NCBI GenBank assembly: GCA_976226885.1
Contig: OZ320314.1
Location: forward strand, 56,730,001-56,794,000
From: Iphione sp. A-MEVVRFRX5
Lineage: Eukaryota
Direction: 5' to 3'
DNA length: 64,000 nt
The notes under the pieces: generated by a model
Database searches by the model: none
What the model was told of the DNA's origin: nothing
The model's input: the letters and a program-made list of their open reading frames with translations, nothing else
Position numbers and translations under genes: made by a program
Part shown: piece after piece, positions 1-64,000 of the stretch
Position numbering within the stretch: the first letter of the stretch is position 1
Layout of the letters: each line of letters starts with the position of its first letter

Positions 1-993
1 GTCCATGTTTGTCAACTTCGTCCAAATCAAATTGTTTTACAATGATGTCAACATAAGCAACAATTCGGCCTTGTTACACAAAGGAAAACCCAGCCTGTTA
101 AAATCTCAGGAAGGGGATTCTCCATTGCAATACCACTGTATCAACGGCTGAAGGTTTAGATTTGGCTATTATTTTTCAGAATACATATATCTACATTTAT
201 CGTTTTATTTTATCATGTGACATCACTTGCAATTGGCATGTTGACGTGCGTACAGTGGGATTTCACGTCTAAGGGCCCCCTTTGCATGCACACATCTCTA
301 GCAGCAAACACTCCATTCTGTGGGATTTTTGGAGGAGTCAGTGTGGATTGAATGTTTCCAGGTGTCAAGGTTGAGTGGAGCCCTGTTCAAACCTATTTGT
401 GACGTGTTTGCATTGCAATTGGTACAGGAAAGTTTAGTGAAATGCAAATGCATCAGAATGCATTATGATCGGATACATATGCAAAGGGTTGGTTAAACTC
501 AATGTCCACACACAAACACATTCATGTCAACGCGTCCGGTAGCCTGAAGAATGTTTGCACGTAAAAAGCCTCTTAATTCCATGTTGAGGACTGAGCGGTC
601 AAGGTCCAGTGTAGTTTTCCATCGTGAGCACCAGAAGAGTATCAGTGCTTGATGTGCCATCTCAGTGAATATCAGACGATATGTTAACATTCATAAAGTC
701 AGAGAGGGCAAGGCTAGCAGAGAGGGCTTTAAGCAACATTCGGAATCTTCTAAATTTTCGGTCCTTATGTTCCACATAGGCACATAACAGACACACTAAT
801 ATACATAAATACCACAGACAGAGATAGCCAATGTTATTTAAGGAATGCCTTTCTTGGTTTGCACAGATAACACCTGTACTACAACATGCAAATAAAAAAT
901 GATCTCGTACATAAATGAATACGTAACTAATCTATTCTTGAATCAATATGCAAATAAAGAGACTCACTTTGTATCAAGAGCAATATGCAAGTA

Positions 994-1489
994 CAGGAGA
1001 ACCTTACTTTGCGACCACCACTTGGGTCGGCCCAAAATGGTCGTAATTTTGAATATGGTCGCAAAGCAATAATTTGATATATGTGAGAGACCATCAAAGA
1101 CGTCACGGTTCACGCCTGCGACCACTCTCGGGAGACCCTCTTCAAGGTGTGAGGAACATCAGAGACGTCTTGGGTGACTCCTCCAGGGTGAGAGACCATC
1201 AAAGACGTCACAGTTCACACCCACGACCACTCTCAGGAGACCCTCTCCAAGGTGTAAGGAACATCAGGGACGTTGCAGTTGATGATGGTCATAAAGCAAT
1301 AGTAAAATATACAGAAAACGACCCTAGGAGGAATGGTCGCAGGCCGAATATAGTCGTAAAGCAATATGGTCGCAAAGCAATAGTAAATCATATAGAGAAT
1401 GTACTTAAAATATTTCCGTTCCGACCCAAAATGGTCGCAATGGTCGTTTTGGTCGTAAAGCAATGTGGTCGCAAAGTAAGGTTCTCCTG
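994..1489. mobile_element. Tc1/mariner-type MITE, copy 1
   Basis: TIR CAGGAGAACCTTACTTTGCGACCA at 994 and its reverse complement ending at 1489. TA on both flanks. Internal TGGTCG-rich motifs and degenerate repeats containing GAGAGACCATCAAAGACGTC. A related copy lies at 16349-17079. Confidence 0.85.
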
Positions 1490-2822
1490 TATCCCCATCA
1501 GATACAGTTTTATGTAAGGCACGTACATTGTGTACGCTATTATTAGTGTACGCTTGTCAAAAAGAAAAGTACTGCCTACCAAAGTATTTCAGAATCCAAC
1601 GCATTGTACCTCATCTTAAGTTTCTTTACAAGGAAAATTTAACTTCTTTGTGATCATGCTTAGTTTCAAACATATAAAAAAAAAAGATGAGCAGTAGCTT
1701 TCTAAAGAACCCTTTTTTCCAGCAATACCTGATACTTTTGTCGTTAACCCTCTGGCGGACACTTAACACTGGAGTGTGTGATCATTTTGCATAATGTTAA
1801 AGCCAGCTGCTCTTTATAACTGAGAACAGTCAGTTTTCCTGGCTTTTTATTATCATTAACCCTTTAAATTAATTACTATAATGAATGAGATATTACCAGA
1901 ATATTACAATTCTTATTAATTTACCATTATTAACACATTTTTCCATGTAAATTTGATGATTATTATCTACAACAAACAGTGTCTGTATCCGTGTATGTAT
2001 GTTCAAGGATACACCCCGGCACCTAATGGATGTATCCCTGAGGATACACCCCAGTGTACATGGTGTATCATCAGGAATACAGGCCAGTGCCAGTTACTTA
2101 AAACGTTATTAGTGGTACACAAGTTTTTTTCTTCATAGCAACTGTATTTTAAGATTCTTTTACATGCACCTATAAATGTTTGTATCCCTCAACCTGTGCT
2201 TTCCACACACTCCATACCTGAATGATCTTCTTATGTGAGTGCTCTGAGCTGCAACCAACCTACATGTATTATATTATCATTTAATGCTCTGTTTCATGAT
2301 GTTTTCATTTCCAAATTGGAACGCTTTTTTTATATTCCAAGCAAATTAATTACTGTTATTATGACCAGATGAAGCCTCAAGTGAGACAACTGAATATACA
2401 CCGTGTCAGGCCCAGGAGGCCACTTAACAACAGATAAGCCACTGGTGTCCAGAGCTCCAATCACTGAAATAAAGGTTTAGTGTTGGATTAAGGCCTCAGG
2501 ACATCAGAGAGAACAACTGAGGGTGTATCAAATGCAACAGCTACTGAAATAAAGGTGTGCTGGATCAAGGCACTGTAGATATTACAATACCCAAATGATC
2601 TCCATAACTGGATGAAAATAGCTGAAACCGACCCGTGTTCGGGAAGCATGGGCCAACTTAAAAAGATGAGAAACAGCTTTCTTGTTCTGATGAAAAATAG
2701 AGGCTACGCTGCCTTGAAGTTTGCTGTTTATATACATATTTTATTTTTCATGAGTTGATGAGATAATTACATTTTATTATACGCAGTTTGCTTCCATGAT
2801 AAAACAATTACAGGTTTTGCAT

Positions 2823-5800
2823 TCAAGTATTATTTTCATCGTCTGTGCTTGAGTCTGACGTTCCATAAGCCTGTCCCAGTAGTGACAGGACGCTTGGTCC
2901 ACTATTTATAGGATCACTGAGTGAGGATTCAGTACAAACACCTTCCATGCAGTTACTGGTTGAGCCAGATATTTCACTGCAAGGGCCACTTAAAGGTGCT
3001 GAAAAGCAATCAAGTGAGTTCTCACTTTGCACTGTGTCTTTCGTGTGATGTTGACTTACAGATGGCTGAGAGTCAGTCTGTTCAGCTTCCTTTTTTGGCT
3101 GAACAACAGGTCTGGACATGGAACTCGCCCCAGTTTGGTTGTTGAGGTCAAATGTTCTTGTGCCATGGTTAGGACGTAACCGCTCTGCCAGTTTCTGGAG
3201 TCGCTGCTGCCGTTCAGCAGATCGCTGAGAGGTGTTTGCTGAAGTCCACGTAGCAGCAAACAGTGGTCGGTTTTTGATGTCTTGACGTTTCTCCTTTTGT
3301 TTCTCATCGAAAGCTTCAAAAGAGATCAAAGAATAATTTTAATTTCTTTGAAAAGTAATGCAAGTATTTTATTTTACTTGTTCATTCTACATGTAAATCA
3401 ATCCCTCCTTAGAACGAATTATTCAAGCTCATCGCCCAAAATGAGAATTCTGTGCAACTGTTAACTTTTCTAAAATTAATAAGGTTGTGTAAGGTAAATA
3501 TGCTACGTATTATAGCCACCTAAGCTATATATTTTTCACACTATCGACGTCATATTAGTCTTGCATTATACAGGTAATGAATAGTATTTGAAGATATACT
3601 TACACGCAACTGTTCTGTATTTAAAAAGTTTTGCTACTTTCACGTCTTGTGAATCTTCTGCTACAAGTTCTATGTCCAAGGATGATTTTTTAAGTAAGGC
3701 ATTGTCTTCGTCTGCTGATGCCTGCATCATTTTCTTCTCATTCTGTAATGAAAAGTAAGAAGTCTAGCTGAGCAATGCTGCCATTTAAAGCCTGCTTAAA
3801 ACATTGTCTTAACAATACCAGGGTCCCCACTCAAATTTCATTTTCAAATTCCCTGTGTTTTCCCTGTGTTGGTTTCTGTACAACTTTATGAGACAGGGCT
3901 TTGAATTATGTATGGATAATTTTCTAACAATGTTCTAACGATTCTAATGATGTTGACCTTGTCTTAATGGAAAGCAGATCTATGATTTTTTTTTACTGAT
4001 TTTCAGAATTTTTTTCCCTGTGTTTTCCCTGTGTATGGCCCAAATTTTCAAATTCCCTGTTTTCCCTTACAGGGATTTTTTTTTTGTCCTTTTCCCTGTT
4101 TTCCCTGTGCAGTGGGGACCCTGCAATATGATCCTTTTTTCAACAACGTAGGCATTGGCTGACATCAGTACAAAGTATTTCATTAGCAACTACATACAAA
4201 AGTTTGTAAAAGAATCTTACCCTAAATTTGTCCCGGGCATATTTGTTTAGGAGATAGTCGTCTTTCATACCCTGTTGTCGTTCAGTCAACTTTGCAACTC
4301 CTGGTTTGGCAGTCATCATCTTGACTTTGTCTTCTACACTGTGTTCCAGGCGGAACATGGCGTCCAGTGCCATTTTCTTCTGGACAGATTTATCTGCAAA
4401 TGATGGAAAATTCAGATTGCCACCTTTATACTGTTGTTCTTTGCCTCGGACTGGGAGACGATGGGCAATACACAAAATAAATCGGCATTCTTTCGGGAAA
4501 AGGACAGATCGTTTTCAATATGGCAACATGCATTTGACTTTCCAGTACCAATATTTGCCATGAAAGAGGAATTTACAGTATTGAAGCCACAGTTGTGAAT
4601 TTGTATTGAGGAAAACTGGCTGGGATCTTGCTGAGTCGTGAGTCATCCCGCAGATTGTTGATTTTTTCATGTTTCTAATGACGTTCATATGAAAGCGCAA
4701 ACCTTCTGTGACTATCTGCTCATTCTCCTTCGGATCCCATCGTTGTTCTTTCCGCCGTGCTCCAGTAATGATGACGTAATCATGGGCCTAGGAACATAAA
4801 TAATGTGAACGTTTGCTGGGTTAGTATCATGTAATGCATATAATAATCAAATTTAACATAACAAACAAGCTCTGCTACATACTTTATGCTATTCAGAATC
4901 ATTATATTTATGGTATCGGAAAATAGACTTGTCCATGTACATACAAAAAAACGATTTTATCCGCCTAGTCGCTCAGTTCCCTTCAAGGAAAAGTCCTGTT
5001 CCCAAGAAATTTCTATTCTCTTTTCATAACCTTTAGAAAAACGTATACCTACAGCTGGATCTGTTTTAATTTCGATGTAGTTTGGACAAAGATGACATTT
5101 CATCCTGAACTTGTAAATTGGCGTTGTATAGTAGTTCCCTATCTTGGACTTCTCGGCATTGTACCGTACACCCATTCCAATGTGGTTGCCACATCCATCA
5201 CACCATATATTGTAGGGCATCTCAAATCTGTTATAAGAAAAGCAAATAAAGCTGATAGCAAATCCAGATGGGGACATGGTTCTCTCTCTTTGTCTCTGCA
5301 AACACACATATACATGCTGATGCCATCTGACCCTTTGTCTTATCGCTACACTAGCTGGTGGTCATTACTCTAGAAGCTTGTAGGTGGCCCAGAATTAAAT
5401 GAGCATCAGGGGTCTCGGTTAGTGCACTGTCTACCACTATGTGGTTAGTAAGAGAAGGCGAGTAATCTGTATCAGGACCACAACAATTTGGATCAGTGCA
5501 TCCCTGTGATACCAATAAAAACAAACGAGCATTACTTTCTGGATGAGCCCAACCTTCTTACACCATAGCAGCCAATAGTAGCTATCTGAGGAGCCAATCA
5601 CAATGGTCAGTTACAGTTTACACAAAATCACTCTACTGCTAAACTTTGAGTTTAATTTACATATATATACTGTATATATGAGAGGAAGGTTGATGACTAC
5701 TTCACATTTGGTTCATAACCTGCCTGTAAAAAATTAGTGAAAAGTTTCAAAAAAACAATAGGTGAAATCTCTTATTCATAATGGTGTAATAAATGTTAAA

Positions 5801-7331
5801 TTCAAAATGGCTTATGAGGACAAGTCCTTACCGGATAACCAAGATGCCTTGATCAAGCTTCTTTGCTCGCTCCCGTAAGGGGTGGGTGCCATGATAGGCA
5901 TCCAAAGATCTGTGTTTTCTGTAGTCAAAATCAGGCGGGTAATACTTGTTCTGACCTTTTCTCTCACCCTGAAAAATAAAATATACTTTGATAAGGATTC
6001 AGTATCATGCGTCATCAGCTTGTGTCCATTCAATATTTAGGAAGGGTTGTCACATCGGAGAGTGGTCTCCCGTTCCAGCGCGGCCACACTGAAGGAGGCA
6101 ATTGAGAGTGTTTAACTAGCAGTGGGTTTGGAATGAAGTCTATGTACAGAGAAAGTGAAAAAATGGAGAGGGAGGTATGACGTGGAGGTAAGAGGTTCTC
6201 AGAAGCATGATACATCTTGGGCCAGAATGGAGGAGAAACATATTAGCCGATGTGCCCTGATTTCAGTAATGGCTGATATGATCCATAGTAAATATGTCAT
6301 TCGAGCCAGTTGGTATGAACCCTAACATTAACACCCCCTCGGGTCATTACCGCCATCATCCCCTGCATCCACTTCCTTCTCTGTGCTGAAATTAATGTGT
6401 AAAAAATGGCCACACGTAAAGTCATCTGTCATTCTGACGAATTACAGGTGTTGTATCCTGGGGTCACTGCACCCTGTAGACAATACATCCTGTGGTGGAG
6501 TCATTGTATCCTGTTTAGAAGTCAATGCATCCTACTACTAAAATGTTGCCTCCTCTATGCTGAATGTATTATTTCTTTTATAGCAAAAACCATTTAAATT
6601 TCACCTCATGCACCGACTACCCAATGAAGGTGAGCATCTGCCTGGTCCTACCTGCCACGGCCCTGATCACCTGTGGCTATGCAACTTAGAGGTCTTCCCT
6701 GCCTTGGCCCCCACCACATGTGGCTGAACATGGCCATGCAACTTAGAGGTCCTCCATGGCTTAGCCCCCATCGCATGTGTCTGAGTGACTTACTACCATT
6801 CCATTGATATTCCCAGCCCTCCCTCCCTGCCCAGGCTGCCAGTACAGTCAATGTTATTTCTTGAATCATTAGCTTTCAAATGATGCTTACTGCATCAAAA
6901 TCAGTGTATTATTAGTAAGGTTAGGCTGGAAGTCCTTTCCAGGGTGACAGTTTGCTTTCAGTGTATTACAAAGCAGATGATACTTTGATAGATCGACTCT
7001 GATAGGACTTTTTAGTACCATACTTTTTTATTGTTTGAGTCATTTTTAAGAAATGTTATTTCAAAACATGTTTAATTAAGTTCGGAATCAGTGAAGAAAG
7101 CATCGTTTTCAAAACAGGATGCAATGACAAGGGCGCAACAACCGCAGGATGAAACGTCTATTCGCCATTTCCGACAACATAGCCCCATTAGAAATTTTCC
7201 CCTATAACTAAGTTGGATGGGGAAGACATTTCAATTAGTGACAGTGGGACACTCCAACGTTGTACCTTTTTGGGAGTTGTTCTATTACCCAGGAGTTCTT
7301 ATTATCGCTCAATCTGACGAACACCTACCAT
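2823..7331 (-). CDS. YJU2B: YJU2B/CCDC130 splicing factor, 400 aa, 7 coding exons
   Basis: Exons in - strand order: 7331-7329 (ATG alone, followed by gtaggt), 5968-5832, 5227-5053, 4787-4703, 4393-4221, 3742-3604, 3313-2823. All junctions are GT-AG and phase-consistent (1203 nt). Translation MGERKGQNKYYPPDF...RFEMPYNIWCDGCGNHIGMGVRYNAEK...FRMKCHLC is the recognisable CWC16/YJU2-family N-terminus with two CxxC pairs. Confidence 0.95.
3819..4123. mobile_element. hAT-like non-autonomous DNA element in a YJU2B intron
   Basis: 13 bp TIR CAGGGTCCCCACT...AGTGGGGACCCTG and repeated TTCCCTGT subterminal motifs. Flanks match only imperfectly (CAATAC vs CAATAT), so the superfamily call is tentative. 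Confidence 0.65.
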
Positions 7332-7646
7332 TGTGGACGCTTTACTCCAGTCAGAGAAGAATCTGATGAGACTTGGATTTGGAAACTGATGTGATCTATC
7401 GTGAAAGCTGTGAGGTAGAAGTGGTTGACGTATGGAGCTCGTATTAAAGCTGGTCTAAACAAAACAAAAAAAAACTAAACCAGACAGTTGCCAAGAGTTG
7501 GGCGCGGTGACCATTGTAATGTCGTAAACGAATTTCGCTCTGGTTACACGAATATAGATAGTATATGCAAGCATTATTCAATAGATATGTTTGACAATGA
7601 AATATTATTTCTCTTACGTCCTGTTTTCGAAATACCGGAAACATCG

Positions 7647-7660
7647 GTTGCCATGACATC
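7647..7660. promoter_or_regulatory. Candidate RFX X-box in the divergent YJU2B/DNAI3 promoter
   Basis: GTTGCCATGACATC has a perfect GTTGCC half-site and is close to the X-box palindrome GTTGCCATGGCAAC. It lies upstream of a motile-cilia gene. Binding is inferred. Confidence 0.55.
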
Positions 7661-8049
7661 CATCGCCAATATGGACGCCAACTGCTAGGTGCTCGACGCT
7701 TACTTGCTTGTCTAGCAGAAGAAATAACTGGGATACATGACACTGGTCACACTAGGTGGGATCAAATAGATACTTTGGAAAGGTAAAGTCTGAAAGTCTG
7801 CACACATAATAATATTGACGTGTTTTTTTTATTTGTTTTGCCCCAGCAATTTCTTTCAATCTTCATTCCCGCCTCGCCGAGCGAGCTAGGCCAATGCCAG
7901 ATACGTAAGTCTTCATGTATATTATATGTATACTGATTACATTCTTATCCAGTATAAGATAATTCGTCATTTTGGTGTTTTGCACAAGACAATTCATAGC
8001 CCTCTTTATATTTCGTCAGCGAAATTCATCCTGCGGGTTCTGTGGAACA

Positions 8050-8050
8050 A

Positions 8051-8087
<37 letters not shown>

Positions 8088-8105
8088 TAATATATTAATA
8101 TTATT
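8050..8105. repeat. (TA)n microsatellite
   Basis: Run of alternating TA, seen directly. Confidence 0.9.
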
Positions 8106-8192
8106 ATGTATTTGGGATCTGATTTCATTTCAGACATAGGACTAATGAAATTTGGCCCTTGATTCTCACATTGGAACGTGGATAATCAGCGC

Positions 8193-8792
8193 TTTATTGT
8201 CCCCCGCCTCATGGAGGGGGGGACATTAGGAATGCTGCTGGCTGGTGTCCCGACCATCCGTCACACTCTTGTGGGTCTTATAAGTCTTAAACCCTTCACT
8301 CAAAAAAACTGATTTTGATATATGATATTGGTATATATGGCCCCATGACACTGGATAATTTTGGTAGTAATTCAAATATTTTGAAGGTGAAATTATGCCA
8401 ATTTTACTCTTTTCCTAACACACCTACAAACATACATACCTGGTTCAGGGGTTCCTAGCTCTGACAATGCACATACATACACACTCAGTGCTCAGTCATG
8501 CAGAACCGAGGGTTTGTAGCAGTCTGGTGCTCAGTCAGGCAGAACCGAGGGGGCTGTGCCCGGTCAGGCAGAACCGAGGGTTGTAAACCTGAAGGACTTA
8601 AACAAATCTAGCCAACTACCCTCAAAACAAACTGCCAATCAAGGTGGTTGTAAGGAGAGAGAGACACTACACACACACACACACACTCACTCATTTTGTC
8701 TCTCTTTCTCTCCCCTTCTCCCCCCCCCCCCCCATCTTTATGGGCAGTTGATGGCGGGGGACAATAGACCTCATAGGTCCACACTCTTGTTT
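8193..8792 (+). mobile_element. Helentron-associated non-autonomous element (HINE/DINE-1-like), copy 1
   Basis: Subterminal inverted repeats TATTGTCCCCCGCC / GGCGGGGGACAATA, an extra inverted copy near the 5' end, and a 3' stem-loop GACCT-cat-AGGTC. Also internal GCAGAACCGAG repeats, a (CA)n tract and T-rich flanks. A very similar copy lies at 27358-27963. Confidence 0.75.
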
Positions 8793-8979
8793 AATTAATA
8801 TTAATTTATAGTCTTTCGATAAAGGTAGATGGCAGATGGCCCCAGAGGTGATGAAAGAGCTCTTTGTTGCATCGGAATGCCAAAAGTTAAAAGCTTTACA
8901 AATAGTTTCACATGCTCAGGCAGGTGTATGGATGTGTCGTCAAATAGACAGTTTGCACTGTATACTTTGCACAATTTTT

Positions 8980-9290
8980 TTATCTTTCATCAATGAGTGG
9001 TGGGGCGACGGCAGTAAACAGTGGTAATGGGGCCATGAGATAGCAGCGGTGGGGGAATTTGATATATGCATCTAAACTTAGCTCTAGCGTAACCCTAAGC
9101 TTCTGGAGCTCTACCTCAAGAGAAGTAAACTGGGCTGGGATCACATCAGGTGGGAGGAAAGACAGGGCTATCAATTGTCGCATGTATTTATACATATTAC
9201 TTCTTTTGATCTATACTTGCCTCAACCAAGGTGCTTTCTGCTCCAATTGACAAAACATTAAAAAATTGCATATTTCCTACTGCTACTGCT
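8980..9290 (-). pseudogene. Possible degraded MULE/Mutator transposase fragment
   Basis: The ORF contains YKYMRQLIALSFLPPDVIPAQF, which resembles the ALxFLP...I..AF segment of MULE transposases. Upstream frames give a broken CQ..W.RK..LG-like stretch. Recognised by eye only. Confidence 0.4.
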
Positions 9291-9529
9291 TCTAATGTCA
9301 CCATCACATACCACCACCCATTGACGAATCATTTAAAAAAAAGTGCAACATCCAGAGCAAAATAAGGTCTATGAATCTCTCAGTCAATATCGTATTCCTG
9401 AAGCAAACCTAAGCCTATGCATGGTCCAATATAATGATACTAAAATAATACGTCATTTTTTTTATTACATTTAACAAAAGCAATACAGATCAACATACTA
9501 CTGCTAGTGCTGGGCTTAAGGAGAGATCG

Positions 9530-9685
9530 GGAGGGGGGGATATGAAAGAAAAAGCACCGAAGTTAATATCTGCAGACAGAGTAAGGGAGACTACATGTCA
9601 CATGATAAGGAAGGGGGACATATGAAAGAAAAAAGTAGCAACGTTAACATCTGAAGACCGAGTAAGAGAGACTACATGTCACAAG
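9530..9685. repeat. Degenerate tandem duplication, ~80 bp x2
   Basis: Two copies of GGGGGA..TATGAAAGAAAAA...GAGTAAG.GAGACTACATGTCACA. Confidence 0.75.
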
Positions 9686-10009
9686 ATTTCTTATGTCAGT
9701 TGCCATTTGTGTCCCACTAAACCCACCAATAACATGCAGGAAGAAGAAAGATCTTCAACAGACAAAGGCAGAAACCTTTGTCCCTTTTTGAGCTCTTGTA
9801 ATTGACCGATCGCCAAGAGGTTGATGAAACAGATACTGCAGATGGATCTTTTACTAGTTGTGACGTCATAATAGAGAAGCACAAAAAATTCACAAATACA
9901 ATTGGTGGCAACTCCCTGCATTCAAAACAGCCATATCTCAGTGATGCCTTGATGGATTCTCTGTTCATGTTAAATTATTTTAATAGGTTAACTCCAGTCA
10001 GTTACAAAG

Positions 10010-13000
10010 ATGGCAGACACTGACGCCCAAAGCGAAAAGGAAAAGTCTTTAGTAGAGGAAAAAGAAGAGGTATTTGCATGTCTCCTTACTTTACTTTTGT
10101 GGATGAATATAAGATATATTTTTACTAAAGAAGTCTCACATACTATATGGCAAAACTGTTTTAAGTGTTCATTAATACAGAACATGCTCATATCCAGTAC
10201 ACACGAAATAAACTGTATGTCTGTCTAAGCAGTTCGGAATGTGTGACCCTTTTCAAGAAGTTCTACATATTTAGAGTATCTAATATATTATCAAGAGATA
10301 CATCTTTACCAAAAGTCCATGTGTTTGTTGTGTAAAGGACACCTCACAAACTCCCAATGCTGAGCCTGCAAAGTCTGAGACTCCCAAACCTGAAGCACCA
10401 AGTGGATCCAGGGCTAGCTCGAAACCCGGCAGTGCCAAATCAGTGAAAAAGCCGAGCAGTGCCAAATCCACGACCAGCGTACGATCAGGAAGTGCGGGAA
10501 GAAAAACTCCCAAGTCTAGGGCATCAAGTGGGAAGAAGACTCCTGAAAAGAAGAAGAAATGTGAGTTTGGAATTTTCAGGCGATTTAAATAATCCATGGT
10601 GGTCTTCAAATGATTGCCAGGAATACTCATTTTTATATATCCTCTAAGTACATTGATTCTAATTCCAAGTTTACTGTACATTTTGACAATCATTATAAGT
10701 ACACTGACGTACTGTGGCTTCATGTGAGTAAATCTCAGTTCAACTTGAAACTGTTGACACCCACAGCTAAGAAGGATGACAAGCCACCACCACCACCACC
10801 TGAGGAGCTCCCTGAGGGCTGCAAGCCACTCTTCATGGCCTCTCAGTCACAGCAGATCTTTGAGTGTGTCGCCGACGAGCACGTCACTGATGACAACCCC
10901 TACAAGCTGATCAAAAAGGAGACCATCATGGAGGATTTCTTTAATCGGGCCGCTGTCTCTGACTTCCACCCTTTCAAGCAGATAGTGACTGAATACCCTG
11001 GTGAAGAGATTCTCATCATGTATGATCCAGACTTCAAGTTTGGACAGAATTTCATCATCGCCACCACAGAGGAAGCCAAGAATGCAATTCTCCACGTAGG
11101 TTTCAGCTTATGTCTCTATAGGTCCTACCATAGTATATGATTGCAGTTAAAAGTGATATAATAATACAAAGTTATTACTTCCAATATTTGACCTAGTGGA
11201 CGTTTTTCACAATGCAGAAGTCTAATATACTGTTTAATATAGTGCTATAGCTAGGAGAATGATGAAATATGAAATGATATGAAATACATATATGTAGTAA
11301 TAAAATAGAAATATTGAAAGAGTGTATTTAGGGGGCACATTTTTATGCTTTATTGTGTAATGTCAAATGTGATCAGATATGGAAATTCATGGCATTGTTA
11401 AATTCATTTTTATCAGGCATATTCCTATAAATAGGATCTAGTTGTTCCAATCATGTGTGAGCAATTGAGTTCCTACTCCTAAGGGTTCCAGCTGCAATTC
11501 TAGTCTTCATTTTACCCTATAATTAAATTGTATTAGTATTAACTGCTCTAAACATTATAATTTGATATGAAAATTATTCAGAACATTATATTTGATATGA
11601 AAATGATTCAGACATTATTCTTGCTTCAAACATAAGTATCAGGGGTGGACACAAGGTCTCTACCTGAGAATAGTACAGGTGGTGCCACTGCAGTCGGACC
11701 CCCACACACCTCACTTTCAGTAGAGCTAGTCACTGTGGTCAGACCTGTTCATACACTTGTGTCTGTTTTGGTTATATATTTCTTGCTTTTCTCTTAGGTT
11801 AGGATCATTGTGGTCATAGGTAGCATTTCTAGGATTACAATTAGCATGTTGGGATCGCTGTTAGCATAAGTATTGCTCATTTTTGCATTTCTTTTGTGGT
11901 GTGGACTTGGCTTGTTTGATAAAGGGGGAGAGCTATGACAATGCCAGCTCTAACCTTCGAGTCAAGCAAAAAAGAGAAAAGTCTTCTTGCACAACGACTT
12001 CTAGGTCTAAAAAATCAAAATGTACCCCCCCCCCCGTGTCAGTTTCTGGAGTTGATGAGCCGAAAGGCAGGTCTTGGGACAGTACAGGTGTGAGAAAGCA
12101 AGAGGACTCATCTGCTGGTCGTCGTGTTCAACTGGTGAGTTCAGGCAGGTCATCCTCAGATGCTTCTGTGGTACCTGCCTCGGAGGTCTTGACCTCATCC
12201 AGTGGATCATCTCAATTGTCTACAGAGCCTAGTGCTTCCTCTGGCACTGTCAGTGTAATTACCCCAGTGGCCTCATTGGCTGTTCTGTTGGACACTTTGA
12301 GGTCAACAGATGGGGGTCGACCTTGTTCCTTCAGAATGTTCAGCTCTAGCAGTAACCTCAGCTTGACGCAGTTTTGGTGAAGTTGATAAGGTCAATCGAC
12401 CAGCAGCTTATTTTGGCACTGCAGGAGGTCGATCATCTTTAGTAGGTGATTCAACTTTTCTTACACTGATGGCTTATGTCAGTCAGACTGCAGGGCATTG
12501 ATTGTCTTTTGTGGATGATTCAACTTTTCATGCTTCAGCTTTGGTTGGCCAATCATCCTTGGATGATTCGGGTAACATTTTTAACTTGACCCAAGAGGTC
12601 AAATTGTTTACTGGTGTATACCCCAAGCTAAGTTGTAGGCTGTTGCGTTGTAGGCTGTTGCATTCTATCTCAGACAGCATCTCTAATGGTGATGCACAGT
12701 TGTCCTTGTCTGTGGGGTCGCTTTGTAAGACCACCATCAAGCCTGGTGTATTAAACTTTTACAGAATTAGAGCAGGATGCCCCAGTTCATACATGTGTTG
12801 TCCCATTTTCTTGCCCTGCAGTGGTGCCTGAGGCACCCAATAATGATTTCCAGGGGGCTTTTGCAACATTACGTTTCTGTGCTAAGTCGCAGGAACAGTC
12901 CACACAGCAGGTGGCACAGGTGCAAGCTGGGAGTTCCCAGAGGGAACTGTTGAGATTGCAGCAGCACATGCAGCAGCAGCGTATGCAGTCCTTTTCAGCT

Positions 13001-16000
13001 GATGTGTGCCATAGTACCAAATCATTAGGTCATAATATGGCCCATAGCTTTAATGTGCTGATCGATCAGGATAATGAAGGTGAGGAAGCCAATGATGATT
13101 CAGTTTCTCACTTTCAGAGGCATTGTGGGAGCTGGATCCTGGCTTGCTTGCAGTCCTGATAGAATGTATGCACGTTGACAATAAGGTCGGGTCACCTCTG
13201 GATTGGGACCATATGTCTGCACTCATGTCGTGTAGGGCTATTTAATTGATTACTCCCCATGTGAAAGAAGTCCAGCGGGCAAAGGATGCACAGCAGGCTG
13301 TGATGGACTCCCTGATGTTTATTGGCTGCATTTTTCAGGGACTCATTAAGACCTAGAGGGAAGACATAAAGCCAATTCTTCTTCCTTTTTTCAAGAGACT
13401 AGTGTTGGATGACTGTCTGCCTTGTCCTTGGTTCTTGTTTACTAATAAACTTCTTTCTGTCATCAAAGAGGTGAAAGATAACTCCTTTTATCCTTTTAAG
13501 TCAGCTAGAGAAAACGGCGGGTCAACCACCTCAGACCTTAAAAAAAAAACTGTTTGCATGGGAGGTGCTAGAGGTAGAGAAGCTACAGGCAGAGGTGGTT
13601 TGTTCCATGCTTACTGTAGGTTCCAATTCCACAGTTATCAGTACCAGCCTAGGCCCCAGTATTATCAGCAGCAACTGCCTGTTCAGTTTCAACCAGTGCA
13701 GCAGCCCCAGAAGGTGCAACAGCAGCAATAGTGTCCAATCAGGAAATATTTTTCCTCATTGGAAACTTAGCCTCCTTTGTTTTTGCCCTGTTAGGCAGTG
13801 AAGCCAAGGCTTATCCCATTTGGGAAGGCCGAGTCAAAATTTGTACAGGATAAGTTATCCAACTTCCTCAGAGTCAGATCTATTTTGGTTCTGGATCTGG
13901 TTCCACTTGATGCCTTTCTGTTCAATATCTTCCTGAGGCCTAAACCAAATGGTTCCTTGAGGATGTTATTGGACTTGTCTAAATTAAACAAGGTTGTCAA
14001 GTACAAACGTTTTAAAATGGAGAATCGAAACTGTGCTGCCTCTCATGTCAGAGGGTTGTTTTATGGCATCACTATATCTTTAGAATGCATATCACACTAT
14101 ACCAATGTGGTCCATGCATAAGAGGTATTTGGCATTTGTCTGGCAGGGCAAGGTGTATCAATATGATGTGTTGCCATTTGGTTTATCATCTGCTCCTAGG
14201 ATTTTTATAAAGATCAAGGCTCTGCCTTTGGCTCGCCTTGGGGAAGAGAGAGTGGTGTGGATTCTTACTTTGACAGTACCATTATCATTAGCAGTGTCTT
14301 GTTTGTCTCTAAGACTGTGGAGTTGTTGCAGTCTATAAATTTTTTCACTAACCTTGAGAAATCTTCCCTAGAGCCAGCCCAGTCCATTGTCTTTTGAGGT
14401 TACAACATTAATTCTGTTGATATGGTGGTTACACCTACTTAATCTAGGGTGGCTAAGGTCACTGCTCATATTGAGTCTGTCTTCGGTCAAGAGGTTAATA
14501 TTATTCATAGTGTGCCCTCAAATTTGGGAAAGGTTGTTGACCTGACCAAGACATCCATGTATGGTAAGCACCACTTCAGCACTTTAAAAGCCTGTAAGAT
14601 GTGGTCTCTTCATCAGACAGGACAGGTTAAATATGAGGAGCATATGACCTTGTCACATGCTGTTAAGCAGAATTTAAGGTAGTGGGTTATGAGTCTGCCT
14701 ATGTTGCTAAGCCTTTTAGATGTTCAGGAGTTCAGTCATGTGTTGTATGCTGACGCTTCTGAATTTGGTTGTAGTCTGTAGTTTATTGGTTTTACTTCTG
14801 GTAGTAAATGGAAACCACATGAGAGTGTGTTGCACATCAATGTGCTAGAAGTTAAGGTGGTATTATTAGCTTTAAGGAGTTTGTTTGCTGATATGATGGA
14901 TTTCACATCAAGTTAATATGTGATAATACTACTGCCATTTGTTATGTAAATAAGATGGAAGCTGCTAAGTGCCCAGTGGCCAATTTTGTGGCCTATAAGA
15001 TTTTGTTGTCTTTGGAGGAAAGGCATGCTTTTTCATGGCTTTCCATATTCTGGACATTTTGAATATGCAAGCACATTATGCCTCTAGACATTTTCAAGAT
15101 AATTTGGAGTGGTACATTAGCCCATCCATCCTTCAGGTAGTGGTGAGTTCTTTAGGAACTCCTGATATTAATTTGTTTGCCTCTGGGTTGAACCACATGG
15201 TGCCTATGTATGCAAGTTGGCCCTCTGATCTGGGAGCTTCATTTGTAGATGCTTTTTCCCAGGATTGGTAAAGTTTTCAAATGTCCTACGTCTGCCCTCC
15301 TTTATCTTTGCTCCCTAGGTGCATTGCCAAAGTGGTGCAGAACTGTCCAAGGTCATCTTGAAAACCAGTCAAAGTTGGAGGCTATAAAAACTATGGCCTT
15401 TCTTTGTTGAATGTTATCCTTAACGGGAAGGACTTGTCTGCTTTTTTGACAGCTATGATGTTGTGCTCTTGGAGGTCTAAGCCCAGTCTATGACACATAC
15501 TTGAAGAGGTAGAATACCTTGTCTTTTGAGAAGGATTGGGATCTGTTGAATTCTACTCTCAAACAGGCTATGCAATACCTTATGACTTTGTTCAACAGAG
15601 GAATCAGGTATAGTGCCTTGAACACTGTAAGGAGTGCCTTGTCAGCAGTCCTTTCTTTATTTGGAGGCATTGATTTGGGAAGCACCCAGACATGGTCAGG
15701 CTGCTTACTGGCTTCCTTAATGTTACTGTTGCTTTAGAGGATAAATACGTTGGATGTGTCTAAGATTCTCAACTATCTGAAGCTTTGGGGAACTTTGTCA
15801 TCCTTATCTCTGAAGAAATTTACTCTTAAGTGTAACATATTTCTGCTTTTGGTTACCAGTGGTAGGATGTCGATTATCTGCAAAATCCAATTGACACATC
15901 GCTGTACTGTCACATAGCCATGCCCACCCATCACAACATGACAGTCATACATTCACTACAGCCACATACAATGTTCAAACTTCTAGTCATAGTATCAGTG

Positions 16001-19000
16001 TACTTCACTTTCTCATATACTTTGAAAACAAATATAGGTGCCTCACCATGTTCTCAATGGATATAATGTCTATACATTTACATAATCATGAGTCACATGA
16101 CAAAATAGCCTAACGTCATTGGCTATGAAAAAGTTTGATTGACAGATATCATGACCATAAAACATGTCATCTTGTCACGCAGTGATGTGTCAATTGTCCA
16201 ATATTTATGAGTTTGAGGATGGTAATCTGCATATTTTCTTCACTGAGACCCATAAGCAGTCTAGGAAGGGTAGGTGTACTTCCAAGCTTAAGTTGCTGCC
16301 TTTTGCAGTGCCACCAAGTGTTTGTGTTGTCAGATGTTTCATGGAGTACAGGAGAAACTCGCTTTGCGACCACCACTTGGGTCGGCCCAAAATGGTCGTA
16401 ATTCTGAATATGGTCGCAAAGTGATTGTGGAGGGGGTCTGGGCTTGAAATCATATCCCTTTCTCTCTCTCTCTTTATTAACATATGAAACATCCAAAAAG
16501 TGCTGAATTTGATGACTTTAGGTCCAAAAAGTGCTGAATTTGATGACTAAAAGTCCAAAAAGTGCTGAATTTGATGACTTTAAGTCCAAAAAGTGCTGAA
16601 TTTGATGACTAAAAGTGACCCAAAGAGGTGAGAGACCATCAGAGACGTCCTCCCTGACACCCTGCGACCACTCCAGGCTGACCCTCCAGGGTGAGAGACC
16701 ATCAAAGACGTCGCCCTGACACCCTGCGACCACTCCAGGCTGACCCTCCAGGGTGAGAGACCATCAAAGACGTCACAGTTCACGCCCGCGACCACTCCTG
16801 CTACCCCCTCCAAGGTGTGGGAACCACGGTCGCCCACCCCCGGCCAACCCCCTCCAGGGTGAGAGACCATCACCCCGGTCGCAAAGTGATAGTAAAATAT
16901 ACAGAAAACGACCCAAAGATGAGTGGTCGGACGCTGAATATGGTCGGAAAGCAATATGGTCGCAAAGTAAGACACTGTCATATAGAGAATGTACTAAAAA
17001 TAATTCCGTTCCGACCCAAAATGGTCGCAATAGTTGATTTGGTCACAAAGTGAGGAGGTCGCAAAGCGAGTTTCTCCTGTACTTTACTAGGACATCATCT
17101 TCCATAGCCAAGTAAAGGGATGACACTTTGTTTATCTCTTTTACTGATTGTCATAAGTGTGTATCCACTTCAAACTTGGCTAGGTGGACTAAGGAGGTAA
17201 TGGCGTTGTCTGATATTCTTTCTCTAAGCTGGCAAAGATGGATATGTGGCTGCTGGAGAGTATGAAGAGGGGCATGTGGAGTCATGTAAATACTTTCAAG
17301 CTTTTCTACTTGAAAGAGAATTCAGGTTGATGATCAGCAATAGGCTGTTCACTCAACCTATGAAATTTTAAGCTTTTAAGTCTCAGGCAGACACCTGGTG
17401 TCCACTTCTCGTACTAAAGTTAGTAGAATACATGACCTTGCAAGTGAAATATTGTCATGACTTTGTACCAGGGTGTGGACATAAGTGTCTAGCTGCTGTC
17501 CTCTTTTTCCCTTTGGATACTTAGTGTTCCTTCATCCTCAGGTTTTTCATACACCCTATTTCAGGGTTTTTGACTTTGAAAAGTGAGGTGTGGGGGGGGG
17601 GGGGGTCTGACCACAGTAGCACCACCTGTACTATTCTCAGCTAATACTGGTACAAAGTCAAGGTCACACTTCACTGTAAGTTTGTGGAACCCACTAATTT
17701 TCAATTTGAATACTATAGGACAGTATAAAGGAGTAGCTGGTTTATATATTTGTTTATTGATATGACGAGGCTGAAAACTTAAACAATTAGCTAAATGCTA
17801 CTTGATCAGTGAAGCAAGTGCTTCCAAGAACTGTTGAATAATGTTCTCCCCAATGATGTCAGAATGGTTTTGTACCCTTGGTAATTTTAAACATCCTTAT
17901 ATGGATAAGTTTCCAGTTTATTCATATTTGTCAAAATGTGTAAATTTTGATTTTGTGTTTTTTACAGGTGGATGACTTGAGTGTCAGCGCCGTTTTGCAA
18001 TGATTTACCTATATATGTGCTTGGGTAGATGAAGTGGGGGAAGGATTTCTTGGTAAATCAACAATTTTTGGATAAGGCAAGAGGGAAAGTTTATATTAAT
18101 TTTCTAATCATTCCAGCCAAATGGGCCCAGTGATGAGGAAGACGAGGAGGAGGGAGAAGGTGAAGCAGAGGAAGAGGACACCACCGTATACCAGTATGTA
18201 CCTCCAGTCTCCAAACCATGGATATCACAAGGCTCTGAGGTGGAAATAGAGGAGGAATCAATCCTTGAGCGGAGAAAACGGGTGAGAGAAAAATGCCCTT
18301 GTTTGTGGCCTGCTAAAATCATTAGATTGCGTAGAGAAAATATGTTTTAGAAATAGACATACTGTGTCTTTAGCTTCGCGTCCTTTTTTAAAATATGTGC
18401 TTCCAAAAGGTCAGAAGAAATAATTCAGTTGAAGAGGGTGCCACCGCATTTCAGTAGGATTGAGAATGAAGCTAAAATACTTCTTCAATTTCGTACAACA
18501 ATGTGCCTATCACAGTATCGTTACGATGCTTTTAGTACATGTATAGGATTATGTAGATGTCTGTTTCGAGAGCAATCACCAGAATCAAAAACATTTATTG
18601 CCATCATACATTTTTTGTTGTTCTTTCATCTGCGAATGCTCTTAAAATGAAAACTTACAGGAAAAATGGGTGAGTTGTTGATGTCAAAAGCTGATGAGCA
18701 CAGATGCGCTGAGTGATATATACTGAATATAAAACAACGAGTATCAGTCTATGCTTTTGACTATATCAGTCGTATGGCATGCAGACTAGTGTTCTCGTCA
18801 TTCCATATAGTAGCAGAGCATATATCATTGCAGTTGCAGACAGTTTTCAGTTTGCCTAACCTCATGGATTTGGCAAATACACCGCAGTGTGTCTACGTTT
18901 TCACTTTTGTTCACACGTGCAACAAATTTATAGAAGAAAATTATTCCCAATATTTATCTAAAAGACTTTACATATATACATACCAATGATGTATTTCACA

Positions 19001-22000
19001 AATCTTTGTGTTTTCAATAAACAATAGGCAAATTTTGATTTTGAACGTGCACACACAGACATCAAAAGCATTTTGACCAATTGACCAGCAACCACAAGGG
19101 CGCTGATTTTTTCTATATGTGTGTACTTTTTACGTGTAAACTGCTGTTTTTGTTTATGGCTTAAATCTGTCATCACAGATGTTCCCAGTAATCATGGTGT
19201 AAAAGGATTAAAATGTTTTGGTTAAGTTCTAAACAAAAAATATACATGTATTCATTGCATTGAAACTTTTCTTTCAGGAATCCACAAATATACACACAAC
19301 ATATAGCTATGTTGAAATGCAATGATATACATTTATTCAGTTACATGAAATTTTAAATGATTTTATCACAACAGGAATACTTTTGGTCATTGTCGCATGA
19401 AGGGTGAATAGAGTATAGCAAAAACAGTAGATTTCACACAAATATGTATCCCGAGTAAATTCGCAGAGTGCACATTTTCATAAAAAAAAAACACGCCCAA
19501 AATGATAGTCCTACTGTATGTTTTAACGTCAGACTAGTACATCATACTCTGCAAATCAGCTACAATATGCTAGCTGCTTTGTTTACATGTCTATGATAAA
19601 TTTTGCATTTATTTGATAAACTCCAAAGTACCATTAGAATAGTCTTATTTTTACACGATCCTTACAATGTATTTATTGTGTATATCTTTACATTTATTGT
19701 TATGTACATGTATATTAATCCATCCTCCTCTTTTGAATTATTTGATGGACATTTAATATAGACTTTTTTCATTTTTTTTTCATTTCATTGTATCTTTAAC
19801 CAGGAACTAGATATTCTCTATCACATTCTTAAAGCCGTTACGAAGAAAACCTATTTTCTTCTGATTTAGATCAAGATGACCGTGAGGAGAGTCCGGAGGT
19901 CATTCGGTGCACCAGTCAATTTTTCTGACCGCAACGTCAACGATTGCAAGGATGGTTTGATTGACTGTGCCTCATATGATGACAAAAGCTTTGAATTGAA
20001 GAAGCTTGAACTGCATAAGGCGACCCAGGTAAGGCTTTATACATGTATTTGGAATAAATTTGTTTGATTGGATAGAAACAGGTATACAGCTGCAGAAGCA
20101 ATCATTAATGTAACACGTATTGTTTAATGCCTGGTGCAGAATGCATGGGTGTGTGATCCAATATAGTTCAATCTAACAGGATGGAATGTGTGGAAGACAA
20201 ATACAGTCATCCCTCACTAACAAACAACCCGATAACCGATAAAACTTGTAAATGTACATGTATATCCGACAATAAATGTATGGTCAGTCTCTCTATTTCT
20301 TTAATATAGTAGACTTGATAACCGGCAAATTCCATATAACTGACAAAATTAAGAGGAACCAAAGATGTTGGTTATGAAGGGACCACTGTATTGCAGTGGT
20401 ATATTTTCTTTCTTGTCCTGTTTAATATGGCGGACCTTCATGAAAGGCACTCTTTTTGTTGATCAGTTGTAGCGACCATGAAAGAAATGAGTAATAAATG
20501 TTGTCAAATGTTTCTTTTCAAAGACATTTTTAAATTTATTTCATTTTCAAATAATATCTTTGCTCATATCTCATAACCATGGTTCGGTACGTGTTTCAGA
20601 ACTCGCCCTGTAGCTACCCTTCCTAAAATTTCGTTTTACCTTTTTCTCCCTACTGCTTCCAGAAAGCACCTGACGCGATAATCCAAAAACAGCCATTCTC
20701 ATTCAGCCCCTAGGGTAACCAAGACCCCCCAAAGTCCTGTTGTATGGCTTTTCCTATGACCAGTTTGCCATCCTAATGGGCGCTTCCCATTGCCTTTTGC
20801 TCTGCAAGTGCAATAATTTCCTGGATATTGTAAAACGTGTGGGAGTGTTTTTGTAGGTCAGTGTCCATTGCGTAAAATAGGTGCTGTCGGCCCCATGTAC
20901 TGTACTGATAGACCGCCAACTTCTAATATCTTAAAAGACTTAAAAGTGATCCATCCATGGCAGGCAATCCCTAGCTTCCGAGACATGGCATCGCAGACAG
21001 ACTGGCGCTACCCACGCAATGCATGCACGCAGTACTACCCACGGGAGTACGTGGATGAAGAGAAGGAGAATATACTCAAGGAAAATGCATTAGTTAATTT
21101 CGTCGACTCCTCTCTACCGCGGTACGGATTTTAAAACCACTCTAACTTTCTAAGCCTAGTGATTACAAGCACGTTTTTGCAGTCTCGGATACAACAGTTT
21201 TCCCGAAGTTATCGTTAACCCTATATGGCCAGCTGCACTGTTTCAGAGTGGAAAACAAAGGGCGGGATGTACAGTTACTTTGTGGATCGTCTGCAAGTGT
21301 CCCATCAGAATATTCTAAAGGGATCTGAGGAGTGAAATATAAGTAGTAACTAGTGTTTTGGAATATCATTTTGATGGACAGAGAGTAGGGAGTTAGAATG
21401 TGTACTGATATTATGAATATGTTTTGTCTAAAAAAGTACAAGCATGTCATAATTACGGGAATGTATTATCGGGGATACAGCCTGGCTCTTCACAGGTGTA
21501 TCCCAGTGGATACAACTTGGAATACCTTCTGTATCCCCAGGATGTATATCATCCTGATTTGGTATCGACAAGATATGAATACAACATTTTTGGTATTGGT
21601 TCTTATTGTTTCGCTCACCACATTCAGAACCCAATGTACATGTGATTACAAATGCAAATTTCTGTTCAGGTACTGATAACATGCTCTTATTTCACCAAGG
21701 TTTGAGTTAGCAATGCAGCAGAATGAGATTATGAACGTCTTCTATGATGACTGGATGGCGCTGGCGGATGAGGATAGCAGTTTTGGTAGCAAAGCTGACA
21801 ACCATTTGAAGGAGTACCAATCCTTCACAGACCTACAGTTCTCTAAGGACAAGTCTATAACATGCATTGAGTGGCACCCGAACATCAGAGGTAGGGTCAC
21901 CATTGAAAGCCTCTACTGTGGTTTGAAGTCTCCAGTGCAAATCATAGATATTTAATCGGAGATGTATAATGACCGTAACTGTAGATCATAAATAACCTTA

Positions 22001-25000
22001 AAAAAACAGTTGTAATTTGGAGCAGTTACCAACAACGACTTCTAAGTCTGTAACTTTAGTTTTGCTGTTGTACAGTAGGTGTCTACCTGAGATACATCTG
22101 CAGGTGGCACCACAAATAGACAGCCCATTGAGTATCAACTTTTGCTCAGCAGTCTTCACGACCAGATGCATTAAGTGTTTCTTCTACTACCTTGCTGATC
22201 AGATATAGATACCTTTCAGTTGTTTTGATTGTTTCATTTTATTTATTCTTGACATCCTTTAAGGTTATATATCTGACTTTTTGAGATGTCCCGATAGAGC
22301 CTCACAGTGCTTGTTGAGAGTATGGGGGTAGGAAGCTCTTTTACTGTCCCAAAGCATTAGAAATCCTCCACCAGCAGGAGAAGCATATCTAACAAGGCTA
22401 GAAAGTCAGAAACTTCAAATGACGTTGGAGATTCCAAGTGTTTGTCTGACTGTATGAATGGCAAGAGTGTATGCATCAATGTACAGTGGAGTCTCTATTA
22501 CCGACCACTACTTGGGACCAAGCTCAAGTGGTTGTATTGGTAAATTTGGTCGTAAATAGATCACAATTACTATAGAAAATTTGGTTTTTTGTCCCATCTC
22601 AGTTGGTCTCAAATAGAGAATGGTCGGTAATCGATGTGGTCGGTAATAGAGACTCCACTGTACTGACTGTCGGCTGCCAGCATTGCTCATTATCTTAAGT
22701 ATTTCTGTTGGTTTGCTTTGTCCTGCCTGTGACCAGTTTGGTGAACTTGAATATAGTAACCAATGTGTCGATCACTGGTACTACATGATGAGGAAAATCA
22801 TGAATTTTAGTACCAGGGCAGGACACAATGTGTCTACATGAGATGCAGTTTCGGTGGGGCCACCACAGTCAGCCATCTTGAATCTCACTTTCGGTTCAGC
22901 AGTCACTCTGTTCAGACCTGTGATTCTCACCTGAGTTTAAATCTCCTTTATTATCTTATTTTCCTATACTATCTCTTTACTATCTCATTGGATTACTGGT
23001 TACTAAGAGATTTACTCTTAGATCTTCATCATAGCAAGTGTAGCACTGATCGGAGCTTGAGGTCAGAGGGTGCCAAGAGGTCGCACACTGCTTCTGACCT
23101 CATGACCTCCTCCATGAGTGCCTCTAGCCACTTGCTGCAATTAATGGATCACTGAAAGTTAAAGTAATGGGTACCGCGGACATCACTTTTACTAATTATG
23201 ATGTTATAATGAGAATCGACCAATCAAATCACTGAAAATTTGGACCATGTCACAATTTAGTAAAGTGATGCCCACGGTACCTGTTACTTCAATGTTCAGT
23301 GATCTGCTAATGTGCTAGGGGCTCTGAACTCGGAGCCAGGGTAATTGTTTCAATTTCCTTGGTAGCAAGTTTAGAGGGCCCCAAGCAACAAGTGTCACAC
23401 GCGACCTAGGTAGCAGGATCAGAGGGCATGGGGGTCAATATTCAACCTTCTTCTGATGCTTAACCAGTCAAGTGTGACCTTGCTACTGGGGTCAAAGAGC
23501 ACCGGGGTCTGTGTTTGACCTCTTCTGGTGCCAAGCAACGGTCCTTGAGTGTGACCTTGCTACCAGGGTCAGAGGGTGCTGGTATTGATATTCAGCCTCC
23601 TAACATTGACCTTAGTAGATATGTATCGACTATGCAGGGTGGCATGGCACCTGTTGGTGCACTAACATCATTCTCAGCCAGCTTGCTGGATCCAATGCAT
23701 ACACATTCAGTTGTTGGTTCAGCCTATATTCCTGCCTCTGATCCCCTACTTTCATTCGGGATGACTTAGGTCAGTTCAGTTGGTTTGATGCATTCACCTG
23801 CTGCTATGACTTTGACCTCCAGGACCCTGTGGTTTCATCACAAGATTTGGCTGTTTTAAGAAGAGAGGCAGGCTTTGGTTACAGCCTTCCATGATCCAGG
23901 TGTGTTGAATGTGGAGGTGGATTATGCATTTTGCTGCTTCCAAGATAACTCGGAGTAGGCAGTTAATCCTTCCATCCTTCAGGCAGTGGTGGATGCATGG
24001 GGATCTCCAGGTGTAGACCTTTTTGCCTCGAGGCTTAATTTCAAGGTGTTGGTGTATGGGAGTTTGCATCCTGTTACAGGGGCATGGTTTTTGGATGCTT
24101 TTTCTCACAATTGATCTGATTTTCACCTGTCTTATATATGCCTTCCTTTTTCTTTGATTCCTAGGTGCATTACGAAGTTGGTTCAGGATTGGCCTTGGTC
24201 TGCTCTGCTTCTCGTACTAGCCTGGCCTCATAGCATATGGTACAGCAGGTTGCTGCAGTTTGCTCGGTATCCTTCTCTTGTATTTTGCCAGATTCAACAC
24301 TCTGGACCATCTCAGTCAGCCATCAAATCTAGGGCCTATAAAAATTATGGCCCTTTTTTGTTAGATGCAGTTCTTAAGGGGAATGATTTGACTGCCACCA
24401 CTCAAGCAGTAATATTATGCTAGTGGTATCCTAAGACCAGATAGGTCTATGATACTTACCTTAAAAAGTGGAATACCTTGTGCTATAAAAAGGATTGAGA
24501 TCCTTTACATCATACCCTTAAGCAGGCTATGCATTTTCTAATGGTGTTGTATAATAGAGGCATCAGGTATAGTGCCTTGAACATGGTAAGGAGTGTGTCA
24601 TTGGCAGTACTCCCAATGTTTGATGGATTTGCCTTTGGTAAGCACCCAGACGTAGTCAGGTTGCTTACTGCATTTTTCAATATAAGGCCTCTGGTTGCTT
24701 GTATCGACTATACCTGGGATCTCTCTAAGGCTCTTGATTTTTTGCGACTTTGAGAACTTTTGTCATCTTTGTCACTTAAGAAGTTAACTCTTAAGTATAA
24801 TATGCTTTTGTTGCTTGCCACTAATGGTAGGATGCAAACGGATTGCAATATTCAATTGTCTTACATTCATCAGATTGGTGATGGTAATTTGCAGATTGTT
24901 TTCACCAAAACCTTGAAGCAATCAAGGAAGGGCAGGCGTGCTTCTAAGTTGAAGCTTTTGCCTTTCACTGCTAAGCTGGAAGTCTGTATGGTTAGGTGTC

Positions 25001-27832
25001 TTAAGGAATATATTGCCAGGACATATACACTTCAAGCTAACCAAACAGATGATTCTTTGTTCATCTCTTTTACAGACTGCTGTAAGTCTGGGTCAACTGC
25101 TACTTTGGCAAGGTGGACTAAAAATGTCATGGCGTTGTCTGTTATAAACATGCAGGTATTCTCTGCATATTCCATGAGATCCGCTTCTTCACCGAAGTTG
25201 GTGAAGATGGGGATGCCTTTGCCTAAAATTATGAAGAGGGACATGTGGAGTCATGCCAGTATTTCAAGTTGTTTCACTTGAAGGGTATTCAGGTTGATGT
25301 ACAGCAATAGACTGTGCAGTCGACCTTTGAGGCTTCAGGCTTTGAAGGCCCAGGTAAACACATTGTGTCCTATCCTAGTACTAAAGTTAGTGGGTTACAT
25401 GAACTTACTAGTGAAATGTGACCTTGACTTTGCACCAGGATGAGAACACAGGTATCTAGCTGCCCACCTCTCCCTCCCCTTGTGGGCATGTTAGTTTTCC
25501 TCATCCTTATAGGTTTCTCTTTCTTTCTATTGCTGTGGAGTTCATGACTACTTTGAAAAGGTGAGATTCAAGATAGCTGACTGTGGTGGAGCCACCTGAA
25601 CTGCATCTCAGCTAGAGGTCAGGGAGGTTGTCCTTGGATACTTCAGTGCAACCTGCCTCAGAGGTCTCAGTGACCTCATTAAAGGGATTATGTCAATTGG
25701 CTAGGAGGGCTGAGGTCCTTCTGGGCTAGTTAGAGCCATTACCCCAGTGACCTCATTAGCTGTTGCACTGGATGCTTTGAGGTCTTAAGGTGGGATTCGA
25801 CCTGGTTCTATTCAGAACAGTCACGTCAATCAACCTGCAGCCTGAGCCTTGGGGTTGGTTTGACCTGGTTATAATCAGATTCATCAGTTCGATTAACCTG
25901 CAGCTCTTCCATTGGGGTCGATTTATGTTACAGATGGCTATGCTCACACTTCATCATTGGTGGATGATTAAAATTTTCTGAGTGTTCACGCTTCAACTTA
26001 GGGGTGTGATTTGGCCGATTGTCTTTGGGCAATTTGGATAGCATTCCAAACTTAATCTCAGAGGTAAGAGTGCTATCTGGAGCATATCTGGAATGAAGCC
26101 ATAGGTTGTTGAACCATTCCATCTTACATAGCACCTCTAACACTGCTGCACATTTGTGCATGTCTGTAGCGTTTCTTTGCAAGACATTTGATATGCCTGT
26201 GGTGTATTGGACTTTTACTGGATTAGTACATGATGACCCAATTAATACATGCATGGTCCTATCTTCTGCACCTGCAGCAGTGGCTAAAGCACACAATCAT
26301 GATTTTGTTGGAACTTTTGTGACATTAACAAGTTTCCTTGCTAAGTCGCAGGAGCAGTCCACACAGCATGCAGCACAAGCAGCTGCACAAGCCATATGTT
26401 CCCATGAGGAACTTGTGAGGTTGCAGCAGCAAATGCATGAGCAGCTGCTGCAGTGATTCTTACTAGATGTGTGGCGTAGTATTGATTTCTTTGGTCAGAA
26501 TATGGCCCAGGGTATAGTATGTTGATTGATCAGGATAACGAGAGTAAAGAAGCCAATGATGGTGTGGTTTCCCAAGCCTTAGCAGCCTTGTGGGAGCCAG
26601 AACCTGGCTCTCTTGCTGTACTGATAGACCAAATTGATGCTGACAATGATGTTGGGTCACTTCTCAATAAGAACATGATCCCTTTAGCCAGGAAGCTTCA
26701 TCTCTACCCTTCAAACATTGAACGTTTACAAGTTTGTAGGCTGAATGAGGTCCTTTTTGCAAACCTGTTAAAGGAGCTATGAGAGGGGGAGTGTGTCCTC
26801 CAGAAGGTCAGAGAGGGGGAGTGTGTCCTCCAGAAGGTCAAAAAGGTCCTTATGTCTGAAGTCATCATGTCCTGTAAGGTGATTGAACTGATCATTCCCT
26901 ATGTGGAGGAAGTCCAGTAGACAGCGATTGTGCAACAGGCTGTGGTGGACTCCGTGGTGTTGTGGGGCTCCACTTTTCAAGGACTGATTAGTGATTAGTG
27001 TTGGACGACTGCCTGTCCCTATGACAACCCATATGTCATGGCAGGTTTCTGCATTCAAACCTCCATATAGTTCATGGCCACACCACTTACCAAAGGTGTC
27101 AGCCCCGTTTTATAATTATTTCCCTTTTTAAGTCCATTTGTTTTTTTTTTAAATCATAGTAAGTCTTGCTTGGTGTTTTCCCAGTCTGTTGTATTTTTTA
27201 AGTCTCAGGTAGACACCTAATGTACAAAAATTGAACTAGAATTAGTAAATTACCTATGAACTTACCAGTGAAATGTGATCTTGACTTTTTGATACTATTG
27301 TACAATGGTCTCTTCCTGCCCTTCTCTTCCTTCCCTTGTGTGTGTGTTTTGGGGTTGTTTTTTGTCCCCCGCCTCATAGAGGGGGGGAAATTAGGAATGC
27401 TGTTTGCTGGTGTCCCAACCGTCTGTCACACTCTTGTGGGTCTTATAAGTCTTAAACCCTTCACTCAAAAAAAACTGATTTTAATATATGATATTGGTAT
27501 ATATGGCCCCATGGTACTGGGTAATTTTGGTAGTAATTCAAATATTTTGAAGGTGAAATTATGCTAATTTTACTCTTTTTCTAACACACCTACAAACATA
27601 CATACCCGTTTCAGGGGTTCCTAGGTCTGACAATGCACATACATACACACTCAGTGCTCAGTCATGCAGAACCGAGGGCTTGTAGCAGTCTGGTGCTCAG
27701 TCAGGCAGAACCGAGGGGGCTGTGCCCGGTCAGGCAGAACCGAGAGTTGTAAACCTGAAAGACTTAAACAAGTCTAGCCAACTACCCCCAAAACAAGCTG
27801 CCAATCAAGGTGGTTGTAAAGAGAGAGAGACA

Positions 27833-27869
<37 letters not shown>

Positions 27870-30800
27870 CATTTTCTCTCTTTCTCTCCCCTTCTCCCCC
27901 CCCCCCATCTTTATGGGCAGTTGATGGCGGGGGACAATAGACCTCACAGGTCCACACTCTTGTTGTTGTTTCCATTAGGCTCTGAATCTGTCTATCACAT
28001 CTTATTGCTCTATTCTCTTCTGCTTTGATTACTGATTCTGCATGGGTTGTCTGCTTGTGACACCTCCTGTACATATATCTCAACCAGACAGCAGTGTACA
28101 ACAGTATCACAAAGTCAAGATCACATCTCACTGGTATAAGTTTATGTATTCTAATATTCAAGATGGTCTTGGAAAGTAAGTTAAGTAAAGATGTTGATAC
28201 TGTGTGATAGGTATAGTGGCGGTGTCAGTGGCCGAGCAGCTATCGTTTGACGAGCGCGTGGACCAGGCGGCCCGTGTAATCATGACGCCCTCACTCATCC
28301 TTATTTGGAGTTTCGCCGACCCCATCCATCCACAGGTGAGGCATGTGGCAGGTGTAACTCCCACTACGGGGACCCATAGAGTGAGAGACACCCATATATG
28401 TCGGGGACGGGACGGACGATAGAGAAAGGAAACATTGAAACAGCTAGACTACATGTACTGAGCAGACTAAGAAAGAGGGCGCTAGAGTAGTCTTGAAAAG
28501 TAGACTGTATAGCAGCGATTTCAGACGGTACATTAACATCAGTAAGGCATTCATACTGAATAAAAATCTAATTGGAAAGAAATCAACCGAAAGGAACTTA
28601 TTATTACATGGGATGTCACTCGTGTCACCATGTAATCCATTTCTCCACTATTTCAAAGCTCCTACTCGAGGCCCCTGATGACATCTACAGCTTCAAGTTT
28701 TGCCCGACTGATCCCAACATCATTGCCGGAGGCTGTGTCAACGGCCAAGTGGTTCTCTGGGACATATCAGCCCACGTTGATCGACTAAAGACACAGCGGG
28801 GTACAAATAAACGCAAAAATATGAACTCGTTGGTAAGTGGATCTATCTGAGACGACCCCTTCCTAACTCTTAAATGCCTACCTCTGGTGTCTCTATATGT
28901 GATTTCGGGCCAAACCTTGACACTCTGTTTGCAACTGTATAGGGTCGACCTTCTCGACTACAAAATTGACGGACTGCCGTGATTGGCCCAAACTATGGTA
29001 ATGATATTGCTGCGCGTTTGTCATAAATCTAAATGGTTCTTTATAGTCTATTTCGATTGTGTTCAAAGTACATGTAGCAGACTTTTGTTTGCTGAATGCT
29101 TCGGCTCATAGCTTGCAGTGACTTGTATGATGCCGGTATGATATATTCAGGATTCTTCTATAGATCATTTTGTAACTGATATGCGAATATTTCCCCTTCG
29201 TCGCTTTCTCAGTCCAGAACAACCGAGAGGGTAGGTAATCAGCAGAGTTATCTAAAGAAAATGCAAAGTGTTTAAAAATACTAGAGATGTGCATCATCTG
29301 TATGCTAACGGTTGTTCAATATAACATTCAAACGTAAATAAATTTTATTTTGATCCTCTCCAAATGTAAAAGTGATCATTTTCTAGCGGGAAATCGATAA
29401 TTTGCCAATTCACCGATATCAAAGAGCACCATGTAACTAAGTAATATCGGCAGTTGTTTCTTCCTTTACATTTTTTATGAGTTCATGTTCATGACGTCCA
29501 TATTTTTGACTTCAGTGCATAAATGTGGTGCATATTTTTTCCCAATTTTCTGGACATTTTCAATTAGAAAATGCTTTGAATTTTGAAGATAGTACCGTAA
29601 AACGGGATCCATCGGGGATGATCTTTATCATAAAACGTATTTTCACATCCCTTTAGAGATTTTTAGGTAATCCTAATGTCTCAAATGTGCATGTCCATCC
29701 TCACATTGTTCACACTTTGTAAACCTCCACGTTAAGTTGTCACTAATATATAAATACTCTATTCCAGGTAAGTCTGTAAATGAATTTATCATGTCCCTTT
29801 CCCAAGTGTCATCATGTTTTGTCAGTTTAGTACCTAATATCCACAAGCAATTAATCACAGAATGTAGCTTCTCTTTATTCCTCACTGTCACATATATATA
29901 TATACATACAAATGTAAATGAATAATATTGTATGAATTTGTACTATTAATGCATGATGAATTTGTGTACAGACATGTAAAGGTGGCGAATTTCTCTCGGC
30001 TCAACCAAATACCACTCTTTCTACAACCGCAATACTTTATTTGTCTAGGATTATGGCGGCACTTGCAGGGTCTCTTAAATACCCGTATTTTATTTGAATG
30101 CTTGTGATTATTTCCTAAGTTTCAAGCATCTTATTGCAATCCAATAAGACTACCATCAATATAACATGGGACTGTAACTAAAGAAGTTGAGGTAGACATT
30201 AATTATTAGTGGTAAAAAGTACACAAACAAAAACATTTCTTGCCATGTTATTTCTGAATGGCTAAACCAACACGATCATACAGTACTTTGTGCATATGGT
30301 TACTAAAGGGGACATATAACAGTGATATTTCTACTACCATGTTTATTCCTGTATGCAAACGTGTAGCCGGGTTTTGAGGATGAGAATGCCATGGAAACTC
30401 CAGTCATGCGCTACTGTGCTGTATCTTCCATCGAGCACAGCCACCGCTCAGCAGTCACAGATCTCCAGTGGGTCCCTGACCACATGGAGGTATGTATGTA
30501 ACAAGAAACGTAACTCAAAGGTTTTGTAATATATTGTGTAGGTAGTAACTTATTTGTGTGTTAGCACTGGGGCAGTTCAGCTTAGGTATCTTGTATGCAT
30601 TATGTGATGTTGGGGGGGGGCATGGCATGGCACCCCCTTGTTTCTGGTATTCCTCCAGGGTTTCCCCGGTATTGCGGAGGGGGATATTTACCTATAAATG
30701 CAGCCGAGTTGTTGTTGTGTTCAGTTGTGTATCAGCCTTCATTGAATAAACATCAAATCCGGACTTACCAGTGGACCTTATTTATTCATCAGTGCTTTGA

Positions 30801-33800
30801 TGGAGTACACATAACAGTTTCCTCCACACCTGAAAAGCTTCCACTGAACGAGCTATTTGTATATTCCACGAGCTGTACCATGCATCTGGCCAAAACTGTA
30901 CATTGTGCTTTATGTTGTCATAGGTTTTCTCCTGAGAGGCCAGGCCATTTATATGTGTACAACCCCGATGGTACATTGTACTTATTTTTAGACATAATAA
31001 GTGCCTGTTTTCATTCCACCACCAGGTGAACCGGATGGGTATACCCCAGGAGAATAAGAGTGGCCAATGTGTCCAAATTATGACCAGTGCGACTGACCAG
31101 TGAGTATATACACACTCTTTCGTTACCTAACACCGTATTACCTTATTTCCTCCTTACTTTCATAAATATAAATCAAAAGAATAATGAGGAAAGACAGTAG
31201 ATATCGATTCAGCCATTCATCGTCACAGTTGTACTCTGTTAATACGCCGATCGTTATATAACCAGTAAGTCTCGGGTTCACTGTGTTGTCAATGCTAAGA
31301 TACAAAAATGAACTACAGTACTGTAGTTGAGGAATCATGCTTTCTTTAATATGAAATGCTTTTCCAAGATATGAATATTTTGTATTTTCCTTCATCTCAG
31401 ATATGAGATCTGAGAATTGGAGAATGTTCTCCATTCTGCCTGCCCATACAGTCGAATGCTGGTTTCTTACCACTCTTCTGTTACGAGCTCAAGTAGTTGC
31501 ATTAGTGGTCTTGGTTGCATAGTGGTCTGAGCTCATTTGTTAAGAAAAGTGGCAAATTTGAGGAGTAAACATCCCCAAAGAAGTGAATTTTATTATTTGA
31601 AGTCCTAAAGTCCCGTTCTGAGCCCAAATCGCTGTATTATTGCTTTTGGTCGCTAAGTGTGATGGTTTGAAACAAGCATTCACGTGTATTTTCGTTTTCA
31701 AGAATGTGCAATGCTGTACATGTACTTACGGGGGTTTAAGTGTCACAAGGAAAAATATGTCAGATGCTCTTTACATCGAAATTTACAAACATGTANNNNN
31801 NNNNNNNNNNNNNNNNNNNNNNNNNNNNNNNNNNNNNNNNNNNNNNNNNNNNNNNNNNNNNNNNNNNNNNNNNNNNNNNNNNNNNNNNNNNNNNNNNNNN
31901 NNNNNNNNNNNNNNNNNNNNNNNNNNNNNNNCACCCATTTGGCCTCCAATACCTCCGTACATGTGAACTATGAACATGTAGTTGTCCCATGTTCAGGAGT
32001 GAACTCAAACTGTTAAACGTCTGCCTTGTGATTCTGAAACGTGGTAGCCCTAGAAGTAAGTCAGAACCCTCCCTCGTTTTATTTCCACCCCAAGTCCTCC
32101 TACCATAATTAAGAGGAACTCATCTCGACGGTTCTGATAGCTGGTAGTCTTCTCTTCCCACTAGCCCCTCGCTTCACTGGGATTTGTACAGGAACAAAGT
32201 GGATTCCAAAGATGTACCCATCAAATCTCGGCCTGCTGGTCCTTCGGCGCACCGGCTAGACATGGTGGACGAAGAACAAATTGAACGGTTGCCGGGGTAA
32301 CCGATGTGTTCACAAATTGATGTCGTTGGAACCCATCACTATGTCCACTGACCCCATCCCATTAAAATCGCATGGTTTATATAAATTATATTGATAGTTT
32401 TAAATAACAATTCACCATAATTTTATGCGCTTTGTCGTCACCATTCGAGGAGCCGTTTATAAAGTCCGTGTATTTTCCACGTACAGTTCACAATTTCAGT
32501 TTTGTTTAAGGGAAAAACGCTTGCGTGCGATTACACAAATATAATCACGTGACATCATCTGTCACACGCTCCCGTCATATGAATCCATTGTTTTAAACAG
32601 TAAATCAGTTTTGCATGTTATGTTGCAGTATGCTCCTTGCACAGGCTTCATGGTATAGCTTATGACACTCTTTATTCTTTGATCATATTTATTGTAATAT
32701 TTATATGTGAAATGACTTCAGAAATTTCTGCCGTTTAATTGCTGATGAAATTACATGTATTGGTGACTATGATACCACAGAGGATTAACCTAGATCTTAG
32801 TTTTATACGACGGTCTTTCCATCTACGAATCTGTAGACCTGTTTTAAATTAGAGAAGACTTTTTTTTTCATATTCCAGGGAATATAGATTTTCCAATGTC
32901 GCCAGCTTAATCACTGAGAGGAATATTCACTATGATCTAGTACATTAACCTCGGGTAATCTACATTACTTAAATTTACTCGATGAAAGTTTAAAATCATC
33001 TCACATGTTTTCCCTCTTACGGATGCTTACCTTACCGCTTTATCTTGATTCCAGGATTTATATTATTCAATGACGATCGCCTATTTCCACCCACTGCTAT
33101 GAATGACTTATGCGTAATTACATTTATGACACGTGCTGCCGATTTTTCCCTTCCCATCCAGGGTTTTAATTATAATATGTATATTGTTGTCCAGACCCCT
33201 CACGCTCTACCCCGAAGCAGCGGAATCCTGTTCCCCTGTCACCCAAAGTATGGTGTAAGTGGTATCTGTGAATAGTTGTAATCTGTGGTATTGCTTGACC
33301 TCTGACCTCTGCTGACCTGCCTCGCCCAGCTCGGTGCTCTTCTGGGATACTCGTCCACCGAAGATCCAGCAGCAGCAGAGTCAGGCCCAGGATAAGAAAC
33401 AGGCAGCAATTAACAATCCTATCGGCGTACCCACCACCTTCAAACACCTCGACCTCACCTGGAAGCCGCTACTTAAGGTAAGCCCTATATCACCAGGAAG
33501 AACCTGTATTTCAAGTACCAAGTCTCATGTTCCCTTCTTAAGGGTCGCTAGGACGTGCTTAGTATCAGTGCTTTCATCGAGGTTGCAGTTTTTGTGATTG
33601 GATGCAAGTTTATCTGATCTGAGCATTCCTCCCTATCGAGATGTATGTGCGATTTAGATGTAGGCAGCACGTCACTTGTTTACATGTTTTTTTTAAATTG
33701 AATTTTGCGCATTTCGCACCAAGAAGACCAGAGGAGGGACTAGTAAAAACGACGGTTGTTTAAATTTCAGCAGCTTGTAGGAGCTGTCCTCGTTGACGTG

Positions 33801-36800
33801 ATTCAGTCCACTTTGACTATTTTAAGTTCACATGTTTTTTAGGTCAACCTTCCAAAGTCGGAGCCGGGCGGTGACCATAGTCCACTGAAGTTCAGCATCC
33901 AGGAACGACAGGGTGACCGAAGTGTCTGTAAGTATAAAGAGAAGGCGCAGAAATTGCAGAGCTTTGTTGATAAACTAATGGAAGTTTGCTGTACTGATCG
34001 ATATAGGGTGCTCATACGACGCATTAGAAAAATTATATAAAATTGTACATGTACAGTATAATTTAGTATATATTTACTCTCTCACTTATAAATTATGCAG
34101 ATTCCCCCGCACCCCCTCCTTTTACATATCCTCGGGCTGTATGCATTGACGGTTCTTTCTTCCATAACTTAAACGTTGCAGTTGATGAAGCCTCCGAAGA
34201 ACCAGGTTACGTTTTGAGTTTGCTTGAAATCGGGCTAGAGTTAGTTTAATTCGAACAGCGTTTTGATGAATTCTATCGTTCATGTATTAAATGGAAGGTG
34301 TGTTGATTGTTCAATGTATTGATTTTATACCCCGAAGCCTTTGGGTTGTATTTTTTTGTATTGTAGCTATTACATTACCATTGTTGTAGTACCCGATTGG
34401 GAATTAGAAATGGCTTGGGGAATCTTTTGGATCATCAAATAAGTGAGATCAGTAGCTCTTGTAGTCCCATATGGTGAACCCCACTTTGGATTCCTCTCTA
34501 GAAAATCAGTTCCCTGTTTTCCGTATATGAGGTGCAAAAAAAAAAGCACAACAGTATCGACAGTGTGTCACTTGACACGTCGCTTAAACATAATCATACA
34601 GTCACTTTTTTCAGTATACGTCTATTATATTGTTAATTTACTGAAGTGAAATTGAGCGACACCACTATACTGTACATTGCTCTGTTCATTATTTCTAAAT
34701 TATACAAACTGCATAAATTCACTCTAAGGAAATTGGATGAAAGCTGTAGTCAATATTATAACATACAGCAGTGTATACATGTCCACTGTACATATATTAT
34801 GGTACTCTGCATGCATTATAAGGAGAGCTTGTTAGTGCACATGTATTTAGAGCTAACAGTGGTCTTTTTTCCACCGTTATGGTAGTATCCAAGAGCACTG
34901 ATGAGAAGAAGGACCCAGGAGCAAGCTCAGCTGGAGGTTTTGGCTTCAGCAAGCCAGGCTCGGGCAAGAGGACGTTATCAGCCGTGAAGACACATTTTTA
35001 TGTTGGCACCGAGGTATCTATTGCAAGATGTAATCAGCTTAAGCCAGTTCCCATTCATTCTCAAATTAATATTTAGCAGGAATGCTTGCTTCTGAAAAAA
35101 ACGCTTAAACTTTAGTACCAGGGCTGACACCAGGTGTCTCCCAGAGATAAGAGTACAGGTAGTGCCACCGTAATCAAAGCATACATAGGCACTTTGAATT
35201 CAGCTGTCACTATGGTGGGATGTGTACCTAGGTGCTGTCATCTTTCAGACTCTGAGTCTTTCTATTCTGCTTTGAAGGATGTTTTCTGTTTTATTCTTGG
35301 GATAGTTATGCAACTGGATTGCATAGATATGTATTGCATTTCTCTTTTAGCCCTTCCTAGGTATTTTTTTAATAGATGACCGGCTTGGTGAGAGGGGTTG
35401 GAGACCTCTCCCAGTCAAGACATGAGCTCACGTAGATGTCACAGTGAGATCACAGGAACCTCACAGCTGTGAGCTCACATGTATTATATCACAGTGAGCT
35501 CACAGATACCTCACGGCTGTGAGCTCACATGTATTATATCACAGTGAGCTCACAGATACCTCACGGCTGTGAGCTCATATGTCTGATATCACAGTGAGCT
35601 CACAGATACCTCACAGGTGTGAGCTCATATGTATTATATCACAGTTACGTTTCCGACCGTGTAGGGACAGCAAATGGAGCTACAGACATGTGCTATAGCT
35701 CGTTGGAAAGCTCTTGATGAGAGCTTTCCAACGAGCTATAGCATGTGTCTGTAGCTTCATTTTCTGCCTCTACACGGCCGGAAACGTAACGGAAAAACGT
35801 TGAGGTTACCCATATTGAGGTTACCCAGAATGCTCTCTGGCAGATTTGAATTTTGTAAACAACAGAGCTCTGCATGTAGTGACTCTCTGCACTTCAAGGA
35901 AGGATCTATGGAAAAATACTGTAAGGAAACAGTTTAATTGCTACAGGTGAGTATCTTTATGTTAAAATGAACTTAAGTGTGCATTTATTTGGTGTAATTC
36001 TGAAAAGATTAAGAGAAAAACAAGGAAAGTTGTCAGTTATGTGTAGGTTATGCCTCCCTCATGCTAATCTAAGGATTGCCTGGTTTAGATAAAAGCAAAT
36101 TTCCTTCAAATTAGAGGGAAAAGATATTATAAATGGTATCAGATAGTCAGTATACAGTGTGTTTGGTATTCTGCTTATGTATAAATAGATTAGTTATGTA
36201 TTTTTGCTCTAAACAAAGGTTTGTCAGTGATTTTTTTTGGTGTTTAGAGCCAAGGTAGTGCCAGTGTAGGGATACTATCATATTAAATCTTCTTCTGGGT
36301 TCCCAGACATGAAATAAGTGCATTGTTCATTTTATTTTTAATGTAATGAGATCCATTGAGATAGTTTCTATGAGTAAATGTTATATCTTCCTTCTGTTCT
36401 CTCTAAATGTAGACAGTGGCCAGTCTCATAGCGTGAGCTCAGTCTGAGCTCATAGTGAGCTCACACTGTGAGGTCACAATGTGAGCTCACTGTGAGGTAA
36501 CCGTGAGGTTACAAATTGAGTTCAGCATGAGCTCATGATATGAGGTCACTGTTAGCTCAGTGTGAGGTCACATTCCTGACTGGGCTGTCTCACCGCTTCC
36601 TCTACCAGGTTATTTCTCAGGACAATGAAGTAGTCCTAGACAACTTGCGACCATTCTCCTGCCCAGGAGAGTCCTGCTGAAAGGTTGTAATCCAGGCAAT
36701 GTAAGCTGGTGAGTGACTCTGGTCGCTGGTCTTGCTGAAACACTGGCAAGTTTAGTGATCTCTGTTGACCCCATGAGTGTGCAGAGTGTGCCACCTTCAA

Positions 36801-39800
36801 AGAAGGACAATGTACTGTGTCAAAGAGCTTGATTGCTATTGTTGAGGGGCAGTTAGACACTCAATTGACCAATCGCTGTTTTACGTCATTTTGCTGTAAA
36901 ATGATGTTTATGTTTTTATGCGGGAGAGTGCCGAATGAGCACCAAATGAGTGCCAAACTTTACCCTTCCTTGTAAGTTAAGATAGAAAGACAATCTGTAT
37001 AGCAACTTCTTTCTTATATCCTTGCTGTGATACATGGCAACATCTTTCCTGTGTGATGCGACCGTGAACTGAAAAAAAAATTGAAAAAAAAATCGTTCTT
37101 AAATCCTTGGCTTTAATTTGATTTAAATTTTATTAAATCAGACAACTAGAACTGTGTGTTTGGGGATTAGAAAGACAACCCCTATCTTGTATTTTTAGCA
37201 GCACCATGTGGAAGCTGTCATAGTCTTATCTGGAGCTGTTGTAGGCTGTCTACCAGTTTCACTGATTGTTCTAATTCATTTTGCGTCATAATAACGAAAA
37301 AAGGGCGATGGGCTAATTAGCACAGCAATCTTACTGGATTCATGCTCAGAGGGGTCTAGAGCTCAACTTAAAGGACTAATAGACCCATCAGATATCGTTG
37401 GTTATGGTGTATTTGAGCAGAAAATGTGAAAACCACAACATATCTATGGCTTTCTTTAGGAGTAATACTAGACATGTAACAATATATTTGTATTCATTTG
37501 ATCATTGAAAGCAGGAAAGAGCCATCTAAGTATCTAAAATCTGATGTTTTAATAGTGAATTGCTGCTGGGGTGATGTAGTTTTGCTGATAGAGTAAGAAA
37601 GCAATAGGTCTATTTGATGCTCAATTAGTGCAATAATCAAGTGGATTGATGCACCTGTTGTATCCCTAGCAGTCCAGGCGTCTCACCCAAAGAGGCTGAT
37701 GAGTGGTATTGTCCAACTGGATGGGAAATTAGCTACTCGAGATGTTGACACACCTGTTGTACCTCTAGGGGTCCAGGAGTCTCGCCCTAAGCAATTAAGA
37801 AGTACTTCTGGACCACTGGATGGCCAAGTAGCTACTTCAGGTGCTCAATTGGTGCAGTAATCCGTTGGATTTATGCTCAATAAGGCCTAACAGCTCTATT
37901 GTCATCAGGAAGGGGCAATTAGTGTAACAATCCAGATCTATTAACTAACTTGTTACAGTGTCACCCCTTGTTGTAATCAGAGTGAACTAAGATGTTGTCT
38001 GATTGATTTGATAAGGTTGCTAATCCTGATGGATTCACACTGTTCCTTAGTAGGGTAGTTCTGTTCACTCGTTCAGACAGTCTCTCCACCTGATGTAATC
38101 AGAGTGAACTTAGACGATGTCTGATTAAGTCAGTAATGTTGTTAACCCTCAGGTAACAATGCTATATTGTCAACTTGAACAGATTAGAGCAGTTCCATAA
38201 TGCTTCTTATGTTGACTCAGTAGGGTCATTAGGCCCTGCAGCAGTGTTGGCCCACTCACTCAAAGATGGGTTGGTCTGTTCCTGTGTGTTGTAGTAGGGT
38301 CATTATGTTCACTCATACTTATTCACAACTTTAGGCATATTCATCTCCTCCGGTCTGTCATGGCAATTGAAGTTGTCCACACTTTTATGCTGTTTTATAT
38401 GCCTTTGCAAAAGTTCCCATCAGTGGTGTTTATGTTTTTTTACAACTTATGATTAAAAACATTTGAACTCACAGCAACAACTTATAGAAAGAAAGGGTCA
38501 TTTGTCATCCTTGTGGCTTACTCTGAAGTGCAATATGCTTCTTCTTCTGGTAGCTTCGTCTTTCATGCTTCTTCTTTTGGCCAGAAATGCTAGAATACAG
38601 GCTATCTGTAATATTCAGTTATGCTCTCAAGATTAATTTGCTGTCTTAAGGAGTCCAACCAAATATTTGTGTTGTCAGATGTGTTAAGGAATACATTGCT
38701 TGTGTATTCATGCCTTAAGGACTGTATTGCTAGGACTGCATGCCTCAGAAGTAATCAAAAGGATGATTCTTTGATCATTTCCTTTACAGACTGTCATAAG
38801 TCTGTCACCACATTCATTTTGGCTTGGTGAACTAAGGAGGTGATGTCTTTAACTGGAATTGATATTCGGATCTTTTCAGCTCATTTAACGAGGTCTTTAT
38901 ATATCTTCTTCTCAGGTAGCTAAGATGGGTATATATAAATGCCATTATCAGAAATTATGAAGAGGCATATGTGGAGCCATGTCAATAGCTTTTCTACTTG
39001 AAGGATATTCAGCAATAGGTTATTTGTTCTACCTCAGAGCCTTATGGCTTTTAGGTCTCAAGGAGACACCTGTTGTCCATCTCTGGTACTAATGTTAGTA
39101 GATTGCATGAACTTAACAGTGAAATGTGTTGATGACTTTGTACCAGGAGGTAGACACATCTGTCTAACTGCCCATCTCTCCCTCCCTTTTGGTTTGTAGT
39201 TTGCATCAGTCTTTGAGGATTCTGTTCTCATCCTATTGCTATTTTTCAAAAGTATCGATGTATGCTGTTGACTTTGGTGGCACCACCTGTACTCTATCTC
39301 AGGTAGACACCTGTGTCCACCTCCTGGTAAAAAGTTACTGGTAAACTCATGTAATCTACTAAATCAATAACCTACATTGGGCGCTACTTTTTTTCAATAA
39401 TTGAAGTAAAATCGCAGTCTATTGTATGACTAGTGTTCTAAGCATTGATGAAAGTGCACTCGGTGGCCTCGTTGTCTTTTGTCAGACTTAAAAACCTTGG
39501 TATATGGAGAGGTTTTAAATTGTAATCCGGGAATTGTTGGTGGACCCCATGTTTTCATATATTAACAGTCTGAAGCTGGTAACTTTTTTCTCTACTTAAT
39601 GGAGTGTATTTTACCATCAGGACGGAGAGATTGTGTACGCTGACTGGATGCCACAAAAGGACCAAGATAGCGGAAAGATCCAAAGTGAGTTTAATCTAAT
39701 ATCCTCAAAAGATCTTTGTAACCACTGATAGCCTTTGTTGTTTCTCCGAGGGGTCTGACAAGCATACAGTACCTAAACAGTGGACTAATGTAAAGCTGTA

Positions 39801-42800
39801 ATCGTGTGGCCGAAGCTCGTTGATATTAATCAGCTCTCTCGCTGGAAGATTACATATACAAAAACACAACGAGTCGCATCATAACTAACTTTTTTTTTAA
39901 AAATATTTGCTGGGGGCAGGGGGTCTTTAAGAAGGGAAACAGCGTGGCCCTAGATCCGTCCGGATCGGGCCTCGCGAGGTGCGCCATTTCATTGGACAGA
40001 CTGCCGTCTTTAATCTTGCCCCACTCTGTCGCCCCAAGCCCCCAAACCAGACTGGTATCACTCGTTACACGATGGGCCGGTGGTGGCGCTGCAGAGGTCG
40101 CCCTTCTTCAAAGACATCGTTCTCTGTATCGGCGGCTGGACCCTGTCTCTCTGGAAAGAAGGAGTCAGTGTAAGTAGAAGACGATGGTATGTGTTCACCT
40201 GAATAATGTCTGAGCCCAGGATCATTCGTTCAAAGGAAAATCCAGTGAGGAATATTGAATGATAGTAAATATATGATTATAGAACACGATTGCAGTCCTC
40301 TTGTGCGTATTTCTAATAGTAAAGTATTCAAATGTAAATTTGATTTTACTGAGGGAATTGTGTCCATTCACAGAGATCCCTTTACTATGTTCATACTTAA
40401 CATTTCATCGTTACCAAAAACATGAATAGTCATGAAAAGTCTAAGACCTTCCAGTGAGACCAAGTTAGTAACTTACCGCTTGGACCCCTCCCTCGGGTTG
40501 ACGTCTAAGGGAAGATGATAAAGTAAATGCAAAGCTGATTGTTTAAAATCTTCCACAAGGGTTGGTCTCCCATTAGGTTAGTTTTTAGGCTGCTGCCTGC
40601 TTTATATACACATGCAAGGTGTCTATTTACCTTTATGTATTTACCTCTATGTATACATATAAATATAAGAACCTCAATGGGCAGTCAGCCCCAAGAGGAT
40701 CCACAGTCAAAAGTTGATCAGACCGTGCTAAACCCATATATACAACAGTGCCTGAGGAGAAGTCCAAACCGTGCAGTCCTTACATTCAGATTACTAACTG
40801 TCATCCTTTGGGGTCATCTTTGGGAGATTTAACCCTGATAAGTCCCCTCTTTGATTTGTTGATATGGTTCCCAGGACAACTCTCAACAACTCTACTTACT
40901 ATAAGAACTTATCACATCACATCACATCACATGAGGGTTCATTTGAACTTACAGTTCACGTCGCCACGTCTTAACAGTATACATACGTATCTGTAAATAA
41001 TCGAAATAAAATAGTTCGATTCGACTGAAATTAACATTACTATTAATGTCAGTACGGAGGAAATTCTGATGAATTCCCAGTGTACGTTGGTGCGTCACCG
41101 TTGATTTCGCCAACAATCAGTTAGTTCCTTGCTGAGTGAATTATTGGTAGGGCATCTTGTTAACTGTGAATTTGTCTTTAGGGAATTGTCTAGTCGGCAT
41201 TTGCTTGTCGTGACGATCACTAATGTAATTGTTACAGTCAGGCATGTGCCTTCTCGACTGTGTCCTCTTTGTCAGTGTTGACGCTTCACCCATCTGTAGC
41301 AGCATGTAAACCGTTTTAATAAATCACAACAATTTGTAGGCCTCTCAACTGATAACAGTGTACATTTACTTACTAGTAATAGTTCACTATTATCTTGGCA
41401 ACAATTTCAAAAGCATATCCTATTGTGTCAAATATTAAAAGTCTGTCTCGTTTACGGATTATAGCCTTGCTAGCTATGTACGCGCGCCCACGCACACACA
41501 CACACACATACAGATTCACTCATTCACTCCGGCACGCATGTACATGTATATATACATGTGCTTACATGTAAATTACATGTATTCCTTGTGTCGTTGTCAG
41601 AGTGGACCAATGCTGAGCTCAGCCGCCTGTAATAAGCGGTTAACAGGCGGCTTCTGGTCGCCCAGCCGACCAGCTGTCTTCTACGTCACCAAGCAGGACG
41701 GCACGGTGGACGTGTGGGATCTACTCGACAAGACGCACGAGGCATCCATGACGCAGAGTGTCTCGCCTGCATCCATAACCTGTATCTACCCCTTCCAGGT
41801 CACATGTAAGTAGATCTACCCAATCCCGGAATTCGCTCATATGTCAAGACGTAAATATTCATACATGTACACGTAAATTTGTTCAAAGCAGAGTCCAGTC
41901 TCCATTTGTATTGGCTGCATCAAAACACGCTTCATCGGTGTCTTGACACAAGAATATATTGCATTTTAAATGCGTTGGTCCATGTCTTTTCTTACATGGT
42001 AGTGTCTCGTTAACCATACAGCGTCCATATTTTCCCCCCTATATTCGTATAGATGTTAGAATGAAACGCAGAGTACACTATACATATGTATATATATATC
42101 CTGTCTTGCTTTCTTCCATTTTACTTTCATGAGAAGGTCATATTATGATTTCATAAACGATAAAAATGTTAGAAAATAATGAAAACAAAAGAAAAACTAC
42201 TAAAAAACGGAGCAGTTTCGCTTTACCGACGCTTATAGCATTTAGGTGTGCTATGTTTGGTAAGACATGTTTCACTCACTAGATTCAGACGATCATGCTG
42301 GATTTTGCAGACTCATTTCTGACCAATCCTTTGCACCAATCATTCTCCAGACATTATCCCATGTTGCTAGTTTATACTGTTGCCGATTCATTAAAGCTAC
42401 ATTTGTGCCGCCGATCAGATTTCGCTAAAATTTGGTCTTTACGGTCTGGTGCGAGCAACTTTCAGATCCGTTTACTTTCATATTGTGCTGGGTAAAACGA
42501 TGCGTCTCCTGGTCCTCGCTGATGCATTTATTACCGCGTGAAATTACAGAAATGATCGATAGTGGCTCGACTCACATAACGGTCCTAAATTTGGCGCTCA
42601 GTGATTTAAATAACTGAGCAGCCATATCTTGTACTTTGTATCACTGTCCCATTCGTTTCGTTTTCCAGAAAATGGATGATAGTTTTGGGTTGAATTCCGC
42701 TAACAATATGGATTTTTTTTGGCTGTAGTGAGAAAATAATGTGCACATGTACAGTGCGAGGGAAGACGGGATTTTATGGATTTATGTTGACGTACGACCT

Positions 42801-44814
42801 ACGAATAAATATTTGTAAATTTGACATAAACGCGTACACACATAATATAGAAAAAGGAAAAGCCTAATCAGTTCGTTTTCACCTTTATCTTTAACATTCT
42901 GCCTCGTGGGAATTTCGCCCGATGCAGCATCAATCTGTCTTTCTTTTTTCGGCGGCATGCCTCGCACGTTTTAATTTGCGTTTTTTGAAAATTAATTTGA
43001 TTTAATTCAATTCCTTTCTTTAATCCAGTCGTGCTATCGCCCATTAAAAGCAGTTTTGATACAGAATTGGTGCGAATTTAATATGAAAACTTGACGCAGT
43101 GCATGATGATTGGAAATATAAAACTGTCTGGATAGATTTGTTGACAGATCGCCGATATTATAAAGACATTTGTCAGATACAATTTCTTAAGGGCAGTCGC
43201 AGTTCGGCCCGAAAAAAACAACCGCATCCACTCCGTGAGTCTCTGGAAATAGCAGGTCAAGCCTTAATGAAGTTAGGACATGTTTCTCTGTCCTTGCAGC
43301 CAAGCAGCACCTGCTGGCCGTCGGCGATGCCCTAGGCACTCTTCACATCATGGAGATCCCTTGGAGCCTGAGGCAACCCACCACCAATGAGGTAGGTAGC
43401 TGCCTCGCCTCCATCAACACTTAACCATTCAATCACAATAACCTTTAAATCATAATTCTTCACAAACAGACCACTACGATGGCTATGTGGTTTCTATTCA
43501 AGAATCATTGTATATCTCTTGTTGCTGCAATTTGCCTACTTGTTGGGACGTAAGGAGTATATAGTAAATTCACGTACTCAGTATTTGACTAGCTTTTGTC
43601 ACCATTTGGAAGCAGATGTTCTTCTTGGATCCTGCATACGCTGAATTGTTAGTTCGTAAAGCGAGGAGGCTTGTCTTGTCTGCTTTCATGAAAGTGGTTT
43701 TATTTTGAAAAAAAAATTCCCCCCAAAAATACAAATTAGGAGCCAGTTTATCACTTCGTTTCTGCTCCCATGTTACGAGCCGCATCAGTGACTCGACATT
43801 CAGTACTCTTATAACTGTTGAGACGTTGCCTGTCAAGGAACCATTCATACGTTGATTACTGTATATTTCAAAGCTGAACGGCGTGAGCAACTACTTTGAA
43901 CGTGAAGTAAAGCGTCGGGGATTCGTCGAGTCCCGATGGGACTTCCGTGAGAAAGAGAAGATGGAATTAGAAGCGGAGGCTAAAAGGAAAGCTGGTGTAA
44001 GTAGGATAGATTTGGCAGATGGAAGGGGACGCCGATGAGTCAGTATTCACTGATGACTTAGACCCTGTTCCATTAAGATAGACTGATAATCATGTTATTT
44101 TCTGAACCATGTTCCATTGCTAATCATATCTCGCCTACAATCCCATCAATTGCTGACTTGTCAACTTTGTTCTGTCGTGTTTTCGGAGAAGATAAATGGT
44201 TTAGAATAAAGAGGCTTCGTCCTCCACAAGCTCCAAGAAAGCTATCCCTTCAAAGCTGCACCCAGCAGCTTACCTTCGTTTCAACTGTTCTTTAACCTTT
44301 ATCTATACCCCGTCAGTTCGTATATTCCCACGGGAATCATTATTTTAAAATGTCAGCAGTGCCATTCACACAGCGTTAGGTCCCACTTAGTTTCATGGGA
44401 GAGTGGTCTATACACAGAACAGCATAAATAGTGAAACTTGCTGTCTATGATCAACTGAACTCGCAGATACTGACCATTATATACCACTGTTTCCAATGAG
44501 ACTCTGCGAGAAGTATAGTAGACGAAGAATGAGTAGGGTCTGGTCACAATTCACAATGACCCAGTCTTTATCAGTTTACTCGTCATGGAATACAGGGCAA
44601 ACACACTCACTTAGTTACCCTTTACAAAATGCAGAATCATCCTCATCTCTTTTGATTGACTTTGCAGATCGCTCCCAATGTTACTCTGTCAGAGGAGGAG
44701 GTTGAACAGCGCATGCGCATGGAATATGCTGCCTTTGTTGAAGAAGAGAATGCGTTCCTGCGATCTCTTGGACTTAAGGAGGAGGAAAAGGAAGAGCTTC
44801 CTGTGGTGGACTAA
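10010..44814 (+). CDS. DNAI3: DNAI3/WDR63 axonemal dynein intermediate chain (WD40), 967 aa, 20 coding exons
   Basis: Exons: 10010-10069, 10338-10560, 10767-11095, 18117-18281, 19870-20028, 20964-21121, 21700-21890, 28211-28335, 28659-28832, 30367-30489, 31026-31099, 33330-33477, 33843-33927, 34886-35013, 39621-39684, 40039-40169, 41601-41805, 43300-43391, 43874-43996, 44668-44814. All GT-AG and phase-consistent (2904 nt). Recognisable WDR63 segments include NRAAVSDFHP, QQNEIMNVFYDDW, EYQSFTDL, LILIWSFADPIHPQLLLEAPDD, GGCVNGQVVLWDIS, FYVGTEDGE, QRSPFFKDI, GTLHIMEIPWSL and NYFEREV. Confidence 0.95.
13798..14338 (+). pseudogene. DIRS reverse transcriptase remnant
   Basis: Two frameshifted ORFs with LFLRPKPNGSLRMLLDLSKLNK-like and YLAFVWQGKVYQYDVLPFGLSSAPRIF segments. 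The catalytic YxDD appears degraded to YFDS near 14266. Confidence 0.85.
15893..16191. mobile_element. 299 bp MITE with AATT target duplication, inserted in the DIRS-A recombinase
   Basis: AATT|GACACATC...GATGTGTC|AATT. Removing it restores ATCCAATTGTCC, collinear with DIRS-B (ATTCAATTGTCT). A 4 bp AWWT TSD is compatible with Sola-type elements. A 2 bp AT TSD reading is also possible. Confidence 0.75.
16349..17079. mobile_element. Tc1/mariner-type MITE, copy 2, nested in the DIRS-A recombinase
   Basis: TA|CAGGAGAAACTCGCTTTGCGACC...GGTCGCAAAGCGAGTTTCTCCTG|TA. Same family as 994-1489. Flanks rejoin as YR sequence collinear with DIRS-B. Confidence 0.88.
16490..16616. repeat. 31 bp tandem repeat, ~4 copies, inside MITE copy 2
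   Basis: GTCCAAAAAGTGCTGAATTTGATGACT(TTAA/AAAA) head-to-tail with no spacers. A related motif occurs in reverse orientation near 52690-52750. Confidence 0.9.
20204..20388. mobile_element. Small pogo/Tigger-like MITE
   Basis: TA|CAGTCATCCCTC...GAAGGGACCACTG|TA, with imperfect TIRs. Confidence 0.6.
22484..22660. mobile_element. Small pogo/Tigger-like MITE
   Basis: Perfect 24 bp TIR CAGTGGAGTCTCTATTACCGACCA, flanked by TA on both sides. Confidence 0.88.
22809..25618 (+). mobile_element. DIRS1-like element B, internal deletion lacking RT/RNase H (DNAI3 intron 7)
   Basis: Left ITR 22809-22890 is inverted at 25561-25618. ICR at ~25350-25470. Methyltransferase-like GVDLFASRLN...LDAFSH at ~24010-24110. 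YR remnants at 24529-25281 (YSALNMVRS, LATNGRMQT, AYSMRSAS with the HxxR His changed to Tyr). Confidence 0.88.
24760..25281 (+). pseudogene. DIRS tyrosine recombinase remnant
   Basis: 173 aa ORF with LKQSRKG, CMVRCLKEYI, LFISF, TLARWTKNVM and YSMRSAS. Typical DIRS YR layout, with the catalytic His and C-terminal Tyr not intact. Confidence 0.85.
25614..28158 (+). mobile_element. DIRS1-like element C, 5'-truncated, gag plus 3' end only, fused to B
   Basis: 25620-27060 aligns by eye with the DIRS-A gag region (e.g. GCTAAGTCGCAGGA.CAGTCCACACAGC at ~12880 and ~26340). An ICR-like block follows at ~27200-27295 and a right-end block at ~28095-28158. No RT or YR seen. Confidence 0.75.
27358..27963 (+). 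mobile_element. HINE/Helentron-associated element, copy 2, nested in DIRS-C
   Basis: Highly similar to 8193-8792 along its whole length, with a longer (CA)n tract. Confidence 0.8.
31796..31931. other. Assembly gap (136 N)
   Basis: Run of N within DNAI3 intron 11. Exon phase on the two sides is compatible (CA|C = His), so no coding exon need be missing. Confidence 1.
35410..36584. mobile_element. CACTA/EnSpm(CMC)-like non-autonomous element nested in DIRS-D
   Basis: CT|CCCAGTCA...TGACTGGG|CT gives short TIRs and a 2 bp TSD. Arrays of GTGAGCTCAC-type motifs sit at both ends (~50 bp x4-5 at 35424-35644; degenerate at 36430-36572). Confidence 0.72.
35644..35790. repeat. ~147 bp near-perfect palindrome
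   Basis: GTTACGTTTCCG...GCTATAGCTCGTTGGAAAGCTC-ttgat-GAGCTTTCCAACGAGCTATAGC...CGGAAACGTAAC, with few mismatches. Confidence 0.92.
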
Positions 44815-46888
44815 ACTTTGCTTCGATCGTTCTAAATGCAAAGTGCGCATATCCTATATGGAGGGCGAGACATCGTACGACACGTAGGTTGTATGTTGCT
44901 GACCGTGTTTTAAAATGAGGCTTTCCCAGAAGCTTGATACCAGACCTTTCCTAGTTCGTGCTTGCATGAGAGGTTCATTTTCTCACCAACAAGATGAGGT
45001 ACGTTTCAGATACAGAAATAAACTTGAGGACAAAAAAAAACGAAACAAAAGAGACGAAGTTCATGGTAGAAAAGCACGCCTATCACTCTTTATATCTTAG
45101 AAAAAAGATGTATTAATTCTCAGGGTTTGTAGTTTGGGGGGGATAATACAATGTACATTGTTGCCTGTTTCACATGCCAGAAATCCAGTGAGCAAGCAAA
45201 TTATAACTTATAATATATATATCTTTTATTTTAAAACTTCACAGTTTACAGCATATCTCTGTCATTGACAGGGCAATGTGCAGCAAGAAGTATCTTTTTT
45301 TTCAAATCATAGAAAAGGTTACATGGGATTTTGTAGTCCAAGATGATATGAGAAGCCCTGAAGACGCCCAAAACTGCTTTCCAAATTGTTATATCTGTCG
45401 CATCATTTGTAGTTGTTGTCATTCTCATCACTGTAAATACCAACATATCATCCATACGCAAAGGTGCGTATTACTATAAAAGTATTCTTTCCAAAAAAAA
45501 ATGTTACTTCCCATGAAACATGGAATCCTCACGTGATTGTACTTCAAAGAAAATAAATTGATGGAGTCAAATGACATGTACAATATTTCTAAAAGGAAAA
45601 TCCGGCTTTAATGAATTTCCGCATATATGCTTTTCGATGAAGAACTGGTCGACATCTGTAAAAAGTATTTTATTATCTCATATCAGGAACGATTGGGGAA
45701 GACTGTGCAAAAGGTACGATCTAATCTACCGAAGAAAAATGGGACTTCCGCAGCCCTTGAACTATTTGGTATCTTGACTGGCACAAGTGATGGCACCATT
45801 ACGTTTCATTTTTACTACATACATAACACACAACAAAAAGGTCACAAGAAGAACCGATCACTTTCAATGTTGACAGTCATAATCTCTTTGTTAGCATCAA
45901 AGCAGCAGGCGAACAGTCTTGGAAAGACAGTCATAAGAATATTCATACAGATAATGTAGTTCTGCCGATAACCATGTGCATACACAACGTGTGGATTCCT
46001 TTATGCAAAAAAAAATGGTTCGGCGAGAATTTCTTATATAACAATCACCAAGACTTCCCATGGGGCCAGCTGTTTTGTATTTTCACTAGTTTATCAATCT
46101 GATATGATTATTAAGTCCTAATTACACAACCGTCAGGTATTCGTGAATAAGTACACTAAACTACCCGACAACCAGTGCAATGTGGATCTACCACGTCAGC
46201 CACATCACTACTTCAAGGTTTCTTTGAAATACCAACATTAGGATAATTGCTAACAACTCGTAATGCACCTCTGCGCCGACATACTAAGCACTTCATCAGC
46301 AATATGGAAATTCTTAATCCGAACCTTCATTACTTTGCCAGTTATATCAATTAACATTATCGCTACTTCAGTAGGATACGTCTGATTCGTTGAAAAATGG
46401 TTATTGTCAGCAGTACAGTTAGTCTTGTTTGTTGGTCCTAAAACAACAATAATATTGGTCAGTCCCCAGGACAGCCTGCTAGAGGTCGTTACTGCACTCG
46501 AGGGGTTAACACCGAAAAGCAAGAAATCATCACTCAAATGGTACTTTCCCTGGAGGTTAGCATGAACACCGCGGCAGAGCATAAGGTCAATGTTGTAACA
46601 ATTACCCTGGGGCAAAAACGGTTGTACGAGATTACTGTCTTCGGGCGTGTTGAAACCATAGCTTCAGTGATGTCACCTATAACGTTAAGCCCCCGTGTGA
46701 TGGAGGCTGGCCCGGAGGTCAGCGAGCAGGGGGACAGGCGCCTGTACGGTAAGCACTGGTCAGTATGGGAACTCCTACTCAAACTGAGGAATGTGAGATC
46801 AACAATCTGCAGTAGTTTTGCAACGTCGATTCATACGCCAGATTGGATGCGCAACCTTCGCTGTTGCCGACACGCTGGAGGTGAACGT

Positions 46889-49800
46889 TCATATTGTAGT
46901 CACCCTGGAGGTCACCTTCCGGGATGTGCGGGGTGTCAGATCCGACGGGCTTGCAGGTATGCCATGAACGTTGTGGGGCCCTTTAGAAGCTGCTGCTGTT
47001 GTGGTTGCTGCTGCTGCTGTTTGTGGCGGTTGCCCTTTGTAAGGCTTAGAGGCCGTCGCTGACGCTGACGATGCTCGCTGTCCAACGAGGGACGACACTG
47101 GGGCAGCTTTTGGTCTTAACACGCTCTTTGGGGCAACGGGGGCTTTTGCTGCTGATTGAGACTTCTGCATCACTCCCTGTTTCTGTTGCTTTTGCTGCTG
47201 ATCCTGCAGCCGAATATGTTTCAACTGCTGACCTGATTTTTGCTGTTGAGACTGCTGTTGTCTGGCAACGCTCTGACTCGAGCTGCCTTGCCGATCCGTC
47301 AGAGTAGTGGTCCCCGACCGGCGGCCCGCTACCACTCCGTTGGCTGCAGCAGTTCCCGAGACGCTTTTGGCACTAGTTAAATCCTGCGTTGCACGTACAC
47401 CCTTCGCAGTCGTCGTCGGCGCGTTCTTTACCGTTGCTCCACCCGAAGCCTTGCCTTCTGCCACAGGCAGGCGGCTTGGTTGAGCGGTCCTGCTAGGTGT
47501 GTAGCTACTGGTGGTTGCAGTCGTGGAGCTAGTAGATATTGGGGTTGTCTGTTTGACGGCTGGGCTGGAAGCACCCACCGGCCGGCCCCTGACTGACGCC
47601 AACTTAACTTGCCGTGACAGGCCTGTCGCATTAGCGTCATGTCCGACGGATGTCTTCCTGGCTGCCGTATCTATCACCATCCCACCGCCGCTGCCGCCCG
47701 CCCCGACTCGAGAAATTGCCTGCCGAGTCCGGGCGAGCCCTCCGTATACCGCCTCTTGCTTGCCCTTGGCTGTAGGTGCCACGGCTGAGCCGGACACGTC
47801 AGAGAGGATGGTATTGCCTAATGTACTCTCTGAAACGCATTTGTGCGAATCCGGTAAAAAGGTGGTTTCTCTCCTCGACATTTGAATATAGGCTGTCGCC
47901 GGCACCGGGCTCGGGATAGCAGAGACAGGTTTGATAGCTTTGACTTTTTGCACGTCCTCGCCAGCCCTCTTGTGGGTTTGCCCTGTGTTTGAGAGTTGAG
48001 TATCAGAACTGTCCTCTGGCCGCTGCTTGACGTCGCACCTTCTTCCGCTTTCGGCCTGTTCCCTATAGGTTTGTATATCACAGAGCTCGTCTTCCAGTAA
48101 TCCATGGAGTCTGTCACTGGAGGGCCTATCAAGAGGCAGGTCGCTACTTGCATCCGGTGTAAAACATGTCTCATCGACAAGATGCTCGTTGGAACCTTCG
48201 TTAGCAAGCTTTTCCAGCTCGGTGAAGGTCTCACTGGCAAATTCATCACTGAGTACTTCGTCGCCTTCCTCCTCCTCCTCTTCCAAAGCTTCCCCGTCAC
48301 CGTTCAGCTCGTCCTCAAAGTCTGTGTGGATCCTCTCGTGTGAGTCATACACATGATCATCTGCAAGGAGTGAAATTTCATCACATGATGTGTATTCGCC
48401 TGAGTTTTCTAAGTCGTCCTCGTTTGTATCAAGAAAGCCAGACTCTGCTTTATCTGATACCCTTAAGAATGAACCATTGGCCGACTTTGGCTTAGATGGC
48501 GATTGTGTGCCGCCATCATCAAAGCTTGCACTGTTTACAGTGATAGAAACATCTGACAGAGGAGGAGGTACATTCCCGCCATAGTTCGTTGTGTTACTCA
48601 GTCGGCTGGCACTTTGATTAGCTAGTTGACCTTTTTCGGTGACCCGCTGGAGCTGACCATCCATACTCCCGGTTTCCTTAGTTGGCAGGCTCGATTCGTC
48701 TCTCATGGCTCCCTTTTGCCCTGTGGTCGGCTTTTCCTTCTGAGGGGTCACTGCGCGTGTGCAGCCCATGTTGGCCCCAGTTATGCTGATTTTACCTTGA
48801 CTTTTTGAGTTGAGATATGCACTGCTTTGTTCGGGTCGAGTATCATCCGTTGGCGGTTGCCCCATGATATTAGCTCTATGTGAATGATGTTCTTTATTTG
48901 GAGTGCCTTTTACTGTAGGACTGGCTGCCCCGAGGACTTTATCATCACATCGTGTCTTTATTGCAGCAGCCGATCTGAGATATGCAGCATTGAGTTCTGG
49001 TCCACTTTCTTCCAAGTAAGCCTTATCGTCACAGCTGCTTTGGCGTGAGCCCAAAGCTCTGGTGATCGAGCAGTTATTGCTGTCGCCTGCCCCGCTCGTG
49101 GCTGGAAGCAATTCGACCCGCTTAGATCCTATCAGGTAAACTGCCTTCGTTGTGGGACAAGGAGGCGGCGGTGGTGGCGGCGGCGGCGGCGGCGACGGTG
49201 GCGTCGAAGGGTCGTGGGACACTTTATTGATGTTCTTGATATACTCCTGCGGCCGTAGTATCAAGCCTGTCGGAGCATGCTTCATATGAGACGCCGTACC
49301 TAACATTGTTGTTGGTTGCGCCGGATTGCTTCCAATGGCCTTGGCATCCAAGGAAGACAGAGAGCCTTCGGTGCTCGAGTGGAGTGGTGGGGAGTATTGC
49401 TTGAGGCAGAGTGTATCGTACTGAACCCCGACTATCGGTGCCATCTGTCCACCACCTTCTGTCGATGTCCCTTGGAAACCACACTCACTTAGGGTGCCGC
49501 TTGAGTCAGGTCTGGCAAATAGGAAAACATCGGAAGCCTTGCAGTTAGGGATTGAAGGACTGCTGCTACAACGTATACCCTGTACAAGACCTCCCTCTGC
49601 TTCGTCAGTACTTAATGACAGCAACTGACTACTGACACTGTCAATGTCAGTCGGCTTGCCCCTGGAGTTCAGAAACGGGAGCGAGCGACTGTAGCTGGCC
49701 TCGAGCAGCTCGTATATCATACGGCTATGGGAGAAAGGCGTGGCCATCTCCTTGTAAGCAGCATCGATGTCAGTGGGCTTACTACTCCTGAACATTCCTG

Positions 49801-50842
49801 AGCAGCTCATAGGCAATTTCAGGAACGTTTTGTTCTCCAATTTCCACTTTAGGTCGCAAGCATTGAAGTTCTGTTTCTTGTGTGTAGATTCTAATGAGGT
49901 CGGGTCAGAATCGAAGCTATCGATTGTCATGCCTGGAGGTATGTTGTACGAATCTAAACCGTATTGTTGACTTGTGTTAAAATCATCGTCAACAGTACAT
50001 TTGATGGTTACCGGTGTCGAATGCGATGTTATTACTGCAGGACATGGGTTGACTCTTTCTACCCTAGATTCCGGAGGATTGTCAATGCATGGACTCCCAA
50101 TGGAAAGAAGATTACTATCTGAATGAGTATCAGCAGGAGAAGAGGTCAGTTCGCTAAGATCCAAGCAGTCGCTCCATCGACTCATCCTGGGTTTGATACC
50201 CCAGCTCCTCAGCATAGCACCGTTGTCCTGGGGCTCCATCCCTGGCTCCGAGGAAGCATCGTTCACCTCACGACCATCCTCCTCGTCTAAGATGTTAAAC
50301 TCGTTCCTCTCGCCCTTGTCATAGCGCGAGGTGAGCAATGGCTGCTCAACACTACGTTTCCGCCGGGAGAAGCGACCCGAACCCACCCTCAGGCGCTGAC
50401 GCTCCCTCAGGCTGTCGTCACTTAGTTCGCTGTCGGCCGTTGTGCCATTCTCCCCCAAGTGACTGCTCTTGTCGCTGTCTGTGATACTTTCCCGCTCTTC
50501 GTCGATTGTTTCATATCGATTTCGTACTCGCGATGATGGCCGATTTACCCTGAGACCGCCGCCGCCACCTGCACTACCGTTTCCGCCGTTACCCCCGTTT
50601 GCGCCGACGGCCACACCGTCGGCACTCGGCATCCGGAAGGTGACGACGACCGTCTCCCCGTCAGGCAACGACATCCTTTTGGTGGCGCCCCCGTCGCTAA
50701 GTAGACTTGGGATGTCTATAGTAAGTTCGTCGACATCATCGTCGAGCCGCGTCGCTTCATCGGTCCTGTGCACCCCACCGGCCTCCTCTGCTCCCTGCTG
50801 GTGCTCGGTTTCCAGTTTCAGGCTATGCAACCTCGTCATCAC
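46889..50842 (-). CDS. Exon 2 of an uncharacterised single-pass membrane protein: 1317 aa low-complexity cytoplasmic tail
   Basis: 3954 nt stop-free ORF starting immediately after a good acceptor (gttctgttttcag|GTG), phase 0. S/T/G/P/Q-rich with poly-Pro, acidic and poly-Gln tracts. No folded domain recognised. Confidence 0.85.
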   Translation of the reverse strand: MMTRLHSLKLETEHQQGAEEAGGVHRTDEATRLDDDVDELTIDIPSLLSDGGATKRMSLPDGETVVVTFRMPSADGVAVGANGGNGGNGSAGGGGGLRVNRPSSRVRNRYETIDEERESITDSDKSSHLGENGTTADSELSDDSLRERQRLRVGSGRFSRRKRSVEQPLLTSRYDKGERNEFNILDEEDGREVNDASSEPGMEPQDNGAMLRSWGIKPRMSRWSDCLDLSELTSSPADTHSDSNLLSIGSPCIDNPPESRVERVNPCPAVITSHSTPVTIKCTVDDDFNTSQQYGLDSYNIPPGMTIDSFDSDPTSLESTHKKQNFNACDLKWKLENKTFLKLPMSCSGMFRSSKPTDIDAAYKEMATPFSHSRMIYELLEASYSRSLPFLNSRGKPTDIDSVSSQLLSLSTDEAEGGLVQGIRCSSSPSIPNCKASDVFLFARPDSSGTLSECGFQGTSTEGGGQMAPIVGVQYDTLCLKQYSPPLHSSTEGSLSSLDAKAIGSNPAQPTTMLGTASHMKHAPTGLILRPQEYIKNINKVSHDPSTPPSPPPPPPPPPPPCPTTKAVYLIGSKRVELLPATSGAGDSNNCSITRALGSRQSSCDDKAYLEESGPELNAAYLRSAAAIKTRCDDKVLGAASPTVKGTPNKEHHSHRANIMGQPPTDDTRPEQSSAYLNSKSQGKISITGANMGCTRAVTPQKEKPTTGQKGAMRDESSLPTKETGSMDGQLQRVTEKGQLANQSASRLSNTTNYGGNVPPPLSDVSITVNSASFDDGGTQSPSKPKSANGSFLRVSDKAESGFLDTNEDDLENSGEYTSCDEISLLADDHVYDSHERIHTDFEDELNGDGEALEEEEEEGDEVLSDEFASETFTELEKLANEGSNEHLVDETCFTPDASSDLPLDRPSSDRLHGLLEDELCDIQTYREQAESGRRCDVKQRPEDSSDTQLSNTGQTHKRAGEDVQKVKAIKPVSAIPSPVPATAYIQMSRRETTFLPDSHKCVSESTLGNTILSDVSGSAVAPTAKGKQEAVYGGLARTRQAISRVGAGGSGGGMVIDTAARKTSVGHDANATGLSRQVKLASVRGRPVGASSPAVKQTTPISTSSTTATTSSYTPSRTAQPSRLPVAEGKASGGATVKNAPTTTAKGVRATQDLTSAKSVSGTAAANGVVAGRRSGTTTLTDRQGSSSQSVARQQQSQQQKSGQQLKHIRLQDQQQKQQKQGVMQKSQSAAKAPVAPKSVLRPKAAPVSSLVGQRASSASATASKPYKGQPPQTAAAATTTAAASKGPHNVHGIPASPSDLTPRTSRKVTSRVTTI

Positions 50843-53800
50843 CTGAAAACAGAACGAGACATAGGTTTACATAGGCCTGTCTGAAGAACACCAGCGGTAC
50901 CTGTATTTGGTTATTCAATTATACTGGTCTGAACAGGTTACCAGCTGTGTATCTGCAATACAATATAGCTATGAATAGGTTATATAAGAGATTTCGTTAA
51001 ACCACAATAGGTACTTTTATTTAGGAACTACCAAAAACGTTCATTTGTTTTTCTTCAAACTATCGTGCCCTACAATAAAAAATACCATTTCTCTTTGTGG
51101 CCCTACCGAAACTCATATATTCTAATCTGAAATTACCTGATAATTATTATTCTCTGCTTTCTTTTGCACTTATATGACAGTAAGATCATAACAGTTTCCA
51201 CATCTTTACATACACACAGATATACATGAATAGGCGCGCGCATACACTAGAATTTCTTGAGAAGATATACTTTGAGGGTTCTTTGTAATAATCCATCCCC
51301 GGTCTGCATGAAGTTAAATTAGGTGCTGCTGTAGGGTTACACTAGTAGATGTTTGTATTCTAATACTACGCACTGCTATGCGTTTGCTGTGTGGCCCACC
51401 TTTGATACTTGATATTTATAATTTGGGATTTGCACCGGCATCCGCATGAAGGTATTCTGGCAATGCATTATGTGCATGGAATCTGAACTACTTCCATAAC
51501 AATGTGAGGGAAAGGGAAACCTGCTTTGGAAGTATGGGTCAACCTTTCCCGGTCGAAAGGATCCATATCATCTGTATACCTGTATATGGATCATGATATC
51601 TGGCTTTTTCCTGAGATATTTGATATAAGGTTCTGCTTGATTTGTTGACGTGGTCACCTAGCCGCCTTTAAAAAAACATTCATGAATTATTTTTTTCTTG
51701 GAAAACAGGCCACATGACCAAACATGATTTCGTCCGTTTTCTTGAAATCGTTTTAGTCGGAGAAGATAACCGACCACCTGTCATGTGCCTTTTGTAAATA
51801 AAAAAATTACCAGAACATTTTAGAATGGAATATTTCCTGCTTTGATTAAAGGTTTTGAAAGGTATGCATATCTTGCAACTGAGATGGTGACCAAAGTCAT
51901 CTCGATCAAAATTGGCTTATATGAGAACATGAGCAGCATAGCAATTTATGTAATGAATATGAATTGCATCAATATTATAAGCACTTTCATTTATGTACAA
52001 AACTCCTGGTAAAGGAAACCTTACCATATGATGATATAAATCATTATGATATAAATTGGGCTAAACTTGTCAGTAATTTATATGTAATTACCATGGTAAC
52101 ATCAACATTCTCCACTCATGCAGCAATGATGCACATAATGCAAAAAAAGGTGATCTAACATGTCACATCACAGCCATTTTCATATATCAAAACCCTCTTG
52201 AAATAAAAGCATAGTACAGTCGATTGTCTATTTGCGACCATGTTTATGGACCAAAACCTTAAATATGAGCATATGAACTCGGAATGCAATATTTGCCTCT
52301 GTTAACCTATGTAACAAAATACCATGATAACAAATAAAATACCATCCAAACTGGCCTGCAAACACATGACTTAGGGTCATATTCATAGTATTTCATTATC
52401 ACAAGGTAACCAGAGGTATGAGCATGAGCAAACCAGCCTACAACCACACGTCTTATAGTTATTTCTAATGGATTTGAGTATCACTTTACAGGCAGAGATG
52501 TGAGTACGACACTTCAGAATTCCTGCAATCGCACATCTTAGGGTCGTTTCTGTTGGATTTGAGTATTTTCCACCAATCAGCTTGCACTACTTCCAGACAT
52601 TGTCTGAATAAACAGTAAACATAAGTACTGTAATGGGTTCGTGCTACTGCTGGCAATTCGTCCATTAGTAGGCCAGAGGTGACAGTTTTCAGACTTTTAC
52701 TCTCAAATTCACTACTTTTAGGACTTTTTGTCATCAAATTCACTGCTTTCACATTCACTCGCCAAATTCGCCACTTTTCACTATCACCAAAACCAATAAT
52801 GCAATCACTTCAGCTCGGAATGGAAGGGTGGACGCAGACAAGCATTCGACTGTATATCGCTTCCTGAATATTTGTAAATGGATATTTCTCTCAAAATTAA
52901 TGTCTTTTATTTTCTCATTGGAATTTTGTGAGCTTACACCGATTTTATGTAATTTCAGAAGATAATTCATAATATTCTTTTGTGCATTATTGTCTTGCTG
53001 ACGGATGAAATAAAGTTGCACAGCTGTAGAGGGAGCAATAGGCCTAATTCGAAATGTTTACTATGGTGTAATGCAACAGTCATCAGCACAAAGTTAGCAA
53101 TACTAAATCATGTGTGATAGTCCTGTACACTGAAAAAAAATCCCATTTCTGTCGACCGGAAAATAATTTAGAGTCTTGCTGCCTTTTGTTCAGGATGCTA
53201 GCAGAAACTTTTATCATTCCGAGTTGACTGGTTTAATAATGTGACACCATAGGACCATACGAATACATGTATATTAATAACTCTATACGGTTATGCCTTA
53301 AAATTAAGTGGAAATAATCTTGATACTTTGAAAGTTAAGTTGAGATTTTAAAAAAAAGAAATCACCAGGAAAACGTCTGATGAGAGTTACGGATAAAATA
53401 CTGAGGAAATAGTAAATATTTCAAGTTCTGTCAAGGAACAACGCCGCTAATTGGCAAAACCTCTCTGGAAATCTATTTCTAGAGCAGAATCTCAACAGAA
53501 TTTCTCAGTTGGAGCATAAATCCGGTAGGAAATTAAATTCCACATAACACCTAAAAACCTGCTAATTCTGAAACTGACATAAGAAGCTTAATGACCAGTG
53601 TTTCCATGGTTACATGTTTAAATGCCATAGTTGGAACTGATTTGGTAGTGGTGAGGTATTGATCTTAGCGTCACTATTTCTAGTCACCATGTTATCATTT
53701 ATTCATATAAAATACTTGCAAAATATTCCGTCATGGGAATAAAACAATCAAGAATAGATAGAATATAAATGTAATTAAGAATAAAATTGACTATACACTT

Positions 53801-54181
53801 AGAAGATGGGAAACTATGAAAAGTCTACCAAATAATTATTTTGGTTCGCAAATCAAATCATGTAGGTCTTTGAGGGGGAAAAGGTATTCGTATTGATTTT
53901 TTCCTGCATGTAAAAGTAAACACGGAACTAAACATCCATTTGGCCTACATAGTAGCTCGACGGATAGACAAAATCCTACCGTGAATGATACTATACTGCT
54001 TCAGGTTTATACGTGCCTATAATTTTCATCTCTAACTACATGTAAATGTATATGTACAAACGGGGTACAAACACAAAAGCAATATTGGCACGGGATCGAC
54101 CAAAGATTGGCCCTAAGCTGTTCATGTAGGCCTACTATATTTTACTATATGTCGACATCGGTTGACACCTGCTTAGCCTAC

Positions 54182-54568
54182 CTGCTGCATTCGATAGTAA
54201 CGTGCCCACTTCCAAGGGTCTCTGTGAATGGCTGCGTAGTCATCATACACTTTTTCTTCATCAATGTCCGCCCGTTCCTGCTTGAGGTACATCGTCAGCG
54301 CGGCGACAATGCCGATCGCATAGAAAGCGAGCACAACGACGATGTAGAGAAGAGCATGCCTGTCTCCGCCGCCAGACGTCACCACTGCAGCGTCCACCGC
54401 TGCCATGGCAACTGTGACGTTAACTGTCACCTGTGGGTCGATCTTCTCGACTCCGACCACGGCGGCCGCTGCCATTCCCGTCCCTCCTGGTGCGGCCGAA
54501 TCGTTCAACCCGACGCCCGAGGCGTTCGCGATGGTCACATCCTCCCAGGGTGTTGTCAAAGAGCTCAT
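54182..54568 (-). CDS. Exon 1 of the same gene: glycosylated N-terminus plus KCNE-like TM segment (129 aa)
   Basis: ATG at 54568. Sequons at N15, N22 and N50. Hydrophobic ALLYIVVVLAFYAIGIVAALTMYL followed by KQERADIDEEKVYDDY. Ends MQQ|gtaggc in phase 0, matching the acceptor at 50843. The joined protein is ~1446 aa. Confidence 0.78.
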
Positions 54569-57500
54569 CTTCCCGTGTCCCCTAGCCGAGGTCTACGACA
54601 ACTTCAATGCAGTGAAATGGTATTGGCTGTTTGAGTTAGTGGGGAAGAGGTGTACAAGGTGAAAACAGCTATACGGGAGCCGTGCATGGGAGGCCGGCCT
54701 TGGGCACCGGGGCCAAAGGGCAATTGATCGTCATCTCTTGACCCCTACGCCGGCCGCAAAGAAAAGAGTCCATGGCCCCTACCAGCCACTCCCTGAAACA
54801 AAAGGGAAAAGAGGGCATTACAGACACTCAAGACTCACACCTGAATCAGACATCATGGTTTATAGCAGAAAGAACCTCAGCGATGCAAGTGGTGTGTGCG
54901 GGATTCAAATAAAGGAATATACATGCACATGTACGTCCGCGTGCATAAATTATCTACTAAAAGAGTTATACTACCGGGTTTCTATACTGTTTACGTTGAT
55001 ATTTCCTCCTGAAAATTTTGCCCGATTATACCTAAAATGACAGAATTAGAAGCTACGAGGGAGAGTGAGTTTTTAGGAGAGCATCGGGCATCAAACGTAA
55101 ATGCCCTTGAAGAGTGATCCCTGTACATGTACTTACATTAAATTTACATTATGTATATAACTAGCAGAGTTTCGGTTTCCTTTTGGTCTCTCCTAATCCG
55201 GAAGTAGCGAATAGACTGTTCACCTAACTCAGAGGCTGGATAGGCCTACATTAGAGATGTCACTCATATAGGTCATCTTGTGATTTGGTTGAGGCAATGT
55301 ACGATAATATTAAATGGACTCCGAACTGGGATACCCTTAAGTGCGATTGACGAGACATTATGACGCCCCCTAAAAAAGAAAAATGACTTCCCATGGACCA
55401 CCCAATAACGTAGGTCGGTACGATATTAGGCCTTAGACTGGCCGCCTTTGATGTACACTTCCCCAGAGGCAGAGGTTGGTATGAGAAAGGGAGCCGGTAG
55501 TGCAGTTCATCAAATCCCCACTCTTGTTGAGAGCAAGGCATGGCGCCTGATGCTTAATTACGTCATCAACGCCGAGTAGCTCTTCAGCGGCGGAAGGCGC
55601 GGGGCGCAGAGAAGGCCCTAAAGCTATTCGACCATAGGGCAAGAACCCCTGCGTTATAAACACAGTGAGCGAACTAGATGGCAGAGCCTCGGAAGCCCAT
55701 CGTAAACCAATGTTCTCTCTACAGCATCCTGTATTGCTCCCAACGTGTTGTCCAGTACTATCCTCATGTTTGATCTAAGCACCCAGTCGTGTGTTCCCCA
55801 CAGACGGTAGAATCATATCAGCCATGCACGCGATGGAAGATTTAATCGCCGACTCAGTCAGTCATAACGGAATGAAAGTACCGAGACGATCGAACTGACT
55901 GAGGAAGACTTTACTTGCCACCGGGAACCCCCGCCTCGGGCCGCGACACCTTTGTCTGTTACGGACTCTAAAAAAAAGACATCGACGAACTAGACCCATC
56001 TGCCAATAAAGCAATAAAAGCACCAAAGACAAGAGGTGTGTCAGCCATCGTCAAAAACAGCGGGTGCACGATTACAAAAGGCCGGTGACAAATACTGTAG
56101 TGCACAATCAAACGCACAATCACACATACACGCAGCGCAGGAGACACACACGCCGGCACGAAGCTATTAAGGCATCCATAGCTTTCATTACTTCGCAGTA
56201 TTGCTCTCACGCAACTGTCACCACGCTCCCGGAGCAAAACAAAAAGACCACCATCCCACGAATCAAGGAAGGAATTGTTTTGCCGAACTAAATCTCATTT
56301 TTATATGTTGTATATATTATATGTATTTTGCAATTCTTCTATTCTTTTACAATCTGCCTTGCGGATGATATGTCTGCGTCCTCCTTTCTCTGTGAGGTTA
56401 ACCCAAAAGAATAAGGAAATATTTCTGTAAAATCTGACTCTGTAATATGATTGCCTTGGAACTGTGATACCTTTCAGCTGTCTATGTTCCAAGAGCCTTC
56501 TGAATCTGAGTGGCGCTACTCTTCTGGCTGTAAATGAAGTACATGTACATAGTACCTATGTAAACGTGGGCCTTTTATAAAGAGTCTACAGTGATAAGAA
56601 TAAAACCCAATGTCCATTTAATAAGTCCATTTAATAAGGTGGCTTTATTTCTGATAATTTACAGTTTGCTCAACGTTTCGGTGTCTGTTTACCTTCTTCA
56701 GGAGCACTGCCTGTGTTGGCCTGTGTTTTATAAAGAGATTTTTTTTTATTCGTTTATTCAGCCTGATTTTAGTATACATAATGTACGTGGGTACAGGTCT
56801 CTGTCGTATTCTTGTTCAATTCAGGTTATATATATTCAAGGGAAAACTACACGTGAATATGTAGTATAAGGAAAAAGAGCACATAGACAGGCTACTATCA
56901 AGGAGCCCCGCTTTGGCACTTTTCATTTTACCTGTCAAGGAAGCTTGCCATATTAATGCACACTTCTTGTTGATCTTTATGTGGCCCCTTTTGGTAACAA
57001 CAGACCAACCCATCAGTAGCTGCAATGTCAATGCATACGCACATGTGCATCGGTGCGCTGCGCATCTTATCTTCCTATATACATATGTACATATATATAG
57101 TGATATTTTTATGGTAATTCAGCTGCATAGTACAGCAATTTCCTTCGATGAATGACGTTTTCGGTCTATGTTCCGAATTCATATAAGTTACAGAAATGAC
57201 ATCACTGCATGAAGAGCTACAGGTACATGTAAGTAATGATATATACAATCGCCCGTAATGAAAGAATGAGGTACATTGTAGAGTTTAGTTAAAATCACCG
57301 AAAAAGAAACCCTAAAGAGGGAAAGCCTCTATTTGTATAACTAAAATGTTTGTTACTAGTAAACAGTTAGTTCAGTAATTTATAGCTATCACCACATTGC
57401 TAAATGTCGTCCGCAGACATCCTGCCGTGGGCGGTCAGAAGGTATAATACACGTACAGGTATATCTGAAGCGTAGAAATGCACGGGGATATGATATACGT

Positions 57501-58722
57501 GCGCTGACACACGCGTTGAAGGCACAATGTATATGAAACGGTACAAGATTAGGAAATATTATTCATTAGGGAGACGTCGATGAACAAGTACATGAATAGC
57601 CTCTTCAAAAATATATTCTCCTCCGACTATAAGCGACTCTGACAGGGCCATCAAAATTTCTCTCTAGTGTTCTTCAGGAATCACTCACCCCATGCCTCAT
57701 TAGGCCATTTAATGACCGACGTAAAACTACATTTCATTCTTGTGTCAGTTGCGGACTTACTTTATCCATGTTTGTACTTTCTTCAACAGTCATGACTTAT
57801 GAATATCTGAAGATGTCCTTCAAGCAATATAAATATCAAAAACGCGATTGTCCGTACATCCGTGAGATACTATTGTTTATGTAACAGTACTACGTGTGAT
57901 ATACAAAAGGATATAGGTTTAGAAAGGTTTATGCTATGGGCCACAGCTGCTTTGTTTATCAGGATATATAAAGTTGCATAAACACGATTTAGTAATGATT
58001 GCAGATAATGTGGAGGGCTGGGAAAATTCACGATGCAGTGGTTTCTCTATATCACCATTGTCTGTTTCTCTCCCTCCCCCTACAGTTCCACGCCAAATCA
58101 CACACAGTCGCCACATTTATTCACATTCCTATCTACCACCCACTGGATGCCATACCTCCACAGTCCGAAGGTTTGATTGCTCTCCGTCCCAAAGGACCGT
58201 CACAGGGCATGTTATTAACACACCCATTCATTTAAATAAGATGGGTCCTGTCAGACAAAGCCTCGTCGTACTTTTGGTTTAGGTTGGTTACGTCGCTATT
58301 CATAAGCTCCAAACTGTATTAATTAACTTCAACAACGTGAGGCGAATTGTTGTGCGTGCATGTATTTCATCCGGAAGACTTGATTATTTTTGCTATTATT
58401 GTGAAAATAATCTTATTTTAATTATATCTCGAGTAAACCTCATAATTCTTGTTGAATGATGTATGGAAATACAACCATGAGAGCTGACTCGATAAAGACC
58501 CGGAAATCGAGGTATTCATCCTTTCAATATCCTTTCGATCATACAATTACATTTCACGTAGAAGCAGCACAGTCGTAACACACTTCCCAGAAAAGAGTCC
58601 TTATGACTTTTTCAGCTGCAACCCAAATTATATTCAAGCTACTGGCTTGGTGACCCAAACTCAGTTGAAATCTACGTGCAATGTGTTCAATGATAGTCGA
58701 CTTTAAAGCACGGCGGCCATTT

Positions 58723-58901
58723 TTTCTTCTTCTTTAGGCCTATATAAGCGACCGTGGATGTATTTCGCATACAGCACGGATATGGATGAGTGGGTTAGGC
58801 AATAAAGGTGGTGGTGGGAGAAATGTGTGGTCTCCAGGGAGACTCGAACCTGGGTCACTACAGTTGCCACCCAGCGATCTAACCCACTAAGCCACAGAGA
58901 C
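58723..58901 (-). mobile_element. tRNA-derived SINE
   Basis: The head at 58901-58828 reads GTCTCTGTGGCTTAGTGG (A box)...GGTTCGAGTC (B box)...GGAGACCA, with a pairable acceptor stem but a broken anticodon stem. A non-tRNA body follows and ends in a TAAAGAAGAAGAAAAAA tail. Confidence 0.7.
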
Positions 58902-58989
58902 TACACGAGGGTGAACCCTTCTGGGTGAATATGTCACATACATGCTCCCTCTGTCTCTGTCTCTGTCTGTCTCTCTCTGTCTCTGTCCC

Positions 58990-59630
58990 TCTGTCACCTG
59001 TAACCCTCTGTGTAGGTGTCATTTATCTGTTATGTGCCTACTGTAACCCTCTGTATGGGTGTCTGTTACCTTGTATGTGGGTACTGTAACCCTCTGTAGA
59101 GTTATGTGAACTGTTATGTACCTACTGTAAACTTCTGTAGCTGTATCTGGTTCCTGTTGTGTGTCTCCTGTAACTCTCTGTAGAGGTGTCTGTTACCTGT
59201 TGTGTGTCCCCTGTAGCCCTCTGTAGAGGTCTGTTACCTGTTGTGTGTTCCCTGTAACCCCCTGTAGAGGTGTCCGCTACATGTTGGTGTGCCCCCAGTA
59301 TCCCTCTGTAGAGGTGTCTGTCACATGTTGTGTGTCTCCTGTAACCCTCTGTAGAGGTGTCTGTTACCTGTTGTGTGTCCCCTGTAGCCCTCTGTAGAGG
59401 TCTGTTACCTGTTGTGTGTCCCCCAGTATCCCTCTGTAGAGGTGTCTGTTACATGTTGTGTGTCTCCTGTAACCATCTGTAGAGGTGTCTGTTACCTGTT
59501 GTGTGTCCACTGTAACCCTCTGTAGAGGTCTGTTACCTGTTATGTGTCCTCTGTAACCCCCTGTAGAGGTGTCTGTTACCTGTTGTGTGTCCCCTGTAAC
59601 CCTTTGTAGAGGTGTCTGTTACTTCTGTAC
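58990..59630. repeat. Minisatellite, ~38-40 bp unit, roughly 15 degenerate copies
   Basis: Consensus about CTGTAACCCTCTGTAGAGGTGTCTGTTACCTGTTGTGTGTCCC, head-to-tail. Confidence 0.92.
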
Positions 59631-59862
59631 TGCTAGGAGGGAGAGAGACAGATAGACAGACAGACAGAGAGACAGAGAGACACCCAAATAGAGAGACAGA
59701 AAGAGATAGAAGGCCGTGCTTTAACCCCTTAAGGACCACCCATAAGCTTATTGTACACAAATGGACGATAATATTGAAGGTAGGAGTTAAATGAATAATA
59801 TTTTATGCCTATATTTCATTTTTTACACAAAGCAAGGTCATGTGGGAAGCCATCTCTTGAAA

Positions 59863-61882
59863 ATAAACCTAGTAAAGGGAAAGACCCGCAAAGACCCTCT
59901 CCACCTGGATCCAGCAACAAGAGCGGAAGAACTTGCCACCCAATTCACCCAAAGGACCTGCTCTGACAACCTTCCCAGGGAACACAGAGTAACATTAGCA
60001 AGACTCGAGCCCCACAGGAAGAAAGTCATCCACCAAGCGATTTCCCACCCAAGCCCGGAAGAACTGGACAGTGCAATCACAATCCATGAGGAGAGGGCAA
60101 CCCTCAAAGGTGCCTTCTTTAAAGCTCCTGGCTCTGACCACATACCCAAAGCAGCCTTCGCCAAATTGAAACTGGAAAACCACGAAATAGTGTGGCAGAC
60201 ACTCAATGAGGTATTCCAAACTTCAACTGTCCCCCCTTCCTGGAAACTGGGAGACATCGTCCCCATTCCCAAAGCTGGAGGAGGACAATGCCCCATTACC
60301 TTGCTTCTAGCAATGGGGAAGATACTGGAAAAAATAGTACTTGGAAGGGTCAGACATGCCATGCAAAAAGCAGGTCATAAAACCCCAGAGCACATATACG
60401 GATTCACCCCAGGAAGATCCACTGCCCATTGTGCCACCACCCTGGTTAGCCAAATACTAGCAGCCAAGCACTAATGCATAGCAGTCTTCCTGGACCTCGA
60501 AAAAGCCACCAATCAATCCCCCCCAATGTAACCCCCTCTCGCCTTCTTCTCTCTTCAGGTCAGTCCAGCTACAGATGATACTGAGAACTGCCTGGCAACA
60601 ACAACATCATCTGGCTGGCAGGCCCCTCGCTAGTGACCAGTGAGTGGCCCAATCCAGATCATCACTAAGGTCCATCTCTGGACCCCTCTGAAAGTTCACC
60701 TCTTCTTTCATTCTATCACTCTACTGAGTTGGACCAAGTAGCACTCCCTACCCATGGCCCCTTAAGACTCACACCCACTGCTCCTCCCCTCTCTCCTCCT
60801 CCCGCTCTACTATGCTCCTCTCCTTTTAGTGACAGTGGCATGGAGCAATCCATGGCTCCACACTGTCCCGGCCCGTTACACTGACCAGGTGTCCACCGCA
60901 AACGACTACCTACACTTCCTCGGGAAGGGCATGGTCGGCTTGCAGCAGTGGTGCACATCCAGTGGGATGTGTGGCTCAGGGCTCTGACCCTTGCAGGCAC
61001 ACCTATACAGTCAGACGCAGTAGCGTGGGGCCCACCCCATGGCAGTACACTGCTTGGAAACGAGATCCTGAGGGGTGTCCACCACCAACGGCTGCCTACC
61101 CTTCCTCCGGAAAGAGCATGGCTGGCCTGCGGCTAAGGCACACATAATTGGGATGCACAGACCCTACCTTGTGTGGCTCGGGCTCAAGGCCCTTGCAGGC
61201 ACACCCCCTGGATCAGTCAGAAGTAGTGGCATGGGGCCTGCCCCATGGTGGATCACTGCTCGGTGTCCACTGCCAAAGGTTACCCACCTTTCCTCGGAAA
61301 GGCCATGGCTGGCCTGCGGCTACAGCGCACACAACAGGGGCATGGAGTCCCACTGTGTGTGGCTCAGGCTTCAGGCCCTGCAGTGCACCTATCAGTTAGG
61401 AACAGTGGCGTGGGATGCAAACCCTTGGCGGTACACTACCTGGCAAGATAGTAGTCTAGGTTTTCAAAGCCTCACAAGAGGTGACAACGCACATAAGTGG
61501 AGCATTAAGCTCCCACCTTGTGCAGCTTGGACTTGTCCCATGGTGCCGTACTACCACAACCAGGTCCATCCTTCCCCCCTACTGGTTGTCCCGCACTTGG
61601 ACTGGTTACTTCGGCAGCTGGTGCAGCTTGGTGTAACAACCACAGCAGCTCACCAGGTCAGGTGCAGACACTTGGGAGAACAACCCCATGATAGTGTTCT
61701 ACATGGCCTGCTAAACACCGTCCCCCAGACCCAGCAATCCTCACTGCTGCTCCATGGATCCAAATGGGAGAGTGACACAACTTACTACACATGGAGTCAG
61801 GAGAACCTCCAACTCAGAATTGGGCTGCCTAATCGGTGAAGCCCTGCAGTCCCCAATACTGCAAACCACAATGATCAATGAT
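59863..61882 (+). mobile_element. 5'-truncated, internally rearranged non-LTR retrotransposon insertion
   Basis: Flanked by a 12 bp direct repeat CATCTCTTGAAA (59851-59862 and 61883-61894). 3' tail is (CAATGAT)2. The RT N-terminal motifs KAPGSDHI, WKLGDIVPIPK, PITLL..MGKILEKIV, YGFTPGRST, then an in-frame stop and AVFLDLEKA, stop abruptly at ~60510. Confidence 0.85.
60920..61450. repeat. Degenerate ~170-190 bp tandem repeat, ~3 copies, inside the LINE insertion
   Basis: Recurring GCATGGCTGGCCTGCGGCTA, TGTGTGGCTC.GG and CCCTTGCAGGCACACC blocks. Confidence 0.75.
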
Positions 61883-63298
61883 CATCTCTTGAAACTTGAA
61901 ATTTGGTAAAATATGCTAGGTTGCCATGGAGAACCAGTCATATGACCTGTCAAGATAGCATAAATTAACTTTAGTTGCAAATATTTCCATATATATCTAT
62001 GAATATCTGTCTCATAAATTACTTTAGAATTCTAAATTATAGCAATATAAGTAAAATTTTTAATTGTGTGTTTGAGCATTTATCTTGTGAGTAAATCTGA
62101 AGTATTTTATGACTCTTTAGTTAAGAAAAGAATGAAAAGTTGATCAACAATTACCTACATTAGGATGAATGTCCAACGTATCAATATTATGTAATATTAC
62201 ATAATTAATACATATAACTAGAACATGACAATTCCTGTACACTGTTCCTTTCCTCCATAAATATTCCTAAGAATATCACAGTTTCTGTCATGAGAATTTT
62301 TTTCTAGCTGACATTTTTTCTTAAATTATAATTATATCCCTTTTAGCACTAACCCATGATGCATCAAATCTGCATCAATTATGCCATGGCTGATGCTGAT
62401 GCACTATTGGGGGTGATACATATCACATTCCAAGATATGTAAAATCGGTCCAATATTGTGCATCATAACCAATTAGGTACCAATTAGGTACCAAAACACT
62501 TGCTTTACATTTTTCTAATGGACATTTTCCTCTAAAAACAATATTTGACCCTGTTTTACTACATAATTTGGAAAATACTATAAATTTGTGAGAATTTTCT
62601 TGTGATATATGATCTCTTTAACCTTACATGGTTGCCATAGTAGTCCATAATTATGTAAACAAAGAAATACTATTTAAATAAAGTAGAAATCTCTGTGTTT
62701 ATAATGTATATGTATATATACATTATAAACATATATGATATGTTTGTATGAAGAACAAACTGAAGACCCCCAGCAGAAATCAATCTTTAGATACTCCTTT
62801 TATGTTGTAAAACCAAACTTTTTCTCGGTCTTTAAAGGGTTAAGTGAGATACATAAGCTCGTGCTGGCTGCACGGGATATATTGGCATGGTTTGGATTGT
62901 CACAATGAGCTGCGCCTCATGCTCTCATGCCAATATATAGAGTATAGCCACGCACTCATTATGTATCTATCACTATAATGAGTAATCTGTACATGGTAAC
63001 AATCCTGCAGGAACGTGTCACATACTTTGGCCACAGTTGATATTTTGTACATACTATCCTGTAACACAGTCCAGATAAGAGCTGATGGTGTATTGTTGGA
63101 AATTATGTTCTTAAAAGACTGTGTTGTATAGTGTAAAGAGAGAAGTACTTGAAGCAAAGCCTTAATATGAAGTACTATATGTCATGCAAACAAAATTTTT
63201 GTTCGAAAGTACTCATATCAGTACTGAAAGGAAATAGTCCTATAAAACAGTATAAAGCCATTGTGTTTTGTGTTGAGTCACTTTGTGAACAATGAAGA

Positions 63299-63655
63299 TG
63301 TTATCAGGGAGCTCTTATGAGGCCCTGTATGCCAGATGCTTGTGGCGTCATGATACCTAAGATTTAACGACCTATTGTGTAGTTGACATGTAATTAATGA
63401 CCATGTCCGGTCTACAAGGTTTGACTGTGTAGTCACTTTTGTAGAGTTGAGTATATAAGAGAGTTGAACTGACGCTCTTGTCAGACTCACCTTCCTGATG
63501 TCACTGAACTGCTGACTCACTGTACTATTCACTGAAGAAGAATAAAAGGCTGATATCGAACCTGACGCTGTGGTGTTGGCTTTGTGCTACAATCCCAAAC
63601 TATCTTGCGCTCATGTTGGCTGACTTTAGATGTGCAAAATTTGTGTTCTAACACC
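63299..63655 (+). mobile_element. Possible solo LTR
   Basis: Starts TGTTAT, has a TATA-like GTATATAAG (~63451) and AATAAA (63541), and could end TAACA. No matching TSD was found. Confidence 0.35.
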
Positions 63656-64000
63656 CATATTGTGCTGTGATAGCTCTGATCCATGGAGAAGCTCAATAAA
63701 GATTCTTATTCTTATTCTAGATCAGTACACAATATTGTAGATGACAAAACTTACAATAGGCTCTGGGCAACCCACTAAAACTGAAGAGGTGACACGCTTT
63801 TGGTCGCAACCTAGGGTGTAAGAACACCTATCCTGGTCGATACTCTTTTCAAGTCCAGGAAGCAGCGATAAACTCTATATTGCATGTACATACTCTAGGT
63901 AATCAGCCAATGTAGCCCACCATAATGTAGGCACAAGCTATGTTGTGGCCAGTGGACGAGCTGGACAGCGGACAGGTATATTCTTTGCACATTGGGCACA

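Follow-up and report, generated by a model that had tools for sequence, protein, structure and literature searches.

We asked what is encoded by a pair of isolated open reading frames (ORFs) on the minus strand of the Iphione sp. genome. They lie in a 64,000-nucleotide stretch of contig OZ320314.1 (hereafter, the window), and a first-pass annotation had read them as one gene that fuses a KCNE/MinK-like membrane module to a long disordered tail, possibly an invertebrate KCNE-like accessory subunit. The best explanation of our results, to which we assign a probability of roughly 0.5, is that the product is a remote KCNE-superfamily protein in which a putative channel-partner helix would be combined with a predicted disordered scaffold.

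A two-exon gene on the minus strand

Of the two ORFs, one encodes 131 aa (54173..54568) and the other 1317 aa (46889..50842), and a GT-AG intron of 3339 nt (50843..54181, minus strand) separates their coding parts. The coding part of exon 1 (54182..54568, minus strand; 129 codons for the N-terminal ectodomain, a transmembrane (TM) helix and a juxtamembrane helix) ends at the donor CAG|GTAGGC (54182|54181), and exon 2 (46889..50842, minus strand; 1317 codons plus stop) opens behind a pyrimidine-rich tract ending in TTTTCAG|GTG (50843|50842). Since exon 1 is 387 nt long, the intron is in phase 0, and the predicted joined protein has 129 + 1317 = 1446 aa, the length that had been proposed. Both exons, their order, and the codon and phase of the splice are kept in three related species (L001, L002, and L003), in which the intron measures 2245, 472, or 399 nt, versus 3339 nt here. 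A comparison of the introns of the four species revealed neither a conserved element nor a hidden exon, and an Rfam search of the window gave no match. Given the conserved order and splice codon in three other species, the two-exon arrangement is not due to chance, and sequence comparison confirms the gene, joined at canonical phase-0 GT-AG sites, as first annotated.

The membrane module and its protostome family

Exon 1 would encode a short extracellular N-terminus that is N-glycosylated and lacks a signal peptide, followed by the TM helix and a juxtamembrane helix. We found a single hydrophobic segment, whose peak 19-residue Kyte–Doolittle window (mean 2.76) starts at residue 73, whereas the tail reached a maximum of only 0.81 and therefore holds no second such segment; the N-terminus was not hydrophobic either. 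Three N-x-S/T sequons (residues 15–17, 22–24, and 50–52; 54413..54526, minus strand) precede the segment in the predicted extracellular part. The single TM segment, the three sequons, and the lack of an obvious signal peptide described in the first-pass annotation were thus all recovered. The TM helix, placed at about residues 72–95 (54284..54355, minus strand) by hydropathy, AlphaFold2, and conservation, is the ultra-conserved core of the family described below. It is followed by a cytoplasmic juxtamembrane region (54182..54283, minus strand), in which family conservation and HMMER alignment mark a basic and then an acidic stretch, Y-x-x-Y, D-P, and R-Y-Y-R. The string DEEKVYDDY, previously placed behind the TM segment, is indeed present but does not directly adjoin it, as ADI lies in between. 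The topology predicted from the hydrophobic segment, the sequons before it, and the basic residues after it agrees with the AlphaFold2 model of exon 1, a single continuous helix over residues ~69–116 with pLDDT >90; a Foldseek search with this model retrieved nothing, which is unsurprising for an isolated helix. Comparison of related species indicates that the TM module is under purifying selection, with pN of 0.02–0.07 against pS of 0.5–0.86 per site.

A 63-column profile of the TM and juxtamembrane module, built from the window sequence and four relatives, was searched against 1.84 billion proteins and retrieved 238 representatives with a cut-off of E ≤ 1e-3 and 90 when this was tightened to E ≤ 1e-10; as a lower bound, the family comprises at least 238 cluster representatives. 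Those of its members that are named belong to annelids, molluscs, a crustacean, and a nematode (Romanomermis), with Capitella, Lottia, and scallops represented, and every one is annotated as "uncharacterized". In BLASTP, window exon 1 was 49% identical to family member P0055 over 59 aa (E 5e-19), and judged by its sequence it is a member of this unnamed protostome family, which carries the module A-L-L-Y-I-V-V-x-L-x-F-Y-S-x-G-I. The family and three giant-tail orthologues (P0001, P0002, and P0003) supersede the earlier statement that no ortholog could be named. The clade of the window protein deviates at two conserved module positions (L81A and S84A).

Many family members are 200–350 aa long with a usual tail of 100–250 aa, and some, such as P0007, are encoded by one ORF. 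Capitella ELU17617.1 and Lottia XP_009059737.1 are examples of the short members. Sequons lie ahead of the TM helix in 133 of 146 family sequences, and a C-terminal [ST]-x-[VIL] end occurs in 73 of 152, many of the others being ORF fragments. Across 126 sequences the TM helix carries a mean information of 3.2 of 4.32 bits, spread across all helix faces, and its conservation between phyla far exceeds that known among the KCNE paralogues. A full-text literature search for the TM motif strings found no paper, and one combining KCNE with lophotrochozoan terms yielded nothing relevant.

Relationship to KCNE

We compared the family with the Pfam profile ISK_Channel (PF02060; gathering score, 22.1 bits). 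Window exon 1 matched neither ISK_Channel nor any other Pfam family even at E ≤ 10, and the scores of its orthologue P0004 (13.2 bits) and of P0007 (16.6 bits) lay below the cut-off. In the family, ISK_Channel was the commonest Pfam match (34 of 147 members at E ≤ 0.01), and it was matched by 28 of the 43 members scanned singly, always over profile positions ~20–85. P0055 scored 29.5 bits over profile positions 1–96 and was the sole member above the Pfam cut-off, all other KCNE matches falling below it. When parts of P0055 were scored, the TM helix alone gave no match, the N-terminus with the TM helix 21.1 bits, and the TM helix with the post-TM region 15.4 bits, each flank raising the score. 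In the reverse direction, seven KCNE chains ranked at the top when the family profile was run against all 177,635 PDB sequences, at marginal E values of 0.017 for KCNE2, about 0.03 for KCNE3, and 0.6–1.1 for KCNE1. A subgroup profile also reached KCNE2, again marginally (E 0.0027), with the alignment running through Y-x-Q-Y-I...W-x-x-K-Y. HMMER aligned the juxtamembrane Y-x-x-Y-[LMI] with the post-TM Y-x-x-Y-I of KCNE2 and KCNE3, but the D-P of the KCNE post-TM motif D-P-[FY]-x-x-Y-I is not at that place in the family, where D-P follows ~10 residues later. The KCNE-like idea of the first-pass annotation was thus supported, as remote sequence homology, through the family, in the one-register matches and the PDB ranks, whereas exon 1 of the window itself remained without a match to ISK_Channel, the profile proposed for checking that idea.

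KCNE1–6 and lamprey KCNE0 share with the window protein one membrane pass with the N-terminus outside, the lack of a signal peptide, and N-terminal sequons, features that are predicted here. Behind the TM helix, they and the family carry a basic cluster and a possibly corresponding Y-x-x-Y-[IL] motif, and profile searches in each direction gave matches in a single register. KCNE proteins are roughly 100–220 aa long, and to our knowledge those of vertebrates have neither a PDZ ligand nor a long tail; the window protein, with 1446 aa and a PDZ-type end, is unlike them. Homology of the family to KCNE is supported by these alignments but remote, and the likeliest position of the module family is as a distant offshoot of the KCNE (ISK_Channel) superfamily.

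The gene and the family could be real and the KCNE likeness nevertheless convergent, the members being independent type III one-pass adaptors that have another partner or self-associate and whose tails recruit PDZ scaffolds. This would fit the weakness of the KCNE matches in most members, their lack in the window protein, and the frequency in the family of a PDZ-type end, which is not among the KCNE features known to us. The TM-rich Pfam families CrgA (10 of 147 members, a lower rate than ISK_Channel) and EVI2A also appeared among the matches; because CrgA-type families are matched as well, helix composition contributes to the scores. Moreover, no invertebrate kcne genes have been reported (PMC11659587; bioRxiv 10.64898/2026.04.28.721385). 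Against convergence, ISK_Channel recurs in a single register in about two thirds of the members scanned, both extramembrane flanks and not the TM helix alone add score in the one member above the curated cut-off, and the reverse search places KCNE2, KCNE3, and KCNE1 first. On balance, we consider convergence less likely than remote homology.

If the protein is a remote KCNE-superfamily member, the analogy with KCNE would place its TM helix within a conserved multi-pass membrane protein, with a voltage-gated K+ channel as the most plausible partner. That partner could be of a type other than KCNQ, either a different class of Kv channel or some other membrane complex, and the tail could then do most of the functional work. 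Vertebrate KCNEs reportedly modulate channels of several Kv classes (PMC11659587), and C. elegans MPS-1, which is 256 aa long, spans the membrane once (residues 46–68), and has a random-coil cytosolic tail, reportedly partners KVS-1 and not KCNQ (PMC4210162). The proportions of MPS-1 match those of the short family members. MPS-1 to MPS-4 are MiRP/KCNE-like KVS-1 subunits and have been described as nematode-specific. Among the 8000 candidates scored in a word search, none was a C. elegans protein. The tail motifs are also strongly conserved in four species, as a leading role of the tail would suggest, but the present evidence does not discriminate between partners, and we regard this version as rather improbable.

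Read as a KCNE-superfamily branch, the family offers specific candidates for accessory subunits of invertebrate Kv channels, with an almost invariant TM helix from annelids and molluscs to a crustacean and a nematode. Capitella, Lottia, and scallops are neurobiological model animals, and the origin of KCNE is therefore directly testable by co-expression of candidates from them. A wider proposal, which we advance tentatively and at slightly less than even odds, is that the family is the KCNE counterpart that invertebrates have seemed to lack, that KCNE-type subunits are ancestral to bilaterians and originally had a PDZ-binding tail, and that one annelid lineage turned such a subunit into a 1446-aa membrane-anchored scaffold.

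The giant tail and the exon junction

The tail encoded by exon 2 would have expanded in this lineage from the usual 100–250 aa to 1317 aa. It consists of 76% disorder-promoting residues, and AlphaFold2 gave a mean pLDDT of 39 over its first 450 aa, a prediction in line with the disordered tail of ~1300 aa described before. Pfam and PDB scans with each exon searched alone gave no matches.

An alignment of the four species delimited conserved islands within the tail. The first (exon 2 aa 34–76; 50615..50743, minus strand) comprises an acidic stretch and a small beta-hairpin; nowhere else in the first 450 aa does pLDDT come near 70. The next (aa 101–174; 50321..50542, minus strand) combines an invariant R-Y-E-T-I-D-E-E-R-E-S block, which contains a Y-x-x-hydrophobic sorting-type motif, with an acidic, Ser-rich stretch. 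Two copies of [KR]-P-T-D-[IL]-D together with S-L-P-F-L form a third island (aa 348–418; 49589..49801, minus strand), an acidic dileucine motif kept in the three closer species lies at aa 810–838 (48329..48415, minus strand), and a further island spans aa 985–1010 (47813..47890, minus strand). The protein ends in V-T-T-I (46892..46903, minus strand), a class I PDZ-ligand-type end that reads T-T-I in three species and T-S-V in the fourth. BLAST detected no similarity between this tail and those of other module-family members apart from the short [KR]PTD[IL]D motif, which is also present in the tails of two Patella family members; with this exception, the tail is therefore lineage-specific.

From these motifs we infer a scaffold role beside that of channel partner: the Y-x-x-hydrophobic and acidic dileucine motifs, the repeated [KR]PTD[IL]D, and the C-terminal PDZ ligand would anchor or traffic the channel complex. 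Such a union of channel helper and PDZ-anchored disordered scaffold would be unusual. The vertebrate type III TM adaptors PAG/Cbp and PRR7 and the PDZ-ended auxiliary subunits Shisa/CKAMP likewise combine a small ectodomain, one TM segment, a long disordered docking tail, and a PDZ ligand; no sequence similarity between them and the window protein was found and Pfam was blank for the tail, leaving an architectural analogy.

The family also bears on the exon junction. Exon 1 always ends in ...RYYRMQQ in the window and in L001, L002, and L003, and the motif ...RYYRMQQ-V-L-x-R-L, split here between the exons, runs unbroken in the continuous-ORF homologues P0015 and P0018. The long ORF of each of the four species starts exactly at the acceptor, with its first Met one codon inside, and the stretch conserved with the continuous homologues begins at the first codon of exon 2. 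The PDZ-type end typical of the module family is found in the window gene only at the end of exon 2. Without splicing, exon 1 meets a stop two codons past the donor, and the residues past the donor showed no conservation between the species compared. Although this read-through product of 131 aa would be KCNE-sized, the conserved order, splice codon, and phase, the homologues spanning the junction, the opening of the long ORF at the acceptor, and the unconserved residues past the donor make it very improbable that the two ORFs are separate genes or stay unspliced, with exon 1 acting alone.

Gene structure and coding status

The two minus-strand ORFs proposed as exons in the first-pass annotation were found where it had placed them (131 aa, 54568..54173; 1317 aa, 50842..46889), and their joining through a phase-0 GT-AG intron is supported by canonical splice sites and by the same arrangement in four species. 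Exon 1 closes with the donor CAG/GTAGGC (54182/54181, minus strand), and on the acceptor side a pyrimidine-rich tract leads into TTTTCAG/GTG (50843/50842, minus strand); the 387-nt length of exon 1 makes this a phase-0 junction. A word search with exon 2 recovered orthologues from three related species (P0001 and P0002, ~61% identity; P0003, 38%), whose gene-caller ORFs all begin at the same V-M-T-R-L position. An exon 1 homologue lay upstream on the same strand in all three loci, ending each time in ...RYYRMQQ. The CAG/GTA donor, the CAG/GT[GA]ATGAC acceptor, and phase 0 were common to all four species, with introns of 3339, 2245, 472, and 399 nt, in which comparison found no conserved element. 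In P0015 and P0018, two other proteins sharing the transmembrane (TM) module of exon 1, a single continuous ORF carries uninterrupted RYYRMQQ-V-L-x-R-L, the motif divided here between exons 1 and 2. The PDZ-type end typical of this family is present at the exon 2 terminus only.

Relative to the orthologues, synonymous sites were close to saturation (pS 0.5–0.86), with non-synonymous change of 0.02–0.07 in the TM module and about 0.34–0.51 in the tail. This indicates that both exons are coding and under purifying selection, which, judged from these substitutions, is very strong on the TM module. On this strong comparative evidence, the two exons constitute one real gene. Retention of the intron would bring a stop two codons past the donor (54173–54181, minus strand) and yield a KCNE-sized protein of 131 aa; the corresponding stop falls 4–13 codons past the donor in the orthologues, and the residues there are not conserved.

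Membrane module and disordered tail

The membrane-protein features described earlier were also found in the sequence: three N-terminal N-x-S/T sequons (residues 15, 22, and 50), no hydrophobic leader, and a single strongly hydrophobic segment in exon 1, with none detected by hydropathy analysis in the exon 2 tail. AlphaFold2 modelled exon 1 residues ~69–116 as one continuous helix (pLDDT >90). Across 126 sequences, TM conservation averaged 3.2 of 4.32 bits per column and extended to every helix face, a pattern more in keeping with a helix surrounded by a conserved partner protein than with one that faces lipid.

The long tail is predicted to be disordered, with 76% disorder-promoting residues in exon 2. 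For the first 450 aa of exon 2, the AlphaFold2 model averaged a pLDDT of only 39, and its sole structured element was a small hairpin near residues 54–68. Conservation of the tail in the four-species alignment was confined to short islands, namely an acidic stretch with the hairpin, an invariant R-Y-E-T-I-D-E-E-R-E-S block, S-L-P-F-L between two [KR]PTD[IL]D motifs, an acidic dileucine block, two additional blocks, and the C-terminal ...T-S-R-V-T-T-I. BLAST detected no similarity between this tail and those of other family members except the [KR]PTD[IL]D motif, which also occurs in the tails of two Patella family proteins, indicating that a tail that is short in most of the family has expanded to giant size in this lineage specifically.

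An undescribed protostome family and its relation to KCNE

Neither exon matched Pfam at E ≤ 10, and exon 1 had no meaningful PDB match. A word search with exon 1 retrieved the three orthologous exons and P0007, a 226-aa single-ORF protein that shares the module and terminates in T-S-V. When a 63-column module profile (A1) was searched against 1.84 billion representative proteins, 238 were found at E ≤ 1e-3, of which 90 also reached E ≤ 1e-10. Many are 100–350 aa long with the module close to the N-terminus, and a few mollusc members reach 594–743 aa. The named members, all annotated as hypothetical or uncharacterized, belong to Capitella teleta, Lottia, Elysia, Littorina, Babylonia, Nucella, Haliotis, Patella, Gigantopelta, Mizuhopecten, Pecten, Mya, the crayfish Cherax, and the nematode Romanomermis; no deuterostome was seen among them. 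The similarity of the present module to that of Capitella proteins is consistent with an annelid source. A full-text literature search found no paper mentioning the family's TM motif. Sequons precede the TM in 133 of 146 family sequences, and 73 of 152 terminate in a PDZ-type motif of class I, usually [VI]-T-[FNSD]-V. Within this undescribed family of protostome proteins, the present gene is a new variant with a giant tail.

Many ORF fragments from other species (P0042, P0049, P0037, P0041, and P0047) break just past ...Y-[DE]-D-Y-A-R, ~17 residues short of the present splice site, indicating that some lineages have an intron elsewhere in the module. In Elysia crispata (KAK3781019/KAK3781020) and in Mya arenaria (XP_052774740/XP_052774741), pairs of family members share a contig and have consecutive locus tags, suggesting tandem duplicates in molluscs. 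In P0104 and its relatives (Cherax quadricarinatus), and in about 21 family sequences ending in [VI]-T-F-V, the common end [KR]-[VI]-T-F-V is compatible with PDZ class I and also with R-V-x-F, the docking pattern of protein phosphatase 1. A C. quadricarinatus protein carries the module at residues 268–361, after a long N-terminal part that weakly matches another TM family.

The suggested likeness to KCNE was supported through the family, in both search directions, but the window protein itself fails Pfam's test and is therefore classed as KCNE-like at the level of the superfamily rather than as a canonical KCNE. ISK_Channel, the Pfam family of KCNE subunits, was the commonest among 147 members (34 at E ≤ 0.01; next CrgA, 10) and was matched by 28 of 43 in single scans, always from pre-TM through post-TM and onto profile positions ~20–85 of 126. 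P0055, which shares 49% identity with window exon 1 over 59 aa (E 5e-19), scored 29.5 bits (E 6.9e-7; curated cut-off 22.1), its residues 1–101 aligning to profile positions 1–96. Its N-terminus plus TM gave 21.1 bits, its TM plus post-TM region 15.4 bits, and its TM by itself no ISK_Channel match; the extramembrane flanks thus hold part of the signal. Conversely, the seven top matches of a 126-sequence family profile among 177,635 PDB sequences were all KCNE chains (KCNE2, E 0.017; KCNE3, ~0.03; KCNE1, 0.6–1.1), with alignments running from the acidic pre-TM stretch across the TM to Y-x-x-Y-I; a P0055-subgroup profile gave KCNE2 at E 0.0027, reaching W-x-x-K-Y. Individually, these matches are marginal, and members of the family are not mutually independent, but the agreement of the matches in direction, register, and rank favors remote homology over convergence, with a probability near two in three. 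A remote relationship between the family and KCNE is therefore probable.

In the proposed mechanism, the helix would insert into a multi-pass partner, for which a voltage-gated K+ channel is the most plausible candidate, in the manner of KCNE and of Caenorhabditis elegans MPS-1 (PMC4210162). The complex would be positioned by the tail, through its sorting motifs and PDZ anchor.

Neighbourhood of the gene

Two short plus-strand exons (43856–43948 and 44659–44811; stop of the last exon at about 44812) belong to a neighboring gene convergent, tail to tail, with the window gene. They share 81–89% protein identity with 17531–17689 and 23145–23237 of L001, one of the related loci, and the neighbourhood is therefore syntenic. 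A 173-aa ORF (24760–25281, plus strand) matches Phage_integrase (tyrosine recombinase) below the threshold (E 7.4e-5) and may be what is left of a mobile element of Crypton or DIRS type, which use a tyrosine recombinase. In the GC-rich 60–62 kb stretch, where GC reaches 0.53, a 227-aa ORF (59791–60474, plus strand) weakly matches a reverse transcriptase (RVT_1, E 0.0083) and is probably a retroelement fragment.
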